A stretch of 64,000 bases of DNA from Eledone cirrhosa (taxonomy: Eukaryota), in the NCBI GenBank assembly GCA_964016885.1, contig OZ024745.1, positions 14,632,001-14,696,000 on the forward strand, read 5' to 3'. A program made the position numbers and the translations under genes. The notes below the pieces were generated by a model. It did not search any database. It worked only from the letters and a program-made list of their open reading frames with translations, and was not told the origin of the DNA. Shown piece after piece: positions 1 to 64,000 of the stretch; position 1 is the first letter of the stretch; each line of letters opens with the position of its first letter.

Positions 1-210
1 AATTTTGTGGCAAAAAAATTTCAATCGTCTAACAGAAATGTTAAACGCAGCGAACGAAAATAGTGGTGGGGGGACAGCGGTAAGAGTTGTAAGCTCGCAC
101 GCTTTAGTCCCCCTTCCTTCCCAACTAACGTCATAGAGAAGGAAGGAAAAATTAAAATAAAAACAAACGAATCTGCGGAGAAAAAAAATGACGAAAACAC
201 AAATCTGGAC

Positions 211-1920
211 ATGGATTCCAACAACGAAAAACAGAAATTTGAAAAATTGCATGACAATACTAATAACACAAACAAAGACACAACAAACACAAAAATAACA
301 TTTGAAAATAACACCATAACAGAAAGCAAAGCAGACGACAAGATTTCATTTGCACAGACAACAAAGAAATCTTTGACTTATATACCGGAAAATATTTCAG
401 ATGTGGCACGACGAATCACAGACGCCAAACAATACATAAGTGAAGGAGAGAATGGTATTTTATCGGTAAAAATGCCTCTAGAATTCACCAAAGACATTGA
501 AAGCCGAACGGTCAAGTTTCGCACCATCAACAACACTACAAAAAAACCTGAACAGCCGTCTCAAGCAGATATCAAAACAGTACTCACAGAAGTACTTAAT
601 GAAACCACTTTCATAAGAAAAGACAGACTGTATGGAAGCCTAGCAATTATCATGAAGAACGAATCGGCGGCAAAAAAAATGTGCTTTGTCACCGATTCGT
701 TCGAAAAATTTTACCTTTTATCCATCTTATATGGGTAAAAGAACTCAACGCATATGGCTGGATGCAATGATGCCAGATGTGGACTACTGCTGGCTTCATC
801 GATCCAGTGAATGACAACGTGATTTCCATTGGGAAAACCACAGGCAATGCGTTCAGTGGAACAGGTATAGAGCTGGTAGTGCAAATGAAGCCTGAACGCA
901 TCGCCCAAATACCCGACAGAATCCTATTAGAGGGCCACGGGTATATAAACATTAGCGTGGAGGGGAGAAGGCCGTCCTGCCATATCTGTGCAGGCAGAGG
1001 GCACCTGAAGGCCGCTTGTCCCCAACTCAACAAAAAAAAAACCCTGCTACCAACACCAGCTCCACCACCACCACCACAACAGATAAACAAACAACAAAAC
1101 TCAGTCCCACCCAGCCCGTCCCTCAGTAAAACTACACCACCACCACAACACAATCAGTCACAACACATTACCCCAAAACAAAATACAGGCCCACCCAACC
1201 CCTCACTCAATAAAACAACACAACCACCGCAGACACAACACACAACACAGTCTAACATAGTGACATCCATCTCCCCCACAAAGAAAACCAACACGGAAAC
1301 ATTACCAGCAAACATACCTCTTCCCTCCAACACTGAAGATAACCCAACGAATTCGGAGGAAGAAACGGAGTCCTTCAGACAGATTAAAAGGAAAAAAAGA
1401 AAACATGTGCAAAACACACAAGGCCAAACAACCCCCACCCAAATCTCAACACAATCCAACAAAACAGAAAACACCCCTCCAGCAACAAACAAAACCAAAC
1501 CTGCCCCTCCCCTCTTCGAAACACTCACACCATCCGAAAAAAAGACATTACACTATACTTACATCAACAGAAACAATAATAAATTAAATGAGCTCATATA
1601 CAATAATCCTTCGGTACAAACCGAAGGTGTAAACTTTGTTTCTTCAGAAAACTACCCACATTTAAAATTAATAAAGATCCCAATGAACCTCTACCAAAAA
1701 CTAAAAAAGGATTTTAAGGAGGACGTAGGACCACCCTCTGTCAAACCCATAAACCGCGTCCTACTAAAAAGCTTTCCCCCTTCCCCTCCCCAACACAACT
1801 CCAAACACCCCAACCCCACCACACACTGACGACCCCACACCACCACAAGACACCCCTTCACCCAACACCCCCGACCCCATGGAAGTCGTGCAACCCGAAC
1901 CCCGGGAAGCGGAAAGGTAG
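211..1920 (+). pseudogene. Tx1-like ORF1 (gag-like zinc knuckle), broken by frameshifts
   Basis: ORFs 211-738 and 777-1829 are bridged by a third-frame segment PSYMGKRTQRIWLDAMMPDVD (about 722-785). CHICAGRGHLKAAC is CX2CX4HX4C, followed by a Pro/Thr/Gln-rich tail. An alternative frame ends ...EPREAER* at 1920, just before ORF2. Confidence 0.75.
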
Positions 1921-1953
1921 GTCTCTACACTCTCCTTTGGTTCTGCCGCCCAC

Positions 1954-4900
1954 ATGGATGTGTTAAGAGTAGGATGTTTGAATGCACGTGGCCTGGGCTC
2001 AACTTGGAAGCAAGCAAAGCTTCTAAATGACCTCAGGTCATGTAGTATACATGTAATGGTTATCTGTGAGACTCGAATCAGCGTCGTGCGGCAGCTGGCC
2101 CCCACCTTCGATGACTTTGAGGTGCATGCATCTCTCTGTCAACCTGGAGGTGGGGGTGGGGTTGTCGTACTGCTGCAAAAACACCTGGGTCTTGCCGTAC
2201 AGGTTGTGCACTCGAACCCGGAGGGTCGTTTGTTGGTGCTAGACGTTGGCAGTAGTGAAAGTGCGGCCTTGAGACTGGTCGCCGTCTACTCCCCTTTCGG
2301 AGCTGCTACTCCCCTTTCGGAGCTGAACGGCCCGACTTCTTCCAGCGTTTGGAGACTTTTCTGGGAACGTCGCGTTCCCTGCTTCTAGCGGGGGATTGGA
2401 ATGACATCCTAGATGCACGTTGGGACTATGCAGGAGCATGTCCTAATAGAGGGGGGTGTAACATCCTCAAGGGGTTACTCGACCGTTTTAACTTGGTCGA
2501 TAGATATCGACTAGATTTTCCAACTGTGCCTACCTGGACTTGGAGAAACCACAGTGGTCAATCTATATCGTACTTAGATAGATTCTTAGTTAGAAGTAAG
2601 GATAGGGACATATTAAGCTGTCCAGAAATGCGCACGGTTGGCTACACGGATCACAAATTAGTGACCTGCGTAGTCAATCTCGAGAAAACACATAAACAGG
2701 GTCCCGGTTACTGGAAACTTAATTTGTCTTTACCGGCAAAAGAGACTTACAGAAACTGGATTAGCAGATTAGTTAAGGAGAGGTTGACGGGTGCAATCGT
2801 CAACAACCGATGGTGGGCATCTCTCAAAAGAGAGATTAGAACAGAATCAATAAGTTATAGCAAGATGTTAGCTGCCGATAGGAATAGAAACGAGAAAGAA
2901 TTAACAGGTAAATTAGAAGAGGCAATCAAGAGCGAAGATGTGGCCAGAGTGCTGGCATCGAGGACGGCCTTGAACCAGTTTTTCGATGCAAAGCACGAAG
3001 GCTGCGTCATTCGAAGTAAAATACGTGCTCTAGGTAATGAGGGGGCCAAAGCCGTTGGCTGGGCCCGCGTGACAGAAGCTAAGAGTGGAAATCGATCCAC
3101 CATCCGGTCGTTGCAAGACGAAGATGGACGTGTGATCCGGGAGCCTAAGCAGATGTGCGAGGCCTTTCAAAGGCACTTTGCCCGATTGTTCGGGGGAGGC
3201 GAGGGTCCGGGCGGGGGCGTGGATTTCGGTCCATACCTCCACGGCCTGCCGCGTCTCGCGAGCGAAGAGGCAGAGTCCTGCGAGGGACCAATCTCGGCTG
3301 ATGAGATCGGAGATGCGCTGAGCCAATGCAGCAGACGCAAATCTCCAGGTCTCGATGGTATACCTTACGAACTTTATTTAGCAATGCCGGTCTTCTTCTC
3401 CGAACTCATCGAAGCGGTCTACTGCAATTGGCAGCAGAACGGGATAATTCCTTGTTCTGTAGCCAAGGGCGTAGTCACGCTGGTGAGGAAGGACGAGAAC
3501 AAGGGAGATAGTATAAATAATTTTCGGCCCATAACCCTGCTAAACACAGAGTTAAAGATTTTGGCCAAGGTGTTAGCAAAGAGGTTGGCGCTTGTCGTGG
3601 GTGGCCTGGTGGGAGATGCGCAGACATGTGCTATCCCATCCAGGTCCATTGTCGATAACCTCCACCTCATGCGATACATCATAGAGAGGGTTGGCAACAA
3701 ACCCGGCTTCGGTGGGGCCCTGATCAACTTGGATCACTCTAAGGCCTTCGATTGGGTCGACCATGGTTACCTGGATGCGGTGCTAGCGGCGGCTGGGTTC
3801 GGTCCTGTTTTCAGAGGCTGGATCACTGCCTTACATAGCAACCACATCTGTTCTAGGATCAAGGTGAACGGCTACCTTTCGAAGCCGTTCGAAATCACAC
3901 GATCCATTCGACAGGGGTGCCCTCTCTCCTCCCTTCTGTACGTATTGACTCTCGAGCCTTTACTGAGGAAGTTGGAGTTGTTGCAGGGTATCCCCCTGGA
4001 ACCAGGATTGAGCAAAGCGGTGTCGGCCTACGCCGATGACGTAACAGTAATGGTATCGACCGACTCGGAGATCGAGGCGATCGGTACCTTACTGGAGGAG
4101 TACGAAAGGTTGTCAGGAGCGAAACTGAACCGGGAAAAATCCATCGGGCTGCAACTCGGAACGTGGAGAGGCAGACCGATGCCTCCTGACGGTGTCGTCG
4201 GACACTGGACGGAGGGCCCGGTAAAGTTGCTTGGGGTCTGGTTTGGACCGGACCTCCAGGTGGAAAAGAACTGGAACGAGGTTACGAACAAGGTGTTTGC
4301 ACTAACCCAGAAATGGGCCAAGTGTAAGCTGTCCCTAAAAGGCCGGGCGGAGGTGGCGAACATTTACATAGCGTCCGTCACTTACTACCGCCTGACTGTC
4401 GTGCCTTGCCCTAAGGAAACACTCACCACCATGGAACGCATGCTCTTCCAATTTCTTTGGAAGAAGCGCCCTCCTATGGTGAGAAGATCCATCTGCTGCC
4501 AACAATCTTCGAAAGGAGGGCTGGGGATGCCGTGGTTGATGATGCGTAGGCACGCATTAAGGCTACGGCACCTACAGGTATTCTTCACTGGTCAACCGGT
4601 GTGGGCTCCGTTCGTGAAACGAGCCTTTCCGAGACTCGTCTCGCTCACCGAGCTACAGTCCTGGGTCAAGCAAAGATCCGGAAAACTGGGAGACTGGCAC
4701 ACTGAGTGTGCTCAGGTGCTCAGGGCTCTCTGGCAAGCGGGCCAGGCCATCGGTGGAGAATCCACCTCATCATTCTATAGAGGGCTGGTGGCTAGCAGGG
4801 GCGATGACACCCTTGGAGACTCGCTGGACATGGAAGAAGACGAACTGGCCAGCCTGTTCGGTAGGACTTTCGGCCCAGGACCAATGGACAACTTCCAGAA

Positions 4901-5411
4901 GTCACTGGCCTGGCAGTGCTACCGGGGGGCTCTACCCGTTCGAGAGAGGCTCTACAGACACGGGCGCCCGGGCAGGGATCCCTCAAAAAAGATTTGCCCT
5001 AGATGCGTGCGTCACGAAGAAACCGTTGCGCACGCATTGGTGCAATGTCCGGGCGTGGCTGATCTGTGGGGCTACGCCGAACGACTGCTGTTGCGGGTGG
5101 CGCCGATTCAATTGACCGCCGAGTCCGTGATGACAATCAAACCGCCTCCCCTCTTCACAAAGGCAGCAAAGGCGGGTTTTCTGTGCGTAATAGCCATGTT
5201 GAAAGAGGTTGTTTGGTGGACACGATTGAAAGGTCTGAGGTCAGGCAACTTCCTCTCTGGCCATAGTCTGGTCTACTTCTTCCGATATCACTTCGGAAGA
5301 AGGATAAGAATGGAGAGAGAGGTGCTTGGCCACAGGCAGTTTTATGAAAGGTGGGTGATAGTGGCGAGAATGGCTCGTGTAAATGGGCCTTCTCTGTATA
5401 CCATCCTGTAG
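1954..5411 (+). CDS. Tx1-like ORF2: APE endonuclease, reverse transcriptase and C-terminal Zn finger; one frameshift at about 2286-2325
   Basis: APE motifs LNARGL, ICET, AVYSP, LAGDWN, SYLDRF, TDHK. RT motifs KSPGLDG, FRPITLLN, KAFDWVDH, RQGCPLS, AYADD. C-terminal CPRC..ETVAHALVQC. Confidence 0.93.
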
Positions 5412-6202
5412 TTAAAGAAGTAAAGGAGAGGGGAGCACCTTCTCCATGTGCTCCCCGGGCAAAGGATTGCACACTTTTTCGGGTGTGTGTGCAACCCCCA
5501 TCACGTCCCCTCCCTTTTGAGGTTATTTTCGATTATTTTCATGTTACACCCTTTTTACTCGATTATATGTAAACTCCCCCTTTGTATTTGTCCCTTCTTT
5601 TTATGCCTTTATGGTAAATAAAGAAATATATCTATCTATCTATCTGTCAGTATTTTGAAAGGCAAGTATAACGAATGGGACGAGACGTACATTTTTATTT
5701 TGTTCCGTGAAAAAATATATAAACATTCTCCAGAACGCACGGTGTAATTTAAAATGAACAACAGAATTACTCAAAACTTTATTCAATCAAACGATGTATA
5801 GAACCCAATTGAAAGGTCTTCATATCTTAAGGTTCAGAGCATTACATCGGACAATAACAAAGTAAAACATTTAAATTCTTAGTAAGAGTATCTAAACATG
5901 TTATTCTCTTTATTTCAACATACAATGTTAAATATATTATTTCCTTCTATTATTTGGAGAATAATTTGATTTTAAAGAAATTATTTTCAAATATGAAACA
6001 GTCCGTTCTAAAGCCAAAATATATTTGACAATAATTAGATTACATAACAATGAGACATTTATTTTCATTTGTTTCCCCGAGTAAAACATTTCTAGAATAT
6101 AGATTTATTGTTCTTATAGCAATTTATTTATACACCTTCGTTTATTTATATATACATCTTTCATATACTTATTTTTATGGACTTTGTAAGAGTATATGTA
6201 AA

Positions 6203-6270
6203 ACAGAGTGAGTGATGAATATATATATATATTATATGTATACATACACATATAAATATATATTATATGT

Positions 6271-6332
<62 letters not shown>

Positions 6333-6397
6333 ACATATAATATATATTTATATGTGTATGTATACATATAATATATATATATATTCATCACTCACTC

Positions 6398-6400
<3 letters not shown>
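6203..6400. repeat. About 200-bp palindrome centred on an (AT)n tract
   Basis: acagagtgagtgatgaatat... at 6203 is mirrored by ...atattcatcactcactctgt ending at 6400. Confidence 0.8.
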
Positions 6401-6445
<45 letters not shown>

Positions 6446-6457
6446 CATGAATACATA

Positions 6458-6564
<107 letters not shown>

Positions 6565-7119
6565 ATTAGCACCGACGTTAGAATTCACGATCTTTGGCTT
6601 CCGTGGTAGGTGTATTTTTAATCGTTTTTATTCGTTCAGGTTATAACATTTATAAAAGATAAGTGAATATATAGATGATAACAATCCTTTTTTTGTTATC
6701 AGATCCACACAGGAGAGTCAATAGTTTCGTTTTTCTTTTTATCACATACACAATAGAGTCTTTGAAGCTCTTAGCTTTTGACCAAGCAGGGATTATTGTC
6801 ACCTAAAATAAACGTTTGTCTATTGTCCTGAACTTTTAATTCAAGTAATGCAATACTTAACCATAACTCTCTGCTATGTTCAGCTCCTAAACACGATTAA
6901 CACTTCCAGTTACAAATAAATGTATCTTATTTGGTTTAAGGATACACACATAACATTATTATTCTTCACAAAATACTTCAGCAATGTTGATACAGTCATT
7001 GCCCCCATCTCTCTCGATTCTCCCCATCTTGCAGTATTATAAGCAAATGGGGGCCCACGTGCTGACCGCTTCACGGTCCCAAAGGTATATATGAGCCCAA
7101 TTAAAGCCTCGTAGTCAGT

Positions 7120-7350
7120 TAGTAGATTTTTCGCTTACGATCTTAGAGTCAACAGTTTGAGTCCCGACGGCGTGTTGTGTTCTTGGGCAAGAGATTTTAT
7201 TTCTCGTTATTCCACTCAACCCAACTGGAAAAAAGGAGTTGTACCTGCCTTGTCACACTATGTAGCACTGAAATATCCTGAGAACTATACTAAGGGTACA
7301 AATGTTAGAAGCAGGTTGTTCCTACACGCATCGTCATAGCAAAGGAACTT
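7120..7350 (+). mobile_element. Degenerate tRNA-derived SINE (CORE-like family)
   Basis: gtttgagtccc box B followed by gtgttgtgttcttgggcaaga..ttttatttc, similar to the copies at 29.35, 43.83 and 55.96 kb. Confidence 0.55.
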
Positions 7351-7901
7351 CAACAATAACAACATATAGATCCATATAGAATATGTTTACTTATAATAAA
7401 AATACATATTGGTCTCGCTGTGAGTATTTAAAACTTTAGTTAGATCATAGCTGCTTCATTTACTCTAGTAAGAAAGTAGTATACATGTATTTCAAGATGC
7501 ATATGATAATGGATTCGTCCTGCTTTGTTATAAAAGAACTCGCCTGGTTTGCTCACCTCTTTCCTAAAATTCTGACATTAAGTAGCAGAGCTATGTTTGA
7601 TAGAAGTTGTCAATTATATTTTAGGAATACATTAAACAATAAAAATGACAGCATGGCAATACAAGTAGACAAAATAAGGAGGCACTGAGAGAGACATTCC
7701 ATATAACATTTAATTCCAGATGACACTGAAAGTTTGGAAAAATTTAATCACACAAAAGAAAAGGTAAGATCGGAAAAAAGAAACTTTGTCTCCTTTCCTA
7801 TTTCTATTGCTGGTACCATCTACCCGTCGAAAGCACTGACAGAAGCATCTCCATCGTCTAGTGACGGCAGGTGGAATTTGCACTAATGACGCATGGAGCC
7901 G

Positions 7902-7936
<35 letters not shown>

Positions 7937-7938
<2 letters not shown>

Positions 7939-8128
7939 AAAAAGTATGACCCCGTCGGCAGAGCTCAAGCCGTTTCGACGGCTATTTCAGTTCAGAAATA
8001 GCCGTCGAAATGGATTGAGCTCTGTCGTCGGGTCATAATTTTACCTATTTCCCACTCTATTACCCTAAGTATTGAGTACTCTGGTGCGTTATGGTCTATC
8101 TGGTTCCTTACCACAATTCCTTTGTTAT
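7937..8128 (+). mobile_element. PLE pseudo-LTR family B fragment with an inverted 5' copy, inserted in (TA)n
   Basis: 7937-7992 is the inverted copy of about 7994-8050. It carries a hammerhead 3' half (GAAA-stem-GTC). The same tail occurs at 16511, 45070, 60975 and 62957. Confidence 0.65.
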
Positions 8129-8407
8129 ATATATATATAGTGAAAGTATAGTGAAAGAGTGAAGAATAACATGGTCGGCTGTACAAAAAGGGGTTTATTT
8201 ACAGTATTAACAATTGTTTCTTTGATCAGGTGAGTCTATATATAATCAATTTTTAGAACCATTGAGTGGGTATGTTTGTATATATGTATGTAATGTATAT
8301 ATGTATGTAATACATCTGGAAAACTTTCAATTTGGTGAGTTTTGTCTGGTAAGAATGGACCCAGAATGTTTGGTGCGTTATAGTCAGTTTCCACCTCTGA
8401 TCTATAG

Positions 8408-8663
8408 CTACACACACACACGCAAACACACGCGCACGCACACACACGCACAAACACACAAACACTCACAAACACACGTACACACACACGCAAACGCAAA
8501 CACACACACACACACACGCACGCACACAAACACACGTACACACACGCAAACACACTCACACATAAACACACGTACACACACACGCAAACACAAACCCCCA
8601 CACACACAAACACACGCACACGCAAACACAAACACACACACACACACATACACACACACACAC

Positions 8664-8741
<78 letters not shown>

Positions 8742-8746
8742 ACACA
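8408..8746. repeat. Compound (CA)n/(CACG) microsatellite
   Basis: Direct reading. Confidence 0.95.
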
Positions 8747-9197
8747 GTCAGCTTCTAGGTCTGACCTATAGCTAAAGCCTGTTCAAAGTCAGAAATGGTG
8801 ACGGACATCTTTTTAATTTGCGATTCAAAATGAGAAACCATTTATACCATCAATATAACATATTTCTTTTGTATCATTTGCAGGATATATCTCGCTCTTC
8901 CTACTCTTTTCAATTATAGATTACGACTGTTTTTTTTGTTTTTTTTTAAGTATTTAACTGAATTTAGTTTATTCTAAATATTATAACAAAAAGAAAGAGA
9001 GAAAAAGGAGTCCGGGAGAAAAAATGGGAAGGGTGCAATTCTATAACATGTCTGTATGGTGTGTTTCAGCTACGTTCTGCTGACAAAATTCTGAAAGCAC
9101 TAATAAGGAGTACAATCAGTGATACCCGCTGCATCATCTATTCGACATCACAGAGTTATTTCTACCCATTACCTACCCGTCAATCTACATCACTTTC

Positions 9198-9273
<76 letters not shown>

Positions 9274-9642
9274 GAACAACTCATTCCCTTCTTTAGGTAC
9301 CACTTTAGAAGGAGAGCCAGAGTGGAGAGAGAGGTACTGCACCCCAGTAAATTTACTGAAGGTGGGTGCATGTGGCGAGAATGGCCCGAGTGATTTGGGC
9401 TTTCTGTGTATATAATCCTGTAGGTTGAGGAAGAGGGTGAAAGGAAGAAAGGAGCACTTGCACAAAATTCTCCTGGGGTTGAGGGTTGTTCTATCTACGG
9501 GATATAAAACAACCCATTTGTAACGCCTCTCCTCTATTGGAGATTTCGTTTGTTATATTTTCATGTTAAAACTTTTTTTACACGACTGTATGTAAAATCC
9601 CCTTTTCTTGTGCGCCCTTGTGGCAAATAAAGAAATATATCT
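9274..9642 (+). mobile_element. 5'-truncated relative of the Tx1-like element (ORF2 C-terminus + 3' UTR)
   Basis: FFRYHFRRRARVEREVL matches FFRYHFGRRIRMEREVL of ORF2. It has the same end, aaataaagaaatatatct, and is preceded by (TATC)n at about 9199-9273. Confidence 0.88.
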
Positions 9643-9645
9643 GTA

Positions 9646-10278
9646 ATAATTGTTTCTACTTTAGGTTCAAGGACAGCAATTTGAAGGGGTGGGGAAAGTT
9701 GATTAAATCAACCCCAGTACTGACTGTGCTTTATTTTACCGACCCCGTAAGGATGAAAGGCAAAGTTAACCTCGGCGGGATTTGAACTCAGAATGTAAAG
9801 GGTCGTAACTCTTTGCCACGAAGCATGGTGTGCGACGCTCTACCAATACTGCCAATCAACAATATATATATATATATATATAATGCTTATTTCTACTTTT
9901 GGCACAAGGCCAGCAATTATCCCAGTGCATTACTGGTGCCTTATGTTATCGACCCCGTAAGGAGGAAAGGCAAATTTAACCTCGGTGGAATTTGAACTAA
10001 GATAATAAAGGACCGTAACTCTATGTTGCAAAGCATGGCGTCCGGCCCTCTACCGATACTGCCAATCTGTATAATACATAATAATATATAATAATTGTTT
10101 CTACTTTTGGCACAAGGCCAGCAAATACCCAGTGCATTACTGGTACTTTATTTTATCGACCCAGTAAGGATGAAAGGCAAAGTTAACCTCGGCGGGATTT
10201 GAACTCAGAATGGCAAAGGCCGTAACTCTATGCGTCAAAGCATGGCATCCGATCCTCTACCGATACTGCCAATCCGCC
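9646..10278 (-). mobile_element. Three head-to-tail copies of a tRNA-derived SINE (Meta-domain-like core)
   Basis: Copies at 9646-9857, 9881-10067 and 10091-10278. On the minus strand: box A tggcagtatcgg, box B gagttcaaatcc, core gcctttcatccttacggggtcgataaaataaagtaccag, tail gtagaaacaattat. Confidence 0.88.
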
Positions 10279-10814
10279 ATAATAATGGTTATAAATCGAA
10301 GTTGTAGCCGTAGTATAGAAGATACCAATCGAAATATATTTATGTATCTATTTATCACTCTCTCTCTGTTGTGTGTGTGTGTAGTACACACACCCATGTA
10401 TGTGTAATTAAATACGATGTTTAGAACAATAAATTTGCTTGTTAAACTATACATTTCAGGCAGTGGGCATTACATTGTCTTTGAACTAACATTTATATTT
10501 ATTATACTTTAAGTCTATTCAAAACATATTTATATCTATAAAGATTGAATATAAAGTTAGACACTAATGTAAAATTGATAAAATTAAGTAACGTTATTTT
10601 TCAATAAAAGAATTGCCACAGTGACAATAAATTTGATTATGTGATATATTTTACATTCAATGATATTTTTTGTAACTATAATCATACTTTATTGCTGTAT
10701 CTCTGTCCAGTCAACATAAATAGAATTTGTTTTGAAATTCTCATTATAGTTTACATTTAAAGGATTTTGCAGACGATTTGTGTCTCGTTCTGAGCCGGTG
10801 AAAATCTTTAAGCT

Positions 10815-10986
10815 GTGTAAAAGATGGTTGGATAACGTTCATGAGCTTGGCTGGTCTTGCTTGGGGATGAAGCCGAATTAGTTGGAGACGGTTGCTTCTG
10901 GACATGATCCGCTAGAAGGAGTGTTGTTTGTGGATTCTGCCTCCACGACCCTCAGGAATAACTGGGCAAAGAAGAAGAAGAAGAAG
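10815..10986 (+). mobile_element. RTE-like LINE 3' end with (GAA)n tail
   Basis: An RWLDN...LGWS.L...LETVAS-like remnant, homologous to 48330-48553. Confidence 0.65.
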
Positions 10987-11189
10987 TGTAAGGAAATCAG
11001 TAATAACTTTATGATTATTTTACGTTTGATGGTTTCAAGTTGAAACCGTTTGTATTATCATATCATGTAGCAAAAGTCGATCATGAGTTGCTTTTGAAAA
11101 CATGTACAGGCAGGAGGAAAGGTAACAAGTTACTAAATAATGTAAAACTAACTCTAATATCTATTTATCTATCTACATACCTTCATCTC

Positions 11190-11261
<72 letters not shown>

Positions 11262-11296
11262 CAGAGAGAGATGAAGATATCAAGATAGATATTACT

Positions 11297-11345
11297 GTTT
11301 CAGAAGATCCCGTGAAGGGTGAAAGCAGCGATTCTTTGCTTAAAC
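11297..11345 (+). ncRNA. Type I hammerhead-like motif with variant core CAGAAGA (pLTR family A)
   Basis: gttt CAGAAGA tccc-gtgaa-gggt GAAA gca..tgc TT aaac. Confidence 0.6.
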
Positions 11346-13400
11346 TTTAATCTGTTCTTATAATAAATATTTGCTCTACTGGTTTTTATATTTATATATA
11401 AATGTGCATTTTATATTCATGATAGCTTTCTAATTAACAATACTTTTACAACAGCACACACCTTTAGAGTTTTGGAAGAGATTACATGGAAATTCATAGT
11501 GAGCAGCGAACCTACACAGTTATCGTGGTTTAGCTAAATATCCTCATCATCATCATCATATTTGCATATATTGGCTTAGGGCGTGAAATATTCGTGAGTG
11601 TTGAATTGCAAATATTTTGTAGTTTACATCTTTCTGGAAAACATGAAATAAATCGATTATAAATAGCCTCGTGTTAGCTCATGGTAATATTAACGAGCAT
11701 AAATAGATTAAAATATCCTCGCATAATATGAGAAGTACTTCAAAATTTTATGAATGTAAATGTTTAGTTTTAGATGTTTGATGCTTTAAGACAAACCAAG
11801 ATCTCATGAGGTAAACATCGATATTTGCTTTGAATATTAACATAAATGCGATGTCATATTTCAACAAAGATCAGTTGAGCTCAGACCAACCGACTTGAAA
11901 ACAAATAAAGGCTACCCTTATTACTATGAATTAAAATGGCGTCCACTCTTGTGAGCGCATTATCATTAATTATAGCTAAAATGGAATTAAATAAAACAAA
12001 TATTTCCCATTCATTGGAAGCCTGGCTTTCCTACAACTGTTCCACCCACAAGTAAATACACTACCACATCACAATTAACATAGTATGAAATAAATCTAAT
12101 TATCGATTTGAAGCGTTGAGTGACTATGAATTTCATAGAAGTGTAAAGTACTAAAGTTCAGAAATAACTGTAAAAGAATTGGTTGCTATAAATGAGAATC
12201 GAGCTCTTTCTATAGAAATGTATCTTTATTTAAATTTATTGTAGTTCATTTACTTAGTGTTGAAAGTATTATTGCTATATGAAGAAACTAATATACCAAA
12301 GAAAACACGAGTAGAGTAAATTCCTTCAGATATATGTGCCAAACATTCCTTTGCTTTCGTCCAAGAAAAAAAGAATCTCTGCTCATTTGAATAAAGCTTG
12401 TAACGATTTTCCTGGCTATGCATTCTATCAGAGTGGCTAAGCAATATTGACTTGTTATAATTAGAAAGTGGAAATGGAGTAATTATGCTGAAATATCGAT
12501 ACGCTAAATCTAGCCAAAAACCTTTATTTTTAGACTGTTGAGAATTTCGTTTCCGTGAAGGAAACATGATTTTCAAAATAAATTCAAGTCTTCGAAAATA
12601 ACTGCACACAGGCGAAATAGTTTTTATTTATTCTAAAATAAACATATTAAGCAATATAAAAAAAAAACATGTCTCACCAGCCTCCTAAATGAGGTTAAAG
12701 AAAGGAAGTATTTAAAGATGAGTAAAAATATTCAACTGCAACAAAGTAGTTATTTGTATGTATATATCGATCATGCGAATGGTACGTCGTGTATAAATAA
12801 AGTGATCAGCGCTATATTTCGTGCAGCTGTAGATCGGTGAAAATAGTAATTATAGTTCAGTGTCGATAATGATTAAAGGCATACTCTCAATTAGATGCTA
12901 ATTACAAAGAACTAGAAAAAATTCAAATGAAAAGTTAAGAACAATACTAGTAAGAGAAGTAGTATTTATAAATATACGAAAGTATTTATATGATTGGCAA
13001 TTGAGTGTTCATAATTAAATAGTAGAGACTGATTGCTAGGAGCAGCGTTATGTATGACACGGTGGAGTATTTTCAAAAATTTCTACTCCAACTACATAAA
13101 AGAAATCTGTATCTATTTCTCAGACAAATCATTTCTTACTGGCATCAATTTCCTAGCTGTTGAAGTTCAACATTATCATCATAATGACGTCATCTGTTTC
13201 TGGCTAAATAATGGTTTCCATCGTAGACAGAAAGCCAGCAAAAGAGGGGCAAGTCGAAGAATTCTACCACAGTATTAATATATAGTTCCCGTATCTAGTA
13301 CACCATCAGTTGTGCGGGTGCCATTCCAGATGTTTTCGCTGTCAGCAAATGTTAGAAGTTTCCAGCCTCCAGCTGTGAGTTATAGAAATTTACCACAAGA

Positions 13401-13578
13401 ATAATTGTTTCTACTTTTGGCACAAGGCCAGCAATCACCCAGTGCATTACTGGTACTTTATTTTAACGACCCCATAAGGATGAAAGGCAAAGTTAACCTC
13501 GGCGGGATTTGAACTCAAGGGCCGTAACTCTATGCGTCAAAGCATGGCGTCCAACCCTCTAGCGATACTGCCAATCCA
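13401..13578 (-). mobile_element. tRNA-derived SINE (Meta-like family)
   Basis: Near-identical to 10091-10278. Confidence 0.88.
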
Positions 13579-14136
13579 AGAATAATGAGCTATAGACGTT
13601 TATCACAAACATCGTATTTAACGAATAAGTTACCCTAATTAATAATGACCTCTAATTTAGGAAAAAAGCCAGTAATATTTTCGAATGATTATTTGATACC
13701 TATTATTGTGTATGGACCCTGGAAAGATGGAAGGAAACATCTTTATTAATTCTACTTTGAAAAATAATTGCACATGAATCTTCAAATTAATTAGAATCAA
13801 CTTAATCACAAACCATATCGCATATCCTGCACTTTAACCATCTGAATCCGGGCCGATTTTGTATCAATTTATCTTTCTTACTTCCATTATCTCATTCTCT
13901 ATCTTTCTCTGGAAAAATTTTACTGTATTCAGACCAGGAGAGGAGATGGGCTCGGCCAGGTTTTAAAATGCCCTAGAAATGCCGCCTGTCAATACGGTAA
14001 CCATACCACTCCTTCTGGTGTTATAGGACTACACACACACATACATACATATATATATACATCCATGATCCAGCATGGCCTCTGCCTGTCGGCTGGAATA
14101 CGTAAAATAGTAATAAGAGTGTGTATATGTATATAT

Positions 14137-14196
<60 letters not shown>

Positions 14197-14415
14197 TAAG
14201 AGTATATATATTATATATATATATATATATGTATATATATAAAATATATAAGAGTATATATATATATTATATATATATATATATATAATGGAAAAATTTG
14301 AACAGGGACAAAACAGAGAGGCAGTACAACGAATGTTTATTAATTTCACGCTCTGGAGAGTGGGGTGTTGGTGGGGGAATATATATAAGAGTGTTTATAT
14401 ATATACATACATACA

Positions 14416-14453
<38 letters not shown>

Positions 14454-14609
14454 TAGATAATTTGTATTCCAATGTTACTAAGTAGTTGCATTGGATGGAG
14501 TCAACTGACGTCAGAGATTACTCAACGTATAATAAAGTGTGTTTTAAAATCCGGAGAAAATATGGAGAAAAAATTTACGAAATGGAAATGCGGGTATATA
14601 GAATTTATT

Positions 14610-14726
14610 AGGTAACAATTGTTTCTATAGTGTATGAGTTACCTATACCTCGCTATTTGAATAATACACAAATATTATCAAAAACCGAAAGTACACTGTA
14701 AGCCAACACACCATGTCATCAGACCT
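14610..14726 (-). ncRNA. Type I hammerhead ribozyme in the PLE pLTR
   Basis: aggt CTGATGA c-atggtgtg..(long loop)..tacactat-a GAAAC aatt GTT acct, then AATAAA. Confidence 0.7.
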
Positions 14727-15136
14727 TTGTATTAGAATGATATGAAAATATTTTATACACTAGATAAAAGATAAAGAAGGAGGTAGGAAGAGAAGGGGAA
14801 GAGGGAAGTGAGTAAGGTGGAGGGAGTCTTAGGGTTTAAGACTGTCAGACTAGTAGAGATTGTGAAGAGAGAATGTTTTGGCAGCAGTTAGCTTAATGAG
14901 GCGTGCTAAGTTTGGCTGGGAAGTAGATACTTCTAGTGGTGTTGTTCGGACAAAATTTAGTTAGAGGGGTCAAAGTGGTACAATGTCACAGACAAGTTAT
15001 TAGGGCTATTATAGTAGCAGGTTATTTCTAAAGGGGTCCAGAAAAACAGTGTTTAGTACTATTATTATAGAAAGTCATATCTAGTGTATAAACATATAAG
15101 ACAGAAATTTGCAAACGTTGGTGTAAAAAGGTAACA

Positions 15137-16159
15137 TTATATGCATTTAAAAAAAGAAAAAGTCGTTTTCAAACGATGGTTACAGTATAGAGAACGTTCA
15201 ATTTTGCTGTTCAAAAGTTTGTTTACCGACGTTAAAATGCAGTATATCTCTAAATTGCATAACTCGCAGAATCGATGATTTTGCTGATATGCAGGCGCAG
15301 CTGCAATAATTTGCCAATCAAGGGAGAACGCTTGATTGTTCCTCCGAAGCTGCCAGGCTTTATCGGCGAGGGTGGTCACGGAGCGCATTTTCTCGTGCCT
15401 GATCGAAGATCGATGTTGGTATAGGCGAGCCTTGAAAGAAGTTGCGGTACATCCGACGTAATACCATTTGTTGGTCCCGGAATTTATTGTACACCGGTAG
15501 ACAATATTGCGTGCTAGGCACTGGTTATTCAGTGGGCACGTACCTGGTTTGGTGCAGTTACAACTATTTTTATGTTTTGCAGTAGAATCCTGGATAGTTT
15601 GGTGGGGTTGCGGTTGCGTGTTAGTGCGTTGCATGTTGCTATGCTGGTGCGCTGAGTCATTAGGGATGTACTTATTCAGTATTGCTGAGTTGAGTTTTCT
15701 AATTAGTTGTTCTATGTTAGGTGCAGTGGAGTATGAGAGTCTAATGGTGCGCGAGTTAAAGATTTTATAGTATTTATGTGAAGTTGTAAAGTGTTTATTG
15801 ATTAGTGTATAGAATTGTGAGATAATCTTAGTGCTAATAGAAGAATTGTACACGGGGTTATACCATATGTACTCTCTACGTCTGACTCTATTTGCTGGTT
15901 TGCACCTGTTAGTATGCCTATTGATGTGTGTGTGTGGTGCAATACTAGTTCGACTTAGATGTGTTTTATTCATAGTACTTATGTGGTTATCGTCTGGATA
16001 TTCAATTTTCTCGCAGTAACCAGCTTTTTTAAGTGCGTCATTATAATATTCAGCATGCTCGTTGAAGGTCTGCAAATTAGACGACAGTCGGGAGATCCTT
16101 ATGAATATATTTTTAGGGATAGATTTAATAATGGAATGAGGATGGTTCGATTTTACATT
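15137..16159 (-). CDS. PLE RT thumb/linker, Cys-rich finger and GIY-YIG endonuclease (5'-truncated; possibly Naiad-type)
   Basis: SNHP..IIKSIP, IWYNP, KIFN..IRLSYS, CNC..CPLNNQC, IVY..YVG.T..FKAR..H, C.LC..E, LLN..E..C.H. The ORF-track start MYELPIP comes from the inverted pLTR. Confidence 0.88.
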   Translation of the reverse strand, partial: NVKSNHPHSIIKSIPKNIFIRISRLSSNLQTFNEHAEYYNDALKKAGYCEKIEYPDDNHISTMNKTHLSRTSIAPHTHINRHTNRCKPANRVRRREYIWYNPVYNSSISTKIISQFYTLINKHFTTSHKYYKIFNSRTIRLSYSTAPNIEQLIRKLNSAILNKYIPNDSAHQHSNMQRTNTQPQPHQTIQDSTAKHKNSCNCTKPGTCPLNNQCLARNIVYRCTINSGTNKWYYVGCTATSFKARLYQHRSSIRHEKMRSVTTLADKAWQLRRNNQAFSLDWQIIAAAPAYQQNHRFCELCNLEIYCILTSVNKLLNSKIERSLYCNHRLKTTFSFFKCI

Positions 16160-16258
16160 AGGTATAGGTAACTCATACACTATAGAAACAATTGTTACCT
16201 AATAAATTCTATATACCCGCATTTCCATTTCGTAAATTTTTTCTCCATATATATATAT

Positions 16259-16423
16259 AGAGGTAAAACCTGGAAGGTAATATCCGTAGTGGTAGAGCAC
16301 TCAGTCCATTAGACGAATTAGGTAGAAGTAGTAACACAACAGTTAGTTCACCATACCGAGAACAATAATTGTTTCACCTTAGCGGATCTTGAGCTCGTAC
16401 TGGTCATGGTTATACGGAACAGC

Positions 16424-16425
<2 letters not shown>
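16259..16425 (-). mobile_element. pLTR-like fragment (hammerhead 3' half) between (TA)n tracts
   Basis: Minus strand GAAAC aattatt GTT and a tgagtgctct tail motif. Confidence 0.45.
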
Positions 16426-16510
<85 letters not shown>

Positions 16511-16514
<4 letters not shown>

Positions 16515-16727
16515 CGAAGGAAGTGTGGTAAGGAACCAGATGGACCATAACGCACCAGAGTACTCAATACTTAGGGTAGTAGAGTGGGTAATAGGAAAAT
16601 GTTTAACCCCTTTTGACAACTACAATCTTCCCATATAAGGAATTACCCCTTGAAAAGTTCGGCTATTTATTTATCACGCTAAAAATTCTAATTTAGTCCA
16701 GAAAAGCCGTCGGGGTTAAACATTTTC

Positions 16728-16732
<5 letters not shown>
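16511..16732. mobile_element. pLTR family B fragment with inverted ends, in (TA)n
   Basis: aggaaaatgtttaacccc ... ggggttaaacattttcct inverted pair. The tail is shared with 7937-8128. Confidence 0.6.
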
Positions 16733-16774
<42 letters not shown>

Positions 16775-16776
<2 letters not shown>

Positions 16777-17650
16777 TTTCTTTGGTTTTGTTCCATATGA
16801 TGGACATTATGACTGTGTACCAGATTGACTACTGCCTCGAATACTGTAGTTTACCCTCCGTTCTACTGTACGGCACTATCGTTCAATATTTGGATAGTGT
16901 AACTGTGACATTGGAACCCCTCTCAGAACTTCTTACTTAAACATCTCTCTCCATATTATTTACTCACTTCAGTCTATATGTTATTTTCTCACCTCAATCC
17001 GGATTCTCACTTGAAAAATTTTTTAATATCTAATTGTTAATTTTTTAATTGTTTAATTTATAATTTTTTAAATTGTTTAATTTATAATTTTTGATTTAGG
17101 ATTTTAATTTTTATTTCCAACTCTCACTCATAAGTTCCAATGTAAAACCATGATACCTAGAATTAAGTATATTTTCTCGTTGGAGTTGATGGTCAGTCGT
17201 ACTGTCCATGCTTAGTGAGAGGTAATATTGTGAACTGTAAAAACTAACACTCTCCCATCCCCTCTGGCTTTCGGCTGACTGCCACAGTCGGGATGGGTAG
17301 CAGTAAATTATGGTACAGGCCTAGGTGGGCCATTGTTTAGCTGAGAGGGTGAACTGACTAAGCGAATTTCGTTGATATTTGCGGTAGCTAATGGTCAACA
17401 TCCTTCGGACATGCGCCTGCGCAGACCGGTGGGGGTGAATTGGTACTCACAGGGGAACGGATGAAGAACCCAAAAGCACACACTTCGTCCGTTCCCTCAG
17501 AAACATAACCTTATTATGTAACAAGCTGTCTGATGATGTCACGACACTCCCACACATAACAGTGTGGCCAATGTTGTCATTGAAATATATATCACAGCAT
17601 TATTATTAAAGGACTTGAACATCTGAAACTACTTCGCTTTTACTTATTCG
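16775..17650 (+). mobile_element. Probable PLE 3' UTR/pLTR insert between (TA)n tracts
   Basis: Bounded by (TA)n on both sides and ends shortly after a canonical hammerhead. Confidence 0.5.
17525..17598 (+). ncRNA. Type I hammerhead ribozyme
   Basis: gctgt CTGATGA tgtcacgaca..tgttgtcatt GAAA tatata TC acagc, with a perfect 5-bp stem I. Confidence 0.8.
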
Positions 17651-17832
17651 ATATATATATATGGTATATAGTGAGTCCATCATCTGCTCTTGGATTCGTT
17701 TCTATTCCTTATCGTATACAGTAAATATGGAAACCAAGGAGATCTGACATTTCAACACTATTGTAACTAGTAAAAGATACATTAAAAAACTTATTTCTAT
17801 GTTTCCTGACTAGAAGAAATTATTTTAATAAC

Positions 17833-18025
17833 GAGCGGTGGATTGGCAGTATCGGTAGAGGGTCGGACACTATGCTTTGACGCACAGAGTTACGCCCCTT
17901 GTCATTCTGAGTTCAAATCGCGCCAAGGTTAACTTTGCCTTTCATCCTTACGGGGTCGATAAAATAAAGTACCAGTAATGTACTGGATAATTGCTGGCCT
18001 TGTGCCAATAGTAGAAACAATTATT
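17833..18025 (+). mobile_element. tRNA-derived SINE (Meta-like family)
   Basis: Box A/B, core and tail as in the other copies. Confidence 0.88.
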
Positions 18026-18544
18026 TTAAAACTATGAATATACGGCTATGATGGTATATAGTTTATATAGAACTTGTATATTTAATTACAGTTACCTGGG
18101 CTCAGTTACATGCAATTTGAGAAAGCCTGTGTTACTAAATGATAACGAGTGCTATCTTATTTCCATTTAGCTTGATTATATATACCAAAACTAAATGTTA
18201 AATAAAGCTATTTAACATACAGATTGTACGTACAAGTCGGTTTGAGTTGCTGAACTATTTTCGCATGGAAATTCCAATGTAAAATTCAATAATCTAAACG
18301 TTATCTTGAAACGTTATCTTGAATTTAACTTCAATGTCTTTCTTATCATCATTATCACTCGTATTAAAGAATCATATAGAATGATAGAATGTGGGAAATT
18401 GGAGGAGTGTTGCAGAAAACTTCAGCTTAATTCATATATATATTTGTGTGTGTGCGAGTGTGTGCACATGTTTGTGTGTTGCTACAGACGTTTGATTCAC
18501 ACATCCTTTCGTTTCCAAATATTTCCATCAGCATAGATTGCTTA

Positions 18545-18744
18545 CGAGGGTCGGCTGAAAGGTTCATAGGCTGACTATGAAGGAATGATACTAGTGCTGG
18601 GAAATCTTGCATAGATTAATTTAAACTCTTTTTATTAATAACTGCATTGTTTCCTTCCAGAGACTATGTTAGAAAATAAACCTCATTTGGTTATTCCATG
18701 AGAGTATCTTAGTATGCTTATGAACTTGTCAGCCGACCGTGATA
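18545..18744. mobile_element. mariner-type MITE
   Basis: ta|cgagggtcggctgaaaggttcata ... tatgaacttgtcagccgacc: imperfect TIRs with TA flanks. Confidence 0.7.
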
Positions 18745-19767
18745 CGGCATATATCAGCCATCGGTTTGGTAATAAGGCATTCTATAAGTGAATATAAAAT
18801 CTCGTGGAACATAAGAAACAAACTTCGCTTTGTCATATATTAAAAAGATAAATATAAGCTCAAATGTACAAAACACAACCTACACAGTTTTTAAGTCTTA
18901 CAACATACAATGGAAAATTAACTTTAAAAGTAATAATTATATAATGATGATAGTTTCTCAATAATTTATGTTGTATGTTGCTGCTAAATCTGTTGTGTAA
19001 AGTCTAATAATGTTCAATTAAAAAAGAAAGAAGTGATTTATTATAAGTTAAAGTCTAATTTAGATCAAGTAATATAGATACTAAACTACTTGTATACATA
19101 TTTTAGTTTGTGTTTTTGATTAAACATTTATTCACTCCGTAACCTTTACTTGGAAAATTTTACGTATTTTGTGAAGACCAATAGTGCTGATTATTTGATT
19201 AAATTACATAGCTTTCCTTTCTGAAAATATATTATATATTCGTGTTACGACAGTTAACATTAGGAAAACTATTGAACATTTGTTGATTTTATAATTATGG
19301 AAAAGACATTAATACTTTGCATAAAACAAATCGGTTTCTTTGAAGAGAATGAATATTAAATGAAAACTGTAGTAAATGTGACATTCAAACTTTCATGAAC
19401 AATATAATTTAAAGTAACTGAAAACAATGAAAATAGTATAATAAATGTCTTAGGTAAAATTATCTTGTCAAGAAACAAAATATTTTAGATATTTTATTTG
19501 GATTGCAAAAGAAGACATTTTTCTGAATATAATGAATATTTCTTGTATTCATGAAATAAAACCCGTCTTTTACTCGATCTAACGCCCCTTTACGTTTCTT
19601 CTCCCCACAACCGTTTCTTTCCTCGTGTCTGTAATATTAACTTTCTCGCTCTTTTCTGCTACTTTCTTCCCCATACCTTGATTAATGGACTCAATGATGC
19701 AGCTTCATAAATATGGGAAATGTTAAAAAGAGGGGACCATATATATATATATATATATATATATATC

Positions 19768-20020
19768 CAGGGAGTGTAACTTGGAATTACTGTAGGTTCC
19801 ACGGGTGGGCACTCGATGTTTTGGTTTACTTCAGTGTCGTGGTGTAGAGCTAGACAGAGTGTATTCATTACCATTACAAGGGGTCTGATGAGCTGCGGAT
19901 TACACAGTCGGGTCAGATCGATACAGATCGAACCTTGAGCTGACAGTGGCGAAACGCACGTCACCAACCAATAAACGTAAGGAAGGAGTAACAAATCTTC
20001 CTTGTTATTTTATTTCACTA
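19768..20020 (+). mobile_element. pLTR family C insert with an inverted tail, in (TA)n
   Basis: 19768-19880 is the inverted 3' tail (compare 23593-23690). The forward part carries a hammerhead. Confidence 0.7.
19882..19965 (+). ncRNA. Minimal type I hammerhead ribozyme
   Basis: ggt CTGATGA gctgc..gtggc GAAAC gcac GTC acc, then AATAAA. Confidence 0.78.
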
Positions 20021-20199
20021 TATATATATATATATATATTTATATTTGAAAAAAATGAAAAGAATGACTTCACTTGTAGTGTTAAAAAAATGTTGATTTT
20101 ATGTTATAATATTATAATATTATGAGTTGGTATAATATTATGAGTATATATATTGAAGGGAGTTGAACAATTATAGCTGCACTTATCTACCAAACTGTG

Positions 20200-20600
20200 A
20201 ACAAGAACAAGGTAGTACTAACATCAAATGTTGTGTTATATGGTCTTGACTGCGTTAATTGGACGACAAGGTCACTTCAGAAGCTCTCTACATTCCAGAA
20301 CCACATCATGAGACTTATGACTGGCAAGTGGCTCAGTGACCGTATCTGTATCAGTGAGCTGCTCAACATTACCAGACTTAGACCAATTACATCTATTGTC
20401 AAGTCAAGAGTACTCAAACTATAAGTCATATAAAAAGATCAACTCGTGACGTGAGTAGGTTATGCCTGGAAGAAAGTTGGCTGGTAAAACCTATGGACTG
20501 TACTTGAACTTTGCTCTTTGAACTCTGCTTTTGGTGATCGAACTTTGTGGAGAAAGTTATCTCATGTTGATGCGCTCTCCAACTGGCAGAGTTTAGCGTC
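20200..20600 (+). mobile_element. RTE-like LINE C-terminal fragment
   Basis: VVLYGLDCVNW...KLSTFQNHIMR...R....EL...I..IVKSR.L then (G)HIKR, a typical post-RT region. Confidence 0.65.
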
Positions 20601-20650
20601 AAAGTAGTATATATATATATAAACATTAGAATTGGTGCTCTGAAATAGCT

Positions 20651-20990
20651 ATATATATGAATGTATATACAGTGTATTTTGCAATACACTGTATGCTTAA
20701 TTAAAAGCATTTCGAAGACCTTACGCTATTGTTTTAGAGTAGTGACAATCTCACCTACTTTAAATTTTCAGCAAACAGGGGAGATAAAGCTGACAGAGCT
20801 CTGTTTCGTACTGATTGGTACTTATCAAAGCCAAGTACTACACCTGTTTGCTGAAAATCATGAATGATTGATTCTTATAGAATTCTAGTAATAATCACTA
20901 CTCTAAAACAATAGCGTAAGGTCTTCGAAATGCTTTTAATTAAGCATAGAGTGTATTGCAAAATACACTATATATACATTCATATATATA
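20651..20990 (-). mobile_element. Non-coding hammerhead element with about 95-bp terminal inverted arms, in (TA)n
   Basis: 20651-20745 pairs with 20895-20990. An inner 16-bp stem attttcagcaaacagg/cctgtttgctgaaaat encloses the hammerhead. Confidence 0.75.
20788..20832 (-). ncRNA. Type I hammerhead with U3-A8 compensatory core
   Basis: ggct TTGATAA gtac-caatca-gtac GAAAC agagctct GTC agct. Confidence 0.75.
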
Positions 20991-21000
20991 TATATGTACA

Positions 21001-21076
21001 TAACGACGAGGGTGTGGCACACGTTCGGATCTAGCTGTCGAAACGGCCGGAGCTCAGCCGTCGAGGACCTGACACT

Positions 21077-21082
<6 letters not shown>
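21001..21082 (+). mobile_element. pLTR family B-related fragment
   Basis: GAAAC ggc-cggagctca-gcc GTC gaggacctgacacttttc. Confidence 0.5.
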
Positions 21083-21121
<39 letters not shown>

Positions 21122-21126
<5 letters not shown>

Positions 21127-21381
21127 ATAATAATAAATGTGAAGACTAAAATCTAAAGAGGTCTTTGTCTTTGCGTGTAATTGTTCTCATCGCTCCACAT
21201 AATGACGTTTTATCTTTGCTTTTTTCCGTTCATTGCCAGGAAACGTCTTTACTAACCAGAGTATCGTCTGCAAACGTTTTTAGAAATATTTACTTCTGCG
21301 TTCACAGATTGATTTTTTAGTTTCAGAAGATCCAGTTAAGAGTGAAAGCAGCGATTCTTTGCTTAAAAGTTAATCTGTTAA

Positions 21382-21386
<5 letters not shown>
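21122..21386 (+). mobile_element. pLTR family A insert with inverted tail and CAGAAGA hammerhead-like motif (about 21319-21368)
   Basis: Homologous to 44790-45045. It begins with the reverse complement of the family A 3' tail and is flanked by (TA)n. Confidence 0.7.
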
Positions 21387-21462
<76 letters not shown>

Positions 21463-21556
21463 TATATAAGTTAAAACAATTAAATAAAAAATCAAGTCAT
21501 TAGAGGATTGTTCCTGTCAGCATGACTTGTCACGCTAATTAGAACACTGGATTAAC

Positions 21557-21623
<67 letters not shown>

Positions 21624-21635
21624 TTTTGAGTATAT

Positions 21636-21827
21636 GTTGGTTGTATACCAACACCTAGTCTGCAGGCTGGAGCACTCGACGAAGTGCGCAGGTTGGTTTG
21701 GTTACTCCGGAGTAATGTAAAATAAAGTTAAATAAAAAGTTAAATGTTTAAAATTTAAAATTTAGCTTCGTTTATTACTGCTATATATATTTCAGTGACA
21801 GCCATCTTTGGCTGTGACCTCTTCAGT
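21636..21827 (-). mobile_element. pLTR family D fragment with a hammerhead lacking the 5' strand of stem I (21777-21826)
   Basis: CTGAAGA ggtcacagcca-aaga-tggctgtcact GAAA tatata TA gcagt aataaa, related to 46342-46399. Confidence 0.65.
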
Positions 21828-21899
<72 letters not shown>

Positions 21900-21992
21900 G
21901 TTCTACTACTACTACTATTGCATCTGCTGCTGCTGTTACTACAACTACTACTAGAACTACTACTACTACTAGAGAGAGGCAGAGAGAAAGAA

Positions 21993-22026
<34 letters not shown>

Positions 22027-22047
22027 GGAGAAAGAGAGAGAGAGCGT

Positions 22048-22119
<72 letters not shown>

Positions 22120-22150
22120 CAGATAGATAGATAGAGAAAGAGAGAGAGAG
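21828..22150. repeat. (CTA)n followed by (GA)n microsatellite
   Basis: Direct reading. Confidence 0.95.
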
Positions 22151-23592
22151 AAAGCTGCCAACCGAGAAATGATAATTTACATTTTGTTGTCATCCAATAA
22201 TGTGAACTCAAGGTTTCAATTCAATAATATTTTAAACTCTATTAGTCCCATCAAAGAGAATCCATTGTTTAATATTTAAGTAATTAGTGCTTTATGTTTC
22301 GACAATATAATATATGTAAGAAAAGTATTTTTTCCCCACGGCTTAACTAACTATATTATTACAGCCTGATTTCCTTATATATGTTTCGAAGGGAATCACA
22401 CAATATGACATTATCGTTTCTGAAGCGCAATATATTCATGAACTTCAGATGTGCTATATTCAAAATGTATTCAAATTGTTGACGCTTTGAAAACGTTGAA
22501 CATTATAACAGTCTGTGCATAAAATATTGTAGTTTAATATTAGCTTCTATTTTCACAATGAAATTAGATTTAATAGCCCCAAACATAATATTTTCCTGGA
22601 TACGCTTATCGTTTTATGTTCGCTGGTCTAGGAATTTAACTGCACTCTTTGTTGCCCTAACTAAAAAAACAGAGAATTGCGATTTTCACTGATATTTTAA
22701 CACAAAACGTTAATGTTCTATCCAAACGTTCATGTTAAAACATACACATACACACACGCACGCATAGATATACATATGCAAGTAATAAATGGAGCTGATA
22801 CTATACAGAATTCTCAGAATTTGAAAGGAAATAATACCGTTTTTAGTGAATTTGAATATATTTCTCCAATAAATGTAAATAGATATCCGTCATTTTCGAC
22901 GATGTAAATTCTATATATTTGATCGACTGAACTACCTTTTCATTCATAAGACTGTTGGAGCACTGCCTACAAACACTATCGTTCTCAAGAACAGCGGTTC
23001 AAAGTCTCGGGATTCCCAGACACTTGAAGGTCCGGAAAGGTAGAACTATGGATCTGATTTAGGCTCAAAATCTCTAATCATTTTATAAATCAAACATACA
23101 TCAAACACATTTGAGATATATAGATCTTTAGACATCAACAATAAAAGAAATCAATATTATATCAAATGCATGTATTTTATTCCCAGCATCAAATTAAATA
23201 ACAAACTTTTTTTTCAAAGGTATCATCATTGACATAAGGATCTTCCAGTTGGCAGTTTCACGTATATTACTGGATATTAGAATTAAATATATTCGTGTGA
23301 AACTATACACACACGCAATATTTTCGTGGGAAACTACACATACATGCATCTTATCCAACACACATATGCATATATTCATACGTACGTACAAAAATAATGG
23401 TTCTTCACTCGTGTCCGAGAAAAACTATCACTGAATATTATGAAGAATCGTGTTGTCGACAGTGGCTGTTTGCACCTGCCGGCCGCCATCAATAAAGGTG
23501 CATTTGTACAGAAAAGTATGTAGAAGTGGACTATGATGTATGGCAATATGATATTTTAATCTACATACATACCAACACACAGATATATATAT

Positions 23593-23792
23593 AGGGAATG
23601 TAACTGTAGGTTCACCCGAGTGAGCACTCGATGCGTAGTTTCCAGTCGGTAAAGATGTGAAGAACTAAACAGAGTGTAAATACAATAATAAAAGGATGAT
23701 TTGTTATGTCTTCATTACGTTTATTGAGTAGTGACACGCGTTTCGCTATTGATCAGCTCAAGGTTCAATCTGTATCGATTTGGCTCGACTCT
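23593..23792 (-). mobile_element. pLTR family C fragment (hammerhead 3' half GAAAC gcgt GTC)
   Basis: Homologous to 19905-20015 plus the tail at 19768-19880. Confidence 0.7.
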
Positions 23793-25487
23793 GGAATAAA
23801 AAGCTTGTCGGGCCTCTGCTGGATGAAAAGCAAAGTTGATCTCGGCGGGGTTTGAAATCAGAAAGTAGAAAACCGAAGCGAATACTGCAAAACATGTTAT
23901 CCGAATTTCTAACGACTCTGGCCAGATATAGGTTTAGATTTGTACCTGTGATACTTGGGAAACTTAGATATGTTACTAAGTGCCTCAACACAAATCATAA
24001 TAAAATGGTCTCAATGAAGCCAAAATGAGTACGGTTGATCAGAAGATTACAAGTACAAGCAGTGAAAAATTCCAGAATTCCATATGTATTAACTGTTTAT
24101 TCCCATGTGTAGATTTGAAACATATATATGTGTGCAAATATATAATTGAAAACACACAGATCCTCACAAGCAATGGCATCCATACATGTGCAGATACATA
24201 CATTCCAGTGAAACAACTTTGTTTCTCAGATACATGCATTCATACACACAAACATGCATTCACACATACATTTATACATACACACACATACATACTTATA
24301 TACGTACATAATATTTACATACTTGCATACATGCATTCATACATACATATATACACACATACAAACTTATATACATATATACTTACATAAATTCATATAC
24401 ACATACATATATACATACATATATATACATACATACATACATACAAACAAACATGCATGCATACATATATGATGGCTGCCCCCACGTTACCGAGTATGAC
24501 CATTGCATGATATACCATTATTAATAATTATTAACTAATTCTATCATGCAATACCTGTGCGTGAAGATATTTTTTAAAGTGAGGAAAGACTGTGCACTGA
24601 GCCAATCCCACTCTCTGAGCGACAGTAGCTATAACCTGAAAAGAAGAAAAGATCAGCATCATCGGTAACTACTGAGCCGCAGGTTTTATATCGGAGTTAT
24701 CCCAGTTTCCTGAGTTGCCTTCTCCTAGAAGAATACCCTGCTAAAGGCTAGGGGTCCTAGTGCTTTAACCGCGCGATCGGGTGTCCAGCCCGACTATTTC
24801 TATGTCTCCGCGCATATACATACACATGCACCCATATATACACATATACATACATATGTACATGTGTATATACATATTTACCCACTTTACGATGGCCGTT
24901 GACTCTTATGAGTTCTTCCGCCCTTTGTCAGGTTTTGTTTTTTGTCCTGCAGAGTGTCCAAAATCACCCTCCTCACCAAATAAACTTGATGGGGTTGCCG
25001 GTTTAGTCGCCGACGACGCGACCATGCGACAGGTTGTACTGGGTTACATATTACCAGTAGCACTCAAGAGTGACCCGACATATACATATATACATACATT
25101 CATACAAACATACATACAACATACCTCCATACATATATACATACATACGAAAGAACACAACTAGTTAGAAAATTACAAGTACAATCCATTAATGGAACAG
25201 TAAAACTATGCAAAACATTCGAAAACTTTTGCATCTAATAACTGCATATACACATGTACAGATACAACTCAAAACATACACATACACACATACAATAACA
25301 TCCATACCTACCCATGCAGACATGCAGACATATCTACCTAGTTGATGTGTAAATTCCAATGAGAGAGTTTTGTAACTATGTTAGAAACCGACCCTCTCTC
25401 TATTGGCAAACAATTGCGAAATTATGAATCCAGAATAACATACATACATACATACATACATACATACATACATACATACATACATAC

Positions 25488-28053
25488 AGTCAACGCGATC
25501 AGTCGCATATTTTGGCGAGGGAGACTATTCATTACATTTAAGATGAATTCTATCTCCGACAGTAATGCCACAACTACCAGTTGTGGCATTACTGTCTAAC
25601 TATATCCACTTCTAACTATATCCACTGAAGACACCTTTTATTTTAATTCGTAGAGATATCCTACTAAATACTTAATTCATTTTACAAGGATTTGCTAGAA
25701 ACAGCATGGCTGAGCACGACATCAACATCAACAACAACGAGAACGGTAAACAAAAATTATTCAGTTGTAGCTACAGAAGAAGCCGAAATTATAAATCGCA
25801 TTTCTCTTGGAGTTGCGAACTTAATGATGATTTATTTAATTGTTATAAAATGACAAAAAACAATCCCTCCATTGGCTATATGAACAGAATGAAGCTACAT
25901 CCAGAGCTAAATCACTTCACAGCGAAACAATTACGCCAACAAGCGACGTTTGTTGAACGTAAAAATAAGATAAATATTATTAATTGTAAGTCCCCCACAA
26001 CAAACATGGAATCAACAACACGTGCTACAGGTCGCCATGTTACTAGACTTCCTAGCAGCCAGGTCGAACAGTGCATTGAAATTACTATGCCTGTAAAAGA
26101 TTTGACACCACGTGTACCATCTGAGTTTACCTCGAATGCTGGGAAAAACGCTATCGATAATAATAATAATCGAAGAAATAATAAAAATAATCGAAGAAAT
26201 TTGACACCACGTGTACCATCCGAGTCTACCTCGACTGTTGTGGAAAATACTATCGATAATGATAATAATCAAAAGTATAAACAATTGAAAATTTCCCTCA
26301 ATGAAATCTTCCAGAGAGAAATTAACTCATGTATAAACATTTCTCTTGCTGAACGTATTAAAACGACAACGTTTAATAAAAAACCAAATAATGAAATATT
26401 ATGTGTTATTGATGAAATAAGGGATGAATATTTACGACGGATAAAAATCCCAACATTTTGGCAAATCAACGCCTGTGAAGCATTATCTTGGTGATAGCAG
26501 AGATATTAACAAGAACAAAACACCACCAAAAATACCATCATATATAACTAAAATAGAAAAAAAGATTGCTGACCTACGAAAAACCATAGGATATGTGACA
26601 ATGCTCCTTACATGCAAACAAACACAAAAAAACCTCACTCCTCACCAACAAAGAGTGAAAAGTAAAATTAAGACGGTGTTTGGTAACTGTAGAACCAGAA
26701 CTCTTCAATATAAGCTGATCACCCTCAAACAAGAATTGAGAGTTGTTAGCGAAAAACGCCGTTACCTGAAGAAGGTAGATGAAAGAAAAGTGCTTAATAA
26801 AAGATTCAGACGAAACAAAACAGCAGTCTATAGCGATATGAAAGGTAAAATAATAAGTGTTATTGAGGGTCCATCCCAGAAAGACATAGATTCCTTTTGG
26901 AGAAAAATATGGGGTGAAAAGAAGAATTTCAACCAAGATGCAGTGTGGCTAAAAGAAATCCGAAAGAACTATTGCTACAAAAACATACGAAATAAGTGAG
27001 GGTACCCTTGAGACTATAAGAAAACTCCAAGATAAGAAAACACAAGGAAGAGACATAATTGTCGGCTACTGGTACAAAACACTGATATTCTATCGGAGGT
27101 ATCTTACTGACCTCTACCAACAAGTTCTTAAGGGAGATACACTTATACCAGAATGGTTGACATTAGCACAAACATTACTGGTCCCCAAGAACAAAGACAC
27201 CCACTTGGCAAAAAACTACCGACCCATTGCATGCCAGAACCTGATGTATAAGATGTATACAGCCTGCCTGAACCTATTCCTCCAAGATCACTGTGAAAAT
27301 AATAACATCATCACAGATGAACAAGTAGCTGGAAAGAAAGGAGTTTAGGGATGTGCTGAACAACTCCTAGTCAACAAAACTGCGATGTCGGAGGTGCGAC
27401 AACTTAGGAGGAATATGGCTACAGTCTGGCTGGACTACAGGAAAGCTTTCGATTCTGTTCCCCACTCTTGGATGATAGAGGCCCTCCAGCTTGCTAAAGT
27501 CCCAGACATTATTATCAGAGCCATAGAGAGGCTGTCTTCTTCTTGGGCTACTATCCTAAAGTTAAAGTCAGAGAAGAACTCTATTTTCACTGATAAAATA
27601 AAATATCAGAGGGGTATATTTCAGGGAGACAGTCTCTCTGTGATATTATTCATCCTGTCATTAAACCCGTTGTCCTTTCTGCTCAAGAAATGTGAAGGAT
27701 ACATCATTGGCTCACAGGAGGACAGAAATACGAACCTAACCCATAATTTCTTTGTGGATGATCTGAAACTATATGCCAAGAACATGGATGGGATGAAGAA
27801 AAATCTTGACCTGGTTATAACATTCTCAAAGGATATAGGAATGGAGTTTGGCCAAGATAAATGCTCATATATGACTGTAAAGCGGGGAAAAACAACAACC
27901 CAATTTAGCAGCATTGTAATTAATGGCCTAACTGTTTCACCGATATCTGATGAGGTCTGCTACAGATACCTGGGGATAGATGAGAACATATCCTATAATG
28001 GTATCTGTAATAAGGAACGCGTAACCAGGGAATACTACACCCTAAAACAGTGA
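25488..28053 (+). mobile_element. Degraded R4/Dong-clade non-LTR retrotransposon, 3'-truncated (no RLE domain seen)
   Basis: The N-terminus W...N..L..CY....P..GYM.RM..HP....QL..Q is typical of R4/Dong. RT motifs NYRPIAC, WLDYRKAFDSVPH, RGIFQGDSLS, FVDDLKLY, GMEFGQDKC, YRYLGI are interrupted by stops and frameshifts. It begins right after (TACA)n. Confidence 0.8.
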
Positions 28054-28659
28054 TATTCCTCGCTTCTCTTTAATTTATTATTAAATCAACTGTCGTTTCT
28101 TTTGAAAATGCCATGTGTATCTTAGGATATTACAACAGAATGTCATCAGTGGCACATATAACTGTGGCACCTTTTGGTCAAAACACATACACGAGGAGAA
28201 AGGAAAATGAAAGATGGTACGGTTGTTGATGGATTAAATTAGAGTGAGATGATCATCAAGGACTGAAAGTATCGAAGACAAGAAATGTAGATATATATAT
28301 ATAGTCACAGCTCAAAATAGCAAGTCAAGAAATTAGAGATGAGAAAGAAAACAGTGGCTTTAATAGAACTTAATAGCTCTTGTGAAAATCAAAACAAAAC
28401 ACAAACAGACGTTTCCGCTCACCAGCTTCCTGTTCCGGGAAACTTATTTTTCGGAGTTTTCGGATCAGATGAATAAAATTTAGAATATTAATCCATCGAT
28501 GAATCAGAGTCAAAGAGTGAGACCACTGTCTGGTTTGTCGTATCGCGGAAAATAGCAGCCAAATCTTATCCAAATGATACCTGCAAAAGTACGCAAGATA
28601 ATGTCCTAAGTACATTATGAGATAGGGGTGGTCATACATGGATGAATGCAAATCATAAG

Positions 28660-28890
28660 TTCATGGTCATCATCATTATGGCCACTAACTCCTTTCAATG
28701 TGGTTGCCTCATTGCAGTGTCGAACGCTGTACCAACTACCTCCATCTCTGGCAGTCATAGATGAGGGTTTGGGATGTGAAACACTTCCCCCCTTCCACTC
28801 AGCTATGCTGTCAATCCGGCGTTTCCACTGTATGCTCCACCTTCTCTTTTCCTACACTGTTATAGGTCCATTCCTTCTCAATTGACGTGG
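28660..28890 (-). mobile_element. Degenerate RTE-like LINE 3' end
   Basis: Minus-strand ..ARDGGSW..-like remnant and a (GAT)n tail. Confidence 0.35.
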
Positions 28891-29351
28891 GACTTAACAA
28901 AAACAACACCTATCACATTGAACTAGATCTTATCTTAAAATATTAACAATACAATCCTTCAAATATTTTTTACCATTAACAAATTCCACATTCTTCCATA
29001 TTTTACAAATCACTACGGCATTAATCCTAACACTGCAATGAAAATACGATACATTCGTATATAGCATGATGGAGTGTTGTATTTGATTTGTTATTTTAGA
29101 AGCTCAAATATAAAATAGTAGAATAACTGTTTTGCTTATCCAAGCATAAACCTGATTCGACTTGTTATCTTGAGAATATATCTACAGATTTAACGCACAA
29201 GTAATTTGTTGTCTTCATATATAAACTATCTTTGGGTTGATATAACTGAAACGTTTTATAACATTAAATAAACCCTAAAGGTGTGTAATCAACAAAAGAA
29301 ACTCTTGTATCTATCTAGGAATAGATACAACTATGTACAGAATAGATACAC

Positions 29352-29640
29352 GGAGATGTGTGACCTAGTCTTTAGGGTGTTAGATTCACGATAGCAAGAT
29401 CATAGGTTTGAAACCCGAATCGAGTGGTGCGTTGCATCCTTGAACAATTCCCTTTATTTCATATTTCTCCAGTCCACTTAGTTTAAAAGTGAATACCACC
29501 TGCAGCTGGGGGTTAACCTTTCGAAGAACTGGCATCCGATTGAAGGGAGAATCTTTTGTTCTGAGTTATTTAACTCGTACGAAACCGGTATAAGTTCTAG
29601 CCTAATGATCTTCTATGCTCGAGAACGAATTTAACTAACA
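29352..29640 (+). mobile_element. tRNA-derived CORE-like SINE
   Basis: Box A/B remnants, then gcgttgcatccttgaacaa..ctttatttcatatttctccagtccact. Confidence 0.6.
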
Positions 29641-32600
29641 TAACCTCTAGGTTACTGCGACCACGAGACAGTTCTAGACAAAATCTAATCCCTACACAAT
29701 ATATTTAGCTGCAAAATCTGTTGATGATGAGTCTTTTAAAGAAAGTTACCGTGTTATAGCTGCATAAACTATCAGATGAAATCACTGCATATTATAAAAT
29801 TCATCATATTACTAGAAGGTTCTGCACCTAGATTATGTATTGTGAACGTATTAACACACATTCACAATGTCTATATAAGTTTCCTTCTTTCAACCATGAA
29901 TATCCGTCATATCACAAAGCAATCCAATGAAAATTGGGAAATAACACACATTATTCTGACTTCATTGTCCTTTCTCCAAATCTCAATTGGATATTGAAGT
30001 TCATTGGATAATATTAGGCGACATAGATATTAATCCCTTTGCATACAACTCCTTCCCTTAATGAACAATAACCCTCCCCCAAAACAACAACAACAACAAC
30101 AAAAGAAAAAAACAACAACACGAAAACATCAAAACAGCAAAGTACCTAGACAAAAGGGAAACCGTCCATTATAAGCAGAATAAAGTATGGAGTCTGACAG
30201 TACACTAAAAGAAGCTTGAAATTATTGAATCCCCGCCTTAAAGCACCCATATAGAATCGAAATAATCCTCATCGTATCCCATTTTGATCTTTCAATAAAA
30301 ACGAGGAGACATGCCCTTCCCTGATGCCTCACTGTTCGTACTCCCAATAAAGTCCGTTGACTATTTCGAAGTATGTCAACGACGTTAGTGGGTTGTTTCC
30401 AAATGATAATCTGTCTATGTGTTGGCTGCATTAGCTCTAGTTTTGAGGATATCTTTTTAGAATGTTACTTACACTGGCCTGTCGTTCACAGACTTCTTTC
30501 AGCTATCTACTGAATTAGTTATAGCAAAGGATCAAAGTAATCGAAAACATAAAAACATCGAAAATATTTCCAGCTATTTGCCTGGAAATAGCAAACTACT
30601 TCTGAAGTTATTGGTTTTCTTCAAGTTTGATTGTAGGGACATGGAAATGATCCTACAATATTTTCAGTGAAAATGTTCTTTCGAATTGAATTGTTGAATT
30701 TGCACATCTGAAAATATCACACGAGATTTATCACTAATGGGAAAAGAAATAAAGGAAATGAAGAAAACCGATATGAAGCTGACACTTGGTCTTAACAAAT
30801 TTGCAGTAATTGTTGTAAAAGCATGTTATCATCGACTAGAAGCTATCTTAACGAATCTAAAACAAGAATAATTTGATAACCATTACATCACATGCAAACA
30901 TTTAATTTAAGTTGGCAGTAAATTAGAGAAAGCTTCTAATGTAATCCATAAAATAAGTAAATCATAGGCTTAAATCGTCAGCATATCACATCGTTTCAGT
31001 CTTTAAAATAGTGTTGAGGTAAAAATTGATCTTATTTCCTATAGAACAACAACATATCAATCCGAAAAGATATGGGTTCCAGTTCAAACTTAGCTGACTA
31101 ACAACTTTATTGTCACAAATATTCTAGAAAACAGGAAATGCCAACATCACATGTATTAACTTTAATATGAACTTTGACTGGGTTAACGATACTTAAAATA
31201 GGTAAATATACAAGTTTATACGCTTAAAGGCTTAATTAGAGCTATTATTCTGCGCAAGAATGTCCCTAGAAAAAATACATTAACTTTTGATCTGAAAATG
31301 TTTCCTAATTAGAAGATCGATCCAACAGTATTGGCTAAGATACGCTGAAGTTGCAATATGTTCGTATATTAAACTACCTTTTATTCACAACAACAATCTA
31401 ATTGCTATTTCGTGTTGAGCAAAGACAGCATTAACTTTGATATATTTACTAAGTTGAATATCCGGTCTATATATTTACATTGAATCGTTACTTCTGGCTG
31501 GCTGAAACAGTTCTTTATTGCCTACTAGTATTGTAGAAATGTAATTTCACTGAAGCAATGAATTCGTTGATTCCTTGATTGATCAGGGGTGAATTGTCAT
31601 CGATAATTTCAAATATTAGAATATTGAAGTCTCTCGATATCGATTCACACTCCACTCTTTGCTAGAATAAGACAATGGTAAATAGAGGAAGTCTTCAAAC
31701 GTAAATCTCCTTAAACTATTTCATGCATTTGAGGCTTTTGAAGAAATGGAAATATGTCTGTTATACGTGTTGAACAAACAATGGCTTCTGGTATTCAACG
31801 ACATCTAAATGCAATCTCTTCAAGTACTTTGTTATTCAACTGGAGTTAATCCTTTGCCTTGCTACTCTATGTCAATTGTTTGAAACTTCTATAGAATGAA
31901 ATTGCACATTCTTAAGAGATTCGCTATTGAATTTCAAGATAGTATGTAAATATTACGAAACAACGCAAATAGTTGGGGATGCCTTTAATTCAAGTTTAAT
32001 TGTTGCTGCTGCAATAATCTGGGGGTTGATCAGCATCCAAAGGTTATTAGTATCAAAGGATTCTGTGACCCACAAATAAATGATTTTAACTCATGTTACA
32101 GTTTTTTCTTTTATGAGAGATTATTGTGCGGCCCTACAAGTTATAATATTCTTCTATACTTTCGTTATTAAGAATCAACCTAATCAACCCCTGAAATCAA
32201 CCCCTGAAATAAAATTTAACTGCGTTAAAAGCTGCATCGTAGAATAGAGTTTTATATTTTTAAAATCAAATTATAATATTCTGATGAATTCATTCCTAGA
32301 GAAAGTTTGCAGCTGCTTAGATAACATAGTAGAAACATTCTTCATCACCGAACTTTCATTTCTTTAGTGTTTTGTTGAATCACATAATTCAAAACAGATT
32401 CTATTTCACGTGATGAACAGAGATAATAATAGAACCGAAAAATACGGGATTGAACGGAACATATATTTCGTGATCTGATCTTAATTAGAGGCTAGAATAT
32501 GGAAAATAAATTACATGATGTAAAATTATAATGAAAATATGTTACATGTTTATATTTAAATTAGTTTCGGAATATGTGTTTGAACGTAGAAATGTTCGAT

Positions 32601-33236
32601 GTATAAAAGTTGTATAGAATGATAAAAAAGTCGGAATGGCGTGTCAGATGGTAACATAATGAAAAAGAAACTGGTAATCGATTGAATAGAAAATGAATCA
32701 ATGATACTCAGGAATACAAAAATATGTATCAAATGAAGCTGTAAAGAGAAACGTGGTAAACATCTTAAATAGAATAGCTACACATGTTTAAGATATAATA
32801 CATCCCCATGAAAAGCGTGTCCCATCAGTAGAAATGATATGATTGAGAATATAAAAGAAGTCTTTTGGAAGTGACATCAGTTATATAAAATAAACTTTGA
32901 AATAAAATAAACGCAGTTTCTCATTACTCCTAAAATATTTTCTAGGAAGATTTTTTTAAAAGTAGAGTCATTGCGTTAGGCGCTTACATATAGTTTAGAA
33001 GAAACAAAAACGAACCATATCGTGGTTCTTCGTTGCTTAGACACAGTAAGAAGAATTAAAGCCAAGAATCTTTCTATGGATATCGAGAACTTGGGGTAGG
33101 AAGAAAATAGTATAATGCATATGTTCTTACAATAGAAAGCAGCACAAAAGCAAGAAAATAGAAAGATGAATTGGAAGAAATAACTATAAAAGATCTAGAA
33201 CTAGCGCACCTAATATATATATATATATATATATAT

Positions 33237-33394
33237 AGTAATAATAATAAATGTGAAGACTAAAATCCAAAGAGGGTTCGATAAGGATAAATATATATCA
33301 AATATATAAGAACCCTAGAGCAAATATTTATTAAAATAACAGATTAAAGTTTAAGCAAAGAATCGCTGCTTTCACCCTTAACGGGATCTTCTGA
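33237..33394 (-). mobile_element. pLTR family A fragment with CAGAAGA motif
   Basis: Matches 44143-44301. Confidence 0.75.
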
Positions 33395-33561
33395 GATGGA
33401 GGGTCTGTGGTTTTTCTCACACCTGGTTGGTTACTTATTTTATATGGAAAAAAGTGGCTGGAAATGCCAGGTTTTTAGAGAAGTAATTTGATTGGTTGTT
33501 GAATAAGTATAATAAATTTCGCGCCAGTTCACGTTACAAAGTTCTTCAAACATATATATAA

Positions 33562-33832
33562 CGTTGGTATAATCACAAACATATTTTTAATAGACGGGAT
33601 AAAAGATATTCAACTTCACTTTCACAAATAGTATGGTCTTTAAAGGACAAGTACATAGAGGAAATTAAGGTATGTTACCCCTTACCGGAACTCAGCAATC
33701 TCAGAATGTTGCCATCCTTGCAATGAAGAGATACTTCACATAATCACAAACTATGACAATTTAATCAACAAAAAGAATGAATTATTTAGTAGTTGTCATC
33801 ATAAAATTGGTAAAACTTTCCAAAAAAAATAA
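33562..33832 (+). pseudogene. Second PLE GIY-YIG endonuclease remnant (not in the ORF track)
   Basis: RWYNHKHIFNRRDKRYSTSLSQIVWSLKDK ... CCHPCNEEILHIITNYDNLINKKNELFSSCHHK, parallel to the C-terminus of 15137-16159. Confidence 0.75.
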
Positions 33833-35110
33833 GGATAAATAACACCTTGAATATATGTAAATTTTGCCTAATTGTAGTAATAATTTATAAATATTTATAT
33901 GTAATAGTTTTTTTATCCTATGATTTGATTAGGATAGCTCAATATTTAATTAGACACCAATTAAGATATATACAATAGATAGTTTAAGGTTCTTAAAATA
34001 TCGCTGGATGCGAGAGAAGTGATTCCCTCTAAGTTAAAAAATGCTTTTTACATTGTAAAAGTGTTATCTTCATTTTGTTTACATTGTCCGAACATTTTTT
34101 TATTAGCTTGGAAAAAGCATATATAAAATATAAAATATAGATTAATAAATAATAATTAATAGTTTAATAATACATAGACTATCATGAAAAGTAAACTATA
34201 TATATTAGAATAATTAAATATAGAAGTAAATATAACCATTCATTAAATGAAATAAAATTTATGGAGAGTAAATATAACCACAGTTAGATTCTAAAAAATA
34301 AATGAAATTTTAAAAATAACGAAGTTTCACATAAAGTGAAATTTAAATTAATTTAGATCATAAATGAACAAAATATAATATATATATTTATAGGGGTATA
34401 TGCATTTTAATATATTTTAATACATATTTAATAGTTATTTAATTAGGCATGAAAGTTAAATTGTTTTAAATTTGTAGTATAATATTAATAGAATATCTTA
34501 CCTTATAATAACATTGTCATAATGTAGAATGAGCTAAATTAAATTAAACTAATTTAAGCATATACATTTGTAATTAACTTAAATATTTGATTGCTATAGA
34601 AAGTAATCTAAGCCTAATAATCTGGATACAATATAAACTTATAATTAATTAAAGCCTAATCCAATATAAGCGGTATTCACTGATAAATATTAGGGAACAT
34701 TTTTAATTTTTAATTTTGTCTAGCATTTGAATACAACGGGTTTTTTTTATTCTCCCCTCTATTTTATCCTTTCCTTTTCTTTTTCTTCGTTTTCCTTTAT
34801 TTCCCTTCTTTTTTTCTTTTTATTCTCTCCGCATCATCCCTTTTCTTCTGTTTTTTTATTCCCCTTCTTTTTTCTCTCCGCACCTTCTCTTTTTTTCTTC
34901 TTTTATTTATTCATTTATTTATTTCCCTTCTTTTCCTTCGCATCTTCCCTCTCAACTCCCCTTCTATATTTCTACCTTGCTCTACGTCCTCTTCTTCTCT
35001 AAGTTTATCATATTATTTGTGGTATAAAAACGTTGAGTGTTGGTGAAATAAATCTACAGGAATTGAATAATCAAAACCTTGGCGGTATGTCGCATATCCA
35101 ATCTCTCATA

Positions 35111-35173
35111 TATTTTATCTGATGAAAACGCACTGAAACATTATTGTACCTTTGAAATATGTATAATAAAATA
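35111..35173 (+). ncRNA. Type I hammerhead (pLTR probably belonging to the 33.5-kb PLE remnant)
   Basis: tattttat CTGATGA aaacgcac..gtaccttt GAAA tatgta TA ataaaata. Stem I is 8 bp and stem II is partly decayed. Confidence 0.7.
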
Positions 35174-35441
35174 TATATTTTGGTTATGAGAATATTTTTC
35201 ATTTATTAATATTTTGAATAATTAAGTTAAAAATGTACATCTACATATGCATACTGAAATACTAGTATGCATATGAATACACACACGTATACATATGTAG
35301 ATGTACCAAGTCTTTCACTGGTTACTTTACTGTGAGCAACCCAGCTATTCTGTATGTAAACACACAGACAAACCGGTTTTTAGAGTCATACTGGTTTTCG
35401 AGGAAACGCCTTTCCTCTATTCTCCAGAAAGCCAGACAAGG

Positions 35442-35486
35442 AATATTGAACTAGTTTCGTTGTTGTTACAACTCATCAGCAATATT
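35442..35486 (-). ncRNA. Hammerhead, mirror copy in the left arm
   Basis: Reverse complement of 35860-35904. Confidence 0.85.
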
Positions 35487-35859
35487 TACCTATCTACCGG
35501 CCTTTCTGGAGAATCGTAAAAGCACATATCGTTATATGCTTTTTCTATGAAAATTAGTAGTGGGCAGACTAATTTGCATAGAGTGTGAGTACGCACCGGT
35601 TCAGCGGAGACGATAAAAACAAATAACGAAACGAAATTAAATTTCGCTTCGTTTGTAACTCACTTTTGTCAGTCATACAAAAGTGAGTTACAAACGAAGC
35701 GAAATTTAATTTCGTTTCGTTATTTGTTTTTATCGTCTCCGCTGAACCGGTGCGTACTCACACTCTATGCAAATTAGTCTGCCCACTACTAATTTTCATA
35801 GAAAAAGCATATAACGATATGTGCTTTTACGATTCTCCAGAAAGGCCGGTAGATAGGTA

Positions 35860-35904
35860 AATATTGCTGATGAGTTGTAACAACAACGAAACTAGTTCAA
35901 TATT
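35860..35904 (+). ncRNA. Minimal type I hammerhead ribozyme
   Basis: aatattg CTGATGA gttgt-aaca-acaac GAAAC ta GTT caatatt, with palindromic stem III AACTAGTT. Confidence 0.87.
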
Positions 35905-36329
35905 CCTTGTCTGGCTTTCTGGAGAATAGAGGAAAGGCGTTTCCTCGAAAACCAGTATGACTCTAAAAACCGGTTTGTCTGTGTGTTTACATACAGAATA
36001 GCTGGGTTGCTCACAGTAAAGTAACCAGTGAAAGACTTGGTACATCTACATATGTATACGTGTGTGTATTCATATGCATACTAGTATTTCAGTATGCATA
36101 TGTAGATGTACATTTTTAACTTAATTGTTTAAGCGTCAGTCATACAAAAGTGAGTTACAAACGAAGCGAAATTTAATTTCGTTTCGTTATTTGTTTTTAA
36201 TATTTTGAATAATATATATATATTAAGATTTTCGCTCCAACATAGCTGTATACATATAGCTTTGTTTATTTAGTATATCTAATGTTATATGGAATGTTTA
36301 CACGTAAACATTTAAAAGCCTTTAGTTAA

Positions 36330-36478
36330 GAATTGACATACTCATGACCCTGTGATGAACAGGCGAAACTCCAAATTAACAAGACTCAATATTTAACCTT
36401 AATAAAATGAATATTGAAACTCTATTTCTATTTCGGTATTGAGTACTTTCCCTCAGCCGTCAACCACACACGGATATT
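36330..36478 (+). mobile_element. pLTR-like fragment with a decayed hammerhead
   Basis: ctcatga c-cctgt-gatga-acagg-c GAAAC, then AATAAA and a tgagtacttt tail. Confidence 0.45.
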
Positions 36479-36479
36479 A

Positions 36480-36529
36480 TATATATATATTATATATAGC
36501 ACATATGATATATATATATATAGCACATA

Positions 36530-36563
<34 letters not shown>

Positions 36564-36569
36564 CACATA

Positions 36570-36629
<60 letters not shown>

Positions 36630-36666
36630 CACATATGATATATATATATTATATATAGCACATATG

Positions 36667-36698
<32 letters not shown>

Positions 36699-36785
36699 GC
36701 ACATATGATATATATATATATATTATATATAGCACATATGATAGATATATATATTATATATAGCACATGTGATATATATATATAT
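36480..36785. repeat. Minisatellite of agcacatatg + (AT)n units
   Basis: About 8 recurrences of tagcacatatgat separated by AT runs of variable length. Confidence 0.9.
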
Positions 36786-36787
36786 GG

Positions 36788-37104
36788 AAAAGAATGAAAC
36801 GAAATTTCATTTCTTACTCTTAGTACGGCTGATACTTAAATGCAAGTATGTATGTATACGTACATACATATATGTATTCAGACGTACAATAGTATGAATA
36901 TATATATGCACACACATGCACACATATATATATGTACGTATGGGTTTACCGAACATTTATTATAATGTTCGGTTTGTTTGTTTGTAAACAAACAAACAGC
37001 CCGAATTACGCCGCACAGTGTTCAGGCAACCATCGTCGCCCCTTTGTTCAACATTGACACAGGAACGATGTACTAGTTTCAAGCTTATTAGCTATCGTCA
37101 GCAT
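36788..37104 (-). mobile_element. Diverged relative of the 467-nt hammerhead module
   Basis: Collinear similarity blocks and hairpins, ending in a hammerhead at 37068-37104. Confidence 0.65.
37068..37104 (-). ncRNA. Minimal type I hammerhead
   Basis: atg CTGACGA t-agct-aata-agct-t GAAAC ta GTA cat. Confidence 0.72.
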
Positions 37105-37671
37105 ATATATATATAAATATATATATATATTATATATTATTCATACCACATATGATATATATATAGAAGAATGTTATTCAGTGCAAGACAACTCATGTGG
37201 AGAAATTGAAAGAGATATTGGCAAGATGATTTAGGGGAATATAGAAGCAACATTCGAAAGACGATCGTGTGATGTAAATCTGAAGGATAGAGTTTAGGAT
37301 TGTCAAAAAACACTGAAATTCTTTGTGGGAGCGACTTGGTAACCCGAGATGTCCTTATCTATTGCGAATATTTCTTCCCATATTTAGATAGCGCCTATTT
37401 CAATTGCTGTTTTGAGAATATTCGGAAGCCTACCTGAATACCCCTGTAGAATTAAAAGAAATAAAACGTCATCGTATGATTAAACCGCGGCTGATGACCC
37501 ACTGATTCATGCTAGCAATGTATGACTATATCTGAGAAGTAATTCCTTATTAGACGCTCAATGTTTAGATGTTAGAAATGTTTTTAGTTTAGAACGCAAT
37601 TTCCTTTAACGTTCTCTTCCCAGCGCTCAATTAGACGCTGTAAGCATTGAATAGTTGTTGGAATGGCAGAG

Positions 37672-37893
37672 ATAATAGCTTCTGATTTAGGCACAAGGCC
37701 AAGAATTTTGGGGAAGAGGAAAGTCAATTAAATCTACCCCGCAGTTAATTACTGGTACTTTATTTTATCGACCATGTGAGGATGAAAGGCAAAGCTAACC
37801 TCGGCGGGATTTGAACTCAGAACGCAAAGGGCCAAAGCTTTATGCCGCTAAGCATGTTGTCCGACGTTCTACCGATTCTGCCAATTCACCGCC
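37672..37893 (-). mobile_element. tRNA-derived SINE (Meta-like, long variant)
   Basis: Same core plus an extra segment, as at 9646, 46697 and 51887. Confidence 0.82.
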
Positions 37894-40179
37894 CTGGAAT
37901 GGCAGAGAAGATAAAGACTACGCAGTTTTCTACCACCTCAATATTGAAGAAAATAATATTGATTATTATGGAAGCTTATATCAACATAATTGTACTGGTT
38001 TTCTGCCATGAAATCTATAACTTTATCTCCCTAATCCCGGCCCTCTTGATATATATTTTGTCTTTTATATATTCTATATTTTCAAGATTCTGTCTTTTAA
38101 TATAATGGCTATTCTAATGTGAACTATAAAATAGTATATGTGTATTATCTATCTTCTGCGAGATAGATAACTTGCCATTTACTTATATTGAATCTCTTAA
38201 CTCTTGTTTTGTATTGAAATGATATACACTAGCTGTAATCTATCTAGTTTGGTAATTAATTTTAATTACCAAAATGTCTATTCTAATTCTCGTCACCCAC
38301 GGTAAACATTCGGCAGTTAAATTTGATTCTAATATCAATAATTCATTCTTATCAAATAATAATAGAAATAAAACAAAACACACTCTTCACATAATTCAGT
38401 TTTTTGTTTTGTAAATTATCTATTCGCTTCATTTTTTACGCACTGGATGCTACCTACTAAATAGTGTCTATGCATACTGAAATGTAACCTTTGAAAGGCA
38501 TTACGTGACTAAGCTCCACTGAAAGGTTGAGTTGCTATAGCACAATAGCAGAGAAAACGAATTATCGACCTATCCACTCAAGTGTTGTTTTGTATTTCAT
38601 ATATGGGGACAACTAAAGTGAAGTTTTATATGTGGATATTTCTAAATAAAGCATGCGTTTTGGCAGAGTCGTTAGCGTATTGTATTAAATGCCTTGATAG
38701 TTGTTTTGGTTTACTGCGCTCTTAGTTTTAAATCCACTGAGCTGTACTTTGCTTTCCATCCTTTTGGTGTTGCCAAAATAAAGAACTAGTACAGATTCGG
38801 TGGATTGGAGAAATTGTTAAAACACCGAACAAGATACTTCGGGGTTTATATTTCAATTGTGCACCGAAAAAGTTGTGGCGCTTCTGCCAGTAATTAACAA
38901 GAACATATAGTATGAGCAATGAAAAGACCAATAGGAACATAGCTTCTTCGTTCGATCAGACAATGAGCTTCCTACCTTTGTTTCCCTTCCTTATCCGATA
39001 TAGTTTGACAGGCAACAGAAATTTGAGGTTTTCACTAAATGATTTCATATATATATGTTCAAAGCATGCATATGAATTTTATATTACCAGAGATCTGCAA
39101 TAGCATAACTAATGGCTTCCTACATAGTTTATGGTTTCTTAATATCTGTGGATCCTTCATGAACTTCCTTCTCGATCGATTCAAAGTGAAGTTTGAGAAA
39201 TACATCAAAATGATTCGAAATTTACCTAAGCTGAAAGCTCAAATTTATTAAGATGATTTAAAAATTTATAATTCATGGATTAAATCTGATCCTTGGATGA
39301 TTCTAATAGCTATCAGATCTTCTCAAATAATGAAATACAATAAAAAGAATATAAAAGAAAGAAAAACATACTCTTGTGGCATTATATCCTCTGCTCTAAA
39401 TGATGGTAAAATGGCGGTAAAATTAGAATTTATCACATTAATCAACATACCATGTAAAATACTTTATCGTAAATCAACGTTTTAATAATTTTCTAACCAA
39501 ACCTTTCTTAGATTAATATGGCGTTTCTCCTGAAAGCAATCTAGGATAAATAGCTAATAATAAAATACGTTTTCTATACAAAATGAAACACATATTGATT
39601 CTTTTAAATAGAAATTTTCCTTTGGATATATTAAATTTTTTGAAATTATAATCATTACGATTTCCTGTATGATATTTTAATTAGGTACATTTATCAATTT
39701 CTCGCTCTTCCTCCTCATAACTATTCTGTCCAGTCCGTTTCCAGAACGTTGTCACTTGTGTCATCTTGAAACAGTTTAAATGGAACGCCAGGAGATTCAA
39801 CATCATCGGCTTCGGATTGTCAGTAAAGGCCAATGGCGCTGTCTCTTCTTCAGGAATAACAAAAGAAAAAACAACAGCAAAAATAAAGAAAATATCAAAC
39901 AATATATGGAAATTTAAAATTTGAGGATTGTTTTTTTTGTCTTACAAGCTATAAGGTATCAGAGCCCATAATATATATTATCTCAAACATTTATCTGAAG
40001 TAACTGAGGTATATATTATCGAATAAATAAAATTTCAACATTATAATTTTGAAATTAATTGCTATTCTTCAGCTAACGCATATTTAAAGATACAGTAATA
40101 AATCTCATTCTGAACTCACTATGAAATAAACTCGTGAAATAAAAACAAAAATGAATATTTGATTGCCATATTATGTTAA

Positions 40180-40211
<32 letters not shown>

Positions 40212-40248
40212 ACACATAAATACAGACACACACACACACACACACACA

Positions 40249-40330
<82 letters not shown>

Positions 40331-41744
40331 CACAGACTACGAGTCGTCTTACAGTTAATATTGTATATGACATATGATTTGACCTTCGTATTAAGTAATG
40401 TAAAATTTTAATTATCTTAAGATTTCTTTCACGTTTCTGGTTATAAATGACCTTATCGAACATCTAAAAATGTTGTATCTTGTAATTTGAAAATTTATGA
40501 ACATAATAAAAATAATCGATACATTAAATCTACTTTGGAGATCATTGATGATTTCCAAATGGAAACGAAATAACTATTGGAATTAAACTTGTGTATCACT
40601 GCTTGCAGATAATTATATTATGTCAACTATAAGAAGCATAATTTTGATAACCCCGTTATCTGTGTCAATAAATTCTGTGTCAATAAATTTTGTGTCTATA
40701 AATTCTTATTATCTCTAGAAACATATCCGAACGCTTGCTGGTAGAGGTATTGGTGGTGGTGGTGGTGGTGGACAATAATCGAAGTTTTGTGCTGATGGCG
40801 AATTTTACGACTGTTCAACTTTAGTTTATGTAGAAACATTATACAAGTCAAACACTTATCCCTCAGTTAAAACAATAAACTTAATATTTTCCCATATAAT
40901 ATTCGAAAATGTCCGAACAAATACAATAAATATAAAAGAATGGTTGTGTTTATAAGACATATTGTTGTCTGCATCAATTTTAATCTGTTCTCTGATTTAG
41001 AAATGTAGGGTGACGCATGATAGTGCCTCCTGATCAATAATATATAATAGAGAAACGTATAGATTGAAATGAAGTATAGCTCTGTATATATTGGAAAACA
41101 ACAACAAAAACAAAACAAAGCAACCAGAAATTGGTTAAATAAAGATAATTTAACCTTTACATTACCATGTTTATAATTTAGTAAAATAACTAACTTTCTC
41201 ATTGTATATCTGGTGCTTGAAAAAGTGCTGAACTTACATCTGAAGGTCTTATTTAAAATTATGATGGACTGTTTTCAGATAAATACAAATACTTTAAAAC
41301 AAACAGTTTGTATCGAAGAACATAAGATTGTTTCAGTCGATTTGATACCAAAAGGTAACAAAAAAACTCCAATGACATAGTGCTTAAGATAAAACATAGC
41401 GATAAGATACTCACGATTTTCAATGTGAGATTTTCGGAGGACAATCATATTATAATGCAATGGATTTTTGAAGCTAAACTTTTAACAACCAACTTAAAGA
41501 GGTTATCTACATATTAAAAAAAGTTCATTTACTGTTAAGATGTTTAATTCAGAGAAGAATAAAAAAGTTAGCTGCAAATAAGTGATGGATCCTCCTCCTA
41601 CGATTTCAACGTTATTAGTACGGTTATTTAATTAACTGTACGTACAATTCCTGACTTAATGTAAAGTGGGTAACTATTCCATAGACTCGTTTACCCTTCA
41701 CTTAATTCCCAAGCCAATTCAGCGAAGAATAAAATGACACAGTT

Positions 41745-41920
41745 GGGCCTTTGAATTACAAGTACAATCCATCCAGCATGCTTCTGCACATTTTCCGTCT
41801 ATACAATATCTTTCAAAACGCTTGAGTTGATCCTACTAAAGATACTTGCTCAAGATGCCACGTAGTAAGATCGAACCCAAGTTCCCATCATTCCGCGGCG
41901 GACATCTTACCCACTCAAGC
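41745..41920 (-). mobile_element. Degenerate tRNA-derived SINE
   Basis: Similar to 52280-52452 (tttgaattacaagtac..., cttg.tcaagat..cgtagt..gatcgaa). Confidence 0.5.
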
Positions 41921-43506
41921 AATACTATGTTCAATGGAAAGAATTATGTCACAGGAAAAATACAATCACTTTTGTTTTTTAAAAAAATATTTCTACAACA
42001 CGATCATTGTATCAATTTATTCTGGATCTTGTCTTTAGATGAATGTATGTTATCTACAATATTGTACTAATTGATCAAGTTAACCTGGTTCCTCACATTT
42101 TATATACCTTTAGTTTCATTGCTAAAAATATTAGAGAACTCGTCTAAATACCTTCATATCTTTGGCTATTAGCATTTACAATTTGTGTTGACGCTTTGGT
42201 TTCTAATCTGCCTACAAAAAAAGGACACAAAATGTAGCAAACACATACTGTTATTGGTTCAATAGACTACGAGATTTATATCCTGTTGCCAGTGTAAGAA
42301 GTCAGCATTATTACATAATTCATTATTATTATTATGTAGTATTTTATAATGTGTTTATATGTCAGAAGGATATATAGTTCGTCTCGTCGCTAATTTCACA
42401 TCAGCAAAACAATAGGAACTTTCTAAATGTTTGAACAGGAAGTTTTCATTGTGTTTACATGATGCTTATTAATGTTACTATCTTGGATAACACAAGAAGT
42501 TTTTTGACAATCATGACACGATGATGTTAGATTTATCATGTGTATTCCATTGATTACTTTCACACAAGAAAATTCAATATTAATCTTAGAATATATAATG
42601 ATTATATAACCATTTCTTTTAGACTTATATAGAAACTGTTAAAGATAGTATTCCCCCCAGTAGCGCAGGAGTATTCAACTTTATAAATTACATCTGAATG
42701 TCATTAAAGCAGAAAGACGGCACCAGATGTCTCAAAAACAGTTGTAAAATATCATAAGAGATAATTTTCTCGAGCACAGTCTGTCATAAATATTCTTGAT
42801 TGCTGAATGAAAACGATGAGTAAAGGCTCTCTCTCTCTCGCCCTCTCTCTAAATCATGGGGAATTCATTACATCCATTAATTATTTCCTTGAGAATTAAA
42901 TGAAAAAATACCAAGTAAACATGAAGAGCCATAAATTAATATTGAATAACTTTCCATTATTTCATGAAGTTCTTTATATTTCTTGTAAAATTCCCGAAAC
43001 AAATTATATCAGGAAAAAGATTTTAAGGGAGGTGGGCAGAAAACAGATATGTATTTTATCGATAAATAATGAATGTTTTACATTTTGAAAAAAGTATATG
43101 TGTTTATTCTTAAAAAGTATTTTCAGATCGATTTTAATATGCAGAAATGTCAATGCGCGTATCTTTTAAAAAGTTTGGAAAGTGTTCGAGTGGCAGCGTA
43201 CAAATTTTGGCATTCGTAACAAAACCAATTCGTGTACTGATGGAGAGATTCCACAACTGAATCTAATTGCAATAACTTTCCATTAGTGATTACAAGTTTT
43301 ATAAAAGTTTCCCAAGCAGACACACAATGATGTCAGCAGAAGTAAACCGCACTAAGTTAATCTGTAGTGTATCTCCTTAACAATGTCCACCATGTTATAG
43401 AAAATGTAAAGCAGCGTCTATCAATTCACTATAATGTATAGATTTCTTGCACATTCTAAACAAAATCAGAAAAAGTGCAATCTGTATTAATAACAGGAAG
43501 AAAATA

Positions 43507-43818
<312 letters not shown>

Positions 43819-43829
43819 ATATATATATA

Positions 43830-44040
43830 TGTGTGGCTGCTGAGTGGTTAGAGGATTGGATTCGCAATCGTGAGGTTGTCAGTTCGATTCCCGGACCCGG
43901 CGATGCATTATGTCCTTGAACAAGACACTGTATTTCACGTTGCTCCTTCTACCTGGAGTTGCGACCGATAGATAGTATTAGCAACTGGAAAGACCAATGG
44001 AAACATTGTTTTCTCGGTCCGATTTGACGAAAGTCGATCG
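43830..44040 (+). mobile_element. tRNA-derived CORE-like SINE
   Basis: gtggctgctgagtggttag, agttcgattccc, tgtccttgaacaagacactgtatttcacgttgctcc. Confidence 0.7.
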
Positions 44041-44079
44041 TTACTAATAATTTATATATATATGTATATATATATAAAT

Positions 44080-44130
<51 letters not shown>

Positions 44131-44142
44131 TAATAATAATAA

Positions 44143-45045
44143 TAGTAATAATAATAAATTTGAAGACTGAAATCCAAAGAAGGCTCGATAATGATAAATA
44201 TATATCATATATATAAGAACCGTAGAGCAAATATTTATTAAAATAACAGATTAAAGTTTAAGCAAAGAATCGCTGTTTTCACCCTTAACGGGATCTTCTG
44301 AAACTAAAAATATCAATATTTGAACGCAGAAGTAAATATTTCAAAAAACGTTGCAACTGAAGGAAGACAGGAAGACGATACTTTGGTTCGTGGAAACGTT
44401 CCCTGGCAAAGAACGGAAAAAACGAAAATAATACGTCATAATTAGGATCGGTGAAAACAATTACACACAAAGACAAAACCACGTTTATGGTATAAATGAA
44501 GTCGTAGACTAATATTCTATTAGGTCATTCGTGGAGACGTTCTCTGGCAATGAACGGAAAAAACGAAGATAATAGGTCATTATGTGGAGTACATTACTGG
44601 TACTTTATTTTATCGACCCCGTAAGGATGAAAGGTTAACTTTGCCTTTCATCCTTACGGGGTCGATAAAATAAAGTACCAGTAATGTACTGAGTATTTGC
44701 TGGCCTTGTGCCTAAAGTAGAAACAATTATGTGGAGCGTCTCCACGAATGACCTAATAGAATATTAGTCTACGACTTCATTTATACCATAAACGTGGTTT
44801 TGTCTTTGTGTGTAATTGTTTTCACCGATCCTAATTATGACGTATTATTTTCGTTTTTTTCCGTTCTTTGCCAGGGAACGTTTCCACGAACCAAAGTATC
44901 GTCTTCCTGTCTTCCTTCAGTTGCAACGTTTTTTGAAATATTTACTTCTGCGTTCAAATATTGATATTTTTAGTTTCAGAAGATCCCGTTAAGGGTGAAA
45001 GCAGCGATTCTTTGCTTAAACTTAAATCTGTTATTTTAATAAATA
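44143..45045. mobile_element. pLTR family A inverted pair (arms about 44233-44539 / 44737-45045) with hammerhead-like motifs at 44255-44305 (-) and 44972-45022 (+)
   Basis: Near-perfect arms of about 305 bp; agttt CAGAAGA tccc-gttaa-gggt GAAA gca..tgc TT aaact. Confidence 0.82.
44590..44730 (+). mobile_element. 5'-truncated SINE with a fold-back inversion and 11-bp TSD
   Basis: attatgtggag at 44579-44589 and 44726-44736. 44590-44634 is the reverse complement of about 44644-44689. Confidence 0.8.
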
Positions 45046-45144
45046 AATATATATATATATATATATATAGGAGTACTTGGTACTTGAGTTCTTGAGTACT
45101 CTGGTGCGTTATGGTCCACCTGGTTCCTTATCACACTTCCTTCG

Positions 45145-45186
<42 letters not shown>

Positions 45187-45744
45187 CAAATAATGTTTCA
45201 TACACTTAACATGTATGTGTGACCATTAGTTTTGGGGTCCAGTTATGGCCACCACTGTATATTGGAGGAGATACTTCCATACTGATATTTTTCAGGTATC
45301 AGGTGTTTGTAGGCAGCTTCCAGCTTTGTATTATAGGGTTGCTGTAGAAGTACAAAAGCTTTACTTAGCAGTTTAGTTGTGTTCGACGTATTCATTTGAA
45401 CTGTTTACCACTAATGCTTAGTTAATATTAGTTGTGTTAGCAAGTAAGATAAATCAATCCATTATATGTAATTCATAGAGTTTTAAGTATAACATTTTAA
45501 GCGCATTAGCTAATTTTCAATGATTCATTTATTGAATACTGGAAAACCTTACAAGTGTTTCAATACGTAACCACTAATTCAGTGTATGTTATCCTTTTGT
45601 AACGATATATTATATTTGGTGAAATATGTATTTACTGAACATAAATATTTTATTACTTATAAATTGTAATTGCTATGTTAGGCCTCCATAATTTTAACGT
45701 TTTCCTTGCTATATTTAAGCGTTACTATTTAAAACGTCACAAGA

Positions 45745-45931
45745 TTGGTGGATTGGCATTATCGGTAGATGGTCGGACACTGTGCTTTGCAGCTCAGAGT
45801 TACGTCCCTTTACGGACTGAGTTCAAATATGCCGAGCTTAACTTTGCCTTTCATCCTTACTGGGTCGATAAAATAAAGTACCAGTAATGCACTGGTTAAT
45901 TGCTGGTTTGTGCCTAAAGTAAAAACAACTA
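45745..45931 (+). mobile_element. tRNA-derived SINE (Meta-like)
   Basis: Box A/B, core and tail. Confidence 0.85.
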
Positions 45932-46210
45932 TTTAAAACGTTACTTACTTCTCTCACTGGTATATGTAAAACATAGTAGGAAAATTGTCTTAACGTTTTG
46001 GATGTTAATCTTTCATCAGCAGATAGAGTGGTAAATAAAAGAAGAAATAGAAAGAAGAGGAAGAAACCGAAAGCAATTTTCTTTTTAGAAAAAACACGTG
46101 TGTTCAGGCAGCCATTTTGTAACATATCTATAATACACATATATGTGTGTGTATATATATATATATTGTTATACTTTGGGAGGGTCATGTTGCCAATAAC
46201 CTTCCACTAG

Positions 46211-46300
<90 letters not shown>

Positions 46301-46341
46301 CGAAACATAAGTCAATTGCATGAACTCATAATCCTTTATTT

Positions 46342-46399
46342 ACTGCTATATATATATTTCGATGATAGCCATTGAATGGCTATGGCCTCATCAGGCAGT
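46342..46399 (-). ncRNA. Type I hammerhead ribozyme in a pLTR fragment (about 46297-46460) between (TA)n tracts
   Basis: actgc CTGATGA ggcc-atagccat-tca-atggctat-catc GAAA tatatata TA gcagt, then AATAAA. Confidence 0.8.
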
Positions 46400-46457
46400 T
46401 AGTCAGTTCTTAGATATGCCAGCTCTGTGTTTATAGTGTTGATGGTATCAGAGCCTT

Positions 46458-46570
<113 letters not shown>

Positions 46571-46696
46571 TCATATTAGATTAGCAGTAACGCACGAGAA
46601 TGAGTACTCATTACTATAGTAGAGATTATTTTTACCTATAAAAAAACAAGCGAAGCCCCAGAGTAACAAAACTGAAACTCGGACTTAATAACAATA

Positions 46697-46855
46697 ATCA
46701 ACAAGGCCAGCAATCTTTTTGGGGAAAGGGAAAGTTGATTAAATCGACCCCAGTGCATTACTGGTACTTTATTTTATCGACCCCATAAGCGGGATTTGAA
46801 AGCAGAACGTAAAGGTCCGTAACACTATGCCACAAGCACGTTGTCCGACGCTCTA

Positions 46856-46856
<1 letters not shown>
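46697..46856 (-). mobile_element. tRNA-derived SINE with an internal deletion
   Basis: The core is partly deleted between gaccccataag and gcgggatttgaa. Confidence 0.75.
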
Positions 46857-46905
<49 letters not shown>

Positions 46906-47039
46906 TAGAAGGGGTATTTAATTTGTTGGAAGTTCGACAAATATAAATATTTATAACTGATTTAGAGCACTCAACAGTATACTGGAGTAAATATTCAATG
47001 ATATTTAATAAATGGAAACTATATTTATAAAACCATATT

Positions 47040-47102
47040 TATTTTATTATATATATTTCAAGGGTACCAAAACACATTGGTACGCTTTCCTCAGATAAAA
47101 TA
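47040..47102 (-). ncRNA. Type I hammerhead, same family as 35111-35173 (pLTR about 46905-47165 in (TA)n)
   Basis: tattttat CTGAGGA aagc-gtacca..tggtac-cctt GAAA tatata TA ataaaata. Confidence 0.78.
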
Positions 47103-47162
47103 CAAAGTTTGTTTTATAAATAGAGAAAATCATACCTTATCGGTTGGATATTCTCTGGATAG

Positions 47163-47197
<35 letters not shown>

Positions 47198-48329
47198 GTA
47201 ATGTGATGTATCCCATTATATTGTTACCGCACGAGACAGCTTAATAAAACTGTTTGTTAAAAGCGTCAAAACTAAAATTCACTTAATGATATACTTTAAT
47301 ATAAGTTGAAAGAATTCTGTTTAGGTTAAAAGTAAATCACATTTTATTGCTGACATATCAATTCAAAATTAGTTTCTAGGTAAGAATGTGTTACTAATAC
47401 TCACACTAGTATCTGATTAAAATTACATTCGATTTTCTATTTTTTTTATTGATTCCAAATTGATTCTGTTATTTCAAAATAGTTCGCTTTCCTACTGTAA
47501 TATTATTCGATATTGAAATTGAGGAAACATTGTATCATTTAATGTGTACAAACAATGTCCATCCATTTTGTTTAATTCAAAGTTATAGGCGTGATTTATT
47601 TACTTTGAATATTTGTTGATTTTTTCATTATAGTACTAATGTTACACAGAAGTATCAGTATCTCTTCAGATCATCTGTTAATTACAGCTTTTTCCTACGA
47701 GAATTCAATGGAATTGAATTTCATTTCACATGTGTTTTGTTAATCTAGTAGGTTCCTCCCTATTGAAGGAAGAAGAGACAAATCTCGAGTTAAAGAAATA
47801 TACAATAGATATGGTTTACATTTATTAAATCTATTGTTGTGACCATTCTTCATGTTATTAATATTCTACACAATACTTGAATTACTATCATGGATCTTTT
47901 GATGGGGCAGAAGCGCTGTCTTTAGAATTTTTAACATTGCAGTCCTCACCCCACCTCACGGTCAGTGAGAGAAAAAGATTGGGAGAAAGTGAGAATGATA
48001 CAAAAGAATTGACCAAACGATAAGAAGCGGATGAAGGATATAACCAGACATTGACTTCGTCTCCAAATATTTTGTATTGAATGATTATCTTCTATGTTTA
48101 ATCCACACACGCTATTAAACACTTGTGGAAATACTTATAAAGAAATGTTTAAAATCAACGAATATTTGTCTCTGAAATGTATTAAAACCCACCCCAAAAT
48201 GTTTATTGTAGTAACTGGCCAACACACATTTAATTAGCACTACACATTCATACTTTAGAAGAAATAATGATATTAATCACATTGATGTAAGCGACACGGA
48301 AACGTATTGGAAAAGAGAAAATGTATGAC

Positions 48330-48495
48330 AGGTGACCCATAGGCAGACTCCGAGCAAGATGGTTAGATAACATCCGTGATCTTGGCTGGTCTCGCTTGAG
48401 GATCAAGCCGGATCTGTTGGAGACGGTTGCTTCTGACAGGACCTGTTAGGAGTGTTTGAGGGATCTTCCCGCACGACCCACACAGAAATAAGTGA

Positions 48496-48526
<31 letters not shown>

Positions 48527-48553
48527 AAGAAGAAGAAGAAGAAGAAGAAGAAG
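48330..48553 (+). mobile_element. RTE-like LINE 3' end with (GAA)n tail
   Basis: PIGRLRARWLDNIRDLGWSRLRIKPDLLETVASDR-like remnant. Confidence 0.7.
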
Positions 48554-49414
48554 GTGTAATGTTGAAAAAATATAGCCCGATTAGAATATCTTTGGCCAGT
48601 GATATATTTGTGAAAAACAGGTTTCGTATTTTGAAAATGTTTATTATTTGAAATGTTTACTAGTTGACATTAGAATAACACTCTTTGTGCTGTAAGACAG
48701 ATGATTATGTCACATATAACAATTCGAGTGGGCAGATAATTCTGTGTGCATCAGATAACAGCTTTGGAGTGGATTTCTTGAGAATATGAAGAACTTAGCA
48801 ATGGAAGCAGTCAAAAGGAAATATCTATTCGTTTTCATTGGAGTGGTTAGAAATTCGCTCAGCTTTAATGTTGATATTTATAAGAAACAAGAGGGACCTA
48901 CGGATATAATATGATTAATCGTAATACGAACAATCGAATCTGTTGTTAAAACGAACAATAGAGTGTATTTAAAATCAGTGTAACAATAAATGGAATAATA
49001 TAGCAACACAGAATTATCTCCTTGTCCTCTTTCAGTCTTTTATGTGTTTCATCTGCCTGTCACCCACCTTGTGGATTGCTTCTCTGTTGATCAAGGGGCG
49101 CTGGCTTTTGACCTCTGAGGTAGTTTTGACCCTCGCTGTCTTGACAGCATTTAACTGTTTTAACGGCTGTTTTAGCGATAAGTTTTCTCATCTTTATATC
49201 TATTAAAATACGCTCTCGTAGACTTTCATTTCATTTTATTCGTAATATTATATTTTCAATGAGTGGGTGATCCTTATATCACCTATAAAGAGAAAAGAGA
49301 AAACCAATCAGATATGTTAATCATTTCTGTTTCTTTCTATTAATATTTTTATAATGCTGCTGCTGTTGCTTGCTGTCACGTGTTTTGTATGTTTTTAAAG
49401 TCTATCTCGAGTCC

Positions 49415-49680
49415 AGAGGCTCACCAGGCCGCTGCTTATCCCGGTGTCCATAGCGTTAAGCGAATGAAAGTACAATACTACCTCCCTGGACAGGACACCA
49501 GCCTATCGCAGGGTTAAACTCCCAGCTATTGCTGATATTCATCTTCAGTTGAGTATACTGGAGCAACGTGAAATGAAGTGTTTTTCTCAAGAACAAAACA
49601 CACCATCTAGTCCAGGAATCGAACCCACGATGTTATGGTTGTAAGTACAACACCGTTACCACTAGGCCACACACCTTCAC
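49415..49680 (-). mobile_element. tRNA-derived SINE with CORE-like and V-domain-like segments
   Basis: Minus strand: gtggcctagtgg, ggttcgattcc, tgttcttgagaaaaacacttcatttcacgttgctccag, cctgcgataggctggtgtcctgtccaggg. Confidence 0.7.
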
Positions 49681-51886
49681 TTTGTATGTTTACAAACATA
49701 TAAAAAAACAATGGAGGAGCTATCAATATCCCACCCAGCATTGCTAGCAAGATTCTGCTGAGAAATTCGGTGTTACAGCCATGAGGTAGAAGCCGGTTCA
49801 TCTGTCGGTTTAGCTAACAACATTTCTAAATTTTCTGAAAGTCTTTACTATGAAATTTCCAAAATTTACAAATTGATATTAGGTTCAAAGATAAAATATA
49901 TAACATTTCTTTTAAATCTGTTTACAACCAGTGAATTCTATAGCCTGCTAAATTGCTATATTTGTTAATAATTTTTTAATTTTTTCTATCCTGTTCAGTA
50001 AGGATTCAAATGCGAGAACGGAAGGTACATTAATATCTCTAGGTTTTACATAAGTTAACCCTAGAATATAAAGAGAGAAGTAAGCGAGTACATTTAGCCA
50101 AACATAAATAAGGATCTGGAACGCGGCTCAAACGTTTTACTTATATGTAACCTGCTATTTTTATTAGAGAAGAATGAAATGCCTCATAAATTATTGCATC
50201 GATTGTTCAACCAGGAACACCATTTGATGATATAGGCTGTGGATTGTGTAGAACAAATGGACTTAATTTCAAAATATTAATACACAAAAAGCTATCTTTT
50301 AAAGGACACTGAAATATAACCAACACTTTGCCATATCTGTTTAGATACAAACAATATTTTACTGAATAGAATAGAAAGTCATCCTTTGTTTGTCTGAACA
50401 TTCACCTTTGCTGATTTCTTCTTATTCTACTCTCACCGTAATCACTGTCCCTTGAAAAACTCTCTCTTTCACTAAATACAATAAAGAATCTCAATTGTTG
50501 CATAATGTAGATAGTTAATACAGCAGTTGATTTGTCTTTTCGCAATACATGTGAATCATCACTGGGCTAGAGCTTTAAGTTTCTATTATATGTGGACTAT
50601 TGGCAGGCAATTGAATAGAATCAATTGAGTGAATTTAATAAAGTATTTAGTAAAATTAGATTTACTTGGTTATCCTCACGAAGCAGTTAGGGTTCAGATT
50701 CTTTCTTGTAAATGGCGAATGAGATTAAATTGAAGCCATGATGAATAATTGAATAAAAGGTTCAATTGTAAATTGGTGAAATAATGAAATGTTAAAGTTA
50801 CAAATTGTTACTCTCTATCTTAAAGAATTATCTTCAAGTCTGTTTGTGTCGGGCTAGATTAAATGGAAACGATTACGAACAACAAGTTCCTAGGTCCAGG
50901 AAATAAAGAACAAAAACCTTAGTGAGTAGTAAACTCATTGATAAATGTATTGAATAAGCGAGCCGAGGAAATCAAATTACTTTACAAATTTGCTGATAAT
51001 GTCCATCATCATTGTATGCCGTCTTGGGTGAGACACACGGTTGATGTTCAGTTCACATCCTGTGTTGGTGAGACTCACACGGTTGATGTTCAGTTTACAT
51101 CCTGGGAAGAAAAGATGTTGACTGATAATGATATTCCAGATTGTCGCATTGCATGTCTGGAGTTGAAAGATTGATGTGTGCACGTGTGTATTTATGTGTG
51201 TTTTTTGTGTGCATTTGTGTATTTGTGAGTGTATAGCGCTGTGTGTATCCTTTTACATTTTATACACAAACAAATTTCGTAAGTCCTTTTTCCTGTAAGT
51301 AAGTGGTGCATACGCATTTAGAATTCATAAAAGTTATACGCCTTAAAATATATGGAGAAACGTATTAGCTCCGTGCATCACAGCCTGTAAACATTCCGGT
51401 TCCCCAGAGCTGTAACAAAATGATCTCTGCTAATTTTGCAGCATATTTGTTTGTCTGCCACACCGCAACCAAGAGGTCTTTGTAAGCGATAAATTTATGG
51501 AGAAGGCTTCTCGATTAGCTGTTGCATACTTTACACAGACTCATCAAAATGTCACCATCATTTTTTATACTTCATTCGAAAGGCAGGGAATTGACAGAGT
51601 TGTAGAATGTCAGATAGAATGCCTTGCAGTATTTGTTCCAGCTCTCCACACTGTACGTTCAAATCCCACCACAGTCAACTTGTACTCTTAGTCGCTTAAC
51701 GTACATCAAACCGGAAATAACACCAAGCTTCGTATAATCCGTGCAAGCATGACAAAACGGATGAAGACGATAACTCACGACAACAGTTATCTGACGTCCT
51801 GAGAAGTCAAGAACATAAAATATAAAGTACATACTTTTCAAGTAATCTATTATTTTGGCCTATCATTTTCATTATTCAGCAGATAA

Positions 51887-52107
51887 GGGCGGGGGATTGG
51901 CAGTATCGGTAGAGGTTTGGACGCCATGCTTTGCAGCATAAAGTTACGGCCCTTTATGATCTGAGTTCAAATCCCGCCGAGGTTAACTTTGCCTTTCATC
52001 CTTAGAGGGTCGATAAAATAAAGTACCAGTCACGCACTGGGGTCGATGTAGTCGACTTTCCCTTACCCCAAAATTGCTGGCCTTGTGCCTATATAAGAAA
52101 CCATTAT
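51887..52107 (+). mobile_element. tRNA-derived SINE (Meta-like, long variant)
   Basis: Full copy with a ggggtcgatgtagtcgact segment. Confidence 0.88.
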
Positions 52108-52279
52108 TCAGCAGACAAAGAATGATGGACTCTTCCCGCGAGAACGGCGTATGAGTGTCCAGGATCTATTGAACGACTCATTGAATAAGTGTGCCAAGTA
52201 ACTGGCCATTCCAGGGAAATGTGTACACCAAAAATAATTCTTTAGTGGAATTAGCATGACAGAATTAGTGAGACAGGGT

Positions 52280-52452
52280 GACATCTTTGAATTACAAGTA
52301 CGATTCATACATGGGTTTCCAAACAGTTTCTAGCTACACACATTTATGTTCAAGAATTGCGTCGGTTAGGGTAAAATACACTTGTCCAAGATCCCTCGTA
52401 GTGGGATCGAATCCTCATGATTCTGAAACGTATTTCATAACCACTCGGCCAT
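52280..52452 (-). mobile_element. Degenerate tRNA-derived SINE
   Basis: Minus strand atggccgagtggtta ... gattcgatccc, cttggacaagtg. Confidence 0.55.
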
Positions 52453-53077
52453 AAATGTGACGTAAAAATATGTAAGAGGAATCATAAATTAAGGGAATAG
52501 GAACATTGATACTACAGCAAATATTTATATAAAATATATAAACCACACAGAACAAGCTAGCAATGTAGCCTCTACACAGTCACTAAACCAGTTGAAAATA
52601 ACAGCCAAATATTCCTCAAACACCTTAAAGACTTATGAAAAGTAGACACTGAACAATGTAGTCAGTGCTTCAATAAAGTTAAAAGAAAGACGAGAAAGTC
52701 ACAACCAGAATGCCAATGATTATAGCTATATTCAGTCAGAGCTGACTTGAAGGATTGACAACAACCAGGTAGTGTTATTTTGTGGCCTTGAATATGTGAC
52801 GGTCATGTGATTCAGAATAAATACTTTAAATATTTAATTTGAATACATATTTTGTGGTAAAGTAAATAGATCCGAATCACAGTGATTTCCAGCCAGGAGC
52901 TACCTCCTACATGGGGTCGCCAAGAGACATAGGAACGGTACTTGAAAGCAAGTGACAGATAGGGGTCGTCATAAGGCAAAGAATAGTGAAGAAAAAGGCA
53001 AAGAATACAAATTGTCAGTTGCTCGTAAAATTGTCACCGTTATTTTTTAAATAAATGCTTCATTAAATGGAATGGAC

Positions 53078-53330
53078 GTAGGCATAGCTGATTAGTTAAG
53101 AAGTTCACTTCTCAATCATAACGTTCCAGGTTTTAATCCCACTGCGTTAGGCCTTAGGTAAATATGTTTACTCTAATTACATATTGAATCAAGCCTTATC
53201 ACATATTGTGTTATGTTGCTTTGGCTTGGGAATTGTGATAAGGGTACATGTATCTAAGGAATACTCAGAAACTGACAGGTTAATTCCTGATCTGAATCTT
53301 CAGATCGACGGAGGATCCATTATCATCAAA
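53078..53330 (+). mobile_element. Degenerate tRNA-derived SINE
   Basis: gtaggcatagctgattagttaagaag..ggttttaatccc; the 3' part resembles 7240-7340. Confidence 0.5.
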
Positions 53331-53929
53331 TTAAATGAAATTATTTTTATTAAAAATTAATGTTCAATGTATGAATTTTGCTCAACTATACGGTGGTGAC
53401 TGTGGGTGTGTGTATGGGGAAATATATTCTATAAATAAAGAAAAGAAGTTTGGTAAACTCTAATTTAGACCTGAATAAAACACTAACATTATTCTTAAAT
53501 CCGTATTAATTTCTCCTTTCTTGAGATATATTGTTTTAAACGTGTTTATTTTAAGGTAGTAGGAACATAATTGAATTTCCTGGAGTTATAAAGTAATATG
53601 ATAGTCAGAGAAATTATAAGTTTTCAGTAACTCAGTGATAGATATCGCTCGAGACGCCGCGGGTGCTTCTTACAACTGACTAATGGATGAACAAAGTGAA
53701 TTATCAACTGTTAACCAAATTTCAATTAGTTTTCCCTGCTCTAGTGTTCCACACCTTACAGATTCAATTTCTCTTAACAATTCTCTATAAATGAAACTAT
53801 GCATTTGAACTGCACTAAAAGCTACTACTTATTCCCTTTTAGGTGGTTCACAAGCTGATTGGTATTTATATTTTGCCATGATTTTCGCCACACACGCACG
53901 AATACACATACACATTATACACGTACACT

Positions 53930-53973
<44 letters not shown>

Positions 53974-55088
53974 CGCTTCAATTTCCTTTCCTGTAGCAAG
54001 AACTATTATCAAATGCTTCAAAAGAAATAATGAAATTAGATTTGATGTCTTGTAGAAAAATTTATTAAAGTACTTCATGAAGTATGGAAGCTTACATGAC
54101 ATGACGTCGTTACAGAAGACGAAAAGAATCAAATTATTCCGAAGTAATGCATATATTTTATCTATGATGTTAGCGACGTCAATTATAGGAGCTGTTGCAA
54201 GTGATTTAGAAACTTCTAGCCATATTAAAGCGAAATAGATAACGTCTTTTGGAAGTTTTCCAACCCACAACTGTATTCGCAAATCAAAGTGAAAACCTAT
54301 TACTTTTCATAATTATATTTTGCATTTCTAAAACTAAACACATATATTTGTCATATATTTTCAATCTGAAAATTGATCTGTAATTTTTAGTCTTGTTTCC
54401 TCACTCTTTCAACAAATTGGTAATAATTCTTCCTGCACTAGGTATTATATTAAAGAAAGATCTCCATTTTCTGATCGACCATTTATTAAATTGTAAGAAA
54501 GCAGATTAAACACATGAAGAAATTACTTTGAATGAGCCATTGACTATATTTATTCTCGTAAATCAGATAGTACCGATTCAAATTTGAAGTAGCTCTTATT
54601 CGCAATATTATAAAACATTTTTATATTTCTGTATTTATATTTTTTATGTGTTAGTTAGTATTTAAATATTACACATATAGCTACACATGTGTCCATTGAA
54701 GTAGTATCATCATTACATACTTCAAATAAGAAAGCAGAGCAGTGAAACAAATCTAAGAGAATCATCTATAAATTAGCAATTAAACTGTTTCTTTTATTTT
54801 CAATCTGTGTTAGCAATTTTCCTAAAAATGGCGGAAAGCCATTTACGAACATATATGATTGTTCTAAATATAACGTAAATACTAGCTTCATAGTGAATGA
54901 GTATTCTAAATTTGCCTTAGAAACACAGTTATTACAACCTTGCCTAGAGCATAATATATAAGAAAACGTCTATTATATATTCATAATAGACGCACACACA
55001 TATTAACATATACGCTCACTAATCTCTCTTTCCCCTCTAAATGTGTGTATACACATATATGTATATATATGTATACATATATATATGT

Positions 55089-55126
<38 letters not shown>

Positions 55127-55150
55127 TATATATATATATGTGTGTGTGTC

Positions 55151-55209
<59 letters not shown>

Positions 55210-55954
55210 TAAACGTTATAATCAGTTTGCATCATTCCCCAATTTATACAATCCGCCTCTTAACCAGTATTCACCAGAAAGGTTCCTTAGAATAACATCT
55301 ATCTGAGGCTTACTTTCAAACTTCATGCACCCTTAATGTATTCTTATCCTTAGAAACTGTGAAAGATTTGTTAATATTCCGAATATTATCAACGGCCTTT
55401 GTCTGATATGAGATTTTTCTAAGATGACTGACCGCCTATGTCCTCTGTTCTCCTTTAACCATATATCCCCTACATGTACACTCTCTGGCCAAAGTCTTTC
55501 GCATTGAACGAAGATAACATTTCCTTATCCATAGCCACACAAAGCCTAAACTGCGCGAGCCAAGAACGGAGCTACTACATGTTCACGTGGCCTACTGGAA
55601 ATAACAAGCAAATATGATTATCTATATTAATGATGGCGCGAGCTGGATGGTGTGTCTTTAATCATAAGGTTGCTCCGATCAGATATGCTCTGGGACTATC
55701 AACAATAGCAATTATAACAACAATAACAGCAACATTCGTGTACCTTAATACTAGAAAGTATTGTTTGCACGTGTATGTAGGATAATGTCATAGCTACCCA
55801 GGGATACTGAGCAACGTTCACATCTTCTTAACAAAATAAGAACAGAATCCTCCATTACGGAGCTACCAACTCGTTCTTCCTTTCATCATCAATACTCTGT
55901 CTACACCCTATCCCTAACCCATCCTTCCTTCACAAATCATCATCACTCTGGTAT

Positions 55955-56105
55955 GTGAAGGCACATGGCTTAGTGGTTAGCGCATTCGGTTTGCAATCGA
56001 AAGGTTGTGAGTTCAATTCTCGGACCGGGTGATATGTTGTTTCCTTGATCAAGACACTTTATTTCACGTTGCTCCAGTTTACTCAGCTGTAGAAATGAGA
56101 TGATA
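55955..56105 (+). mobile_element. tRNA-derived CORE-like SINE
   Basis: tggcttagtggttag, gagttcaattc, ccttgatcaagacactttatttcacgttgctccag. Confidence 0.72.
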
Positions 56106-57086
56106 GGACTGGGGTCCCTATCATTAAATCACCCAAGACACCTCCAACGAGATATACCTTAGAGGAGGCCAGCTAAACCTGCATAGGTGTGAGCTGTCAC
56201 ACACACACACACACTCTGGTATGCTCTCTTTACGTATGTTTTTCCTGCACTCATCGGCAGCTCTTTTGTCAAGATCTACACCCCTCCACATCAAAGGAAT
56301 ATCTGCCCGTAATTGGAAGTACTCTAAACATTCAAGAGTATCCAAAATTGATCAGGGACTGTTGAAAGCAGTAGAGTGTACAGTAACATGTGATGAGCAG
56401 AGGAAACTAAAGAAAAAAAACGGTTGTATAATGGATATTCTAAAAAGTTAGTTCGACATAGAAATGTTCTCATTGTTAAATAACAAAACTGGAGACGATT
56501 AAAGATGCGATGTTATATGAATAGAGTATCTATCAAATAGATGTTATAGCAAATCTAGTTAAAACGTTTTGGCAATATATAGCAGGATAACGTCCCTTTG
56601 TTCCATAGCTTTCAGAAGATTGATACTATATAGTGAATTATCCTCAACTACAAACCTACCACATAACAATAACATGGGAAAGAAATCCAATCGCAGTGAG
56701 GTATAGCTTTAGAAAGACATAAAATAATATGGAGATGTCAAAGTAAACCATTATTAAGTAATATCCATGTAGTACGTATATGATTCATATCCTTCTGTGA
56801 CATGAATTCATGCTGTTTACTTAATATAGCATTATATATTAATCTCATGCGATATATTTTCAATTTACTATCTGTAAAGAAACTGTATTAAACTAGACAC
56901 TGGATCACATATCCGGTTATTAAATATTTTCACTTTATTCATACTGGTTATACAACCATTGATGTTCTGTGCTCATATTCGAGTGTCTACCATAGTTAAT
57001 ATTGATAATGTAATTATTAAGAAAGTTTGGTAGGCTTAACGTGAGCTATTATAGTTAAGTGCTAAGAGTAATCAATTGGATGATAT

Positions 57087-57161
<75 letters not shown>

Positions 57162-57217
57162 GAAACAAAACAAACACAGGGATGATATTAGGTTTACGCT
57201 TATATATATATTATATA

Positions 57218-57310
57218 CAGGGTGTCCCAAAAAATGTATACACAATTTGATTACCTGTACAGGTAATCTTTATTAGAATACTGTTGAAGTGTGTATACAT
57301 TTATTTGTGA

Positions 57311-57315
<5 letters not shown>
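57218..57315. mobile_element. Tc1-like MITE of about 100 bp
   Basis: ta|cagggtgtcccaaaaaatgtatacaca ... tgtgtatacatttatttgtgacatc. Confidence 0.7.
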
Positions 57316-57372
<57 letters not shown>

Positions 57373-57753
57373 TGTGTTTTTCTTTCCGGTGGACAGGCAC
57401 ACACTAGCCACGTTAATTTTTTTTTATTTCTAATAATGCTATAATGTCTGGAATTTGTAAAGCGTCCATTAATGGGCCTGAACTAATTTTGTTCTTTATG
57501 TAAAAATCTCTTTTACTGGTTCTTTTTCATATTTTCTCCATCAATACAGATATTTCTAAATTATGTAGTGTGATTTTCTAAATCACTGTTGAATTACTTT
57601 TATGAAACGCTGTTTACATGAGGCCTTATTATAGATTATTTGCCAGCGTTCTCTGCATTGATTTGAGAATGTACTGAATTTCTGAAGTGACCAAAGATGT
57701 AGTTTTTATTTTCATTTGAAGTTCTGCTTTTGTTATAATCAATATTATCGGTT

Positions 57754-57785
<32 letters not shown>

Positions 57786-58940
57786 TGAATAAATAAGATA
57801 AATAAAATAAAAAAATTCAATTTATTATTTGAATTCGGAGTTTCAAAGGATATAAATAAGAAATATAAATAACATATTGAAAATTATTTTATTACTCCAT
57901 TAATAATTAATTTGAATATTATCAATTTAGTTGGAAAAATAGAGATAAATGATACCTAGTGAAATTTTAAGTTGTTATTTGAATGAACGCTTAGGCTAGA
58001 TATAATATAAAATAGTAATCTAAATGTAATGAATGTTTTATAATGTCAACCTCATAGATGAAACTGTGTGGTGGGTTTAGTTATATCTACGTGAGGGTTA
58101 GGAATTACTAGGGAGGATATGTGTAGTTGGTAACATAACAGTCTGTTAATTCACTCGTTTCACCTCCAAAGATAATGAAAGATTTATAACAATAGTACGA
58201 GGACACATAGAGATTAATAATGGACATTTGAAATTGAAATACAGTACAGGTGAAATATATTGGAATGGAGAGGAGTGAATACATCAGGGAATTAATTTGG
58301 CTGTAGCACATTTACTGAAGCCGGGTGTGTATTACTACAAAACACTTTCATATCTCATTCCTCTCTCATGCATGCATAAGGGAGTCTAGGGATCCCCTAT
58401 TGACACATAGAGGTTCTAGGGCATTTTAAAATATGGCAGAGCTCAATTCTCTCCAGGTCTGAATACAGAGAATGATGGTGAGTGAGAGAATGAAGTAAGA
58501 GATATAAAGAAAGAATTGAAACAAGTACGCTTCTTTCAAATCTAACATTGCTTGTATCTCTTTCTTATTCTGTCATATTTTGAACAAGAAATGTTGGTCA
58601 AAGGTGTGCTACGCCGTCATTTTTCATAATGTCTTCTATATCTACGGCTGTCAGTCTGTATTTTTCCGCATGTCTCTATGAATACTTGCGAGTTTATTTG
58701 CATCTATAAACTGCATGTATCTACATCAACCTTGTTAGGCCAAATATTGTATGTTTGTACTGTTGTTTCTTTCGTATCGTCTCTCAATGCCTCATAAAAA
58801 TCATCAATACTTGGCTTATACTCCTCTCTGTTACCACATTGTCGATGTTGCACCCGAAGGGCAAGTTTTGGGGTTTTCTCGGTAGAAGAGCTTTTTACAT
58901 AAGATGACTTTTCGATTTTATTATTATTAAAAATATATGT

Positions 58941-59136
58941 AGGGCGGTGGATTGGCAGTATCGATAGAGGGTCGGCCGCCATGCTTTGAAGCATAGAGTT
59001 ACCACCCTTTATGATCTGAGTTCAAATCCCGCCGAGGTTAACTTTGCCTTTCATCCTTACAGGATCGATAACATAAAGTACCAGTAATACACTGGATAAT
59101 TGCTTGCCTTGTGCCAAAAGTAGAAACAATTATTAT
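58941..59136 (+). mobile_element. tRNA-derived SINE (Meta-like)
   Basis: Box A/B, core and tail. Confidence 0.88.
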
Positions 59137-59669
59137 TCAAAATATTATTATTATTATCGTTTTATATAAAGTAATAATTATTAATTTATTCAAGTATTCG
59201 GTCTATATGATAAGCTATATGCATCGTTAGCTTATTCTACACACTATTTATCACAACATTGTGAAATGACATAAAATTAATTCTATCTAATTTTTTCTGT
59301 ATGCATGCAGCTGAAGTTCTCCTTCACATTCTCTCGTTCATTCGTTGCGACTTTCAAAATTTTGAATATGATATTTTGAAGTGTTGATTTCTACGTCAGA
59401 AAATCTTAAAAATAACAACTTTCCGAAGATACCTTGACAGGGTGAAAACAAGGACTCTGTGCTTAAAATTATAATTTATTCAAATATGTGCATTCAATAT
59501 TGTTTCCCTACTTCCAAAGAATTTTCCCCTGAAAACGGAATAATTTTTCCAATATTGGTTATTTTAATGTATTGACATAATTAATACTGTTTTTTAATTC
59601 CTGAAACCGCAGTTGGGGATTGAATTACGAGTAAAACTGACTTAGTATAGTTTGTCTAGCTTAAATTAA

Positions 59670-59732
<63 letters not shown>

Positions 59733-60003
59733 TAATTTAATATATCAACTAACATAAGCGCACAGATGCACGCCCATGCCAGCAAATACACAGGTTATGT
59801 CATAGTACCTAGGTGGTTCAATGCAGGAGAATGCAGAACAATAATATAAAGGACGTAAAATAAGAAAATATTTTTTTAAAAAAAATTTAAAAATTCGGTA
59901 CATAGAATCCAGTCCTCGCAAGCTGTTCGATCTACCGAATTATTATTATTTTTATATGAGCCGCCAGTGTCCGCGCATTGCCTGGAGACTTAACTGAGAA
60001 TAG

Positions 60004-60085
60004 ACTCCCTGATGACGCAATGAATTCTCGACAGTTGGATTACGTAACTGTCTTTATCCCATTGCAGAAACTAATTAGTTGGAGT
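60004..60085 (+). ncRNA. Type I hammerhead ribozyme, copy 1
   Basis: actcc CTGATGA c-gcaatg..gacagtt/aactgtc..cattgc-a GAAAC taatta GTT ggagt. Confidence 0.82.
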
Positions 60086-60568
60086 GAAAATTTAAGTAAG
60101 AAAAAAATTTTTTTTTTTTTTTAAATTTAAAAAAAAAAAATATTTTCTTATTTTACGTCCTTTATATTATTGTTCTGCATTCTCCTGCATTGAACCACCT
60201 AGGTACTATGACATAACCTGTGTATTTGCTGGCATGGGCGTGCATCTGTGCGCTTATGTTAGTTGATATATTAAATTATCTATATTTATCTCCAAATCAC
60301 TGATTTGTCGAGCAAACTTGTCAAAACCACTTCTAAAAAAATTTTTTTTGGGGTGTTAGTAGGCGTCAGTCATCTTACCATCCCATTCCTTCTAACTAGC
60401 CTCTGTGTCACGTGATTGATTCTTTAGAATCGGCCATTTGACTTGAAGCAGTGAGAATTTCGGTACATAGAATCCAGTCCTCGCAAGCTGTTCGATCTAC
60501 CGAATTATTATTATTTTTATATGAGCCGCCAGTGTCCGCGCATTGCCTGGAGACTTAACTGAGAATAG

Positions 60569-60650
60569 ACTCCCTGATGACGCAATGAATTCTCGACAGT
60601 TGGATTACGTAACTGTCTTTATCCCATTGCAGAAACTAATTAGTTGGAGT
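60569..60650 (+). ncRNA. Type I hammerhead ribozyme, copy 2
   Basis: Identical to 60004-60085 and 565 nt downstream. Confidence 0.82.
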
Positions 60651-60728
60651 GAAAATTTAAGTAAGAAAAAAATTTTTTTTTTTTTTTTTTTAAATTTTTT
60701 TAAAAAAAATATTTTCTTATTTTACGTC

Positions 60729-60831
<103 letters not shown>

Positions 60832-61151
60832 TGTTTCTACTTTTGGCACAAGGCCAGCAATTAACCAGTACATTACTGGTACTTTATTTTATGGACCCTG
60901 TAAGGATGAAAGGCAAAGTTAACCTCGACGGGATTTGAACTCAGACCGTAAAGGGAAGTAACTATATATATAAATAACGAAGGAAGTATGGTAAGGAACC
61001 AGGTGGACCATAACGCACCAGAGTACTCGATACTTAGGGTAGTAGAGTGGGTAATAGGAAAAGAGTCAGGTCACCGACGGCCGAGCTCAGTCCAGAAAAA
61101 GGCGTCGAAACGGCTTGAGCTCCGCCGTCGGGGTCCTCACTCTTTTCCTAT

Positions 61152-61209
<58 letters not shown>

Positions 61210-61257
61210 TTTGAAAGGGTGAAAGCAAAGACTTTGTATTTTAACTTATAATTTGTT

Positions 61258-61289
<32 letters not shown>

Positions 61290-61595
61290 GCTATGGAAAC
61301 AATTAAAACAACTAGACATCGAAGAGGAAGCTGTAAATGAATCCCCAAAACAAGAATATTATAATATTACCTATGATATATTGGCATCTGCTAATTATTT
61401 TAATTATTAAATTATCGCTAGTATAAGGTTGTTAATCTGGAATTATGTTCCTGATATTCCTGATAAAACGAATCAACTCTCAACAGTAAATTTATCCAGC
61501 AATATTAATTACGAAATATCCTTTATATCAGCAGCTATTTTAATTACATTATTATTTTGATTACGTATATTAACATTTGGCATGTTTTACAACAA

Positions 61596-62233
61596 GGTGA
61601 ATGGAAAGTCGAATATATCAACCCCATTCGAATATCAATAGGCCAAGTCTTTACAGTGTGTCAGAGGATTAGTGTCCAGGGTTTAGGAAGGGAGAGGCAG
61701 CAGGGCGATCAGAGGAGTATAGGCTACTGTGTAATCTCTTGCTGGAAGATGTGTCCTCCTAGTTATTTCTAAGGAGGAGAGGTAGGTTGGAGAGGGCGTT
61801 GTAGTAGATCTGAGAAGGATCAAGTAAAGAAACAATTTATCTGCATGTGACTGGAGATTGAATCGTTGCCGATCAACCACATGCCTCTCCTTTGTTCTGT
61901 CCTACGCCATCTTGTTTACAAAAACAAGATGGCGTAGGACAGAACAAAGGAGAGGCACAAAACAAAGAAAAGAATCCCCAGTTACTGAAGAGGTCACAGA
62001 ATGTGTGACGAAAGAACTTTGACAATATATGAACAACCGTCCGGTTATGGAACCAACCAACCAACCGGAAATTTATAAATTCTTAAATTTATAAATTTAA
62101 CTTATAATAAATTGGAGTGAAAGCCATTGGTGCGTGTGTTTCTTATTGGCAACATGACCCTCCCAAAGCATAACAATATCGGTTTCAACAAACATTTTCA
62201 GATAAAGAATCTTGCTAAACAAATCCAGAAACG
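61596..62233 (+). mobile_element. PLE-like insert between the duplicated blocks, with a 36-bp fold-back and a hammerhead-like motif at 61980-62102
   Basis: Hairpin 61882-61917/61922-61957. agtta CTGAAGA ggt..accg GAAA tttataaat..atttataaa TT taact, then AATAAA. The tail attggcaacatgaccctcccaaag also occurs on the minus strand at about 46164-46199. Confidence 0.65.
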
Positions 62234-62757
62234 AAATATTATTATTATTGTTTTATATAAAGTAATAATTATTAATTTATTCAAGTATTCGGTCTATATG
62301 ATAAGCTATATGCATCGTTAGCTTATTCTACACACTATTTATCACAACATTGTGAAATGACATAAAATTAATTCTATCTAATTTTTTCTGTATGCATGCA
62401 GCTGAAGTTCTCCTTCACATTCTCTCGTTCATTCGTTGCGACTTTCAAAATTTTGAATATGATATTTTGAAGTGTTGATTTCTACGTCAGAAAATCTTAA
62501 AAATAACAACTTTCCGAAGATACCTTGACAGGGTGAAAACAAGGACTCTGTGCTTAAAATTATAATTTATTCAAATATGTGCATTCAATATTGTTTCCCT
62601 ACTTCCAAAGAATTTTCCCCTGAAAACGGAATAATTTTTCCAATATTGGTTATTTTAATGTATTGACATAATTAATACTGTTTTTTAATTCCTGAAACCG
62701 CAGTTGGGGATTGAATTACAAGTAAAACTGACTTAGTATAGTTTGTCTAGCTTAAAT

Positions 62758-62812
<55 letters not shown>

Positions 62813-63136
62813 CTGTTTCTACTTTTGGCACAAGGCCAGCAATTAACCAGTACATTACTGGTACTTTATTTTATCGACCCTGTAAGGATGAAAGGCAAAG
62901 TTAACCTCGACGGGATTTGAACTCAGACCGTAAAGGGAAGTAACTATATATATAAATAACGAAGGAAGTATGGTAAGGAACCAGGTGGACCATAACGCAC
63001 CAGAGTACTCGATACTTAGGGTAGTAGAGTGGGTAATAGGAAAAGAGTCAGGTCACCGACGGCCGAGCTCAGTCCAGAAAGAGGCGTCGAAACGGCTTGA
63101 GCTCCGCCGTCGGGGTCCTCACTCTTTTCCTATATA

Positions 63137-63195
<59 letters not shown>

Positions 63196-63243
63196 GCTTT
63201 GAAAGGGTGAAAGCAAAGACTTTGTATTTTAACTTATAATTTG

Positions 63244-63282
<39 letters not shown>

Positions 63283-63596
63283 GTATATATATATATATAG
63301 CTATGGAAACAACTAGACATCGAAGAGGAAGCTGTAAATGAAACCCCAAAACAAGAATATTATAATATTACCTATGATATATTGGCATCTGCTCATTATT
63401 TTAATTATTAAATTATCGCTAGTATAAGGTTGTTAATCTGGAATTATGTTCCTGATATTCCTGATAAAACGAATCAACTCTAAACAGTAAATTTATCCAG
63501 CAATATTAATTACGTAATATCCTTTATATCAGCAGCTATTTTAATTACATTATTATTTTGATTACGTATATTAACATTTAACATGTTTTACAACAA
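62234..63596 (+). repeat. Local duplication, copy 2 (empty (TA)n site at about 62760-62810)
   Basis: Direct comparison with 59140-61595. Confidence 0.92.
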
Positions 63597-64000
63597 TCAG
63601 TTAATTATGATGTTCCGTTGTCATATTAGATAAATAAATAAATACATATGTAAGCATGAGCATATAATTATTTCTATATATTTCTCTATGCATTCATATA
63701 CTAATATTAACATGTACAAAGCAAGCTGCTTTTCTAAAAATACTTGAATAGGTTTATCTAATTATGTGTTTGAATAGAAGTTAGATGTAAACTTTATGAA
63801 ATTGAAACAATAGACATGGAGATGTCTTTCTATAAGTATTCACATTTCGTGTTAATTATTCGCTCCCATCTTCTCAATTATAATTCGCATTTCTACAATG
63901 CTTGAATATTAGTTTATAGCATAGAAACAACAAGGTATAAAGATATGCCACGAAAGTATTTTTATTGACGCACTTCAGGTTCTACACCTTAATTACTCTC

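Follow-up and report, generated by a model that had tools for sequence, protein, structure and literature searches.

We found that the hammerhead-bearing module described here is a young insertion of a protein-free hammerhead family, probably a non-autonomous retrozyme that would be copied by a Penelope-like reverse transcriptase/endonuclease from circular RNA. The insertion lies in the window (the whole stretch of DNA analysed, 64,000 nucleotides long) and is a young copy of an abundant non-coding repeat family. The element itself is a new family among known retrozymes, and the link to Penelope-like elements has already been proposed for these; the novelty lies in the evidence on mechanism.

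The insertion is built of two inverted arms of 450 nt each, 100% complementary and separated by a 7-nt spacer, exactly as a first, sequence-only reading of this DNA had described them; the forward arm spans 35677-36126, and both reach 456 nt if extended into the target duplication (Table 1). The same reading had one 467-nt unit re-entering its own start for about 65 nt, and we measured an exact direct repeat of 65 nt (35668-35732 and 36135-36199, 100% identity, period 467). The target-site duplication that it had put at 16 bp is present and is 17 nt long, its outermost 3 nt on either side also matching the element ends, and the duplicated stretch is single-copy in paralogues of the flanking repeat (L071, L109). 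With unit position 1 set at 35668, the window insertion combines a site-B end at unit 459 with a site-A end at unit 65.

Table 1. Features of the insertion, in window coordinates
Feature	Position	Strand	Remark
Left copy of the 17-nt target-site duplication, sharing its last 3 nt with the site-B end of the inverted arm	35206..35222	+	Single in paralogous flanks
Inverted arm, unit 10-459, outer end at fixed site B	35220..35669	-	
Hammerhead copy in the inverted arm	35442..35486	-	Rfam HH9 match 35426-35497, minus strand
Centre junction: 7-nt spacer closed by 2-nt microhomology	35668..35678	.	
Full 467-nt unit, non-coding, 37% G+C, strongly self-paired	35668..36134	+	
Type I hammerhead	35860..35904	+	Rfam match, predicted fold, stem II compensatory change
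Hairpin, unit 97-134, holding most clustered A>G of other copies; window copy unedited	35764..35801	+	
Site B, unit 459-464, one of the family's two fixed sense 3' ends	36126..36131	+	
'Tail' from site B to site A, containing the 65-nt re-entry	36127..36199	+	
Site A, unit 62-66, second fixed end; the window insertion stops at unit 65	36196..36200	+	
Right target-site duplication, 17 nt, first 3 nt overlapping the site-A end	36197..36213	+	

Perfect arms closed by a 7-nt loop look like fold-backs of reads. However, the two flanks differ, a target duplication is present, the ends fall at the family's two fixed sites and most of the sampled loci share the architecture, which leaves a negligible probability that an assembly or chimeric-read artefact made the palindrome. 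The palindrome is not special to the window copy: it is the usual architecture of the family. One contig of public run X1 starts exactly at the target duplication; it was not accepted as an empty allele, the flank being itself a repeat. The site of insertion is the AT-rich end of a third hammerhead-bearing repeat (window 35060-35222, plus strand, core at 35118), which occurs again at window 46992-47102 (minus strand) and has related copies in many of the fetched loci.

The unit carries one hammerhead of type I, in agreement with the intact minimal motif with palindromic stem III noticed at the outset. Its parts are stem I (35860-35866 with 35898-35904), CUGAUGA (35867-35873), a stem II of 5 bp (35874-35887), GAAA (35888-35891) and the palindromic ACUAGU (35891-35896), and the predicted cut, at GUU, falls at 35897/35898 (unit 230/231). 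The Rfam HH9 match at 35849-35920 scored 38.6 bits (E 5.8e-7), under the gathering score of 52. Helix III amounts to two pairs around the palindrome, whose self-duplex is predicted at -8.0 kcal/mol; hammerheads with a short palindromic helix III have been described as cleaving poorly alone and well as a pair (PMC4209133). Folded as a circle, a check that the sequence-only reading had proposed, the unit was predicted to reach -160.9 kcal/mol, far more stable than 100 shuffles (z -12.6, against -7.6 for the opposite strand), and the hairpins and the stem I extension listed at first sight were present in the predicted fold. The longest stop-free frames of the unit encode 57 aa on the plus and 72 aa on the minus strand, and a search of its opposite strand for a hammerhead found none. 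Rfam matches of the unit to microRNAs and leaders were rejected as hairpin look-alikes under threshold.

The RNA structure of the unit may also be under selection. An alignment fold of 19 copies, selected to cover the range of haplotypes, predicted 149 pairs, 6 of which vary on both sides, including a compensatory change in stem II (U-A/A-U; 34 vs 37 loci); the relatedness of the sequences inflates such counts. Moreover, the hammerhead core is intact in at least 137 of about 140 loci, with only U or C as the cut-site base, and 1 of 17 core sites is variable vs about 2.8 expected, which is not significant alone. Since the compared sequences are related, these pair and core counts are suggestive and do not constitute a test.

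Given its hammerhead in every unit, its non-coding and self-paired tandem units and its long target duplication, the element is almost certainly a metazoan non-LTR retrozyme, the identity first suggested for it as a possibility. As in the retrozymes already described (Cervera and de la Pena 2020, PMC7229834; Li, Clavereau and Pollet 2026, bioRxiv 10.64898/2026.07.22.740005), a short non-coding unit with one type I hammerhead and a G+C content under 50% is found in tandem (467-nt period) and dispersed, from monomers to arrays, the predicted RNA is highly self-paired, Penelope-like elements co-occur, and the target duplication exceeds 4 bp (17 nt here; unmeasurable in (TA)n targets). The unit length of 467 nt compares with 150-450 nt in PMC7229834 and 51-972 nt in bioRxiv 10.64898/2026.07.22.740005. 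On the other hand, the available text of the retrozyme descriptions compared mentions no (TA)n targeting, no pair of fixed ends, no head-to-head arms and no fixed clusters of A>G. RNA circles have been demonstrated for published metazoan retrozymes, and are putative in the present family; in Xenopus, one of nine predicted retrozyme dimers cleaved in vitro (bioRxiv 10.64898/2026.07.22.740005).

The family is abundant. A genome search with the unit gave 191 matches at 96-100% identity from the best 38 of 910 candidates, and subfamilies extend down to about 84% identity. The exact junction of site A with (TA)n matched 2,002 times genome-wide (reversed control 0) and that of site B with (TA)n 561 times (control 0), the latter count referring to the forward strand only, as reverse rows were counted more than once. 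Both junction patterns demanded TA by design; AT-rich targets were also seen in sets of loci chosen without this requirement. About 140 of the more than 2,000 insertions were read in detail, and the units per insertion, following each other directly, number from 1 to about 147. Public DNA runs with the same organism label show units joined head to tail and, at both end sites, loose ends rich in TA; in a second organism's run, pieces of the unit were found across 18 of 30 bins. Among 24 public runs, none listed as containing the unit was an RNA run; run X4 contains the unit but is of unrecorded kind, and was counted neither for nor against expression.

We found that the copies have their sense 3' ends at one of two fixed sites, unit 62-67 (site A) and unit 458-465 (site B), which lie about 70 nt from each other, and that neither coincides with the predicted ribozyme cut. 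The expectation that copies might start at free permutation points was thus not borne out, and it is the inner ends that vary. The two sites are used as a pair. Our site-A sample comprised 99 loci from the first 100 site-A places and is not random over the genome, since it comes from a single contig and an exact match was required; 10 loci extended beyond the fetched stretch, leaving 89 resolved. Of these, 61 have an inverted arm ending at B and 12 a short B stub, so that A is paired with B in 73 of 89 and with a second A in none; the remainder have another end (4) or a single arm (12, two of which were elsewhere read with B ends). When 20 loci were picked by site B instead, the opposite end was A in 13; a single arm was seen in 3, another 2 extended beyond the fetched stretch, and 2 were compound or unresolved. 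One B+B pair occurs among the listed site-B junctions. The two arms of an insertion differ in length, by as much as 6 vs 14 units. A fixed A-B register on one multimer was considered and found unsupported, with cases pointing either way.

This pairing, together with the one-sided tail and the AT-rich targets, agrees with the Penelope-like signature claimed by the sequence-only reading. Because the window copy consists of B459 and A65, its 65-nt re-entry corresponds to a Penelope tail. Endonuclease-bearing Penelope-like elements likewise have an inverted 5'-truncated copy, a tail at one end and AT-rich, microsatellite or (TA)n targets (PMC11167929, PMC8557442, PMC3846280, PMC4209133); inverted copies, one-sided tails and (TA)n targets are described as standard for them, with inversion and tail left unexplained (PMC8557442). 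In vitro, a purified Penelope-like protein cuts both strands, extends them, and starts at two internal sites, which define the tail (PMC11167929), and the short palindromic helix III predicted to act as a dimer is a further likeness. Unlike these elements, the unit described here has no reading frame, and its tail is about 70 nt long vs 30-40 nt there.

The junctions at which the arms meet were informative on how the palindromes arise. Of 104 centre junctions, 73 were mappable, and unrelated positions are joined at 61 of them. Extra or mismatched letters are present in 42 of the 73, and among the 31 junctions without extra letters 22 have microhomology of at least 2 nt (chance 17%). Inner ends without relation to each other, brought together at microhomologies, make it likely that a palindrome consists of two cDNAs, each primed by the target, and the data fit two independent cDNAs annealing at their 3' ends. 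We consider insertion by two-primer synthesis very likely. Inner ends at unit 226-236, around the cut, number 6 of 146 (3.4 expected); a pile-up of 5' ends at the cut site, apparent in the first, score-ranked loci, was gone in the larger sample.

In L1 twin priming, two target strands prime on one linear RNA, which results in a 5' inversion with non-overlapping cDNAs. The present insertions would share with it the two primed strands; unlike in L1, both cDNAs cover the same sequence, often several times.

Self-priming has been proposed for Penelope inversions (PMC3846280), in which case one cDNA would prime itself at a hairpin; alternatively, one arm may later overwrite the other. Some observations would agree with such a fold-back, namely the 7-nt loop and identical arms of the window copy, a mild excess of near-symmetric centres (inner ends at most 20 nt apart in 12 of 73 mapped junctions vs 6.4 expected) and locus L036, in which the mixed units are mirrored on either side of the centre. 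Yet the unrelated positions joined at most mapped centres, the outer ends at fixed and different sites and the inequality of the arms all speak against it, and as an origin for the family we regard fold-back as very unlikely. The strict rule of one A and one B and the unrelated inner ends favour two primed cDNAs over the self-priming model of PMC3846280, which fits a minority of junctions only. For the window copy taken alone, the centre of which is nearly symmetric (unit 10 vs 1), a fold-back may be entertained for that reason, although we still judge it unlikely.

We next turn to the enzyme that may carry out two-primer synthesis. No coding region continuing the unit was found in the 80 loci screened, nor an attached reading frame at 30 loci of a sister family. 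The sequence-only reading had allowed that fixed ends attached to a coding Penelope-like element would indicate an ordinary pLTR; the fixed ends are there, and the coding attachment was found at 0 of the 80 loci, none of which has a unit adjoining an RT + GIY-YIG frame as in an autonomous element. That the unit is the pLTR of a coding element, and its copies 5'-truncated fragments, could appeal to the tail, inverted arm and (TA)n target as standard Penelope features (PMC8557442), to the relatedness of frog retrozymes and pLTRs (bioRxiv 10.64898/2026.07.22.740005) and to Penelope-like protein matches somewhere in the flank of 10 of the 80 loci. These flank matches, however, belong to other, diverged families, up to about 147 units stand in direct succession, and coding continuation is lacking in the screened loci of both the studied family and its sister, which makes this explanation highly improbable.

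A candidate for the partner enzyme is a young and very abundant Penelope-like family with frames of 778-784 aa and a tandem unit of about 3.0 kb (best 115 of 79,387 candidates scored), a truncated copy of which lies in the window at 14449-16198 (minus strand) with an inverted arm at 16160-16250 (plus strand). Pfam returned no significant family for the 778-784 aa protein; its relatives carry RT, GIY-YIG and associated domains, and translation motifs and these relatives point to a Penelope-like protein of the RT + GIY-YIG type. This family has its own hammerhead-like motif, with a stem II region of about 90 nt, (TA)n targets and two end sites about 110 nt from each other; in 5 of 6 two-armed loci, each arm ends at a different one of them. 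We detected no DNA similarity between this one autonomous family and the unit. The retrozyme resembles non-autonomous Chlamys elements such as MRC1 (PMC8557442) in being non-coding, probably Penelope-dependent and inserted in multicopy head-to-tail form; MRC1-type elements resemble their autonomous partners at the 3' end, whereas no such match was seen here with the one autonomous family compared. Locus L137 was rejected as a retrozyme-Penelope chimera, the insertion adjoining decayed LINE and Penelope pieces.

What served as the template can be approached from the arms and from the variants of their units. Of 76 A arms, 60 cross the cut site, 46 are longer than one unit and 28 pass the cut twice. 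Since A arms cross the cut and inner ends show no pile-up there, the template was a circle or an uncut multimer, and the earlier suggestion of a cDNA of circular or multimeric RNA gains support from these arms and from variants fixed across units. Median unit divergence is 0.79% within an insertion, 0.98% across arms and 5.33% between loci, and some insertions have about 20 units over two arms with one private difference (L047/L080, L182/L099). Of 54 informative insertions, 20 carry a rare variant in every unit. In 8 of the 54, a rare variant is present in some, not all, units of both arms; these mixed-unit insertions need multimeric circles, linear multimers or later conversion, and a monomer circle leaves them unexplained. 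A clear case of a mixed multimer template is L003 (G000:C3:328357499-328358838), in which both arms have the same deleted unit (44-141 missing) adjoining a full unit.

The variants fixed across units are biased. With three loci excluded as duplicate or compound, sense-strand A>G accounts for 26 of 56 fixed variants and T>C for 4 (p 1.4e-5), as compared with 30 and 36 among 323 single-unit variants (Fisher 2.7e-10). The base 5' of the fixed A>G was U in 15, A in 5, C in 5 and G in 1, vs 47/47/27/22, and the tally is weaker when each locus's own sequence is used (10/6/5/4); ADAR favours a 5' U, and G is rare there. Three clustered loci contribute 16 of 27 fixed A>G, the remainder being 11 vs 3 (p 0.02), and in held-out loci (23 informative of 39) fixed A>G numbered 2 vs 1 among 7, which is not significant. 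At locus L122, a 45-nt stretch carries six A>G in 4 of 4 covering copies, of which one belongs to the inverted arm. At L123, 3 of 3 copies carry about eleven, spread from position 78 to 196; both patterns are unique genome-wide. Two of the three L123 units have a private change in common, and one of them may therefore be a later DNA duplication. In a linear monomer these positions would be 3' of site A, so that a cDNA primed at A must cross the cut before it reaches them. One edited monomer copied repeatedly is the simplest reading, and rolling-circle reverse transcription of one edited monomer circle would best fit the L122 and L123 patterns; a source array for them may have been lost or left unassembled.

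A third A>G pattern occurs in 69 units at 7 places, and forcing A104G and A105G gave 74 matches at 8 places (T>C control 0). An A>G-edited haplotype has founded a small lineage (L099/L182, L226-L232 and four more places), in part as long uniform head-to-head arrays of up to 25 units; two of its places lie on small contigs and could be duplicates created in assembly.

Rolling-circle reverse transcription by a Penelope-like element has been put forward for retrozymes as a hypothesis (PMC7229834, bioRxiv 10.64898/2026.07.22.740005). The same element and the same two-primer insertion could also be served by a linear transcript that reads through a tandem array in the genome and stays uncut, with no circle, in which case arrays would come from copying arrays and from amplification at the DNA level. 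The 8 mixed-unit insertions would agree with this, as would the finding in vitro that insertion does not need hammerhead cleavage and that RNA left unprocessed serves as the main substrate (PMC11167929). Furthermore, arrays can be sources, as 7 places share one edited haplotype, and both the largest array and one with a period-2 pattern (L023) show growth at the DNA level; array length alone is indecisive for this reason, and we rejected long arrays as proof of rolling-circle copying. On the other hand, identical A>G clusters recur in successive units and in both arms without another genomic copy, whereas the units of a multimer edited independently should differ in pattern, and many long insertions are uniform, each with its own haplotype. 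We therefore view a purely linear template as improbable, and a monomer circle as the likely main template.

Hammerhead viroids and satellite RNAs are small paired circles whose hammerheads are active in multimers. A viroid-like RNA replicating from RNA to RNA and occasionally captured into the genome would share with our family a compact, highly paired circle (as predicted) with a ribozyme motif; RNA rolling-circle multimers could also yield repeated edit patterns, and RNA-RNA replication has been raised for retrozymes (PMC7229834). Unlike viroids, for which ribozymes in both polarities would be expected, the family has its hammerhead on one strand only, it has thousands of genomic templates, which render RNA-to-RNA replication unnecessary, and it bears no sign of such replication, T>C, the expected mark of an edited antisense strand, showing no excess. 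A viroid-like origin is, in our view, extremely doubtful.

These results suggest a cycle for the retrozyme. Tandem copies would be transcribed, and neighbouring hammerheads would pair via their palindromic stem III and release 467-nt monomers, which would be closed into circles by ligation; given the known behaviour of such motifs, self-cutting is predicted to be poor in a lone monomer circle. Some circles would be A-to-I edited in hairpins, as the A>G clusters suggest. Both strands of (TA)n or AT-rich DNA would then be nicked, and one of the 3' ends may prime at A, the other at B. The two cDNAs would circle for variable lengths, join by short complementary ends and be filled in, and the outcome, two head-to-head arms of which only one bears a tail, is the architecture observed. 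Some arrays later expand or rearrange at the DNA level, as higher-order repeats show. On balance, we lean towards a dimeric Penelope enzyme that primes both cut strands at two defined positions on a single circle and travels round it repeatedly, which would explain the inverted repeat and the one-sided tail and would write A-to-I edits into the germ line, one edited variant having founded seven loci.

We found no literature description of editing in retrozymes, of two-primer or head-to-head insertion, of the rule of one A and one B or of edit patterns fixed across retrozyme units, subscription journals being largely outside the scope of the search. Likewise, no cephalopod retrozymes were found in the literature, although the supplements of PMC7229834 and bioRxiv 10.64898/2026.07.22.740005 may list some, and neither hammerhead nor retrozyme occurs in the available main text of an octopus repeat annotation (PMC13282606). 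A 467-nt substrate makes it testable whether reverse transcription really uses retrozyme circles as templates, as hypothesised in PMC7229834 and PMC4209133, and how the inverted repeats and one-sided tail of Penelope arise (left open in PMC8557442; self-priming in PMC3846280). The pairing of one A with one B, the unrelated inner ends and the repeated edit patterns yield specific in vitro predictions. If the proposed cycle is true, RNA edits become heritable DNA, and a small RNA motif directs a two-ended, multi-copy insertion.

Several further repeats were seen. A retrozyme insertion has become satellite DNA in a 68.6-kb array of about 147 units (G000:C5:87617749-87686376; L050, L076-L079, L049, L016-L019, L027-L029), whose higher-order repeats differ in period (about 4, 7 and 25 units). 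A copy of the sister family lies at window 36786-37103 (minus strand), within a TA-rich satellite 600 bp from the studied insertion. Its unit of about 423 nt is about 70% alike near site A and has a hammerhead with CUGACGA and the same palindromic helix III; with two fixed ends about 60 nt apart it shows the same architecture, and there are 1,487 candidates genome-wide. A two-family profile found just the studied family and this sister among the matches listed. The genome is very rich in hammerhead-like families, with at least 8 more bearing a palindromic helix III in the flanks of about 160 loci. Finally, the window contains a Tx1-like LINE with an open frame of 1,050 aa (2259-5411, plus strand) and ORF1 and endonuclease pieces upstream (64-2388), the nearest named homologue being from Argonauta (62% identity), which makes an octopod host probable, and broken reading frames of another non-LTR retrotransposon at 25676-28053 (plus strand).
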